Positions 1 to 64,000 of a stretch of 64,000 nt of DNA are shown here, piece by piece. Source of the DNA: Alphaproteobacteria bacterium (lineage in GTDB: Bacteria; Pseudomonadota; Alphaproteobacteria; Paracaedibacterales; CAIOTO01); the NCBI GenBank assembly GCA_947488275.1, contig CANKZX010000002.1, forward strand, positions 337 to 64,336, read 5' to 3'. The notes under the pieces are model-generated. The model ran no database searches. It had not been told where the DNA came from and worked only from the letters and a program-made list of their open reading frames with translations. How positions within the stretch are numbered: position 1 is the stretch's first letter; each line of letters begins with the position of its first letter. The position numbers and the translations under genes are program-made.

Positions 1-2
1 AA

Positions 3-470
3 ATTATTGATGACGCTACCGTATCGAGCACAACGCAGAGAGAAGAGGGTAATTTCAAATCAAAATTACTTGCAAAAAGTACGTCAATAACCGTGGCATC
101 TGAGTACAATTGGACAGAAGTATTCGTTTTATCAGATGGAAGAGAAGTTAAACGTGAACCAGGAAAAATAACAGTAACGTCATACTCCAACAAAGGTAAT
201 AAAAAATTTGATTGCCGATATATCGATATCTTTAAAATTGAAGGAAAAGCTGCACATACAATTACTATTCCTGTTCAATCCACAAGAGAAGAATTTATTC
301 GTCTCTTGGAGCAAACAAAACTTTATGGTCAAACGACTTCTGCACCTAAAAGAACTATAAATAGGAGAGCCTCAACAGGAAGCACTTCATCTGATTCAGG
401 CAGGGGAGTGTCAATCGAGACTAAAAAAAACGATACCAAAAAAGAAGATTGTACGTGCACAATTTGCTAG
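3..470 (+). CDS. hypothetical protein, 5'-truncated by the window edge; basic C-terminus ending in a CaaX-like CTIC
   Basis: The frame of ORF 93..470 stays open back to nt 3, so the GTG at 93 is probably not the true start. No family recognised. Ends ...ETKKNDTKKEDCTCTIC, stop at 468-470. Confidence 0.5.
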   Translation: MIDDATVSSTTQREEGNFKSKLLAKSTSITVASEYNWTEVFVLSDGREVKREPGKITVTSYSNKGNKKFDCRYIDIFKIEGKAAHTITIPVQSTREEFIRLLEQTKLYGQTTSAPKRTINRRASTGSTSSDSGRGVSIETKKNDTKKEDCTCTIC

Positions 471-556
471 TATATCGTTAATGAATGCAGGTATACTCAT
501 TTTCCGTTATGACAACTTTACGAAGCACATGTGATCCAGTGACTATTAACAACAAA

Positions 557-2500
557 ATGACAGCCGCTGGATCATCACATCTACTTCGTAAACTCATAAT
601 GACGGTAGGTTATGCACAATCAATGCTTTCCTCTGCCATCGCCGAACAACCGACTCCCCTTGCACCAATTATTGTTACGGCACAGCGCCCACCTGCTGAT
701 CTTTCAAAAAAAACAATTACGGCAAATGACATACGCGCGAATCATTATGAACATGTAACTGATGCCTTAACCGCTGTACCAGGCGTTTATGTAGCACAGC
801 AAGGCAGTCAAGGGCAACCCACTGCGGTCTTTATTCGTGGCGGCAATTCAGAACACACCAATGTGACAATCGATGGCATAAAGGCAAACGATCCAACAGA
901 TCCATCAGGTGCCTTTAATTTTGCTGGTCTTGGCACGGAAGGCGCCGCCTCCATCACCGTATCTAAAGGAACCTCAATTGCCGATAGCACTCTGAATGCC
1001 TTATCGGGGGATGCCCTATCAGGGAGTGTTGCTATTGACACCAAACGCGGAACAGGTACCCCCACCATCGACACATTGCTTGAAGGTGGATCGTTCAACA
1101 CATATTTGATAAATACAGGCATACAAGGGGCAACAGACGCAGCCGATTACCATATTCGATTTGCACATGAAGGTAGTCGTGGCACACGAACAACACCACT
1201 TTATCTGCGCACAACCCCTCGTCAATCAGGCAAAGACCCATCGGATCGTATGAGTTTTATCGCACGAACAGGTACTGCCTTTAATGATACCTGGCGCGTC
1301 AATGTGTGGAATCGGGTGCAAAAAGCCAACGCCTTTTATGCCGACGCTTATCGCGTTAATCCTGCCCGCCTTAGCACAACCGATACAGGGTTTCATCGTG
1401 CTGAAATTGAAGGCACACCAGGACACCATAAAACAACGCTTGGTTGTTCGCACGCACAAACAGATCGTACGGTGAAAAACGCACATGACCCCTTTGTTGA
1501 CGAAAGCACCTACACAGGTCGGATTCAGACCCTTTACACTAAAAATGACATTCATGTGAATAAGCACTACATCACCCACGTGCAGTTAACAACTGAACGT
1601 CAGGAATATCAGGCAGAAAATGCAATTCATCAAACAGTCAACGCCCATGCGATTCATCAAACAGCAGCTATCGGACACACCATCAAACCAACAGATGCGT
1701 GGTTAATTGAATTATGGGGAAAATCACATCATCATCGCGCCTTTAAACAGCGTTATAGTACAAAGGCTCTGACACGGTATGTGTTAAAACAAACAGGAAT
1801 GACGATGCTTGCAAGCTATAGCACAGGCATTCGCGCACCAAGTTTAGCACAATTAAATGACCCTCTATCAGGAAATGGGGCCCTTCGCCCTGAAGCATCA
1901 AAGGGATATGATATTGGGTTTGAACAGGATATCATCACAAAACGATTAACAACAGGCAGCACCTATTTTGTGCAGAATTTTCATGATTTGATTGAAAATC
2001 AACATATTACCTATGATCAATGGAAATATAGCAATGTAGGGCGGGCAAAAACCCATGGTGTTGAGTCATTTATATCAGCAACCCTTGCTAAACCGTTGAT
2101 GATTCGCCTTGAACACACATTTTTACATGCAAAAGACGCGATACAAAATAGGCAACTGATGCGGCGCCCGATGCATAAAATCGGGGCTCAAGTCATTATC
2201 ACCGTCACCGATGCGTTACGTTTAGGGGCGGGCTGGATTAAATATGGCAAATACGCTGATTTCAACCCTCAAACCCAAGGTCGTATTTATAAAAATGGTA
2301 GAGGCATCATGCGTTTATGGGCAACCTACAACCTGACAACAGATACAACGCCCGCAACAGATAACGTATCCAAATCATCACCTCATACAGAACTTTTTGC
2401 CCGCATTGAAAACGCAACCAACACATATTATGAATATCCTGTTGGTTTTACGGCACCAGGTATTGCAGTATACGTCGGTGCGCGCTTTCAATTTGGATAA
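557..2500 (+). CDS. TonB-dependent outer-membrane receptor (BtuB/siderophore-receptor-like)
   Basis: Plug-domain signature DALTAVPGVYVAQQGSQGQPTAVFIRGGNSEHTNVTIDGIKANDP. TonB-box-like PIIVTAQRP follows a signal-like segment. Long beta-barrel region. ATG 557 preferred over 485 because it precedes the signal-like segment MTAAGSSHLLRKLIMTVGYAQSMLSSAIA. Confidence 0.85.
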   Translation: MTAAGSSHLLRKLIMTVGYAQSMLSSAIAEQPTPLAPIIVTAQRPPADLSKKTITANDIRANHYEHVTDALTAVPGVYVAQQGSQGQPTAVFIRGGNSEHTNVTIDGIKANDPTDPSGAFNFAGLGTEGAASITVSKGTSIADSTLNALSGDALSGSVAIDTKRGTGTPTIDTLLEGGSFNTYLINTGIQGATDAADYHIRFAHEGSRGTRTTPLYLRTTPRQSGKDPSDRMSFIARTGTAFNDTWRVNVWNRVQKANAFYADAYRVNPARLSTTDTGFHRAEIEGTPGHHKTTLGCSHAQTDRTVKNAHDPFVDESTYTGRIQTLYTKNDIHVNKHYITHVQLTTERQEYQAENAIHQTVNAHAIHQTAAIGHTIKPTDAWLIELWGKSHHHRAFKQRYSTKALTRYVLKQTGMTMLASYSTGIRAPSLAQLNDPLSGNGALRPEASKGYDIGFEQDIITKRLTTGSTYFVQNFHDLIENQHITYDQWKYSNVGRAKTHGVESFISATLAKPLMIRLEHTFLHAKDAIQNRQLMRRPMHKIGAQVIITVTDALRLGAGWIKYGKYADFNPQTQGRIYKNGRGIMRLWATYNLTTDTTPATDNVSKSSPHTELFARIENATNTYYEYPVGFTAPGIAVYVGARFQFG

Positions 2501-2503
2501 GAA

Positions 2504-2543
2504 TCAAAAAAACCCTTGACCATAAAGCCAAGGGTTTAATTTA
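2504..2543. terminator. bidirectional Rho-independent terminator between convergent genes
   Basis: Hairpin AACCCTTG(2511-2518)/CAAGGGTT(2529-2536), with an A-run upstream and a T-rich stretch downstream. Lies between the receptor gene (+) and pal (-). Confidence 0.6.
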
Positions 2544-2574
2544 CGCCATTGCCTTTTAAAAAAGGCTAGAAAAA

Positions 2575-3033
2575 CTACTCTACAACAGTAATTGCAACAC
2601 GGTTTTGTGCGTGCGCTACGTCTGTTGTTCCTGGAACTTGTGGACGATCTTTACCATAAGAAATTGTCTTCAAACGATCAGCAGCAACACCATCTTTTAC
2701 AAGCTGTTGTTTCGCAGCAGCGGCACGCTTCGCACCAAGTGCACGGTTGAAATCAGCTGTACCACGAACGTCGCAGTGACCTTCGATTGTTGCTTTTGTT
2801 GCTGGGTATGTCTTCAACCATGTTGCTTGTTCAGCAGAGATTTTCTTTGCTGCAGGGCTGAGTGTTGATTGGTTGAAATCAAAGAAAACGCGATCACGGC
2901 GATTTGCTTTGAAGTCAGCTGGTGAGCCAGGTGTTGCATGAACAGTAACGTCCATGTTATCTGATCCTGAATCGCTACAAGCGCTTACTAATAAAGCTGC
3001 ACCTAACAATGCAATAATTTTATTTTTCATCAT
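2575..3033 (-). CDS. pal: peptidoglycan-associated lipoprotein Pal (OmpA-C family)
   Basis: Lipoprotein signal LLVSAC. OmpA-like block FDFNQSTLSP...IEGHCDVRGTADFNRALGAKRAAAAKQQLVKDGV...ISYGKDRP. Confidence 0.9.
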   Translation of the reverse strand: MMKNKIIALLGAALLVSACSDSGSDNMDVTVHATPGSPADFKANRRDRVFFDFNQSTLSPAAKKISAEQATWLKTYPATKATIEGHCDVRGTADFNRALGAKRAAAAKQQLVKDGVAADRLKTISYGKDRPQVPGTTDVAHAQNRVAITVVE

Positions 3034-3360
3034 AAATTCCTATCTGTTGTTCAGTAATGATACTATTGAAACATAATAAACTTAACAAATCGTTTAAAAT
3101 TCGGGAAGCCTCTTGTTTGTTTTTTAGATAAAGTTGTTTTAATGGTGTATATAAAATGCCACACATTAACGTGATGTGTCCTTCAATGTGAAGATTTTAG
3201 AACAGTATGGACATGTTACGTCATTTTTACTGGTTAAGTGAAGATATATTGTGGGGTGCCCCGTACATTTTTTATGGGTGTGTATTTCATCTGTCGATTT
3301 ACCATTGCACTGAACGATTTTCTTGCTAGCATGAATGTTTTCCATGACGTTTCTTTCACG

Positions 3361-3903
3361 TTAAAGGTGTTCGCGCCGTTCGATTTTCTTCTGCAGCAGC
3401 AATACGCCGTACAAAAGGGCTTCTGCGGTAGGTGGGCACCCTGGCACATAAATATCAACAGGAACGATCGTGTCACATCCACGCACAACCGAATACGAAT
3501 AATGATAATACCCACCGCCATTTGCGCAGCTTCCCATTGAAATGACCCACCTTGGTTCAGGCATTTGATCATAGACTTTTCGAAGGGCGGGCGCCATTTT
3601 ATTTGTTAATGTACCTGCCACAATCATAACGTCTGATTGCCTTGGGCTTGGGCGAAAAACAACACCAAAACGATCCATATCATAACGACTTGCTGCGGCT
3701 TGCATCATTTCAACAGCACAACATGCCAAGCCAAATGTCATTGGCCAAAGGGAGCCGCTTTGCGCCCAGGCAGCAAGCGTATCAAATTTTGTTAAGATAT
3801 ACCCTTTATTCGATAATTCCGTTGTTGTGGCATCAAACAGTGCCTTTTCGTCCTGCATGTGTTGCGGTACGTATGAACGCAATTCCTCTAACGTTAATGC
3901 CAT
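3361..3903 (-). CDS. nuoB: NADH-quinone oxidoreductase subunit B
   Basis: Near-invariant NuoB blocks: [78 protein letters not shown]. Confidence 0.95.
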
Positions 3904-4313
3904 TCAAGGGCTCCCTTTTTCCATTCATAAATAAACCCAATAGTAAGAACACTTAAAAAGATCATCATGGATGTAAAGCCAAACCAGCCAATTTTTTGCA
4001 AAGTGATTGCCCATGGAAATAAAAAGATAATTTCGATATCAAAGATAATGAAAAGAATTGCAACAACATAGAATTGCACATCAAAGCGCCCACGGGCATT
4101 GTTTTCGGGCAAATCAAATGCATCAAAACCACATTCATACGGTTTTTGTTTTTCTGCATAGGGTGTTTGTTTACCGCGAAGCCACGATACAATCATAAGG
4201 GCAATCGCAAGACCTGCGGCCAACCCTACAAACACAAGAATAGGAAGATAATTCTGTAAATCGCGCAGCATTTCACTAAATGAGTAATGATTATAGATAC
4301 TATTCATCATCAC
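3894..4313 (-). CDS. nuoA: NADH-quinone oxidoreductase subunit A
   Basis: Three TM segments, YECGF motif, [12 protein letters not shown] block. Overlaps the nuoB start by 10 nt. Confidence 0.9.
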
Positions 4314-4569
4314 GGATTTTCAGAAAAAGGTCAATGGTCAAGCCGTCATTCTTTGGGCATTTCATCAATGAATCAAGATCTTTAAAATTGACATTTCTTA
4401 TTTTTTTCTTATTATGGTTGAAATTTTATTCTTTGGTGTATTTTTCCATTATCAGTATTTCCTTCTATAATTACGATTTAATATAGTAAAATATTATTTC
4501 TTGATTTTTGTACATAAAAAATAAAAATAAAATAAGGAAAAAACGCGCACAAACATCACCTATCGTGAT

Positions 4570-5112
4570 ATGGCGTTAACGGCAGGCGGACCTGCCCTGG
4601 CGGGGATGTTTATTTATTTTTATGGTGAAAATGGGGCGCGAAATGCTTGGCAGCAAGGCACAATTAATACCGTTATCACAACAAAAGAAGGGTATACGTG
4701 GCTAAGGATTAATCCAACCTATAAAGACTGGTTTGATGGCGCTTCTTTTCAGGTGCCATTAGCGTGCAAATTGACATCGGATTATAACATGCCAATTGCC
4801 CTTAGCCCCTATATTTTATACCGCTGTCAAGAACTGATGAAACGATTGTTTCCAACCGCGGTTGAATCTAAACTGAAACAACGGTTCAGCACCCCGGTTG
4901 AGGCTATTTTAGGCGCAGGGGTTATGGTGGCTGCTATCAGTATCGCGTTTCAGGCTGCCTTTGATTTTTATAAAGGGTCGATTAAAGAATATAAAAATTA
5001 CACCCAAATGATGACGCCTTTTTTGTTTGTTTTTATTTTTATGGATATGTGGTTGCGGTATGATGATTTAAAAACATGGGCTTTGTCTCGTAAAGAAGGG
5101 GAATCAACATGA
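4570..5112 (+). CDS. hypothetical membrane protein
   Basis: 180-aa ORF with hydrophobic segments. An in-frame stop lies shortly upstream of the ATG. No family recognised. Confidence 0.4.
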   Translation: MALTAGGPALAGMFIYFYGENGARNAWQQGTINTVITTKEGYTWLRINPTYKDWFDGASFQVPLACKLTSDYNMPIALSPYILYRCQELMKRLFPTAVESKLKQRFSTPVEAILGAGVMVAAISIAFQAAFDFYKGSIKEYKNYTQMMTPFLFVFIFMDMWLRYDDLKTWALSRKEGEST

Positions 5113-5405
5113 ATTCATGCTTATCCTCAGGAAATTACCATCGTTTGCGTTTTAAGGCAGACTGTTGCAATTATCCATCATTCTATGATTACATAATTTT
5201 TATTTCAATTTAAAGTAAAAAATAAATTACTTAAAGTATAATTATTTATAAACTTATTATTGGATATTCTATATGCCCCCAAATATATCCCCAGATGCCC
5301 TCGGCTGTCAATCAATGCAATTACCCTCAAATGAACAACAAAGTCGCTCAAATCCTATATTCCTGAAGATTTATGGATGATATTAAACGCCACGAAATGG
5401 AAATA

Positions 5406-5481
5406 TGGCGTCCCCTACGGGAGTCGAACCCGTGTCTACACCGTGAGAGGGTGGTATCCTAGGCCACTAGACGAAGGGGAC
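5406..5481 (-). tRNA. tRNA-Glu (anticodon CUC)
   Basis: The reverse complement folds as a cloverleaf: GTCCCCT/AGGGGAC acceptor, anticodon loop CTCTCAC, T-arm ACGGG-TTCGACT-CCCGT, encoded CCA. Closely resembles E. coli tRNA-Glu. Confidence 0.9.
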
Positions 5482-5702
5482 ATGCATCTAACTGTAACAG
5501 TTTGCATCTCCATAGATAACGAACATTTATAGACAAATCAATCTTTTTCTGTATAAGATCATATGAAATGGAGTCAATTAAGCGACCTCAAACGTATTTA
5601 CATGAGGATACCGCACAGGGATTAACCCATGATGGCACGCGTGTTCTTTGTTTTTATTTACGATAAAAACATACCTAATCTTTATAACTGAAAAGTTACT
5701 TT

Positions 5703-7136
5703 ATGAAAAAACACCTTGATACCTTTCTTTCCTTAAACCATAAAAAAGCAGATATGCTTTCTGTTACCCATATCACAGATGAAACGCATTATTATCAAGC
5801 GCGTGGCGGAAAAGACAAGGACGGCATCAAATGTAGGGCTGATCCTTGTTCAGCTAGTACCACCGAAGGTTTCTATCTTGAGATCATTTCTGATGGTGTT
5901 AACGTTTACGGATCAACGCCGTCTCTTAATCAATTGCCTGCTTTGTGTGATCGGCTTGTGGATCAAGCAAAGGCACTCAAACCTTATCAACTTATTGATT
6001 TTAAAGATCAGGCTAAGCTATCAACTGGTGGCGTTGTTTCCGCACAACCACAGTCATCATTATCACCGCGTGCTATTCAGGATACGCTATGTGATTATAG
6101 TAACGATTTAATGACCAATGGCATCTATACAAGCGAAGCCACCTGTTTTCAGATTTATCGTGAAAGCCTTCTTGTCAACACCTATGGCGCAACCGTCAGG
6201 CAAGAAATGCATGCGTCTGCATTGCATCTTTCCGCCACCGCCGAAAAGGATGGCGAAACACAAACGCGATCGAATGGTTTCAATTGTTTGCAAATACCGC
6301 TTGAAGATCAATTTAAGGATGCAAGCCAGGATTGCGCCCGTATTCGGGAACAAGCTCTTGAACTTATTCATGCAGATAATTGCCCTGATGGTATGATGGA
6401 TCTTGTCCTGGCACCTGACCAATTATATTTGCAGGTTCATGAATCAATCGGGCATCCGTTAGAACTTGACCGCATTCTTGGGGATGAACGTAATTATGCA
6501 GGTTTTAGTTTTGTTCAGCTCCAAGATATAGGAACCCTCAAATATGGCGCCCCTTTATTGAATGTAACGTTTGACCCACACATGTGGTCAGAGATCGCAA
6601 CGTATATGTTTGATGATACAGGGCTCAAGGCGCAGAAAATGCCTATTATTAAGAATGGTCAGTTGGTGCGTGCACTTGGGGGTCGTGATAGTCAGTATCG
6701 TTGCGATGTTCCAGGTGTGGCATGTGCACGTCAAACATCATGGAATCGCGCCCCTATTGATCGTATGGCAAATCTGAATATTGAACCTGGCGAGTCATCC
6801 TTTGATGATATGATAGCCTCTGTTGAACATGGGATTTATATGGAAACAAATCGGTCGTGGTCAATTGATGATTATCGGCGGAAATTTCAATTTGGCACCG
6901 AATATGGGCGCTTAATTCAAAATGGTAAGCTAGGTGCAGTTGTCAAAAATCCTAATTATCGGGGAATTACCCTCCCCTTTTGGCACGCGCTTAGTCATGT
7001 TGGCAATGCGGATACGCAAAAAATATCGGGTACGTTATGGTGTGGAAAAGGGGAACCTAATCAAATTGTACGTGTTGGGCATTCTGTACCTGTATGTGTT
7101 TTCAAGGGGATTGATGTTTTTGGAGGGGCTGCATAA
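5703..7136 (+). CDS. tldD: TldD-family metalloprotease
   Basis: HESIGHPLELDRILGDE metal-binding block and the C-terminal TldD/PmbA fold region. Paired with the downstream PmbA-like gene. Confidence 0.85.
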   Translation: MKKHLDTFLSLNHKKADMLSVTHITDETHYYQARGGKDKDGIKCRADPCSASTTEGFYLEIISDGVNVYGSTPSLNQLPALCDRLVDQAKALKPYQLIDFKDQAKLSTGGVVSAQPQSSLSPRAIQDTLCDYSNDLMTNGIYTSEATCFQIYRESLLVNTYGATVRQEMHASALHLSATAEKDGETQTRSNGFNCLQIPLEDQFKDASQDCARIREQALELIHADNCPDGMMDLVLAPDQLYLQVHESIGHPLELDRILGDERNYAGFSFVQLQDIGTLKYGAPLLNVTFDPHMWSEIATYMFDDTGLKAQKMPIIKNGQLVRALGGRDSQYRCDVPGVACARQTSWNRAPIDRMANLNIEPGESSFDDMIASVEHGIYMETNRSWSIDDYRRKFQFGTEYGRLIQNGKLGAVVKNPNYRGITLPFWHALSHVGNADTQKISGTLWCGKGEPNQIVRVGHSVPVCVFKGIDVFGGAA

Positions 7137-8476
7137 TGTTTCAATGTTTTGATCAAAGTTTTGAAAGTGTCGCTGCGCATTGCCAACTCGATGAAGCCTT
7201 TTCCCTATCTATTCATGCAGAAGAAAGCGATTATATTCGTTTTAATCATGCACGTGTACGACAAACTGGACATGTTAGCCAGGCGGAAGCGACATTATTT
7301 TTTCAAAAGGCATCGATGAAAAGCTTAACATTATCGGTATCATTAACGGATGACGTTTCGTTAAACACGAAACGGCTGTGTGATGCCCTTATTAAGGCAC
7401 GCCACTTAACTGAAACCGTACATGATGATCCATATCTTGTACCATTTACTTTATGTGAAAGTAGTGAGGCAAGATTTCAAGCCACTTTACCACCTGTTGA
7501 AGAAACGGTGGCTTTCATTGCGCAAACAGCACACGATCTTGATCTTGTTGGTTTGTTAACCCAAGGGCGGGTTTTTCGTTATGTCCGCCATACGAAAGGC
7601 ACACGGCATACCTTTGAAACACAATCACTGGTTTTTGATTATTCCCTTTATGGTGAACGCACAAGTGAAGGACACATACAATCCGTTAAGCAAGTTGTTT
7701 ATGTAACCTGTGACGCACATGCATTAATTGCCGAAAGCCTTACAAAGGCAAGGCGGCAGCTTTGCGATCTTTCAAAACCAACAGTCGTGTTGGCGCCAAG
7801 TCATTATCGTGTGTATTTGGAGCCTGCTGCCGTCTGCGATATTATGTCATTATTTTCTTGGAATGGAGTTGGGGCTTCCTCTTATAAAAAAGGGGCATCA
7901 GCCTTAACGCAATGGATTGATGGCAAAGTGAACTTATCGCCCTCCATTAGTTTTTCAGATGATTTTACACTTGGTTTAACGCCACGCTTTAATAGCAATG
8001 GCGAATGTGCGCCTGCATGCCTACCTATTGCCGATAAAGGACGTTTTTCACAGATGATTGTGAGTAGCCGAACGGCAAAAGAATATGGGCTAGAGTCAAC
8101 GTGCGCAACAAATGGTGAAGGATTGCGGTCAATACATATGACGCCAGGAGGGCTTAAGAAAAAAGATATTTTAAAGGCTCTTGATACAGGAATTTATATT
8201 TCAAACGTGCATTATTTAAATTGGAGCGACCCCAACAGCGCGCGCATTACAGGAATGACACGATTTGCCTGTTTTTGGGTGGAAAATGGCGTGATTATCG
8301 GACCTATTCAAGACATGCGCTTTGATGATTCAATCTATTCGTTGTTTGGGGATGCTGTTGAGGACGTTACTGATTTTGTAGAAAAATTACCTGAAACAGA
8401 TACATATAATGAACGATCAATTGGGGGCTCGTGTGTTTCTGGATTATTGTTAAAAAAGATGTCTTTTACGCTTTGA
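7136..8476 (+). CDS. pmbA: PmbA/TldE-family protein (partner of TldD)
   Basis: Start overlaps the tldD stop. C-terminal blocks GIYISNVHYLNWSD...ITGMTRFACFWVENG are typical of PmbA/TldE. Confidence 0.8.
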   Translation: MFQCFDQSFESVAAHCQLDEAFSLSIHAEESDYIRFNHARVRQTGHVSQAEATLFFQKASMKSLTLSVSLTDDVSLNTKRLCDALIKARHLTETVHDDPYLVPFTLCESSEARFQATLPPVEETVAFIAQTAHDLDLVGLLTQGRVFRYVRHTKGTRHTFETQSLVFDYSLYGERTSEGHIQSVKQVVYVTCDAHALIAESLTKARRQLCDLSKPTVVLAPSHYRVYLEPAAVCDIMSLFSWNGVGASSYKKGASALTQWIDGKVNLSPSISFSDDFTLGLTPRFNSNGECAPACLPIADKGRFSQMIVSSRTAKEYGLESTCATNGEGLRSIHMTPGGLKKKDILKALDTGIYISNVHYLNWSDPNSARITGMTRFACFWVENGVIIGPIQDMRFDDSIYSLFGDAVEDVTDFVEKLPETDTYNERSIGGSCVSGLLLKKMSFTL

Positions 8477-8530
8477 TTACGATGTGGGATGATGTATAAA
8501 TATATGAAATTTATATAAAATATTAGGTAC

Positions 8531-8992
8531 ATGATGATTGGTGTCGTGCTTGTTGCACATGGTGCAATCGCGCAAGCGTATTTTGATGTTGTTGAATCGA
8601 TTAGCGGATCACAAGAAGCTTTTAAGATTCTGGCAATCTCAGAAACTGATAATATGGAAGACAAGCGAAATGATTTAATGCGTATTGTTGACGAGGTCAA
8701 TCAAGGGGCCGGCGCTGTCGTTCTAACGGATTTATTTGGCGGCACACCATCTAATTTAGCGATTTCTGTGCTCGGTCTAAAACCCATAGAGGTCATTGCT
8801 GGTTTTAATTTGCCAATGATTTTAAAATTGTTAACAATTCGAAAAAAAGACGATTTATCAACGGTGGCTCAAAAAGCAGAAGAAGCAGGGCAAAAACATA
8901 TACGGATTGCCTCTGAATTCCTCATTTCCAATGGCGCAGCTATAATGCCTCAACGCAATGAAATGGCCAAAGCAATTGGACATGATCTCTAA
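8531..8992 (+). CDS. PTS EIIA component, mannose/fructose family (regulatory PTS)
   Basis: N-terminal MIGVVLVAHGAIAQ (phosphorylatable His in an EIIA-Man fold), DLFGGTPSN block. Directly followed by HPr. Confidence 0.8.
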   Translation: MMIGVVLVAHGAIAQAYFDVVESISGSQEAFKILAISETDNMEDKRNDLMRIVDEVNQGAGAVVLTDLFGGTPSNLAISVLGLKPIEVIAGFNLPMILKLLTIRKKDDLSTVAQKAEEAGQKHIRIASEFLISNGAAIMPQRNEMAKAIGHDL

Positions 8993-9263
8993 AAGTTTTA
9001 CGGTTCGAAATAAGGGCGGACTTCATGCGCGCCCCAGCGGTGCATTATCCCGTTATTTTATCGAACGTGCGCTAACAGCGCAGATAGAATATAATAATCA
9101 CATGGTTGATAGCGATTCAACACTTGATATTTTATCGCTGTGTGTTCCTGAAAATAAAGATGTTATGATCATTCTTGATCGTACGCATGCTACAGTGGCT
9201 GAATCTATTTTTGATGACCTTGCTGTTCTTTTTGCACATGCTTTCTATATGGATAAACCTTAA
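8982..9263 (+). CDS. ptsH: phosphocarrier protein HPr/NPr
   Basis: FTVRNKGGLHARPS active-site His motif. ATG 8982 places the His at about position 16, as in HPr. The alternative ATG at 8958 cannot be excluded. Confidence 0.85.
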   Translation: MISKSFTVRNKGGLHARPSGALSRYFIERALTAQIEYNNHMVDSDSTLDILSLCVPENKDVMIILDRTHATVAESIFDDLAVLFAHAFYMDKP

Positions 9264-9266
9264 TAA

Positions 9267-9458
9267 CCCCAGTTCGGGATTAAACATGAAGAAAACTCTA
9301 TGTATGTTACGTAATCGTCATCACGAGGAGCATTGCTCCGTGGTGATCCAGTGGCTGTTTACTCAGAAAGATTATTTTTCTGGATGGCCACACCAGCTTA
9401 CGCTGGTTCGCCATGACGGAAACTATAGTTTTTTGTTTGCCGAAATCCCGAATTGGGG
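9267..9458. repeat. double-hairpin intergenic repeat element, copy A (MITE/REP-like)
   Basis: Terminal inverted repeats CCCCAGTTCGGGATT (9267-9281) and AATCCCGAATTGGGG (9444-9458). Internal hairpin modules are shared with copies at 16773, 18954, 25970, 48575 and 57065. Confidence 0.75.
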
Positions 9459-9501
9459 TTAATAAATATTCATGAAATAAAAACTGAGCGTTCACAACAT
9501 G

Positions 9502-19220: not shown

Positions 19221-20495
19221 ATGTCAAACGATCAATTTTTTGAAGGCTCACTATCAAATGCTGATCCTTTGGTTTTGCAAGCCATTGAAAACGAATGGCA
19301 TCGTCAGCGTGACCAAGTCGAACTTATTGCCTCTGAAAATTATGTTTCACGTGCTGTGCTCGAGGCACAAGGCTCTCTCATGACAAATAAGTATGCCGAA
19401 GGGTATGCTGGGCGCCGTTATTATTTTGGATGTGAACATGTTGATGTTGTCGAATCACTTGCTATTCATCGGTTAAAACAACTGTTTAATTGCAATTTTG
19501 CCAATGTTCAACCTCATTCAGGCTCGCAAGCAAATCAAGCCGTTTTTTTAGCCCTCCTTAATGCGGGCGATACATTTCTTGGGCTATCGCTGAGTGCAGG
19601 TGGGCATTTAACGCATGGATCGCCAGTCAATCAATCAGGAAAATGGTTTAATGCGGTAAGTTATGGCGTCCATCCTGAAACGCATACGATTGATTATGAT
19701 GAGGTTCAGTATCTTGCCGATCAACACAAACCCAAATTAATTATTGCAGGCGGATCAGCCTATCCCCGCACCATTGATTTTGCACGTTTTCGCCAAATTG
19801 CCGATAGCGTTGGCGCCTATCTTATGGTTGATATGGCGCATTTTGCAGGTCTCGTCGCAGGCGATGCCTATCCATCCCCTATTCCTCATGCCCATGTCGT
19901 TACATCCACAACACACAAAACGTTGCGTGGTCCACGTGGCGGTATTATCCTAACAAATGATGAAGAAATCGCGAAAAAAATTAATTCAGCCGTATTTCCT
20001 GGTCTTCAAGGCGGTCCGTTAATGCATATTATTGCGGCGAAAGCCGTCGCGTTTGGCGAAGCACTTAAACCTGAATTTAAAACATACGTTCATCACGTTG
20101 TTGAAAATACAAAGGCAATGGGACGTGTTCTTATTGATGAAGGTTTTGCACTAGTTTCAGGTGGCACAGATTCCCATGTGTTGCTGGTTGATTTAAGACC
20201 TGTTAATGTTTCAGGTAAAGACGCAGCAACCGTTTTGGATCATGCGCGCATGACGTGTAATAAAAATAGTGTACCAAATGACCCAACACCGCCAACCATT
20301 ACGTCAGGCATTCGCCTGGGCGCAGCAGCCTGTACAACACGTGGATTTGGGGTTAATGAATTTGAAACAGTCGGTCATCTTATTGCTAAAATTGTGAAAG
20401 CAGAATCGATGGGGCGCGCCGATTCAGTGATAGAATCTGTTCGGCAAGATGCCAAGGCATTATTGGATACTTACCCCATTTATCAAAAGGTCTAA
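19221..20495 (+). CDS. glyA: serine hydroxymethyltransferase
   Basis: [49 protein letters not shown] (PLP-lysine block). Confidence 0.97.
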
Positions 20496-20501
20496 CATTA
20501 A

Positions 20502-20999
20502 ATGCGATGCCCGTTTTGCAACCACAGCGATACATCGGTTAAAGATTCTCGTACAACGGACGATCAGTCGGCAATTCGAAGACGCCGTGTATGTGGGGAA
20601 TGTGGATCACGTTTCACAACGTTTGAACGTATTCAGCTTCGTGAGTTATTCGTTATTAAAAAAAATGGTGAACATGTACCGTTTGATCGTGATAAATTGG
20701 TACGATCTGTATCATCTGCCATGCACAAACATTCGATTGACCCTGAAAAAATTGAACGCGTCATTTCCAGCACAATTCGGCAACTTGAAACCAGCGGCGA
20801 AACTGAAATCTCAACACGCCTTATTGGGGATATGGTTCTGCAATCCCTCTTCAATCTCGATTTAGTAGCCTATGTCCGTTTTGCAAGCATCTATAAAGAA
20901 TTTTCAAATGCCCAAGATTTTATTGATCTTATCTCACGCATGGAACATGAAGAAACACTTGAAACAACACATCATAACCATCATTCAAACGCACCATAA
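20502..20999 (+). CDS. nrdR: transcriptional repressor NrdR
   Basis: MRCPFCNHSDTSVKDSR...RRRRVCGECGSRFTTFE zinc ribbon plus ATP-cone. Confidence 0.95.
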   Translation: MRCPFCNHSDTSVKDSRTTDDQSAIRRRRVCGECGSRFTTFERIQLRELFVIKKNGEHVPFDRDKLVRSVSSAMHKHSIDPEKIERVISSTIRQLETSGETEISTRLIGDMVLQSLFNLDLVAYVRFASIYKEFSNAQDFIDLISRMEHEETLETTHHNHHSNAP

Positions 21000-21007
21000 A
21001 GGTTGAT

Positions 21008-22267
21008 ATGGATCTTCTTATTTTAGCAACGATTATTATATTTATTAGTATTTCATCGTTTTTCTCAGCATGCGAGACCGCCATAACAGCGGCATCAAAA
21101 GCACGATTTCACCAACTTGCCAAGGAAGGTGACACACGTGCCGAAATCATCCGTCACTTTCAGCAAAATTTAGGGTACGCTATTAGCGTTTTCATTAGCT
21201 GTAATATTATGCTAAACGCCTGGGCTGTAGGGCTTACAACAAAATTATTTATCAAATTTCTGGGTGAACAAGGGGGCGAACTTGCCGCTACCTTTATGGG
21301 TATTGTTATCGTTGTCTATGCTGAAGTAATGCCCAAAATGCTAGCTATCATTTATTCTGAAACACTTTTATTGCGATCCGCGCGTTTTTTACGTGTTGTA
21401 TTTAATCTATTTCGTCCATGCAATCATGCCATTCATTGGATAGCCCGCAAAAGTGTCGGTTTATTTGGTCTCAAAACGACGCAATCAGAATCCGATTATG
21501 AAGCATCTGTTGAAGAATTACGCGGTGCAATTGATTTACATACAGGTGAAAATCAAGACGTCGTTCAAGAAAAAGCCATGCTGAAAAGTATTTTAGACCT
21601 TGGTTCTGTGCAAGTTGGTGAAATTATGGTGCACCGCAAAAATGTCACGATGCTAAATGCGGATGATTCCCTTGATTCGATCGTTGATCAAGTTCTAGCA
21701 TCCCCTTTCACACGCCTTCCTTTATGGCGAGGGAATCTGGATAATGTGATTGGCATTGTCAATGCGAAAGCTTTATTACGTGCTGTGCGATCAAAACCAT
21801 TAGCAACCGCCAATCTAACAATTGAATCAATCGCAACTAAACCATGGTTTGTGCCAGAAAGCACTGATTTGTTGGATCAATTGCAGGCATTCCGTACGCG
21901 TCGCGAACATTTCTCCCTTGTGGTTGATGAATATGGCGTACTGCTGGGGATTGTAACGTTGGAAGATATTTTAGAAGAAATCGTTGGTGACATTACAGAC
22001 GAACATGATATTGCCGTCCGCGGCATTCGACCGCAAACGGATGGATCATATATCGTTGATGGTGATGTGACTCTACGTGATTTAAACAGGCAGTTGGATT
22101 GGGATTTACCTGATGAAGATGCGTCAACTCTTGCAGGTTTTATGCTTTATGAAACGCGTACGATTCCAGACGTTGGACAGATATTTAGTTTTCATGGATT
22201 TCAATTTGAAATTATGCGCCGTCAGCGCAATCAAATTACTTTGGTTAAGATTAGACGTGTTTTATAG
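21008..22267 (+). CDS. CNNM/HlyC-CorC family transporter (TM domain + CBS pair + CorC_HlyC)
   Basis: DUF21-like TM N-terminus, CBS-pair region (VGEIMVHRKNV...), C-terminal HGFQFEIMRRQRNQI transporter-associated domain. Confidence 0.85.
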   Translation: MDLLILATIIIFISISSFFSACETAITAASKARFHQLAKEGDTRAEIIRHFQQNLGYAISVFISCNIMLNAWAVGLTTKLFIKFLGEQGGELAATFMGIVIVVYAEVMPKMLAIIYSETLLLRSARFLRVVFNLFRPCNHAIHWIARKSVGLFGLKTTQSESDYEASVEELRGAIDLHTGENQDVVQEKAMLKSILDLGSVQVGEIMVHRKNVTMLNADDSLDSIVDQVLASPFTRLPLWRGNLDNVIGIVNAKALLRAVRSKPLATANLTIESIATKPWFVPESTDLLDQLQAFRTRREHFSLVVDEYGVLLGIVTLEDILEEIVGDITDEHDIAVRGIRPQTDGSYIVDGDVTLRDLNRQLDWDLPDEDASTLAGFMLYETRTIPDVGQIFSFHGFQFEIMRRQRNQITLVKIRRVL

Positions 22268-22378
22268 ATCAAAACGGCTTACCACTATGAACTGACATAA
22301 AAATATCTTGGTCTACCCCTAAGTGCTGCGTATACTACCAATAACAAGACATTTTTTATTGAAACGGGTGCATCAGTT

Positions 22379-23152
22379 ATGTTTTTCATTCAACGAATAG
22401 GGCAAGCAACACAGTTATTCCTTGCGATGTTTGGTCGTGTTGCCCATTTTTTCTTATCTACGTTGTTTATGGCATTTCGTCCGCCTTGGTATTTTAAGCA
22501 GATTTTCAAACAATTTATTCAGATTGGTTTTTTCTCACTCCCTGTTGTGGGTTTAACGGCTTTTTTCACAGGAATGGTTTTAGCGCTTCAAAGCTATACG
22601 GGGTTCTCACGTTTCCAGGCAGAGGGTGCCGTTGCAACAGTTGTTGTGTTATCCATGACACGCGAACTTGGACCTGTGTTGGCGGGGCTAATGGTGGCAG
22701 GGCGTGTTGGGGCAGCTATGGCGGCTGAAATTGGCACCATGCGTGTGACAGAACAAATCGATGCGCTTGTAACACTCTCAACCAGTCCCTTTAAATACCT
22801 TGTGTTTCCCCGTTTGATATCAGGTTTAATCACGATGCCGTTCCTTGTGTTGGTGGCGGATAGTATTGGCGTATTTGGTGGGTATTTAGTTGGTGTCTAT
22901 AAGCTTGGATTTAATTCAGCTATGTACATGGAGCAAACGCTGAAATTTTTGGAAATGCAGGATGTTTTATCAGGGCTGATTAAAGCAGCTGTATTTGGTG
23001 TGTTGATCACATTGATGGGATGTTATCATGGTTATCAGTCAGGGCGCGGCGCTGAGGGTGTGGGACGCGCAACCACCAATGCCGTTGTGACATCATCAAT
23101 CATGATTTTATTTATGAATTATGCGCTGACAGCGTTGTTGTTTGTGAAATAA
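22379..23152 (+). CDS. mlaE: MlaE-family lipid ABC transporter permease
   Basis: Typical MlaE blocks: LSMTRELGPVLAGLMVAGRVGAAMAAEIGTMRVTEQIDAL, GAEGVGRATTNAVV. Confidence 0.85.
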   Translation: MFFIQRIGQATQLFLAMFGRVAHFFLSTLFMAFRPPWYFKQIFKQFIQIGFFSLPVVGLTAFFTGMVLALQSYTGFSRFQAEGAVATVVVLSMTRELGPVLAGLMVAGRVGAAMAAEIGTMRVTEQIDALVTLSTSPFKYLVFPRLISGLITMPFLVLVADSIGVFGGYLVGVYKLGFNSAMYMEQTLKFLEMQDVLSGLIKAAVFGVLITLMGCYHGYQSGRGAEGVGRATTNAVVTSSIMILFMNYALTALLFVK

Positions 23153-23165
23153 GTGTGGGCGGCTA

Positions 23166-23573
23166 ATGACATTAATTGATGGAATTAACATTGATTCACT
23201 GCTGAAAGCTTTTTCTAAATTTGATGAATTTCGGCAGCATACATCAACAGAACAAGAAAAGGCAGGTACGATTCATGCATTTGAGTATTGTTTTGAACTT
23301 ACGTGGAAAACAATGAAACGATTGCTTAATGTTCGGGGGCAAATTGCCAATTCCCCGCGTGAGGTGATTCGTTTGGCTGCACTAGAAAATTTTATTGATG
23401 ATCCTGAACGTTGGTTTGATTTTCTTAAAAAACGCAATATGACCACACATACGTATGATGAAAAAGAAGCAGAGGCGGTTTTATCCATTTTGACGGATTT
23501 TGCGTCAGAAATGGAAATATTTTTTGATAGGATTAAAGTAGAATCAAATGTTTATCGAAGAAAAACACCTTAG
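23166..23573 (+). CDS. HEPN-domain protein, HI0074/NTase-substrate-binding family (HepT-like toxin)
   Basis: HAFEYCFELTWKTMKRLL block and the Rx4-6H motif KRNMTTHTYD. Confidence 0.8.
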   Translation: MTLIDGINIDSLLKAFSKFDEFRQHTSTEQEKAGTIHAFEYCFELTWKTMKRLLNVRGQIANSPREVIRLAALENFIDDPERWFDFLKKRNMTTHTYDEKEAEAVLSILTDFASEMEIFFDRIKVESNVYRRKTP

Positions 23574-23883
23574 AATTATTAACGCTATTTTAGCAAAATA
23601 CCCATATACCTTTTATGTGTTTGGATCACGCGTCAAAGGAACATCTAAAAAATTTTCCGACCTTGATTTGTGTTTTATTGAAAAAATTCCAGACAGTGAA
23701 CAAAATAGGCTTGAAGCTGATTTTGAAGAATCAGATTTGCCGTATAAAGTTGATCTACTTGATTGGTATCAATGTGATGAAGCGTTCCAACACTTAATTT
23801 ACCCTGATTTATACCTTTTTCAACTTGGGGAAAATGAAGAAAAATTGAGCATAATACCGATAAAAAACGGCATCTACAAATAA
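23548..23883 (+). CDS. minimal nucleotidyltransferase (MNT, MntA-like antitoxin)
   Basis: GSx10DxD motif FGSRVKGTSKKFSDLDLCF. Overlaps the upstream HEPN gene by 26 nt. Confidence 0.8.
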   Translation: MFIEEKHLRIINAILAKYPYTFYVFGSRVKGTSKKFSDLDLCFIEKIPDSEQNRLEADFEESDLPYKVDLLDWYQCDEAFQHLIYPDLYLFQLGENEEKLSIIPIKNGIYK

Positions 23884-24045
23884 TCGATATTGACTGTAGT
23901 ATCGAATTGAGGTTAATAAAAGTAGATCTTTATCTAAAAAGATCCCTTATGACTCTGTCAAATTATTTTTACAAAAACTTGCACACTGCGTTATATTATG
24001 CATATATGAATATAAATTATAAAATAAATTTTTAGGGATAATTCA

Positions 24046-25923
24046 ATGAATGTTAAATCTTACTTAAAACTAATAATACTAATACTGACGTTAACATCGT
24101 ATTGTTGTGCGGCGTTTATCGATACGATTGCGCGAAATCATACCGATCGGCAACGTGTGTATAATGGCGATTATTTTAACAGCGCTCGTCCGATCTATGC
24201 GTACACAAATGAAAATAACGAATTATTACGCGATGAAAGCAAGGTTAATCCAAATCGTGGCGCAAGTCAGGCTGAGAAAGAAAAAATTGCAACAGCTGTG
24301 TTTGGCGCAGCATGGACTGATTTAATGATTGATTGTGAGCAGCGGTTAACACCAGATGCTATGATTCAAGCGCGCAAATATCACAACCCATATAATGACG
24401 TTATTGATGGGCACGTTCAGGTAAAAAATCATCGTTTAAAAAGCCATTTTCAGATTTTGTATTGGCTAGATACATTGGCGCGTTTTGTTGTACAAGACCT
24501 GATTAATAAACAAGGGCAGGTTATTGACGCGGATTATTTAAATCAGTTTGATTGTTATAATAGTCTTTCTAATCTTTATAGTTTTGCTGGTTTTGAAAAA
24601 CAAACAATTGCAGGTTGGCTTGATTCCGTTCACGAGAGTCATAAAATTGGGCTAAACACACGAAAAGCTGAAGCTGAAGTGAATCTTGCTGCGCTAAACC
24701 TTACTAAACAGAACAAAGCTGCGATAATAATTCAACGACTTGGACGCGGACATTTAGCGAGGTCTGAAATCAACAAGCGTCATCTAATTGCACAAGAAGA
24801 GGCGATTCGTGCAGCGCACTTGGTTGAAGTGCGAGAGAAAGCACGAATGCTTTTGGACAGGAGTGAACTTGCTAGCATTGAAAGATCAGAAATTATACCT
24901 GAGCTAGTTGACGCATTCTGTGAAATCGTAGCACAAGAGCATCCCACACAAAGATTTGATGCTGCCATTATGTTGCTGAGTGATATGATTGAAATTGACA
25001 CAATGACAGCGGAAGTTTTAAATCGCGGAAGGATTATTGCAAGGAACGCTTTAACCGAGATTGCTGAACGTGCCTCTGCTAGAGATTATAACCCGAATAA
25101 TGAACCAATCAATCCATTATTTGCAGCATACATTCTCAATCACTATCCAATAGCTGTGAGTACAGGGAGAGACCGACAACCACCCTTTAATTTACTTAGG
25201 TTTAGAGATGAAAAAAATAAATTATTAATTTCAGGAAGCCCTATCAATAGCACTGGGCGGTTTCTATCTATTAAGGAAACGAACATTGAGATGTATGAAT
25301 GTTTTAACGTAATGGCACATAGCACGCACAGAACAAACGAAAGAGCAGCATGCGAGTTACTTTATTGTTTATGTGATCCCGATCCCTTTCGGTATTTTGC
25401 TTCGGCTAAAGCGTCATTAGAAACTATGAAACGCCAGAGTATATTAAAAGAAGTGGCAGCTGCAGAAATATTACGCGAAAAAACACCGGTTGACGACACT
25501 GAGGGTGATATGCCTTTTTATGATGCTATCAAAAAAATGCGTTTACGGCCCCAATTGTATCCTCTGGTGTTTGATGCAGTGATTGCGATTTCGCTTTACC
25601 AAGACCATCCAAAGTGGGATATAGCAATTAACCCAGATGCCAAAAAAGGTTCTGCCCAAAGAACACTTGTTAGTGATCTGCATATTTATGCTCCATTAGC
25701 ATTGAGACTGAATCCCATGAACGATATTCTGCGAGAAAATTCAGCAATATTAGGCGATGATCTTTTTTATAGGAGATATGTGGGTTATGCTCAAACAGAC
25801 GGTTGGAGAGATTACCTTGATAACCCCTCCGTTTTTGATGAAATAATGAAACATCAAATTATGTCAGGTCCTGTAGGAAAAGTTTATGAGCACCTATTAA
25901 ATCCTCCGTTTTTGATGAAATAA
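24046..25923 (+). CDS. signal-peptide protein: family N-domain plus one IQ motif plus unknown C-domain (paralog 1)
   Basis: N-terminal hydrophobic segment. IQRLGRGHLAR at aa 229-239. About 2.26-kb tandem paralog downstream. Confidence 0.85.
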   Translation: MNVKSYLKLIILILTLTSYCCAAFIDTIARNHTDRQRVYNGDYFNSARPIYAYTNENNELLRDESKVNPNRGASQAEKEKIATAVFGAAWTDLMIDCEQRLTPDAMIQARKYHNPYNDVIDGHVQVKNHRLKSHFQILYWLDTLARFVVQDLINKQGQVIDADYLNQFDCYNSLSNLYSFAGFEKQTIAGWLDSVHESHKIGLNTRKAEAEVNLAALNLTKQNKAAIIIQRLGRGHLARSEINKRHLIAQEEAIRAAHLVEVREKARMLLDRSELASIERSEIIPELVDAFCEIVAQEHPTQRFDAAIMLLSDMIEIDTMTAEVLNRGRIIARNALTEIAERASARDYNPNNEPINPLFAAYILNHYPIAVSTGRDRQPPFNLLRFRDEKNKLLISGSPINSTGRFLSIKETNIEMYECFNVMAHSTHRTNERAACELLYCLCDPDPFRYFASAKASLETMKRQSILKEVAAAEILREKTPVDDTEGDMPFYDAIKKMRLRPQLYPLVFDAVIAISLYQDHPKWDIAINPDAKKGSAQRTLVSDLHIYAPLALRLNPMNDILRENSAILGDDLFYRRYVGYAQTDGWRDYLDNPSVFDEIMKHQIMSGPVGKVYEHLLNPPFLMK

Positions 25924-25969
25924 TGAAACGTCAAATTATGTCAGGTCCTGTAGGAAAAGTTTATGAACG

Positions 25970-26174
25970 CCATTCAGCCTTACGGTGAACAAGAACCTAT
26001 AGTTTCCATCATGGCGAGCCAGCGTAAACTGGTGTGGTCAATCCAGAAAAATAATATTTCTGAGTAAAATAGCCGCTGCTGAAATAACAGCCACTGGATC
26101 GTCACGGAGCAATGCTCCTTGTGATGACAGCAAAAAACATATAGGACTTTCTATTATCTCACCCCGAATTGAGG
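25970..26174. repeat. double-hairpin intergenic repeat element, copy C (inverted relative to A)
   Basis: CATCATGGCGAGCCAGCGTAAACTGGTGTGGTCAATCCAGAAAAATA ... CAGCCACTGGATCGTCACGGAGCAATGCTCCTTGTGATGAC ... CACCCCGAATTGAGG. Confidence 0.75.
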
Positions 26175-26307
26175 TTAATAAAAGTAGATCTTTATCTAAA
26201 AAGATCCCTTATGACTCTGTCAAATTATTTTTACAAAAACTTGCACACTGCGTTATATTATGCATATATGAATATAAATTATAAAATAACTTGTTAGGGG
26301 TAATTCA

Positions 26308-28302
26308 ATGAATTTTAAATTCCACTTAAAACTAATAATAATACTGACGTTAACATCGTATTGTTGTGCGGCGTTTATCGATACGATTGCGCGAAATCAC
26401 ACCGATCGGCAACGTGTGTATAATGGGGATTATGTTGACAACGCTCGTCTGATCAATGCGTACACAAATGAAAATAACGAATTATTACGCGATGAAAGCA
26501 AGGTTAATCCAAATCGTGGCGCAAGTCAGGCTGAGAAAGAAAAAATTGCAACAGCTGTGTTTGGTGCAGCGTGGACTGATTTAATGATTGATTGCTGTCA
26601 ATTAACACCAGATGCTATGATTCAAGCGCGTACGTATCATAATCCATATAATGAAGTTATTGATGGTCGCGTTCAGGTAAAAAATCATCGTTTAAAAAAT
26701 CATTTTCAGATTTTGTATTGGTTAGATACGTTGGCGCGTTTTGTTGTACAAGACATGATTCATACGCCAAGAGAAGTTATTGATACGAATTATTTAAGTC
26801 AATTTGATGATTATAATGGTCTTTCTGATCTTTATGATTTTGCTGGTTTTGAAAAACAAACAGTTGCAAATTGGCTTAATTCTGTTCACGAAAATCATAA
26901 GATTGGATTCAACACACGTAAAGCTGAAGCTGAAGTGAATCTTGCTGCGCTAAACCTTACTAAACAGAACAAAGCTGCGATAACAATTCAGCGATTTGAA
27001 CGTGGATATTTAGCGAGATCTGAAATCAAGAAGCATCATCTGATTGCACAAGAAAAGGTGGCTCGTACAAAAAAAGCTGCGATAGCAATTCAGCGACTTG
27101 GACGCGGACATTTAGTGAGATCTGAAATCAAAAAGCATCATCTGATTGCACAAGAAAAGGCAGCTCGTGCAGCAGCATTAATCGAAGTGCGCGCGCAAGC
27201 AGAAGTGCTTTTGAATAGCAAGGTATTTGCTGATATTGAAATATCAAAAATTACACCAGGGCTATTTGACGCATTCTGTGAAATCGCGGAACAAGCGCAT
27301 TCTGAACAAAGATTTGATGCTGCCATTATGTTGTTGAGTGATATGATTGGGGCTGAAACAGTGACAATGGAAGCCTCAGATAGGGGAAAGGCTATTGCGA
27401 GGAACGCTTTAACCGAGATTGCTGAACGTGCTTCTGCTACAGATTATGACCCGAATAGGGAGTCAAGCAACCCACTGTTTGCGGCATACATTCTCAATCA
27501 CTATCCAATGGCTACGACCGACGTTATGAGTACAGGAGGAGAGCTGCCGCTGCCCTTTAATTTACTTAGGTTTAGAGATGAAAAAAATAAAGTCTTAACT
27601 GGAGAAACAATTACTGTTAGCGGCGCAATGAAACCTTTATCTATTAAGAATACAAACATTGAGACGTATGAATGTTTTAACGTAATATCACATAGCACCC
27701 ACAAAAAAAACGTAAATGCTGTATACGAGTTACTTTATTGCTTATGTGATGCTAATCCCTTTCGCTATTTCGATTCGGCTAAAGCGTCATTAGAAGCTAT
27801 TAAACGCAGTAATCACGAGAGGATATTAGCACAAGTGGCGGCTGTAGAAACATTACGTGAGAAAACGCCATATGACGACCATGAAGGTGAAACACCTTAT
27901 TTTAATGCTATTAAAGCAATAATGCCTGCACCTCAATTGTATCCTCTGGTGTTTGATGCAGTGATTGCTATTTCCCTTGACCAAAATCATCCAAAGTGGA
28001 ACATGGCAATTAATCCAAGTGCTGCCAAAAATACTAGAGAAAATATACTTAACACCGATTTGCATATTTATTCAAGAGTAGCATGGAGAGTGAATCCCAT
28101 GAAAAATATTCTGAAAGAAATTTCAGCAATATTGGGTGATAATATTTTTTATGAGCGATACTTGGGTTATACTAAGAAGGATGGTTGTCATGAACTCCTT
28201 ATACCCTCAAATTCTGATGAAACAATAGAAATCCAAATTAGATCAGGTCCTTTAGGAATATTTTATGAATTCCTACTAAACCCTCCATTTTTGATAAAAT
28301 AA
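26308..28302 (+). CDS. signal-peptide protein: family N-domain plus two IQ motifs plus unknown C-domain (paralog 2)
   Basis: Collinear with 24046..25923. IQRFERGYLAR and IQRLGRGHLVR lie in a 34-aa (102-bp) internal tandem duplication. Confidence 0.85.
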   Translation: MNFKFHLKLIIILTLTSYCCAAFIDTIARNHTDRQRVYNGDYVDNARLINAYTNENNELLRDESKVNPNRGASQAEKEKIATAVFGAAWTDLMIDCCQLTPDAMIQARTYHNPYNEVIDGRVQVKNHRLKNHFQILYWLDTLARFVVQDMIHTPREVIDTNYLSQFDDYNGLSDLYDFAGFEKQTVANWLNSVHENHKIGFNTRKAEAEVNLAALNLTKQNKAAITIQRFERGYLARSEIKKHHLIAQEKVARTKKAAIAIQRLGRGHLVRSEIKKHHLIAQEKAARAAALIEVRAQAEVLLNSKVFADIEISKITPGLFDAFCEIAEQAHSEQRFDAAIMLLSDMIGAETVTMEASDRGKAIARNALTEIAERASATDYDPNRESSNPLFAAYILNHYPMATTDVMSTGGELPLPFNLLRFRDEKNKVLTGETITVSGAMKPLSIKNTNIETYECFNVISHSTHKKNVNAVYELLYCLCDANPFRYFDSAKASLEAIKRSNHERILAQVAAVETLREKTPYDDHEGETPYFNAIKAIMPAPQLYPLVFDAVIAISLDQNHPKWNMAINPSAAKNTRENILNTDLHIYSRVAWRVNPMKNILKEISAILGDNIFYERYLGYTKKDGCHELLIPSNSDETIEIQIRSGPLGIFYEFLLNPPFLIK

Positions 28303-28384
28303 TAAAAAGCCAAATTAGATCAGGTTCTTTAAGAATATTTTTTAATTGAGTGAGGTTGTGAGTGTGAGTTGTTTCTGCATAGCG

Positions 28385-29572
28385 TTAGGGCATTACAGTA
28401 CACATCTCCACCGCAATGGCTGTCGCCTCGCCCCCACCAATGCAAGTCGTCGCAATCCCGCGTTTAAGACCACGCGTTTTAAGGGCATGAATAAGTGTTA
28501 CCACAATACGAGCACCGCTAGTACCAATAGGATGCCCCAAGGCGCAAGCGCCACCATTCACGTTAATGCGATTTCGGTCAATTTTTAACTCGTGCGCGGC
28601 TGCCATAGGCACAACCGCAAAGGCTTCGTTAATTTCAAATAAATCAACATCGCTAATACACCAATCCAATTGGGCAAGTAATTTTTGAATGGCACCAATG
28701 GGGGCAGTCGTGAACCATTCAGGGGCACAAGAATGCGTTGCAAAGCCTGCAATACGCGCAAGTGGTACCTGGCCTTTTAGATCGCCTCCAATAAGCAAGG
28801 CAGCAGCTCCATCGGCAATACCACTGGATGTGGCCGCCGTTACGGTGCCATCTTTGCTAAAGGCAAGACGAAGGGCTGCAAATTTCTCAGGTTTTACGCG
28901 ACTAGGGGGCTCGTCCGTTGTGATGGTTGTTGTATTGCCTTTGACATCTATATGGGACAGAGGTGTGCGTTCATTGATAAAAGCACCATCATTTTCAGCA
29001 CGTTGATAATTATCAAATGTTTCGCGTGCGAATGTTTCTTGGGCGTCACGTGTAAAATGGTAATGCACCGCCGTTGCATCGGCAAAAATCCCCATCGCAC
29101 GTCGCGTGCCACCCGCATCAATATCATAAGCATCTTCTAGTCCATCAAACAACATATGATCGATCACGATACCATGCCCCATACGATAACCCGAACGCCC
29201 CTTTGGTAGTAAATAAGGTGCATGTGTCATACTCTCAAAGCCACCCGCAATAACCGCGCGTCGTTGCCCTGTTTGAATGGCATTACAGGCAAACATAATG
29301 GCCTGCATGCCTGAACCACATACTTTATTGATTGTTGTCGCGGGAATGTGATCATGTTTAAACGCATGACGAGTTGCTTGACGTGCGGGTGCTTGTCCTT
29401 GTCCAGCACTCAAAACACACCCCATAATGACGTCGTCAACAATGGTGTCCATGCCATTTACACTTACAGCTTTAATGGCTTCAGCACCCAGCTGAAACCC
29501 TTGAAATGGAGAAAGTTGCCCTTGGAACGCACCTATCGGTGTACGTTTGGCTTGGTAGATATAAACGGTCAT
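28385..29572 (-). CDS. acetyl-CoA C-acetyltransferase (thiolase II)
   Basis: INKVCGSGMQA (active Cys), NEAFAVV, NVNGGACALGHPIGTSGARI, CIGGGEA. Confidence 0.93.
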   Translation of the reverse strand: MTVYIYQAKRTPIGAFQGQLSPFQGFQLGAEAIKAVSVNGMDTIVDDVIMGCVLSAGQGQAPARQATRHAFKHDHIPATTINKVCGSGMQAIMFACNAIQTGQRRAVIAGGFESMTHAPYLLPKGRSGYRMGHGIVIDHMLFDGLEDAYDIDAGGTRRAMGIFADATAVHYHFTRDAQETFARETFDNYQRAENDGAFINERTPLSHIDVKGNTTTITTDEPPSRVKPEKFAALRLAFSKDGTVTAATSSGIADGAAALLIGGDLKGQVPLARIAGFATHSCAPEWFTTAPIGAIQKLLAQLDWCISDVDLFEINEAFAVVPMAAAHELKIDRNRINVNGGACALGHPIGTSGARIVVTLIHALKTRGLKRGIATTCIGGGEATAIAVEMCTVMP

Positions 29573-29745
29573 GTATATTCACGCGGTGTTTGAAAGCTTT
29601 GTGTATAGTTTGATGGATTTTTGCAAATAGCGCGATAAAAAAATGCAATCGCATGTTAAATGATAAATATTTAATTAAAATGATTGAGTTTCGCATCAAT
29701 AAGTGGAATCATCATAATATGAATGTTTAATTTGATTTATGTTAT

Positions 29746-30315
29746 ATGTCACGCTTTTCAATCGTTCAGATTCCTGGAAAATCTAATTTACATATCCCCG
29801 TAATTGATAAAACCCCACCCAAGGATGATGGTGCGAATACGGGCGTTACGTCACCAGAGTGGATGGTGCAAATGGATACGTTCTTAACCAGCAGTGTTGA
29901 AGGATATGAAAGTTACTGTGAACTTTTTGGTTGGTATGGTGAATCAAGTCGCTATACGTCAGGTAGTTTAGCAAGTTCGCTTTATACATCTGCGACCCTT
30001 CGGCATACAGATCTTGTGATTATCATCCCAAATGGAGGATATAGCACAATGATTGAAGGATTGATGAATACAGGTAATTTCATTAAAAAGCTAGTTATTG
30101 TCCGCCTGGGAAATGTAAAAACAGCAAAGGTTATATTGCAAAAGTTGACATATACAAACTGTCGTATTCAAAAATTTAATCAACAGCTTGATCAATTGGT
30201 TGTCGAATTATCAATTATGACCAAAAACAACACAGTTTATGTTTATGGGCAAGATGGGCAAAGCCAGGGGCAAATGGTCACTCAAGCTGATTATTCGAAA
30301 AATACAGCGAGTTAG
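29746..30315 (+). CDS. hypothetical protein with weak Hcp/tail-tube-like pattern
   Basis: 189 aa. The pattern of the C-terminal 100 aa can be aligned by eye to T6SS Hcp (see findings). Not a confident family call. Confidence 0.45.
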   Translation: MSRFSIVQIPGKSNLHIPVIDKTPPKDDGANTGVTSPEWMVQMDTFLTSSVEGYESYCELFGWYGESSRYTSGSLASSLYTSATLRHTDLVIIIPNGGYSTMIEGLMNTGNFIKKLVIVRLGNVKTAKVILQKLTYTNCRIQKFNQQLDQLVVELSIMTKNNTVYVYGQDGQSQGQMVTQADYSKNTAS

Positions 30316-30371
30316 ATGAAATTGTAAAGGGATTAATGTACAAAGCATTTTTTGGAAAAATTAAAATAATT

Positions 30372-31019
30372 TTAGGTTCTTTGAACCAATAGCAACCCAT
30401 CGCCTAAAGGCACAATAGATGTCATTAAATCACTACGATTCAAGACACTGTCATTAAAAACACGTAATACGTGTGCATTTACATTGCTTGTATCAGGATC
30501 CACAACATCCCCACGCCACAAGACGTTATCAATTACGATCAAACCGCCTGGCGCTAAAAGCCCCAAACAATAGGTTAGATAATCAGCATACCCGCGCTTA
30601 TCCGCATCAATAAAAATGAAATTGAATCCATCTGGAACATGTGCTGAAAGCGTTGGTAGAACATCCGATGCATCACCTAAGATCAGACGTATGCGGTGAT
30701 CAACACCTGCCATTTGCCAATAGCGGATTGCCATTCTCGTCCATTCGGCATTCCGATCAACAGCGGTAATCAGACACGCATCATCCGTATGCAGGGCAAA
30801 TGAAAGTGCGCTAAACCCTGTATATGTACCAACTTCTAAGATCCGTTTTGGTTTTATAAGCCGTAATAGAAAACAAAGAAAGTGCATCGCCTCAGGGCGA
30901 ATTTGCATATGACCCTCGGGCATACGTGCATTTTGATTTTGCAGAGTAATTTGCGTGTCATTAAGACGGACACATTTTTCTAAATAACGAACAAGAGCAG
31001 GGGTAAGCAGCATACTCAC
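30372..31019 (-). CDS. class I SAM-dependent O-methyltransferase (family 3, CCoAOMT-like)
   Basis: ILEVGTYTGFSAL SAM-binding motif, FIFIDADKRGY, PGGLIVIDNVLWRG. Confidence 0.85.
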   Translation of the reverse strand: MSMLLTPALVRYLEKCVRLNDTQITLQNQNARMPEGHMQIRPEAMHFLCFLLRLIKPKRILEVGTYTGFSALSFALHTDDACLITAVDRNAEWTRMAIRYWQMAGVDHRIRLILGDASDVLPTLSAHVPDGFNFIFIDADKRGYADYLTYCLGLLAPGGLIVIDNVLWRGDVVDPDTSNVNAHVLRVFNDSVLNRSDLMTSIVPLGDGLLLVQRT

Positions 31020-31036
31020 ATTATTCCTGAATGACT

Positions 31037-31558
31037 CTAATTGCTAGAGCACGTTGTATCGGACATATCGCTTACATCTGGTTGATCGTTATCAGACGTC
31101 GCGTATTCTTTTTGTTTCTGTGCATCAACCGATAACACATCAATCATCATTTTATGAATACGTTCAGCGGAATCAAAACTTTGATCAAGCGAAAAATGCA
31201 AATCTGGAATATGGCGCAATTGTATTTTTGTGCCTAAATATTTACGCAAATACCACCGTTGCAGGCGAATGAATGTCAACGCCCTTTCTTGATCCACACC
31301 ACCTAGTGGAACAATATAGACCGTTGCATGCTTTAAATCAGGTGACGCATCGACTTTCGTGATGGTAATGGGATGCGAAAACGTAAGGAATCCAGAACCA
31401 CTTGGATGACGTGCAGGCGGCAAATCACCGCGAATCAGTGCATCTGCTAAATGATGGCGGATTTCTTCTGACACCTTTTTTTGACGGTGACTCGATGCCT
31501 TTGCTGGTGTAAATAAATCTAAGCGTGACATGGGTGATGCTTTCTCATGTATAGCCAT
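31037..31558 (-). CDS. rbfA: ribosome-binding factor A with an acidic C-terminal extension
   Basis: RQKKVSEEIRHHLADALIRGDL, ITITKVDASPDLKHATVYI, HIPDLHFSLD. Sits downstream of infB. Start uncertain (M1 or M10). Confidence 0.85.
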   Translation of the reverse strand: MAIHEKASPMSRLDLFTPAKASSHRQKKVSEEIRHHLADALIRGDLPPARHPSGSGFLTFSHPITITKVDASPDLKHATVYIVPLGGVDQERALTFIRLQRWYLRKYLGTKIQLRHIPDLHFSLDQSFDSAERIHKMMIDVLSVDAQKQKEYATSDNDQPDVSDMSDTTCSSN

Positions 31559-31617
31559 TCAACGATAACCTGGCTTTATGACCAACTTATTTTTGAATAG
31601 CTATGACCTTTATAACC

Positions 31618-34611
31618 TTATAATTGACGTGCAATCGATTCAATTTCAAAACATTCAACAACATCGCCTTCACGAATATCACTGTAATTTTCAAAAACCA
31701 TACCGCATTCAAAGGATTCTTTAACTTCTTTGACTTCATCTTTAAAGCGTTTGAGTGATTTAAGCTCACCCTCATGAATAACAATATCATCACGTAACAA
31801 GCGAACTTTAGCGCCACGTTTGACAGTGCCATCCGTGATATAACAACCAGCAACCTTGCCACCAACTTTTGAAATTGTAAATACATTACGAATTTCAGCC
31901 GTGCCTTGATATTTCTCACGCAAAGTTGGCGCTAATAAGCCGCTCATTAAACCTTTAATATCATCAATAACATCATAGATAATTGAGTAATAGCGGATTT
32001 CAACACCATCACGACGCGCAAGCTCACGCGCTTGTGGGTTTGCACGTACGTTAAAGCCAACAATAATACCGCCTGACGCTTTTGCCAATGTAATGTCGCT
32101 TTCATTGATACCACCAACGGCACCATGTAACACACGGGTTGAAACTTCTTCTGTACCCAGCTTGGCAACACTGGCCATAATTGCTTCAAGTGATCCTTGA
32201 ACGTCGGCTTTAATAACAATTGGTAATTCACGAACTTCACCACTTGCGATACGGCTCATGATATTTTCCATACCACCTTTTGTCTTTACAATGACTTGTT
32301 TTTCACGATGACGACGCTGACGATATTCTGTAATTTCACGGGCTTTTTGTTCACTCTCTACGACAAAGAATTCATCACCAGCCGCTGGCACACCATTAAA
32401 GCCTAAAACTTCAACAGGCATTGATGGTAAAGCTATATCAATTTTATGACCATGATCATTAACAAGCGCCTTTACACGTCCCCATTCTTGACCTGCTACA
32501 AAGATATTCCCCATTTGGAGTGTTCCACGTTGAACCAAAATCGTCGCGACTGTACCGCGTCCTTTATCGATTTCAGCTTCAATAACAACACCTTGTGCAA
32601 TACGGTTTGGGTTTGCTTTAAGTTCAAGAACTTCAGCTTGTAGTAAGATAGCCTCTTCAAGCTTTTCAAGATTCATACGTTTTTTAGCAGACACTTCGAT
32701 CGCCATAACGTCACCGCCAAATTCTTCCAACAAAATACCATGCTGCAAGAGCTCTTGACGAACACGCGTTGAATTGGCGTCTGGCTTATCCATTTTGTTA
32801 ATGGCGACAACCATTGGCACATTTGCGGCCTTCGCATGATTAATGGCTTCAATGGTTTGTTCCATAATGCCATCATCCGCAGCCACAACCAAAACAACAA
32901 TGTCAGTTGCATTTGCACCACGTGCACGCATTTCACTAAAAGCTGCGTGACCTGGCGTATCGATAAACGTAATTTTTTTACCCGATTGCATGGTGACTTG
33001 ATACGCACCAATATGCTGGGTAATACCACCCGCTTCACCCGCAACAACATCTGTTTCACGCAATGCATCTAATAGAGACGTTTTACCATGGTCAACGTGA
33101 CCCATTACAGTCACAACAGGTGCACGGGCAATTAAATCTGTTGCCGTATCTTCAATACCGCCTAAACCAATTTCAATGTCTGAATCGGCGACACGTTTAG
33201 GTGTATGACCAAATTCACCACACACTAGTTCCGCCGTATCCGCATCGATTACCTGGTTAATGGTAACCATCATGCCCATCTTCATTAATGTTTTAACAAC
33301 ATCAGCGCCACGAACAGCCATACGGTTTGCAAGCTCACCGACGGTAATACTTTCAGGAATAATAACTTCACGAATGATTTTTTGCGCATCGCCATCATCA
33401 TTCATCATCTGTTTATGATGTTTTTGACGCGCACGTTTGACGGAGGCGAGTGATCGACCACGTTTTTCTGAGTCACCATCCATTACACGCGTCAACACAT
33501 TACGATTAAGCTTTCGTGGGGCATCAGTTGTTTGAGTCGTGCGCGCCTTAACAATCGCTTTTTTAGGGTCAATTTTACCAAGCGCTACTTTACCAGCTGA
33601 TGCATCATCTTCTTCATCAACTTTTCGACGTGTTTTTGCAACCAATGCACGATGTTCGCCTCTGTTCTTTTCAAGAACTGGATCGATAATAATGGGCTCT
33701 TGAATGGTGGGTTTTGCACCAGGTCTTGGTTGAGGGGCATATCCAGCCGCGCGTAAAACAATCGGTTTGATATCATCCTTTGAAAAAGGCTTCTTTTTCG
33801 AATCAGCACCTGTACGAGGTTGATAAGGCGGACGATCCCCACGAGGATCTGAACGCTGCCCATCGCGTTGACCATCACGCTGATTATCGTATCGTTGACC
33901 TGGGCGTTGCTGTCCTTCAGGACGTTGACTGTCTGGGCGCGCGCTATCTGAACGATAGTCGGGCCTGCGATCACGATTGTCACGCGGCACATAAGCACCA
34001 TCGCGACGCGGCGCATTATCTGAACGAACCGAATCACTATTTCGACCCGCATCATTTGGCGTATATGAACGCTTATCACGATCATAAGAGGAATAAGTTT
34101 GGGGCTTTGAATCATTTGATGTTGATCGTGCATCCACTGAATCAATAGCCGTTTCACGATTTAAATCATCTGAAGAAGATGTTACTGATGCAGCCTCTGT
34201 GTCAACAACAGATGGAGAAGAATCTTCAACAACAGGGGTACTAGCTGCACGCTCCGCCGCCAATGCCTCATCAATTTTACGTTTTGCTTCTTCAGCATTT
34301 TGCCGAATAATTGACTCTTTCAAAGCACGCATACGTGCATCAAATTCATTGCCAGACAATCCACGTGCCGCAGCTGCAGCCGCCATAGGATCATCTTTTT
34401 GACGATCAGCCCCCGTTGTACGCTTGCGGCGAACCTCAACCTCAACGGTCTTAGAGCGACCATGCGCAAATCGCTGACGCACCTGATCACGTTCAACGAC
34501 GGTCCGTGTTTCAGATTTACGTGTTAGCGTAAGGGTTTTTTTACCCTCATCACTTACCATTTTTTCTTCGTTTTTATCGTTTGTTCCAGTCATCCGGTCA
34601 CAATTACTCAA
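31618..34611 (-). CDS. infB: translation initiation factor IF-2
   Basis: GTPase block [30 protein letters not shown], and conserved C-terminal domains. Low-complexity R/D/Q-rich N-terminal region. Confidence 0.97.
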
Positions 34612-34647
34612 GCTTAATGTTTATTTATCGTGTAAAACTACACCCTT

Positions 34648-36180
34648 TTACGATTCGTCAAACCAGCCTGCGCGTGCCTTCATAATCGCCTCATTAGCTG
34701 CCTCAAGAGACATGAAATCATTACCAATAATTTCAAGAACCTCGTCACCTGCTAAATCAGCAAAATCATCAAGGGTACGTATACCTGATTCACAGAGCTT
34801 AAATAATACAGCCGCTTCAAGATCTGCAAATGACACAAGTTCATCCGAAGCTCCCATAGCGCGACATTGATCGCGAAGCTCTAAGTCGCGTTTTGCCAAA
34901 TAATCAAGAGACCTACGCTGGAGCTCAAAACCAATCTCCTCGTCAAGTCCTTCGATATTACTGAATTCTACAGCATCACTGTAGGCTATATCTTCAACAC
35001 TTGCAAAACCTTCTGTTGCAAGAAGTTGCGCCAATATTTCATCAACATCAAGTGCCATCATAAACAAACGTGCCCGATTTGCAAAGTCTTCAGCGCGCCT
35101 ATCGGCATCTTCACTTTCGGTTACAATGTCAATGCTCCACCCCGTTAACTGAGATGCCAAACGTACATTTTGACCACGACGACCAATAGCCAAGCTTAGT
35201 TGCGTTTCAGCAACAACAACTTGAACTTTTGATGAATCCTCATCCAGAACAACACGAACAACTTCAGCAGGCGCTAACGCGTTTACAACATAAGTAGCTG
35301 GATTGTCTGACCACGGTATAATATCAACTTTTTCGCCCTGGAATTCATTAACGATTGATTGAACACGTGATCCACGCATCCCCACACAAGACCCAACGGC
35401 ATCAAGTGACGAATCATGGGACAAAACAGCCATCTTTGCACGGCTTCCTGGGTCACGCGACACACCCTTAATTTCAATAATGCCATCATAAATTTCAGGC
35501 ACTTCTTGTTCAAACAAACGTGCCATAAAATGTGGATGTGTCCGTGATGTCGCAATCATCGGACCACGGGCATCGGGTCGAATCTCTGTGATTAAAACAC
35601 GAACACGATCGCCAACACGGAAACTCTCACGCGGGATCATTTCTTCACGACGCAGCATACCTTCACCACGACCTAAATCTAAAATAACATTCCCAAATTC
35701 AACACGCTTAACGAGACCGCTTACAATTTCACCAACACGATCTTTATATTCTTCATAGACATGCGAACGTTCAGCATCCCGCACTTTTTGAAAAATCACT
35801 TGACGTGCACTTTGTGCAGCCACACGACCAAATTCAATTGGCGGCAATGACTCAGCAATTTCATCACCTAACTCATAGGTTGCATCCTGCGCCATAGCAT
35901 CTACCAATGAAATCTGCTGTTCTGGATCTTCAACCTCCTCAACAACGGTCATATAACGTGCAATACTGACCTCACCTGACGTGCGATCAATCTCTACGCG
36001 TATATCATTTTCTAGACCATACTTTGCTTTCGCAGCTTTTTGTATAGCTTGCTCCATCGCAAATAGGACTTCATCACGTTCAATACTCTTCTCACGTGCG
36101 ACAATATCAGCAACTTGCAACAACTCATGTCGTGGTTGTGCAGCAAACGCTTCAGTTGGTTTTATTTTTCTGCTAGCCAA
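34648..36180 (-). CDS. nusA: transcription termination/antitermination factor NusA
   Basis: S1 and KH domains (RDPGSRAKMAV..., AIGRRGQNVRLASQLTGW). rimP-nusA-infB gene order. Confidence 0.97.
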   Translation of the reverse strand: MASRKIKPTEAFAAQPRHELLQVADIVAREKSIERDEVLFAMEQAIQKAAKAKYGLENDIRVEIDRTSGEVSIARYMTVVEEVEDPEQQISLVDAMAQDATYELGDEIAESLPPIEFGRVAAQSARQVIFQKVRDAERSHVYEEYKDRVGEIVSGLVKRVEFGNVILDLGRGEGMLRREEMIPRESFRVGDRVRVLITEIRPDARGPMIATSRTHPHFMARLFEQEVPEIYDGIIEIKGVSRDPGSRAKMAVLSHDSSLDAVGSCVGMRGSRVQSIVNEFQGEKVDIIPWSDNPATYVVNALAPAEVVRVVLDEDSSKVQVVVAETQLSLAIGRRGQNVRLASQLTGWSIDIVTESEDADRRAEDFANRARLFMMALDVDEILAQLLATEGFASVEDIAYSDAVEFSNIEGLDEEIGFELQRRSLDYLAKRDLELRDQCRAMGASDELVSFADLEAAVLFKLCESGIRTLDDFADLAGDEVLEIIGNDFMSLEAANEAIMKARAGWFDES

Positions 36181-36208
36181 AGCGAAACCTCTTTAACTCA
36201 ATCAATTT

Positions 36209-36682
36209 CTAATAAGATACCGCCAAACGAGCCACCCGTATATCACCATAATCAAGCTCTATATCAGTGGTTTTGTCATCGTTCGGTTGCTCTAGTATTA
36301 CTCTTATACCTGTTTCTGTTGCAAAATCCAATGTTCCTTGAAATTTCTTGCGATTTTTTATTGCAAAATTTGTTTGCAAAGTCACAGGCTGTCCTACAAA
36401 CCGAATAAAATCTGCAGGTTTTACTAATGGACGGTCAAGACCAGGCGATGAAACTTCAAGTGTATAAGCACCTGCTATCACATCTTCAACATCCAGTAAA
36501 GGTGATACTAAACGACTCACAGTTTCACAATCATTAATACCGACAGACACATCATCTAATCGTTCAATCATGATCTGCAAGGTTTTTCGTAAATTACCTG
36601 AAACCTGCACGCGCACAACACCATATCCCTCATTCCTTAGAATGCCTTCAATGCATGTTTCCACACGTTGACTTAGATCCAT
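36209..36682 (-). CDS. rimP: ribosome maturation factor RimP
   Basis: LEVSSPGLDRPL motif. Located upstream of nusA. Confidence 0.9.
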   Translation of the reverse strand: MDLSQRVETCIEGILRNEGYGVVRVQVSGNLRKTLQIMIERLDDVSVGINDCETVSRLVSPLLDVEDVIAGAYTLEVSSPGLDRPLVKPADFIRFVGQPVTLQTNFAIKNRKKFQGTLDFATETGIRVILEQPNDDKTTDIELDYGDIRVARLAVSY

Positions 36683-36840
36683 CTCTATTTTTCCTACTCA
36701 ATCTTTTAATCACACACAACGTACCACACATATGCAATTATGTGGTAAATATTTCTATTCTTTTTTTTATAATCATCACTGCGTCGTCGTATTTAACAAT
36801 AATTACTGCCACCTAAAAAGCTTTTAACAAAAATATTTCT

Positions 36841-37365
36841 TTATTTTTTACGAAAAGCATCAAGCGTCACAACATTTGACTCACCTTCTGCAAGAGGTTT
36901 TATCTCTTTTTTTGGCAAATCATCCATACCATCAAAAATAGGTTCTAAATCCAAGTCTGTGTAATCATTTAAGTCTGGCGTAAAATCAAAACCAAAATTA
37001 ACCGATGGATCACCAAATTTAGTAATGGCCTCAAATGGGATTGTCAATCGTTCTTCTGCATTATCAAATGTCAATGTAATGGAAAATTTTCTATCATCAA
37101 CCACGAGATCCCAATACTCATACTGCAAAACGATTGTCATATCATCAGGATAATCTTCACGCAAATAGGCAGGCATTTCAACACCTGGATAATGTGTGAT
37201 AAAATCAATGTAAAAGTGATGTTCACCAGGCAAACCATTTTTAGCAATATCACGCAACACGTCACGCATTACCTTACGAAGAGCGGATTGCACGAGACCT
37301 TCATAGTCAATGGTATCTTTATGCTTCACGGAAAAACTCCCTTTTATAGTAAATAGTGGGGACAT
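36841..37365 (-). CDS. sspB: ClpXP adaptor SspB (alpha-type)
   Basis: GLPGEHHFYIDF...YPDDMTIVLQYEYWDL...IPFEAITKFGDPSVNFGFDF matches Caulobacter-type SspB as I recall it. C-terminal tail VVTLDAFRKK. ATG 37365 preferred, because the TTG at 37386 would overlap the tmRNA gene. Confidence 0.85.
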   Translation of the reverse strand: MSPLFTIKGSFSVKHKDTIDYEGLVQSALRKVMRDVLRDIAKNGLPGEHHFYIDFITHYPGVEMPAYLREDYPDDMTIVLQYEYWDLVVDDRKFSITLTFDNAEERLTIPFEAITKFGDPSVNFGFDFTPDLNDYTDLDLEPIFDGMDDLPKKEIKPLAEGESNVVTLDAFRKK

Positions 37366-37387
37366 TCTGTTGCCCGGCGCCCCCAAA

Positions 37388-37690
37388 CCGCTATTGGAAA
37401 ACTACTGTATTATTCGTAAAACGAATTTTTAAGCAGCTTTACGAACGTCGCTACGACGACGGTTGCCATTGGCAGCGCGACGACGGTTGCGGTTCGCGGA
37501 TACAAGTGATCCACCAATTAAAAGAGAACTTACGTTGCCTTTTATAATGTTTAGTCCAATAACGGTGGTACCATACCGAGCAAAACGAATATCTTTATTG
37601 TGCACGTCGATCCTATTTCGTCCCCATAAAATGGTGGAGACGCCGGGTACCGCCCCCGGGTCCGCAACATCTATTCCATAGACGGTTTAT
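37388..37690 (-). ncRNA. ssrA: tmRNA (ssrA), circularly permuted two-piece form
   Basis: On the minus strand: acceptor piece ...CCGGG-GGCGGTA-CCCGG-CGTCTCC-A-CCA (CCA at 37634-37632); 6-nt linker TTTTAT; coding piece GGGGACGAAATAGGATCGACG... (starts at 37625). Acceptor stem GGGGACG/CGTCTCC includes G3-U70. Tag ORF GCG AAC ... GCT GCT TAA (37497-37429). Outer boundaries approximate. Confidence 0.85.
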
Positions 37691-37845
37691 TGCCATAGAT
37701 AGTCACCTATCATTATACAAAATAGTCTTTTTTCAAAAAAATTCAAGGGGCAATATACAACTATTATTTAATTTTTATGGACATATAGATACGATTGCGT
37801 TATAAAATTGTGAAATCGTATAATTTGAAATTTAGAGACCAAAAA

Positions 37846-39021
37846 ATGAATAAAATTATTATTTTCATAACACCTCTAATGATAAATCTATCAGTTCTAT
37901 TTTCCATGGAAACAGAATGTAATGAAGAAAATAGTCAAAAGAAACATCTAGTCACAAAAAAACCTATGGTTGCAGGGGCAAGTAACTTCATCCTTGATCA
38001 GATTCACCTAGCAACATCTAGCTTTGTTCGCGAACATGGACTGACTGAAGGAGACACCATTCTTATTGATACAGCGCAAAAGGAAGCATTACTTCGCGCG
38101 GCAACAGATAGCGCGCTTCCTCTATTAATGCAAAGTTCAGGCGGCGCCGTGTCAAACACACTTAGCTGTTTAGCGCGCCTAGGGATTCATGCCCGTGCAA
38201 TGGGTTCAGCCGTTGCTGGTGATGTTTTTGGCGGCGCTTATCTTGCTGATTTAACCCGAAAGGGAGTTGAATATCGCTTAACAGAAACGATTGATCCATC
38301 ACAAGGGTCTGGCGCTTGTTACATATTTATAACGGAGGCAGAATATGTTAATACTGACGGCTCCATTTCTAAAAAAATTGAACGCACCATGGGAACTCAT
38401 ATTGGTGATGCAGGCAGTATTCGCGTATATCAAGATGATATTGACTGGATGAGCGAGGCAGATATGTTTATCGCCGAAGGTTATCTTTTTTGTGAAACAG
38501 CACGGGATGCGATGTTTGAATTGGCGGCAGGGGTAAAGGCAAAAGGCAAACTCGTTACACTGAGTATTGCTGCTGGATTTTGTGCAACAACGTACAAGGA
38601 ATCATTAAATCAATTTATTGATGAACAAGTTGACATTGTGATTGGTGATAAATCTGAGGCATTAACGTTAACAAATAGAACAGATGTACGTGATGCCATT
38701 GCTGCATGGCAAGCCATGGGGAAAAAGGGAGCGATTACATGTGGTATAGAAGGCGCTTATGTTTTTGACGATGCAAAGATTTATCATATAGAACCTCCAT
38801 CTATTGGAACAGTAATTGATGCAACAGGGGCTGGTGATGGATTTGCGGCTGGTTTTGTAGCAGAAATTCTTAAAACAGGTGATATCGTAAATGCTGGAAA
38901 ATTAGGCGCATACTGTGCGGGTAGTGTATTACAAGTAGCAGGTGGATATCCGCCAGAATCATTAGCAAAAGATATCGCTTTGGGATTGCCATGGTTTATT
39001 TTACATAACGAAATTAACTAG
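37846..39021 (+). CDS. PfkB-family carbohydrate/nucleoside kinase with a hydrophobic N-terminal extension
   Basis: Ribokinase-family motif DATGAGDGFAAGFV near the C-terminus. N-terminal MNKIIIFITPLMINLSVLFS is signal/anchor-like. Alternative start at M58 (37966). Confidence 0.8.
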   Translation: MNKIIIFITPLMINLSVLFSMETECNEENSQKKHLVTKKPMVAGASNFILDQIHLATSSFVREHGLTEGDTILIDTAQKEALLRAATDSALPLLMQSSGGAVSNTLSCLARLGIHARAMGSAVAGDVFGGAYLADLTRKGVEYRLTETIDPSQGSGACYIFITEAEYVNTDGSISKKIERTMGTHIGDAGSIRVYQDDIDWMSEADMFIAEGYLFCETARDAMFELAAGVKAKGKLVTLSIAAGFCATTYKESLNQFIDEQVDIVIGDKSEALTLTNRTDVRDAIAAWQAMGKKGAITCGIEGAYVFDDAKIYHIEPPSIGTVIDATGAGDGFAAGFVAEILKTGDIVNAGKLGAYCAGSVLQVAGGYPPESLAKDIALGLPWFILHNEIN

Positions 39022-39071
39022 GTTTGTATCTATTTTATGCAAAATGATTTGGAAGAGGTATGCACATAAAC

Positions 39072-39707
39072 TTATGCAGCAAGTGGTTGATAGGTCTTTT
39101 TTTCATCTGAATAGGTGAAAATTTGCCCTGTCTTAATATCAAAGAACCATAAATGTATCAAAAGATTACCTTGTTCAATTCTTTCCTTAATCCATGGAAA
39201 TGTAAGGCAGTTTTGGCGCGATTGATGAAGAGACTGCTTGGCGCATTCATCAATGGCTTTTGGTTTCATGCTTGCGGTTTTGGGTTTGGTATCTTTTGTT
39301 TTAATAAGCGTCACCCAATTTGTAATAAAGTCATCTTGACCCAAGACATCATGTTTTAAAAGCGCTTGAATGCCACTGCATTGGCTGTGCCCAAGCAAAA
39401 TAAGATGTTCAACATGCAAATAACAAATGCCAAATTCAAGCGCTGCGCTGGTACCATGATGTGCTTCATCTTTTTCATAAGGCGGCACAATATTGGCAAC
39501 ATTGCGCACAACAAATAAATCACCAGGATTACATTGCAAAATAAGCGCTGGATCCACACGGGAATCACAGCATGCAATAACCATCGTTTTTGGTTGCTGC
39601 CCATTACGGGACAAGTGATGCATAATAGACTGATCACCATGCGCATATTTATCTCGAAAGATTTCATAACCTTTAAGGAGTTTTTTTAAACTTTTATTGG
39701 TCGACAT
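39072..39707 (-). CDS. beta-class carbonic anhydrase
   Basis: CCDSRVDP, FVVRNVAN, GHSQCSGI zinc-ligand motifs. Confidence 0.9.
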   Translation of the reverse strand: MSTNKSLKKLLKGYEIFRDKYAHGDQSIMHHLSRNGQQPKTMVIACCDSRVDPALILQCNPGDLFVVRNVANIVPPYEKDEAHHGTSAALEFGICYLHVEHLILLGHSQCSGIQALLKHDVLGQDDFITNWVTLIKTKDTKPKTASMKPKAIDECAKQSLHQSRQNCLTFPWIKERIEQGNLLIHLWFFDIKTGQIFTYSDEKKTYQPLAA

Positions 39708-39911
39708 GTGTAAACGTTATCATTCTTGAATTATGAACCCGATCATACGTAACTTTACCGATCATCGCAAGCACGATTGTACGCATTCCATTTGCTCATT
39801 ACGCATCATTTCACTAAAGCTAGTTCATTTTATTTTTTAACTAAATGTTAATAATTAAACGTCATGCTAAGAATATAAAGTTGGTTATCGATGATAGAAT
39901 AGGTGTGCCCT

Positions 39912-40193
39912 ATGCAATTCTCTGATTATGAAAATGACTTTGAACGCGCATTACATGGTTTTCGTTTGACAACAGCTGAAATTACTTACCATTTACCAGA
40001 TCACCCCCTTCTTTTACAAACGTATGTATGGCAGGAATTTGATTGTCCGCCTCGATTTCCACGTTTGCTTGCCTTTATTGATTTTTGGCACAAAAACATT
40101 GACGGGCAGATTGAGACAATTCAGGTGATGACAGCAGGTGATTTAATCCCTAATTCAATTATGGTTCCTGCAATTAGCGTTGAACTTCACTAA
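39912..40193 (+). CDS. Usg-family protein
   Basis: LTTAEITYHLPDHPLLLQTYVWQEFDCPPRFPRL..FIDFW resembles the alphaproteobacterial Usg family. ATG 39912 preferred over GTG 39903. Confidence 0.7.
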   Translation: MQFSDYENDFERALHGFRLTTAEITYHLPDHPLLLQTYVWQEFDCPPRFPRLLAFIDFWHKNIDGQIETIQVMTAGDLIPNSIMVPAISVELH

Positions 40194-40224
40194 GACAGTC
40201 TCTGATATACCGTCTTTCAAATAA

Positions 40225-40857
40225 CTATTTTATACCACGCATATGATTAACGAAACTTGCAAGTCCAATTTGACGCCTGCGACGTAAACGCTCAGCGATT
40301 AAAATAGCACGGACATTTGAAACACTTTCTTCAAGTGTATGATTGACCATGACATAGTTATATTCTGGCCAATGGCTTAGCTCATACGTAGCTTCACTCA
40401 TGCGGCGCGCAACGACTTCAGCTGTGTCTTGGTTTCGACCACGCAAACGATTCTCTAATTCACTCAGTGATGGCGGCAAAATAAATACTGTAACCAAATC
40501 ATCACGTGATGTTTGACTAATTTGCTGCGTACCCTGCCAATCAATATCAAAAACAACATCTTCGCCATTTCCTAATGTATCGGATACAAATTGATTAGGT
40601 GTGCCATATAAATTACCAAATACTTCGGCATGTTCCAAGAATTCATTATTTTCAAGACGACGTTCAAATTCATCAACAGAGACGAAATAGTAATCAACGC
40701 CATCAACTTCACCTGGGCGTTTTGGTCGCGTTGTAACAGAAATCGATGTTTTTAGTTTTTGTTCTGTTTTTAAGAGCGTATTCACAATAGATGTCTTGCC
40801 AGCACCAGAGGGTGAGGATAAAATCAACATCAAGCCACGCCGTTCAAAATCATTCAT
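40225..40857 (-). CDS. gmk: guanylate kinase
   Basis: P-loop SSPSGAGKTS, TTRPKRPGEVDGVDYYFV, DIDWQG. Confidence 0.95.
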   Translation of the reverse strand: MNDFERRGLMLILSSPSGAGKTSIVNTLLKTEQKLKTSISVTTRPKRPGEVDGVDYYFVSVDEFERRLENNEFLEHAEVFGNLYGTPNQFVSDTLGNGEDVVFDIDWQGTQQISQTSRDDLVTVFILPPSLSELENRLRGRNQDTAEVVARRMSEATYELSHWPEYNYVMVNHTLEESVSNVRAILIAERLRRRRQIGLASFVNHMRGIK

Positions 40858-41047
40858 TCAAATTATTGTCTCATTTTTCAGTATGGCTTAATCATAAGAT
40901 AAGAATATAAAGATGTAAATAATTATTATATTCTGTTTATGTAAAAAAATATTATTTATAAAATTTGATTTATATTTAAAATCTATTACTTTATCAACTT
41001 TATTAAGTGTGATATAGTCCATTATCAAATAAAAGGACAATGATTTT

Positions 41048-42517
41048 ATGGATACAAGTACAGCTATTGTACCATTACCCCAAGGGCACAATAAACACAA
41101 AGAAACTTCTGAGATTGAATCGACTCCCTACAACATCGAAGCAGAGCAAGCTCTGTTAGGTGCTCTTATTTTAAATAATAGCACGTTTGAACAAATTTCT
41201 GATTTTCTGCGTGCGGAACATTTTTCTCAAAAAGTTCATAGCCTTATTTTTCAATCAATTGCGCATTCACTTGAACGTGGTCGCATTGCTGACCCTGTTA
41301 CATTAAAAGATGTTTTAAGCCATGATACTGAATTTAATGAATTGGGCGGTTATCAATATTTGGTTGATTTGTCAGATTCGGTTTATTCACTTGTTAGTGT
41401 GGCAGATTATGGTCGCCTGATTTATGATATGTATATGCGGCGTCAGCTTATTTCGATAGGACATGAAACGGTTGTTGATGCACGAAAATTGGATGGTGAG
41501 CGCTTAGCAAATGATGTGATTGAAGATGCTGAACGGCGGCTCTATCAACTCGCAACAATCGGTCATTCAACATCAGGTGCCGTGTCATTTGGTAAAGCAT
41601 TGGCAAAGGCAATATCGACAGCTGAAATTGCATACAAACGTGATAGTCATGTTGTGGGTGTAACGACTGGCTTTACGGATATGGACAAATGGCTGGGCGG
41701 GCTGCATCCGTCTGACCTTTTGATTTTAGCGGGCAGACCATCCATGGGAAAAACAGCACTTGCCACAAATTTAGCCTTTAATGCGGCAAAGATTTATGCA
41801 GAAAAGAATCGTGATGGCGCGCCTGTCCTCTTTTTCTCACTCGAAATGTCAGCTGAACAATTAGCCAATCGTATTTTATCAAGTGAATCAGGGGTATCAT
41901 CTGATCTTATTCGACGTGGCGCGATTAGAGCTGATGATTTTCCACGTCTAGTTGACGTAAGCCGTCGCTTAAGTGAAGTGCCTCTTTTTATCGATGACAC
42001 ACCTGCACTTACATCAACGGCCGTTCGAAATCGTGCGCGGCGTCTACAACGACAACACGGTATTGGTATGATCGTCATTGACTATTTACAGCTTTTATCA
42101 GGTAATGGTAAAAATGGCGGCGGAGATAGTGGTCGTGTTCAGGAAATTTCAGAAATTACTCGTTCATTAAAAGCGCTGGCCAAGGAATTAAATGTACCTG
42201 TTGTTGCCCTGTCACAGCTTTCACGTGCCGTTGAACAACGTGATGATAAACGTCCGCAACTCTCGGACTTACGTGAATCAGGGTCGATTGAGCAAGACGC
42301 CGACGTCGTGATGTTTGTCTATCGTGAGGAATATTATGAATCACGAAAGGAGCCAACTGAAGGCACTGATAAGCATGCTGAATGGTGTGAACGAATGGCT
42401 GGCATGCATAACAAAGCTGAGGTTATTATTGCCAAACAACGTCACGGTCCTATTGGTACTGTTCGCTTATTCTTTGATGGCGCATTGACAAAATTTGGAA
42501 ATTTAGCGACTGAATAA
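41048..42517 (+). CDS. dnaB: replicative DNA helicase DnaB
   Basis: PYNIEAEQALLGALI, Walker A GRPSMGKTA, IDYLQLL, SQLSRAVEQR, SDLRESGSIEQDAD. Confidence 0.97.
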   Translation: MDTSTAIVPLPQGHNKHKETSEIESTPYNIEAEQALLGALILNNSTFEQISDFLRAEHFSQKVHSLIFQSIAHSLERGRIADPVTLKDVLSHDTEFNELGGYQYLVDLSDSVYSLVSVADYGRLIYDMYMRRQLISIGHETVVDARKLDGERLANDVIEDAERRLYQLATIGHSTSGAVSFGKALAKAISTAEIAYKRDSHVVGVTTGFTDMDKWLGGLHPSDLLILAGRPSMGKTALATNLAFNAAKIYAEKNRDGAPVLFFSLEMSAEQLANRILSSESGVSSDLIRRGAIRADDFPRLVDVSRRLSEVPLFIDDTPALTSTAVRNRARRLQRQHGIGMIVIDYLQLLSGNGKNGGGDSGRVQEISEITRSLKALAKELNVPVVALSQLSRAVEQRDDKRPQLSDLRESGSIEQDADVVMFVYREEYYESRKEPTEGTDKHAEWCERMAGMHNKAEVIIAKQRHGPIGTVRLFFDGALTKFGNLATE

Positions 42518-42543
42518 CGACATTTTGATTCACCAAAAACGAG

Positions 42544-43752
42544 TTAAAGCCATTCTGCGGCATGCCTTAAACATACCTTTTTATCCAATTGAAATTCATA
42601 GTCAAACCACAGGCTTTTAAGACGCCTCAACGTATCACCCATTTGCACACCAGGTGTATAACCAAGGCACAACAAATCCTTTGCTGTTATTGGAAATAAA
42701 GGCAAAGGCATAAAATCACGTACATACTGACGGGTCACGTAAATAGATACACCCGTATTGTTTGCCGCCTTAGCGCGCACTAACAGATTTGCATCAATCC
42801 ACCACTGTGGATTCGTTAATGCAATTTCCTTTAAATTCTTTGTCATCAATGCTTTCAGCTTTTGTTGCTGCGCACGTGATAATTTAAGTGGACAATGAAC
42901 CAAATCTGCAGATATCAACAAAGCACTTAACCGTCGAATTGGACAAATATCACTGCGATTAGACGTCCTCTCCAGTATAATAAGCCGCCGACAAAAGCCG
43001 CTCTTTATAGGCGCTTTAAATGTATGTTCGAGTAAACCATACGCACACAGAGATTGAATGATTGGATTTGGCCAAGGTTGCGCCAGAATGCTGAGCAGTT
43101 CGTGCTGAATACGTTCTATACTAAGTGTAGTCAACCCATGTGCCAACTTATGCAAAGGCGGCAAAACAGTCAAATCCACACATCCATTACCAAAACGTCC
43201 CCAAAAACGAAAATAACGCCAAAGACGTAAATAGTCTTCCGCAATCCGTTGATGAGCGTCACCAATAAAACGCACACACCGATTATGCAAATCCTGCACA
43301 CCATTAAAAGCATCATAAAGTATATTCTTATGATCCACATAAAGTGCATTGATCGTAAAATCACGGCGCGTAGCATCCACAATAAAGGATGTTCCAAAAG
43401 CAACCTCCGCGTGACGACCATCGCTTTTCACATCACATCTTAGACTTGTCACTTCCATGGGCAACCCTCTATATAAAAGTGTTAAGGTGCCGTGGTCGAT
43501 GCCTGTTGGAAAGTAATTAATTTGATTATGATCACAAAACTGAATGACTTCTTGCGGTGTAGCGGCAATGGCAATATCAATATCAGGGGACTTTACAGAA
43601 TTATGTTGATTAAGCAAGGCATCCCGTACGCAGCCCCCAACAAGGCGCGCATCAATATGCTGATCTGCACAAAGATTCAAAAACGCCCATGCTCGTTTAT
43701 CAATACGATCAGGTGCAGCAAATGGCATTTCTGAAAAGGTTGATTGTGTCAT
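42544..43752 (-). CDS. cca: CCA-adding enzyme / poly(A) polymerase-family tRNA nucleotidyltransferase
   Basis: LVGGCVRDALL...DIDIA nucleotidyltransferase head. RRDFTINALY motif. Confidence 0.85.
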   Translation of the reverse strand: MTQSTFSEMPFAAPDRIDKRAWAFLNLCADQHIDARLVGGCVRDALLNQHNSVKSPDIDIAIAATPQEVIQFCDHNQINYFPTGIDHGTLTLLYRGLPMEVTSLRCDVKSDGRHAEVAFGTSFIVDATRRDFTINALYVDHKNILYDAFNGVQDLHNRCVRFIGDAHQRIAEDYLRLWRYFRFWGRFGNGCVDLTVLPPLHKLAHGLTTLSIERIQHELLSILAQPWPNPIIQSLCAYGLLEHTFKAPIKSGFCRRLIILERTSNRSDICPIRRLSALLISADLVHCPLKLSRAQQQKLKALMTKNLKEIALTNPQWWIDANLLVRAKAANNTGVSIYVTRQYVRDFMPLPLFPITAKDLLCLGYTPGVQMGDTLRRLKSLWFDYEFQLDKKVCLRHAAEWL

Positions 43753-43796
43753 AAAAATAAATGCTTATCATAATCTTATCACATCATAAGAGGTTG

Positions 43797-45077
43797 CTAT
43801 ATTGTTTGAAACAATTCTTTAGACATATCAATGCCAGCTTTTAACATTTTACTATTTGCTGTGTGTTTTGTTTGATCATCAATCACCTTCAAATAAACCT
43901 CTGCTGGATTAATAGAAGAACCCTCATAAGTACCTGCCTTAAGGCGGCCTGCGCCATTCTCGCCAGGAAAACAAATTCTTAATTCACCTGATTCATCTGT
44001 TGCTTGAAAAACGCCAGGAAGCCCTTCTGATAATTTATTCACATTATTAAAATGCGCTAAGGGTATTCGTGCATATTTTAGATCTTTACTATTACTGTAA
44101 TGCACAATCACAAAACCATCCTCTGATATATGCATACTTTCATATTCACCTGTGCTATATCCATTAACAAGAGAAGCTTTGTTCAAACGATTTTCAGTTC
44201 CGTTACCTCTAACAGCCGAAAAATCAAGGGCAATCGATGAATTATCGGCGCCATTATCCCATGTAATACCTAATTCTGGCGGAGAAGCGCTGCTCTCCGT
44301 TGTAGATGTTGGATTAAATCCAAGCAATTTGCCATCGACGTCGAATTCAACGTTTACACCATCCACATAATCAGCGCCAATTTCTATACCGCTATCCTCT
44401 GGCACAGCAACGTTAATTTTCCACACCTGACGACCTGCGGCAAGCGTAGGGGCGGTATCTAATTTTGTCCATATACATTCAATATTATGCGCCTTTCCTG
44501 TTGAATCAACGACACTAATTGATGTTTTAAAAGGATCAGCTGAATCGGGTGAAAGCGAGAAAAAGAACGCTGCTTTGTTAGTTGTTTCCTTGATGGGATC
44601 AACTTTTGTAAGATCAAGTGTTTCTAAATTTTCAACTGATTTATCATTTGTACTTTTCGTCGTACCATCTGGGTTTGTTAAAAATACTTGCAAACGTTGC
44701 CCCAATTGATTGCGTACAATGTTATCTTTATCGGGCGCAAATGTACCATTAAATGTAACGCCAAATTTCTCCGTCAATTCATCTTTTACCATAACAGCTG
44801 ATCGTGAAACGGTGGATCCTGCTAATAAAGAAAAATGTGTTGGCACATGCGATTCAACAGGCGCACCCGTTTGATTAAGGTGCCGAATACGTGTGTAATC
44901 AATATTGCAGCCACTATTCGACGTTTCAGACATAACACCAAGAAATTCCATAGGTGCACCTGCAACGGTGTCAGAGGCGGTAATATTGGCAGCATGCCCT
45001 TTCATTTTCTGACTACAAAGACCAAGACCTTGGATACTAATTGCCAATGAACTTGAATTACCAATTCGATCAATCAT
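43797..45077 (-). CDS. flgE: flagellar hook protein FlgE (divergent, short)
   Basis: C-terminal rod/hook segment YEGSSINPAEVYLKVIDDQTKHTANSKMLKAGIDMSKEL. N-terminal ...AANITASDTVAG. Downstream of flgD. Confidence 0.75.
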   Translation of the reverse strand: MIDRIGNSSSLAISIQGLGLCSQKMKGHAANITASDTVAGAPMEFLGVMSETSNSGCNIDYTRIRHLNQTGAPVESHVPTHFSLLAGSTVSRSAVMVKDELTEKFGVTFNGTFAPDKDNIVRNQLGQRLQVFLTNPDGTTKSTNDKSVENLETLDLTKVDPIKETTNKAAFFFSLSPDSADPFKTSISVVDSTGKAHNIECIWTKLDTAPTLAAGRQVWKINVAVPEDSGIEIGADYVDGVNVEFDVDGKLLGFNPTSTTESSASPPELGITWDNGADNSSIALDFSAVRGNGTENRLNKASLVNGYSTGEYESMHISEDGFVIVHYSNSKDLKYARIPLAHFNNVNKLSEGLPGVFQATDESGELRICFPGENGAGRLKAGTYEGSSINPAEVYLKVIDDQTKHTANSKMLKAGIDMSKELFQTI

Positions 45078-45120
45078 GATATGTTTCCTTAACTACATGT
45101 TTCGGTTTTTTATATTTAAT

Positions 45121-45945
45121 TTAGAGTGTTGTTCCCATATGTGTGGGCGTCGGCGTGGGTGGTGGCATGGTCTGTGTTTGATACAAGCGCATGGCTTTAT
45201 CCATATAGGTCATTCGGTCGAGGTTATAGATAGGCACACTTCCAGAGTAAGGAACCACAAATTCTTTATTACTGAAGTCAATATCTGTAATGCGACTTTT
45301 TAATTCGATTTCTGTATCAAGTGGATTGTTATATATGCCATAGGCTTCAACCTCTACTGTATATTCACCTTTTGGCGCGTCATCGCCGTCACTCATTTTT
45401 CCATCCCATATATATTTATTACGCCCTTTTTTAGCATCAATTTCTTTAATGAAAATAATATCTCCATCACTATTTCGAAAAGCAATTTTTGCTGTATGGG
45501 GAAGCTCTGAAAAATGAAAATAAATTTCTTGCTCGTCATTCTGAAGGTCAAAATAATTCCCTGAATGTTGAACATCTTTACCCTGCAATTGGATGGCAGT
45601 CGTGCTAAAATTAGCCTTTTGTAAATGAAGTGATCTTTGTTGCGTTGTCGTCAGTTCACGGGTATTCGCCATAAGAACAAGATTCTGTAGTGATTCAGTC
45701 ACCTTTTCTGTACTTGAATCATCACCTGGAAAATGATTCTTAATTTGCGCGAATAGCATTTCAAGTGTAAACTTAATACTTTCCTCACCTTTGATTCCCA
45801 ATGTTCGATGCAAATCAACACTATTATCGCCATGTCCAATATTATGATCCAGTTCTTGCAGGTCAAAACTATTTTTTCTTTTTTTTGCCGCGTGATCCGT
45901 GTAAGTTAGGATAGGTGACATTGCCTTTTGAATATTTCCTGACAT
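45121..45945 (-). CDS. flgD: flagellar hook-capping/assembly protein FlgD
   Basis: LEMLFAQIKNHFPGDD (FlgD N-domain block). C-terminal Ig-like region with GEYTVEVEAYG. Confidence 0.75.
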   Translation of the reverse strand: MSGNIQKAMSPILTYTDHAAKKRKNSFDLQELDHNIGHGDNSVDLHRTLGIKGEESIKFTLEMLFAQIKNHFPGDDSSTEKVTESLQNLVLMANTRELTTTQQRSLHLQKANFSTTAIQLQGKDVQHSGNYFDLQNDEQEIYFHFSELPHTAKIAFRNSDGDIIFIKEIDAKKGRNKYIWDGKMSDGDDAPKGEYTVEVEAYGIYNNPLDTEIELKSRITDIDFSNKEFVVPYSGSVPIYNLDRMTYMDKAMRLYQTQTMPPPTPTPTHMGTTL

Positions 45946-45948
45946 GAA

Positions 45949-47106
45949 CTATACTCCCTGCTGGTTGGCGTTTTTAGTTAATATTTGAATAGCATCAGGT
46001 GCAACCTCAAGATCAGCATCAATTAAAATCAACTTGATACTCTCGCGATTTTGACTAAGCAATCGCTGCATTTCCTTTTTCTCGCCCTTAAATATTAAAC
46101 GTGCCTTTCCATTATCAACCGTTAAGTCCATATCAACAGATCCCAATGTTTGATGCTTCATTTGCACACTGATATTAGCATTTTTGATATTAAATTCACG
46201 GTTGATGCGCGAATGAAGCGTGCTAATAATAGTCCGAATGGCATCTGATTTTTGCGCTGTTTCTTCAGCACGCGCAATGATCTGTTTTGCATTTTGTTCG
46301 GGGTTATCAAGAAAGTCAGAACTCCCATCATAACCTGAATCACCACCAAGTGAACGGTCTGTTTGTTGCCAAGCTGACAGGGCATTCATAGGCAATGTTG
46401 ATTTAAAATGTTCTGTTTCATCCAACAAATCATGTTCAATCGGATGCATTGTAAGGGCTGATAATGGAATTTGAATCGTCGATTGTGGAATATAATGCCC
46501 TGTTGCTGTCGCACTTATACTCATAATATTTTGTTTAGCTTCATGACGCATGATTTTTGACAACGCTTCAAATGCGGCACGTTTGCGATTATTGGCTATA
46601 TTTTGTGTATGCCTATCGGATAAATCAACGATTGCCTCTTTATCCGATATTTCCTCCCCTTCTTTTAGGGTGATTGGTGCATCGTCTGTATCATCCTTTT
46701 GCACAGCGTGTGATGATACAAAGGAGTCTGATGGCGTTGTTCCCACTAAATCAAAGGTCTCTATAGGAAGATGGGGAACAATAATGTGTGAAGAAAATGC
46801 ATTGCTGCTTTGTAAATCCAGAGTATTTTCTGCTGCCAAGGTTGCAGCAAGTTGATTCGCTATGGCTTCAATTTCACCAATATTATCGGTTGGCATGATA
46901 TAGAGTGAGCGTGGATCATTACTCAACACTTTCTTTAGCTTTATTTGCTGATGTGCTACATCTTTTAAATAAGCAGAAAATTGATCAGATGACTCAATAG
47001 ACGCATCATTTTCATGTGATTGATTGCTGGTATATACGGTTTTTACTGGCGCATGACGTAACGAAAGCGCGTCATTTGAGGTGCTTGTTGCATGGATATA
47101 TGCCAT
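45949..47106 (-). CDS. fliK: flagellar hook-length control protein FliK-like
   Basis: C-terminal Flg_hook-like block ISVQMKHQTLGSVDMDLTVDNGKARLIF...MQRLLSQNRESIKLIL. Immediately upstream of flgD. Confidence 0.6.
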   Translation of the reverse strand: MAYIHATSTSNDALSLRHAPVKTVYTSNQSHENDASIESSDQFSAYLKDVAHQQIKLKKVLSNDPRSLYIMPTDNIGEIEAIANQLAATLAAENTLDLQSSNAFSSHIIVPHLPIETFDLVGTTPSDSFVSSHAVQKDDTDDAPITLKEGEEISDKEAIVDLSDRHTQNIANNRKRAAFEALSKIMRHEAKQNIMSISATATGHYIPQSTIQIPLSALTMHPIEHDLLDETEHFKSTLPMNALSAWQQTDRSLGGDSGYDGSSDFLDNPEQNAKQIIARAEETAQKSDAIRTIISTLHSRINREFNIKNANISVQMKHQTLGSVDMDLTVDNGKARLIFKGEKKEMQRLLSQNRESIKLILIDADLEVAPDAIQILTKNANQQGV

Positions 47107-47231
47107 AAAAAATCACTTATTGAATAGTTGCTATAATTTGTGTTTATTGCAAGATGCATGCCAGAAATCACTTGCATTAAAAATTCTCTCATTTACAATG
47201 AATTTAGTTAAATTGTAACTTTAGGTGTAAA

Positions 47232-64000: not shown

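Follow-up and report, generated by a model that had tools for sequence, protein, structure and literature searches.

Do two neighbouring genes on a bacterial contig encode exported proteins able to dock a calcium sensor of a eukaryotic host? The question is raised by a locus in the window, the whole 64-kb stretch of DNA that was analysed, in which two tandem neighbours with 68% amino-acid identity were laid out as listed below. Paralog 1 is also present in a public protein collection, as P0002.

24046-25923, forward strand: paralog 1, 625 aa, made up of signal peptide, N-domain, one IQ unit and C-domain.
24046-24111, forward strand: Sec-type signal peptide of paralog 1, MNVKSYLKLIILILTLTSYCCA followed by AF, read from sequence.
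24112-24666, forward strand: N-domain of paralog 1, helical and ~180 aa long, by which the family is defined, placed by alignments.
24841-25920, forward strand: orphan C-domain of paralog 1, ~360 aa, placed by sequence searches.
26308-28302, forward strand: paralog 2, 664 aa, made up of signal peptide, N-domain, two IQ units and C-domain.
26308-26370, forward strand: Sec-type signal peptide of paralog 2, MNFKFHLKLIIILTLTSYCCA followed by AF, read from sequence.
26371-26922, forward strand: N-domain of paralog 2, placed by an AlphaFold2 model.
27205-28299, forward strand: orphan C-domain of paralog 2, ~370 aa, placed by sequence searches.

The contig around both genes is bacterial, with mlaE and a HepT/MNT pair on one side and thiolase, rbfA, infB and nusA on the other. 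The G+C content of both genes (0.385) is similar to that of their surroundings, and a two-piece tmRNA of alphaproteobacterial type is encoded in the window. The source is an uncultured alphaproteobacterium, probably a Holosporales-type protist symbiont, a lifestyle and host read from distant relatives. Repeats were found at both ends of the two genes. A 179-nt block upstream of paralog 1 (23903-24081) recurs before paralog 2 (26165-26343) with 96% identity (repeat family D7), each copy holding a promoter-like site, and a tandem repeat lies at each 3′ end.

23968-23997, forward strand: promoter-like site TTTACA-18-TATATT, 5′ of paralog 1, a consensus match only.
26230-26259, forward strand: duplicate promoter-like site, 5′ of paralog 2, a consensus match only.
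25821-25971, forward strand: ~77-nt tandem repeat across the stop codon of paralog 1, repeat family D5.
28200-28350, forward strand: ~77-nt tandem repeat at the 3′ end of paralog 2 (...LNPPFLIK-stop), repeat family D5.

Promoter-like sites were no more numerous in the region than in shuffled sequence. The final residues of paralog 1, ...LNPPFLMK-stop, come from the second ~77-nt copy, which is translated out of frame.

The segment at issue is the linker between the N- and C-domains, in which the following units were identified.

24715-24816, forward strand: IQ unit c of paralog 1, 34 aa, KAAIIIQRLGRGHLARSEINKRHLIAQEEAIRAA, with the core motif from aa 229, repeat family D6.
26971-27072, forward strand: IQ unit a of paralog 2, KAAITIQRFERGYLARSEIKKHHLIAQEKVARTK, the nearest of the copies to the aromatic eukaryotic consensus.
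27073-27174, forward strand: IQ unit b of paralog 2, KAAIAIQRLGRGHLVRSEIKKHHLIAQEKAARAA, the tandem duplicate of unit a.

The coordinates and motif sequences of the initial annotation were reproduced as given, namely KAAIIIQRLGRGHLARSEI (AAIII...SEI) in paralog 1 (aa 225-242, nt 24718-24771) and KAAITIQRFERGYLARSEI and KAAIAIQRLGRGHLVRSEI in the adjoining 34-aa units of paralog 2 (nt 26971-27072 and 27073-27174). Its statement that all three copies fit IQxxxRGxxxR also held and could be widened to a 14-residue consensus with Gly7 and a hydrophobic position 14, [FILV]Qxxx[RK]Gxxx[RK]xx[FILVWY], with which IQRLGRGHLARSEI, IQRFERGYLARSEI and IQRLGRGHLVRSEI agree at all fixed positions. A Pfam scan, suggested there as a check, placed both paralogs above the PF00612 (IQ) gathering score of 20.3 bits, with one stretch in paralog 1 (21.9 bits) and two stretches in paralog 2 (37.6 bits). 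The proposed likeness to AAxxIQxxFRGxLAR was borne out as AAxxIQxx[F/L]xRGxLxR, a form common to the tandem units of the paralogs and to eukaryotic IQ arrays (myosin necks, ASPM, plant IQD), and Sec-type N-termini could be read in both proteins, as had been claimed. Unlike the eukaryotic arrays, the paralogs have one or two units at 34-aa spacing, compared with ~23-25 aa in myosins, and their flanking domains are bacterial, unrelated to the motor, CH or ASH domains of eukaryotic IQ proteins and preceded by a bacterial signal peptide.

A six-frame search of the 64-kb window with [ILV]Qxxx[RK]Gxxx[RK] returned three matches, which are the three IQ motifs; elsewhere in the 11 loci examined the pattern matched nothing except copies of the paralog genes. 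Scored with an IQ profile built from eukaryotic ASPM-like arrays, the three units reached 22.9 (unit a), 13.8 and 15.3 bits, all above the best score (12.3 bits) from 100,000 shuffles of each of two composition-matched linkers. The IQ match exceeds chance, and by their Pfam scores the motifs are members, at the level of sequence, of the IQ family. When the IQ linker was compared with 1.84 billion representative proteins, the matches outside the family were exclusively eukaryotic ASH+CH+IQ (ASPM-like) proteins (E 1e-17 to 1e-12), with the similarity limited to ~60 residues at 37-44% identity. All three units share the core residues I, Q, R, G, R and I14, and 8 to 10 other positions vary between units, although this core conservation did not reach statistical significance (p ~0.12). 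Since the three copies descend from one another, they represent one independent occurrence. In a full-length AlphaFold model (pLDDT 37 overall, ~30 in the linker), the low-confidence linker is helical and broken at each RG.

The history of the units was traced within and between the paralogs. Tandem Repeats Finder identified a repeat in paralog 2 at 26971-27168 (period 102, 1.9 copies, 90% matches), in agreement with the earlier proposal that copy number was raised by a 102-bp internal duplication, and direct counting showed units a and b to be identical at 90/102 nt (88%). Units a and b differ at 12/102 nt, and b differs from the paralog 1 unit at 13/102 nt; because these divergences are about equal, the duplication and the split of the paralogs are of similar age. 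The accompanying claim of recent evolution was too strong, given units that have diverged by 12% and a two-copy state that is kept in a related strain (P0001). Between a and b, dN/dS is ~0.9 (9 nonsynonymous changes against 3 synonymous ones). L005:5989-7866, the one distant homologue over the full length, retains the two flanking domains, but its Ala/Arg/Glu/Lys-rich linker contains no IQ motif. By this absence the motif is an insert specific to this lineage, belongs to neither flanking fold and is not essential for family function. It also places the IQ motif in a linker of variable sequence, which is where one would look for an exposed docking site. The motif was probably gained inside a pre-existing helical linker in this lineage; it was then duplicated in tandem, and the IQ unit appears since to have been used as a crossover point between paralogs.

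The domains on either side were characterised separately. The paralog 2 N-domain, modelled by AlphaFold2 from an 11-sequence alignment (mean pLDDT 86, pTM 0.85), is all-helical in the model except for short strands, and Foldseek found no match to it in the PDB or BFVD (best E 0.8 and 0.16). Alignments identified R34, N39, D62, K77, D91, H132, W189, H197 and G200 (paralog 2 numbering) as invariant, and other family members were matched with phmmer E-values from 1e-57 to 1e-5. In sibling proteins the N-domain is fused to Sel1 repeats (P0003, P0004, P0005, P0012 and L001:2-1297) or to ankyrin repeats (L004:155-2107). Relatives were found only in rare MAGs, one of Holosporales and one of an uncultured alphaproteobacterium; judged on these alignments, the N-domain defines a small new protein family of Holosporales-like MAGs, and the family context of repeat-fused siblings and such relatives fits host interaction. 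The C-domain has a single homologue outside this species, again L005:5989-7866. Neither the whole protein nor a C-domain profile matched Pfam, NCBIfam or the PDB, even at E up to 10, and no activity that calmodulin might regulate could be recognised from these databases. Cys and His residues of the paralog 2 C-domain are invariant in three aligned sequences, for example in YEC...H, ELLYCLCD and HPKW.

Complete IQ motifs in exported proteins predict that a host calcium-sensor protein is probably bound. We put at about even the chances that the paralogs are exported host-interaction proteins docking host apo-calmodulin or a calmodulin-like light chain. The IQ units would then be a third eukaryote-type docking module besides Sel1 and ankyrin repeats, each forming an amphipathic helix gripped by its host partner, and the 34-aa spacing could allow paralog 2 to carry two such molecules side by side in the fashion of a short myosin neck. 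Docking might serve as a cofactor switch by which the adjoining C-domain senses the eukaryotic cytosol, as with SidJ, CyaA, EF and CopC, or it might tether the protein to calmodulin-rich host structures.

There are precedents for such recruitment. CyaA of Bordetella, anthrax EF, CopC of Chromobacterium and Shigella OspC3 have in common host calmodulin as the activating cofactor, by which the enzyme works only in eukaryotic cells (PMC9239266); for the paralogs such activation is proposed, and no homology of the paralogs to these toxins was detected. CopC binds calmodulin without a classic IQ motif (PMC9239266). CyaA and EF are not known to use one either. The view that IQ motifs are essentially eukaryotic was overstated in light of SidJ from Legionella. 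Its IQ helix, at the C-terminus, binds calmodulin of the host with a Kd of ~90 nM, independently of Ca2+ and via the calmodulin C-lobe, and SidJ activity requires this binding (PMC6858067). SidJ and SdjA, calmodulin-dependent glutamylase effectors, resemble the paralogs in having a bacterial IQ-type helix, which in SidJ recruits host calmodulin as a cofactor and here is predicted to do so. SidJ, however, has a single incomplete motif (IQxxxRxxRK) at its extreme C-terminus, is a Dot/Icm (type IV) substrate and adopts a kinase-like fold, whereas the paralogs carry the complete IQxxxRGxxxR motif, once or twice, in a linker inside the chain and have a Sec signal peptide, which points to a route other than Dot/Icm; searches of Pfam, NCBIfam and the PDB found no SidJ-like kinase domain in them and no similarity to any PDB chain, SidJ included. 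The paralogs would be a variation on a known calmodulin-recruiting strategy, in a new protein family.

The route to the host bears most directly on this reading. The paralog 1 signal peptide has a basic n-region, a hydrophobic core and small residues at -3 and -1, with no lipobox on inspection of the sequence, and signal-peptide-like N-termini occur throughout the family, those of other members ending in SFA, CFS or VFA. A Sec signal peptide leads to the periplasm only, which counts against docking in the host, and no secretion-system genes, including those of type IV systems and the T6SS, were found in the 64-kb window. Also weighing against docking are the low-confidence full-length model with its helix breaks, the non-significant core conservation, the IQ-free L005 homologue, and a C-domain in which the searches recognised no activity to be regulated. 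The L005 homologue divergently adjoins tssF and tssG, whereas the window locus is without T6SS genes. Sec signal peptides are atypical for T6SS cargo, and no T6SS marker domain (PAAR, MIX, Rhs and similar) was found in the paralogs with Pfam. A Paracaedibacter-like Holosporales symbiont lives free in the host cytoplasm and depends on Sec and the T6SS (PMC8163844).

It is also conceivable, if in our judgement rather unlikely, that the proteins are retained in the periplasm or envelope and have no contact with calmodulin. The IQ-like segment would then be an amphipathic, basic helix serving a structural or intramolecular purpose in the linker, and its consensus match would be functionally meaningless. 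Besides the Sec signal peptide and the window's want of an onward secretion route, this explanation is favoured by the IQ-free L005 linker, which suggests that the linker tolerates many sequences, by the dN/dS between units a and b, and by the shortness of a motif whose three copies trace to a single event. Some Sec-dependent Rickettsia ankyrin-repeat proteins, first proposed to be secreted, were likewise later argued to be periplasmic. A meaningless match accords poorly, however, with scores far above composition-matched chance and above the Pfam gathering score, with a Gly that every copy retains midway along the predicted helix, with variable positions that all fall outside the consensus, and with siblings bearing other eukaryote-type interaction repeats.

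Docking may also involve a different EF-hand protein, whether a host myosin light chain, a centrin-like or protist-specific calmodulin-like protein, or a bacterial one, an alternative that we consider improbable. Eukaryotic IQ motifs bind light chains as well as calmodulin, and unit a differs from units b and c at partner-tuning non-consensus positions (Phe4, Glu5 and Tyr8 as against Leu, Gly and His), so that a and b may differ in partner; nothing, however, separates this alternative from calmodulin binding, and no PROSITE PS00018 EF-hand loop occurs in the 64-kb window, a small part of the genome. That the genes are eukaryotic DNA, through contamination or recent wholesale transfer of an IQ protein, would fit the exclusively eukaryotic matches of the linker but is effectively refuted for the whole gene by the contiguous bacterial contig, the matching G+C content, the bacterial signal peptides and promoter-like sites, N- and C-domain relatives found only in bacterial MAGs, and a eukaryotic likeness restricted to the short linker segment. 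The 102-bp IQ segment by itself may have been transferred or may have arisen by convergence.

The family resembles the ankyrin and Sel1/TPR proteins of amoeba and protist endosymbionts, which likewise are exported and combine a lineage-specific domain with eukaryote-type modules, arrays of which the siblings carry. It differs from them in its N-domain, common to paralogs and siblings and undescribed, and in the IQ motif, which was not found among the modules reported for such symbionts in the literature searched. More tentatively, and with chances well short of even, the paralogs may belong to a new exported family in which an N-domain of novel fold is a chassis for swappable Sel1, ankyrin and tandem complete-IQ modules; paralog 2 would be a bacterial "mini myosin neck", the first of its kind, able to load two host calmodulins, its copy number would be set through tandem duplication together with paralog crossover in the IQ unit, and calmodulin would switch on the orphan C-domain.

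Should the units fail to bind, the locus would warn that host mimicry does not follow from a Pfam-passing motif alone, even where the protein has a signal peptide. At near strain-level resolution, it records a linear motif that appears to have been gained in a linker, duplicated, and then turned into a recombination joint between paralogs. If the IQ units do bind host calmodulin, they would represent an adoption of the eukaryotic IQ code independent of Legionella, and the first bacterial case with a complete motif and in tandem. An opaque orphan family of uncultured protist symbionts would thereby gain a defined host partner and peptide-level mutants as a handle, together with a likely cofactor for assaying the activity of the C-domain.

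Two tandem genes on one strand encode proteins that are 68% identical over their full length, and the single large gap in their alignment is a 34-residue insertion in paralog 2. Each protein comprises a signal peptide, an N-domain of ~180 aa, a linker with one or two IQ units of 34 aa, and an orphan C-domain.

24046-25923 (+), paralog 1, 625 aa; IQ motif KAAIIIQRLGRGHLARSEI, core at aa 229
26308-28302 (+), paralog 2, 664 aa; IQ motifs KAAITIQRFERGYLARSEI and KAAIAIQRLGRGHLVRSEI, at aa 227 and aa 261
26971-27072 (+), unit a, first IQ unit of paralog 2
27073-27174 (+), unit b, second IQ unit of paralog 2
24715-24816 (+), unit c, IQ unit of paralog 1

The initial annotation had described three IQ motifs expanded by a 102-bp internal duplication. 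The presence and position of all three were confirmed, its nucleotide coordinates being exact, and in the PF00612 (IQ) scan that it had proposed both proteins exceeded the gathering score of 20.3 bits (paralog 1, 21.9 bits; paralog 2, 37.6 bits over two stretches). The internal duplication was likewise recovered by Tandem Repeats Finder at 26971-27168, with a period of 102 bp and 1.9 copies, units a and b being identical at 90/102 bases. The longer consensus [FILV]Qxxx[RK]Gxxx[RK]xx[FILVWY] fits all three copies, and by sequence the motifs belong with eukaryotic IQ arrays.

The core IQ pattern, [ILV]Qxxx[RK]Gxxx[RK], occurs three times in the six frames of the 64-kb window, every occurrence being one of these motifs, and in ~140 kb of related loci it is confined to copies of these genes. 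Against an independent IQ profile, for which eukaryotic multi-IQ proteins supplied 56 distinct units, the three units scored 22.9, 13.8 and 15.3 bits, with unit a the highest; the top score among 100,000 shuffles each of the paralog 1 linker and of the linker of an IQ-less homologue (L005) was 12.3 bits. An exhaustive phmmer search of 1.84 billion representative proteins returned four linker matches outside the family. Three of these (E = 1e-17 to 1e-12) are ASPM-like eukaryotic proteins, since they carry ASH or CH domains together with 14-17 IQ motifs each by the core pattern, and the fourth (E ~9e-4) carries IQ motifs only. Taken together, the scores, shuffles and database matches confirm the IQ observation. 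Because the three copies descended from one another, they count as a single independent occurrence.

Eukaryotic contamination is ruled out by genomic context and composition. The G+C content of the two paralogs (0.385) is like that of their surroundings, and the window encodes an alphaproteobacterial two-piece tmRNA and ordinary housekeeping genes (tgt, kup, glyA, nrdR, mlaE, thiolase, rbfA, infB, nusA, dnaB, flagellar hook and uvrC); the composition and the housekeeping context thus mark the genes as native bacterial ones. Elsewhere in the window, a 763-aa ORF at 14466-16757 has no Pfam or NCBIfam match and is conserved in the related assembly GCA_964201115.1 (L007:14685-16976). A tRNA gene at 57467-57553 is followed by a phage-type integrase at 57712-58938, which may mark the edge of an integrated element, and G+C falls to 33% in the final 2 kb.

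For the C-domain (~370 residues), Pfam, NCBIfam and PDB gave no match with E values up to 10 admitted. The domain has invariant Cys and His residues, in the segments YEC, ELLYCLCD and HPKW. A full-length AlphaFold2 model of paralog 2, from a 6-sequence alignment, had a mean pLDDT of 36.8, too low for a fold search or for assessment of the linker. Outside this species a single C-domain homologue was found, a 625-aa protein of a Holosporales MAG (L005:5989-7866) with 32% identity over its whole length. This homologue retains the signal peptide, N-domain and C-domain, and its Ala/Arg/Glu/Lys-rich linker is without an IQ motif, which makes the motif specific to the present lineage and places it in a variable linker, outside either fold. 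At the aligned position the L005 linker reads '...RVIQQLAEVEEKR...', which could be an IQ remnant or precursor, a resemblance too weak to argue from.

The difference in copy number between the paralogs had been read initially as a sign of recent evolution, a reading that the distances between the units do not bear out.

Nucleotide differences between IQ units
Unit a vs unit b (both paralog 2): 12/102 nt
Unit b vs unit c (paralog 1): 13/102 nt
Unit a vs unit c (paralog 1): 18/102 nt

As units a and b are about as far apart as units b and c, the duplication dates from about the same time as the split between the paralogs in this region and is not very recent. Unit a is the diverged copy, with F, E and Y in place of the L, G and H of units b and c, changes that lead toward the aromatic eukaryotic consensus. 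Units a and b differ by three synonymous and nine nonsynonymous changes, none at consensus positions; across the three units, purifying selection on the core IQ positions was not supported, the probability of missing five core positions by chance being ~0.12 with so few changes.

Divergence between the paralogs rises along the genes, with dS at ~0.07-0.15 in the first 100 codons and ~0.49 at the 3′ end and dN/dS at ~0.3 in the N-domain and ~0.6 in the C-domain. The ~180 nt upstream of each paralog, including a promoter-like site, are 96% identical, as are 23903-24335 and 26165-26594 as a whole (upstream sequence plus the first ~290 nt of the genes), and identity is 77-87% further downstream. 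The gradient suggests that the 5′ ends of the paralogs either underwent gene conversion or have been shared until more recently. In both paralogs a tandem repeat of ~77 nt spans the stop codon (25821-25971 and 28200-28350). A length of 77 is not divisible by 3, which puts the second copy in a different reading frame; that copy encodes the last residues, ...LNPPFL[M/I]K before the stop, and leaves the C-terminus truncated relative to the L005 homologue. This repeat is older than the gene duplication.

A closely related strain (L001), whose thiolase flank is 98.5% identical to that of the window, has a single gene, P0001 (L001:1461-3431), where the window has the two paralogs (24046-28302). The 5′ ~740 nt of P0001 match paralog 1 at 95-100% from ~nt 100, with 86% over the first 100 nt, and from ~nt 800 the gene matches paralog 2 at 97-100%, almost entirely at 100%, falling lower only in the last ~70 nt. 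The junction lies inside an IQ unit, between ...SEINKRHLIAQE and KVARTKK..., and the gene still has two intact IQ motifs. On these alignments P0001 looks like the product expected from unequal crossover between the tandem paralogs, and with its junction inside the unit and its motifs intact, the IQ unit would thus be a recombination joint that stays in frame. An assembly chimera is unlikely, since the paralogs are 85-92% identical in the junction region with no long exact repeat, and it is also disfavoured by the upstream gene, which in L001 differs from that in the window. The L001 gene (L001:2-1297) encodes an N-domain and four Sel1 repeats and is absent from the window, where a HepT-like/nucleotidyltransferase (MNT) toxin-antitoxin pair (23166-23883) lies directly upstream of paralog 1, after mlaE. 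The locus appears from these comparisons to be a variable hot spot for the N-domain family.

By sequence both N-termini are typical Sec signal peptides, in which a basic n-region precedes a hydrophobic core of 10-11 residues and the site ...CCA|AF. The equivalent segment of distant family members ends in SFA, CFS or VFA and is without the Cys pair, which argues against a lipoprotein signal; with no lipobox and no conservation of the Cys residues in other family members, a lipoprotein was ruled out. Residues ~22-205 form a domain present in a handful of proteins among the billions searched. It is followed by Sel1 repeats in P0003, P0004, P0005, P0012 and the upstream gene of L001, by ankyrin repeats in L004:155-2107, and by sequence without domain assignment in the remaining members. 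Two of the Sel1-repeat members have mobile-looking contexts, P0004 (L008:4286-7888) near ParA, MucR, S24 peptidase and WGR-domain genes, and P0005 (L011:1351-8770) near a SUKH/SMI1 immunity-type protein, a resolvase and a PDDEXK nuclease.

The N-domain (26371-26922 in the window; P0003-P0005, P0007, P0012, P0014-P0016 and P0018) matched no Pfam or NCBIfam model. Its AlphaFold2 model, from an 11-sequence alignment, is confident (mean pLDDT 86, pTM 0.85) and essentially all-helical, and a Foldseek comparison with PDB and BFVD gave a best match of only E = 0.16 and TM 0.29. A profile match in PDB to 21nr_A ('TLP-IPT', E = 4.8e-5) was judged spurious; the score combines three ~7-bit matches and one negative-scoring stretch, each with an individual E >20, and what it matches in the glycofibril protein is a repeated stretch of low complexity. 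Invariant Arg, Asn, Asp, Lys, His and Trp residues in the shared domain hint at a defined function. A third word-index protein search, with a 14-sequence N-domain profile, returned one fragment only (P0008), and JGI metagenome contigs, scanned twice for patterns of the C-domain and the N-domain, yielded no relatives. The protein family is novel and rare.

Among species-representative genomes, relatives were limited to two MAGs, one labelled 'uncultured Alphaproteobacteria' and the other 'Holosporales bacterium'. The Holosporales are intracellular symbionts of protists, and we infer the lifestyle of the present organism from these relatives. A Paracaedibacter-like member of the group lives free in the host cytoplasm and exports proteins via Sec and a type VI secretion system (PMC8163844). 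The L005 homologue divergently adjoins the type VI baseplate genes tssF and tssG (L005:2912-5724 (-); Pfam E = 5e-189 and 7e-78), an adjacency by which the family may be connected with type VI secretion despite the Sec signal peptides of its members. No secretion genes were found near the IQ locus of the window. A conserved 189-aa ORF (29746-30315) lies between the thiolase and methyltransferase genes, also in L001; as a candidate type VI tube protein it had no Pfam, NCBIfam or PDB support.

The reading that we favour, with confidence evenly poised, is that the proteins leave the bacterium and reach the host cytosol, where the IQ units would bind a calmodulin-like partner. If the bacterium is free in the cytoplasm, a protein that crosses or decorates the outer membrane would be directly exposed. 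Each IQ unit would then fold into an amphipathic helix to which apo-calmodulin or a calmodulin-like light chain binds, and the 34-residue spacing would allow paralog 2 to hold two such molecules at once. Binding might activate the adjoining C-domain, by the cofactor logic of SidJ and CopC, or might tether the protein. The features on which this reading draws are read directly from the sequences: the signal peptide, the modular architecture, the IQ-family membership, its location in a linker, and the sibling Sel1 and ankyrin modules. IQ membership, signal peptide and sibling modules lend partial support to the host Ca2+/calmodulin mimicry suggested initially, for which a bacterial precedent has been published. 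The main competing explanation, which we regard as unlikely, gives the segment the role of a structural linker in a periplasmic or envelope protein, where it never meets calmodulin. An EF-hand partner other than calmodulin is improbable, and the window, a small sample of the genome, encodes no EF-hand loop.

SidJ/SdjA are the closest analogues in function, but they have no homology to the paralogs, and their motif is single, C-terminal and incomplete and their export is by a type IV system. The SidJ IQ helix binds calmodulin with a Kd of ~90 nM independently of Ca2+ (PMC6858067), and CopC needs no IQ motif to bind apo-calmodulin (PMC9239266). The genomic style of the family recalls the eukaryote-like repeat proteins found in symbionts of amoebae and protists; our literature searches turned up no IQ motifs reported among the modules of such proteins. 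The IQ proteins of this locus thus join a known strategy and a known motif to a new protein family and a new arrangement.

Follow-up and report, generated by a model that had tools for sequence, protein, structure and literature searches.

Does the minus strand beside sspB, in the 64,000-nucleotide stretch of alphaproteobacterial DNA analysed here (the window), carry a working tmRNA, and, if so, where does its tag begin and which of its odd features are its own? A preliminary description had proposed a permuted alphaproteobacterial ssrA at this place and had singled out its intervening segment, its T-loop and its tag as unusual. We assign a probability of roughly 0.8 to the reading that the locus is the single, functional, circularly permuted two-piece tmRNA of this genome, resuming translation at the GGC codon at 37539 and encoding a tag of 36 codons.

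The identity of the gene is borne out by the coordinates of its elements (Table 1) and by both of the detectors, Rfam RF01849 and ARAGORN, that had been named as a check on it. Among the Rfam covariance models, RF01849 (alpha_tmRNA) gives the region 214.6 bits, where its gathering cut-off is 50, and covers model positions 1-355, and RF04321 (tmRNA_permuted) reaches 130.8 bits against a threshold of 47; independently of Rfam, ARAGORN calls a permuted tmRNA at 37338-37724. The gene extends on the minus strand from about 37711 to 37355, so that the span originally proposed for it, 37388-37690, lies inside the gene and falls short of its full reach. Its T-arm, 3' acceptor strand and CCA precede the 5' acceptor strand and the tag frame, which is the permuted order. 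The G3-U alanine identity pair that had been claimed is confirmed in the 7-bp acceptor stem GGGGACG/CGUCUCC (GGGGACG 37625-37619 with CGTCTCC 37642-37636; G3:U70), which is accompanied by discriminator A and CCA, and every relative read retains the U that faces G3. The assembly, 1.47 Mb long and 89% complete, contains a single copy of ssrA, and each of 41 out of 41 related genomes has one tmRNA gene; the ssrA of the window is an ordinary essential housekeeping RNA.

A two-piece tmRNA made from a permuted ssrA was reportedly described in Caulobacter crescentus by Keiler, Shapiro and Williams in 2000 (cited in PMC3985003). The RNA of the window resembles the Caulobacter tmRNA in its permuted order, G3:U acceptor stem, encoded CCA and GGCRGUR-type T-loop, as well as in P2, PK1, PK2 and a resume context equally far from PK1, and in both cases the tag ends in AA and sspB lies next door. 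Where the two differ is in the tag itself, which in the window has 36 codons rather than about 12-14, starts with Gly (GGC) and not with Ala, is strongly basic (9 K+R vs 1 D+E), lacks the Asp of ANDN, contains two AN.N motifs and ends in KAA.

Table 1. Elements of the ssrA-sspB locus in minus-strand order, with positions in the window.
Feature	Positions	Strand	Sequence or basis
Promoter-like stretch, uncertain	37712..37736	(-)	TTGAAA 37736-37731, TATAAT 37717-37712; aligned to conserved 5' leader of RF01849
5' hairpin of acceptor piece, GAUAG-GUGA-CUAUC	37698..37711	(-)	first hairpin of RF01849
Acceptor-piece strands of helix P2, with conserved AUGGAAUAG internal loop	37661..37697	(-)	Rfam structure line
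T-arm, CCCGGGGGCGGUACCCGG	37643..37660	(-)	exact match to RF01849 consensus; T-loop GGCGGUA 37654-37648
3' acceptor strand CGUCUCC, discriminator A, encoded CCA	37632..37642	(-)	sequence and Rfam acceptor stem; CGTCTCC 37642-37636, ACCA 37635-37632
Intervening segment UUUUAU, 6 nt, predicted to be removed	37626..37631	(-)	sequence
5' acceptor strand GGGGACG	37619..37625	(-)	sequence and Rfam alignment
D-loop analogue (AAAUAGGAUCGAC), coding-piece P2 strands, pseudoknot PK1 (CGGUAUGG...CCACCG)	37556..37618	(-)	Rfam, high posterior probabilities
Resume-codon context UAUAAAA, U at -5, A at -4	37540..37546	(-)	aligned to model uAuAAuU before consensus resume codon
Tag reading frame, 36 codons, GNVSSLLIGGSLVSANRNRRRAANGNRRRSDVRKAA	37432..37539	(-)	Rfam alignment, open frame, conservation in order
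Tag stop codon UAA	37429..37431	(-)	sequence; frame ends GCT GCT TAA
Hairpin after tag frame, UUCGU-UUU-ACGAA	37413..37425	(-)	sequence; conserved in genus
3' pseudoknot PK2 (GCGGUU / GGGGGC / GCCGG / GUCCCC) and 3' end of coding piece	37355..37391	(-)	Rfam alignment
sspB	36841..37343	(-)	RBS AAGGGAG 37343-37337, GTG start 37329, 162 codons; Pfam SspB

The elements listed in Table 1 differ in how they vary among relatives. At the upstream end, the promoter-like hexamers TTGAAA and TATAAT lie merely 13 nt apart, and a consensus promoter scan returned one weak match, TTGAAA-16-AATGAT, which does not rise above the shuffled expectation. The stem letters of the 5' hairpin vary among relatives with pairing maintained, as judged by eye, and the AUGGAAUA segment in the P2 region of the acceptor piece is nearly invariant across the order. 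The sequence and its Rfam alignment suggest the pairing in PK1. For PK2, the stem CGGU/(A/G)CCG shows compensatory changes and a paired fraction of 89% of cells, a level reached by 0 of 500 shuffles, and this stem served as the positive control for a further helix, which the preliminary description had proposed to close the two pieces by pairing CTATGGAA (37681-37674) with TTCCAATAG (37399-37391). Both strands exist and can pair in the window's genus, but comparison across 33 relatives lends the helix no support. In that alignment 49.8% of cells pair, compared with 51.0% in shuffles, covariation falls short of the shuffled mean, and slid controls do equally well; because the 3' region is variable and cannot be aligned with certainty, this negative result is strong for order-wide conservation and weaker for a genus-specific helix. 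In the Rfam structure the 5' strand falls within the AUGGAAUAG loop and P2 strand, which are nearly invariant, and the region of the 3' strand is variable among relatives.

Two further features lose their singularity when set beside those of relatives. The T-loop sequence GGCGGUA had been read correctly and called unusual; it is in fact the RF01849 consensus, and neither loop nor arm varies among the T-arms recovered from the order. Across the class the T-loop follows the pattern GGC(A/G)GU(A/G), with GGCGGUA, GGCAGUA and GGCAGUG all seen. Likewise, the 6-nt segment TTTTAT (37631-37626) between CCA and GGGG is real, and short for the class, but normal for the order: in 38 tmRNAs of the order the spacer measures 5-57 nt, most being 5-12 nt and several 5 or 6 nt, and four further ones read by hand have about 9, 9, 10 and 28 nt; spacers of 5-12 nt occur in about three quarters of the order's genomes. 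Other alphaproteobacterial families, represented by 70 tmRNAs, have a median of 32 nt instead, with five spacers of at most 6 nt and the shortest of 2-3 nt. In nearly all spacers of the order a U precedes G1, which fits a cut by RNase P as that enzyme is known to act.

The third feature, the tag, is real, and for it the preliminary description gave the right frame and stop (37431-37429) and the wrong start: 14 more codons are open upstream, to GGC 37539-37537. From this GGC the frame stays open for 36 codons to TAA and joins the frame described before, which makes GNVSSLLIGGSLVSANRNRRRAANGNRRRSDVRKAA the most likely tag. The resume codon is placed at GGC 37539 on the strength of a conserved resume context and of frame conservation. 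Regarding the context, Rfam aligns UUAUAAAA/GGC AAC with uuAuAAuU/GCa AAC of the model, its consensus resume site, and assigns the additional ~70 nt to the reading frame rather than to the stretch between PK1 and the resume codon. UAUAAAA/GGC sits 16 nt after CCACCGUUAUUGG on the PK1 side, and across order and class the resume codon lies 13-16 nt after PK1. The resume codon is set by positions -6 to +1, via SmpB (PMC3985003). When tags were read by a rule requiring the context A-U/C-A-R-N-W 13-16 nt after PK1 and then a codon starting with G, an open frame resulted in 38 of the 38 regex-readable tmRNAs of the order, all of which carry this resume context, equally spaced from PK1, and in four more read by hand (42/42 in all); these frames end in AA followed by the stop, apart from two that end in KRA or RIA.

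Frame conservation is seen most closely in the window's own family, whose 10 tmRNAs all have a GGC start at the canonical site and frames of 32-41 codons. From that site to the first conserved AN.N-type motif (ASRS in genome G007) there are 39, 42, 48, 51 or 54 nt, each length being divisible by three and each segment free of stops, a pattern not expected of an untranslated linker, and the indels of the family's tag frame are all multiples of three. In genome G009 the usual ANNN/ANDN start is still recognisable, as a remnant, in the tag's opening residues, GNNNVSS. Codon statistics of the family alignment divide the frame in two. Over the stretch that runs from the first AN.N to AA, codon positions 1, 2 and 3 show mean pairwise differences of 0.258, 0.286 and 0.435, and from the first AN.N to the C-terminus 206 codon pairs are synonymous and 334 non-synonymous; over the N-terminal 14-18 codons the three positions vary equally (0.336/0.336/0.347), which argues that this spacer is not under amino-acid selection. 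Its position, its conserved frame and its freedom from stops nonetheless suggest that the spacer is translated. The nearest genome, G005, whose SspB is 88% identical, has the same tag and, within it, one synonymous change (CGC to CGT).

The equal variation of the first 14 codons is also what could speak for a later start, with translation resuming at GCG 37497 (22 residues, ANRNRRRAANGNRRRSDVRKAA) or GCC 37473 (14 residues) and the preceding 42-66 nt left untranslated. Both tags would open with the familiar A-N-x-N, the GCC version would have the length of an ordinary tag, and the GCG site given in the preliminary description also has U at -5 and A at -4 (GUAUCC/GCG), so that context alone does not decide against it in this one genome. 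Against this stands the geometry, which would place the resume codon 58 or 82 nt past PK1, where order and class have 13-16 nt, and would leave the conserved UAUAA context without a role at its canonical distance, whereas the context preceding the internal AN.N is not conserved in relatives. Nor would an untranslated segment have any reason to come in lengths of only 39, 42, 48, 51 and 54 nt, or to stay stop-free in 10 family members and several other families, and we regard a start at GCG or GCC as improbable. A start at GGU 37515, giving a 28-residue tag (GGSLVSANRNRRRAANGNRRRSDVRKAA) in the same frame, is what ARAGORN itself reports for the window and for G005. As the choice of start is heuristic, the UUAAUU/GGU context is not at the conserved distance from PK1, and the program missed 16 of the order's 42 tmRNAs and was inconsistent in where it began the tags of relatives (one family, for example, received tags of 14, 22 and 32 residues), this reading is very improbable.

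Shifting the resume codon by one base, to GCA 37538, would reduce the tag to Ala-Thr (GCA ACG UAA) and make a relic of the long frame. GCA is the commonest resume codon, two-residue tags are known in other phyla (PMC11915505), and the +1 frame stops after two codons in G000, G002, G003, G005 and G006; yet it runs for 31-32 codons in G001 and G004, so that the short frame is not conserved, the 3-nt spacing from the conserved AUA to the codon suits GGC and not GCA, and the long frame downstream shows coding-type variation with a conserved KAA-stop ending. The two-codon tag is thus the least probable of these alternatives, with next to no weight beside the start at GGC 37539. As regards annotation, ARAGORN having mis-set the start in the window, tags of this clade are better read from the conserved resume context.

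Read from GGC 37539, the tag consists of three parts: a spacer (codons 1-14), an extra AN.N module (codons 15-22) and a module of canonical length (codons 23-36). In length and layout the last 14 residues, ANGNRRRSDVRKAA, match an ordinary alphaproteobacterial tag, including an AN.N motif of the adaptor type and AA at the C-terminus, and directly upstream of them lies the second AN.N module, ANRNRRRA (8 residues). The 14-residue N-terminal spacer is made of Ser, Gly and Leu, and its sequence drifts freely with the reading frame maintained. That the tag is basic, internally duplicated and closed by KAA had been stated from the start and holds true, the duplication corresponding to a repeat with a 24-nt period over 20 nt at 85% identity.

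Comparison of tags across relatives, which had been suggested as a check, shows that long basic tags with repeated AN.N motifs are a trait of the whole order and not of the window gene alone. For this comparison the aligned resume column served as the anchor of every tag, and the order's 42 tmRNAs were set against 82 of other alphaproteobacterial families. Median tag length is 33 codons in the order (range 18-59), 15 of its 38 machine-read tags exceeding 35 codons, and 12 codons in the other families (10-40), where 9 of 82 tags reach at least 18 codons; the median net charge is +6 as opposed to -1. ANDN occurs in 1/42 tags of the order and in 72/82 elsewhere. The first residue is A in 26, G in 11 and V in 5 tags of the order, compared with A in 81/82, and KAA closes 10/42 tags of the order and none of the 82 others, 59 of which end in LAA or VAA. 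In 41 distinct tags of the order there are 63 AN.N motifs where shuffling predicts 7.5, and 26 of these tags have at least two where 0.5 are expected; successive motifs are mostly 7-11 residues apart, and the last usually starts 12-15 residues from the C-terminus, a distance equal to an ordinary tag's length. For the tmRNA database published in 2025, the commonest tag length is 10 and the shortest 2 amino acids (PMC11915505), and a literature search for long tmRNA tags returned nothing relevant. Outside the order, long or arginine-rich tags turned up in a small number of further small-genome lineages; the order is enriched in the trait without being alone in it.

The gene downstream of the tmRNA is sspB (Pfam SspB, E 9.5e-39), whose GTG 37329 begins 25 nt past the tmRNA 3' end at 37355, confirming the distance of about 25 nt that had been noted. 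sspB adjoins ssrA in 42/42 loci of the order and in 24/30 loci of other families, making this adjacency the usual alphaproteobacterial layout. A search for terminator-like sites between the two genes found none, and their co-transcription is possible. The structural relatives of the protein in the PDB are alphaproteobacterial SspB proteins (2NYS, 2QAS and 2QAZ; E 1e-32 to 5.5e-29). With these SspB-alpha proteins from Caulobacter (2QAS/2QAZ) and Agrobacterium (2NYS), it shares the Pfam SspB domain and a C-terminal tail of the ClpX-docking type, VVTLDAFRKK compared with VVSLDAFRKK in 2NYS. Caulobacter SspB is said, in work attributed to Lessner and to Chien (both 2007), to bind the AN.N part of its cognate tag, and by analogy AN.N would be the SspB-binding motif of the window tag.

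The remaining partners of the pathway are encoded as well. SmpB is represented by a 168-aa open frame (PF01668, 157.8 bits), and clpX (674 bits) and clpP (283 bits) are adjacent in the genome. Both the zinc-binding domain (CSFCGK...CDEC) and the RKH loop (GGRKHPQQ) of ClpX are intact and canonical, without a sign of adaptation to the tag in either. ClpX prefers LAA or VAA ends. The tag of the window keeps the Ala-Ala and has Lys at -3 in place of such an ending, making its direct recognition by ClpX uncertain, and tagged proteins may, more speculatively, depend more on SspB. In SspB itself, comparison of 42 proteins of the order with 26 others points to one position that cleanly separates the two groups, residue 71 (VLQYEYW vs VIQHQFW), which is Glu in 40/42 of the order and Gln in 19/26 of the other families. 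Tag and adaptor may plausibly have co-evolved: the gain of an acidic residue in SspB while the tag loses Asp and gains Arg would fit charge-matched co-evolution.

These observations, together with what is established for other tmRNAs, suggest the following course of events. Transcription would yield one precursor spanning about 37711 to 37355. This precursor is probably cut by RNase P before G37625, the expected processing site and predicted mature 5' end of the coding piece at GGGGACG, and the 6-nt UUUUAU remaining on the acceptor piece is probably trimmed by an exonuclease to the encoded CCA, whose end at 37632 is the predicted mature 3' end; both steps are modelled on Caulobacter-type tmRNA. 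Held together by the acceptor stem and helix P2, the two pieces would then be charged with Ala, as G3:U and A73 imply, and enter stalled ribosomes with SmpB, and translation would resume at GGC 37539, behind UAUAAAA and at the conserved distance from PK1, as expected from general tmRNA biology. The tag so added would be (A)GNVSSLLIGGSLVSANRNRRRAANGNRRRSDVRKAA. By analogy with Caulobacter and E. coli, its C-terminal AA would serve as the ClpX site, and SspB from the adjoining gene most likely hands the tagged proteins to ClpXP.

A bolder joint reading, which we consider doubtful, is that the tags of the order are naturally multivalent and adaptor-dependent, matched by the change at SspB residue 71. 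Two, sometimes three, AN.N modules 7-11 residues apart would fill both grooves of one SspB dimer or recruit two adaptors; a weak basic KAA facing the positively charged RKH loop of ClpX would render degradation by ClpXP dependent on SspB; and Gln-to-Glu at position 71 of SspB would be the counterpart to ANDN having lost its Asp. In the engineered DAS+4 ssrA tags (McGinness 2006), a weakened C-terminal ClpX signal and extra spacing lead to SspB-dependent degradation (PMC8138137). The likeness is one of layout only, in that KAA and the added modules could act likewise, whereas the DAS+4 tags are artificial E. coli tags that offer only one SspB site; if the reading were true, the tags of the order would be their natural counterpart.

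A small-genome alphaproteobacterial order has replaced the short acidic ANDN...LAA tag with basic, repeat-motif tags 2-5 times as long, while SmpB, SspB and ClpXP stayed canonical. Its members thus form a natural series for how tag length, charge and number of adaptor sites affect delivery to ClpXP, for whether SspB co-evolves with the tag, and for how long a tmRNA frame can grow.

The window gene shares with the other tmRNAs of its order the T-arm, a mostly short spacer (6 nt here, with a median of 32 nt in other families), a long tag of positive charge, usually with two AN.N, and sspB directly downstream. It departs from them in that the window's family starts its tag with Gly and usually ends it with KAA, and within the tag the spacer reads SSLLIGGSLVS in the window and in G005 as compared with SSSSTGGRGQTR in the sister species.

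Comparison of SspB, the adaptor protein encoded directly downstream of the tmRNA, between the 42 genomes of the order and 26 genomes from other alphaproteobacterial families singled out position 71 as the sole clean group-specific position of the tag-binding domain. This residue is Glu in 40 of the 42 genomes of the order, whereas Gln occupies it in 19 of the 26 others, and the local sequence reads VLQYEYW in the former and VIQHQFW in the latter. The gap separating the tmRNA from sspB is alike throughout the order (20–40 nt); in the window, no terminator-like site was found between the tmRNA 3' end and sspB (37330–37354, minus strand), and rimP, nusA and infB come after sspB on the same strand. 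sspB and the tmRNA precursor may share one transcript. The neighboring PfkB-family kinase carries a hydrophobic extension at its N-terminal end.

Protein-coding genes considered alongside the tmRNA
Feature	Position	Strand	Basis
sspB, including residue 71	36841–37329	−	SspB sequence comparison across genomes
PfkB-family kinase gene, divergently oriented	37846–39021	+	Pfam E 3e-34

Automatic annotation of tmRNA tags is unreliable in the order: ARAGORN missed the tmRNA in 16 of the 42 loci (L001–L042), where Rfam gives about 194–267 bits, and at some of the others it set the tag start within the frame. Counted from the canonical resume site, the tag frames of one family of the order (loci L042 on contig C60 of genome G032, L029 in G020 and L036 in G026) span 50–59 codons, as exemplified by ATEMYVREEEVATVGAKAKAGVTTLVGSMKMVSKSTVINFVMPQACAQQDLFTASAVAA; these tags are not basic and are devoid of clear AN.N motifs. 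Long tags are also found in unrelated Alphaproteobacteria with small genomes of 0.5–1.5 Mb, at loci L144 (G137), L148 (G057), L139 (G118) and L124 (G044), the last being the longest of the four with 40 codons. Two of them, in G137 and G057, are arginine-rich (examples are ANNRSQRRRTTRTPANYSRSRRQRVAAHAA and ANNAKQARPQQTVRRPSQTRRSSNRVERA), and long basic tags may have originated repeatedly in reduced genomes.

Genome G032 harbors two full-scoring tmRNA genes, L023 and L042, located on two contigs of an assembly that is 70% complete and split into 230 contigs. Their tags differ (34 versus 59 codons). The bin could be mixed, or the genome could carry a genuine duplicate of the gene.
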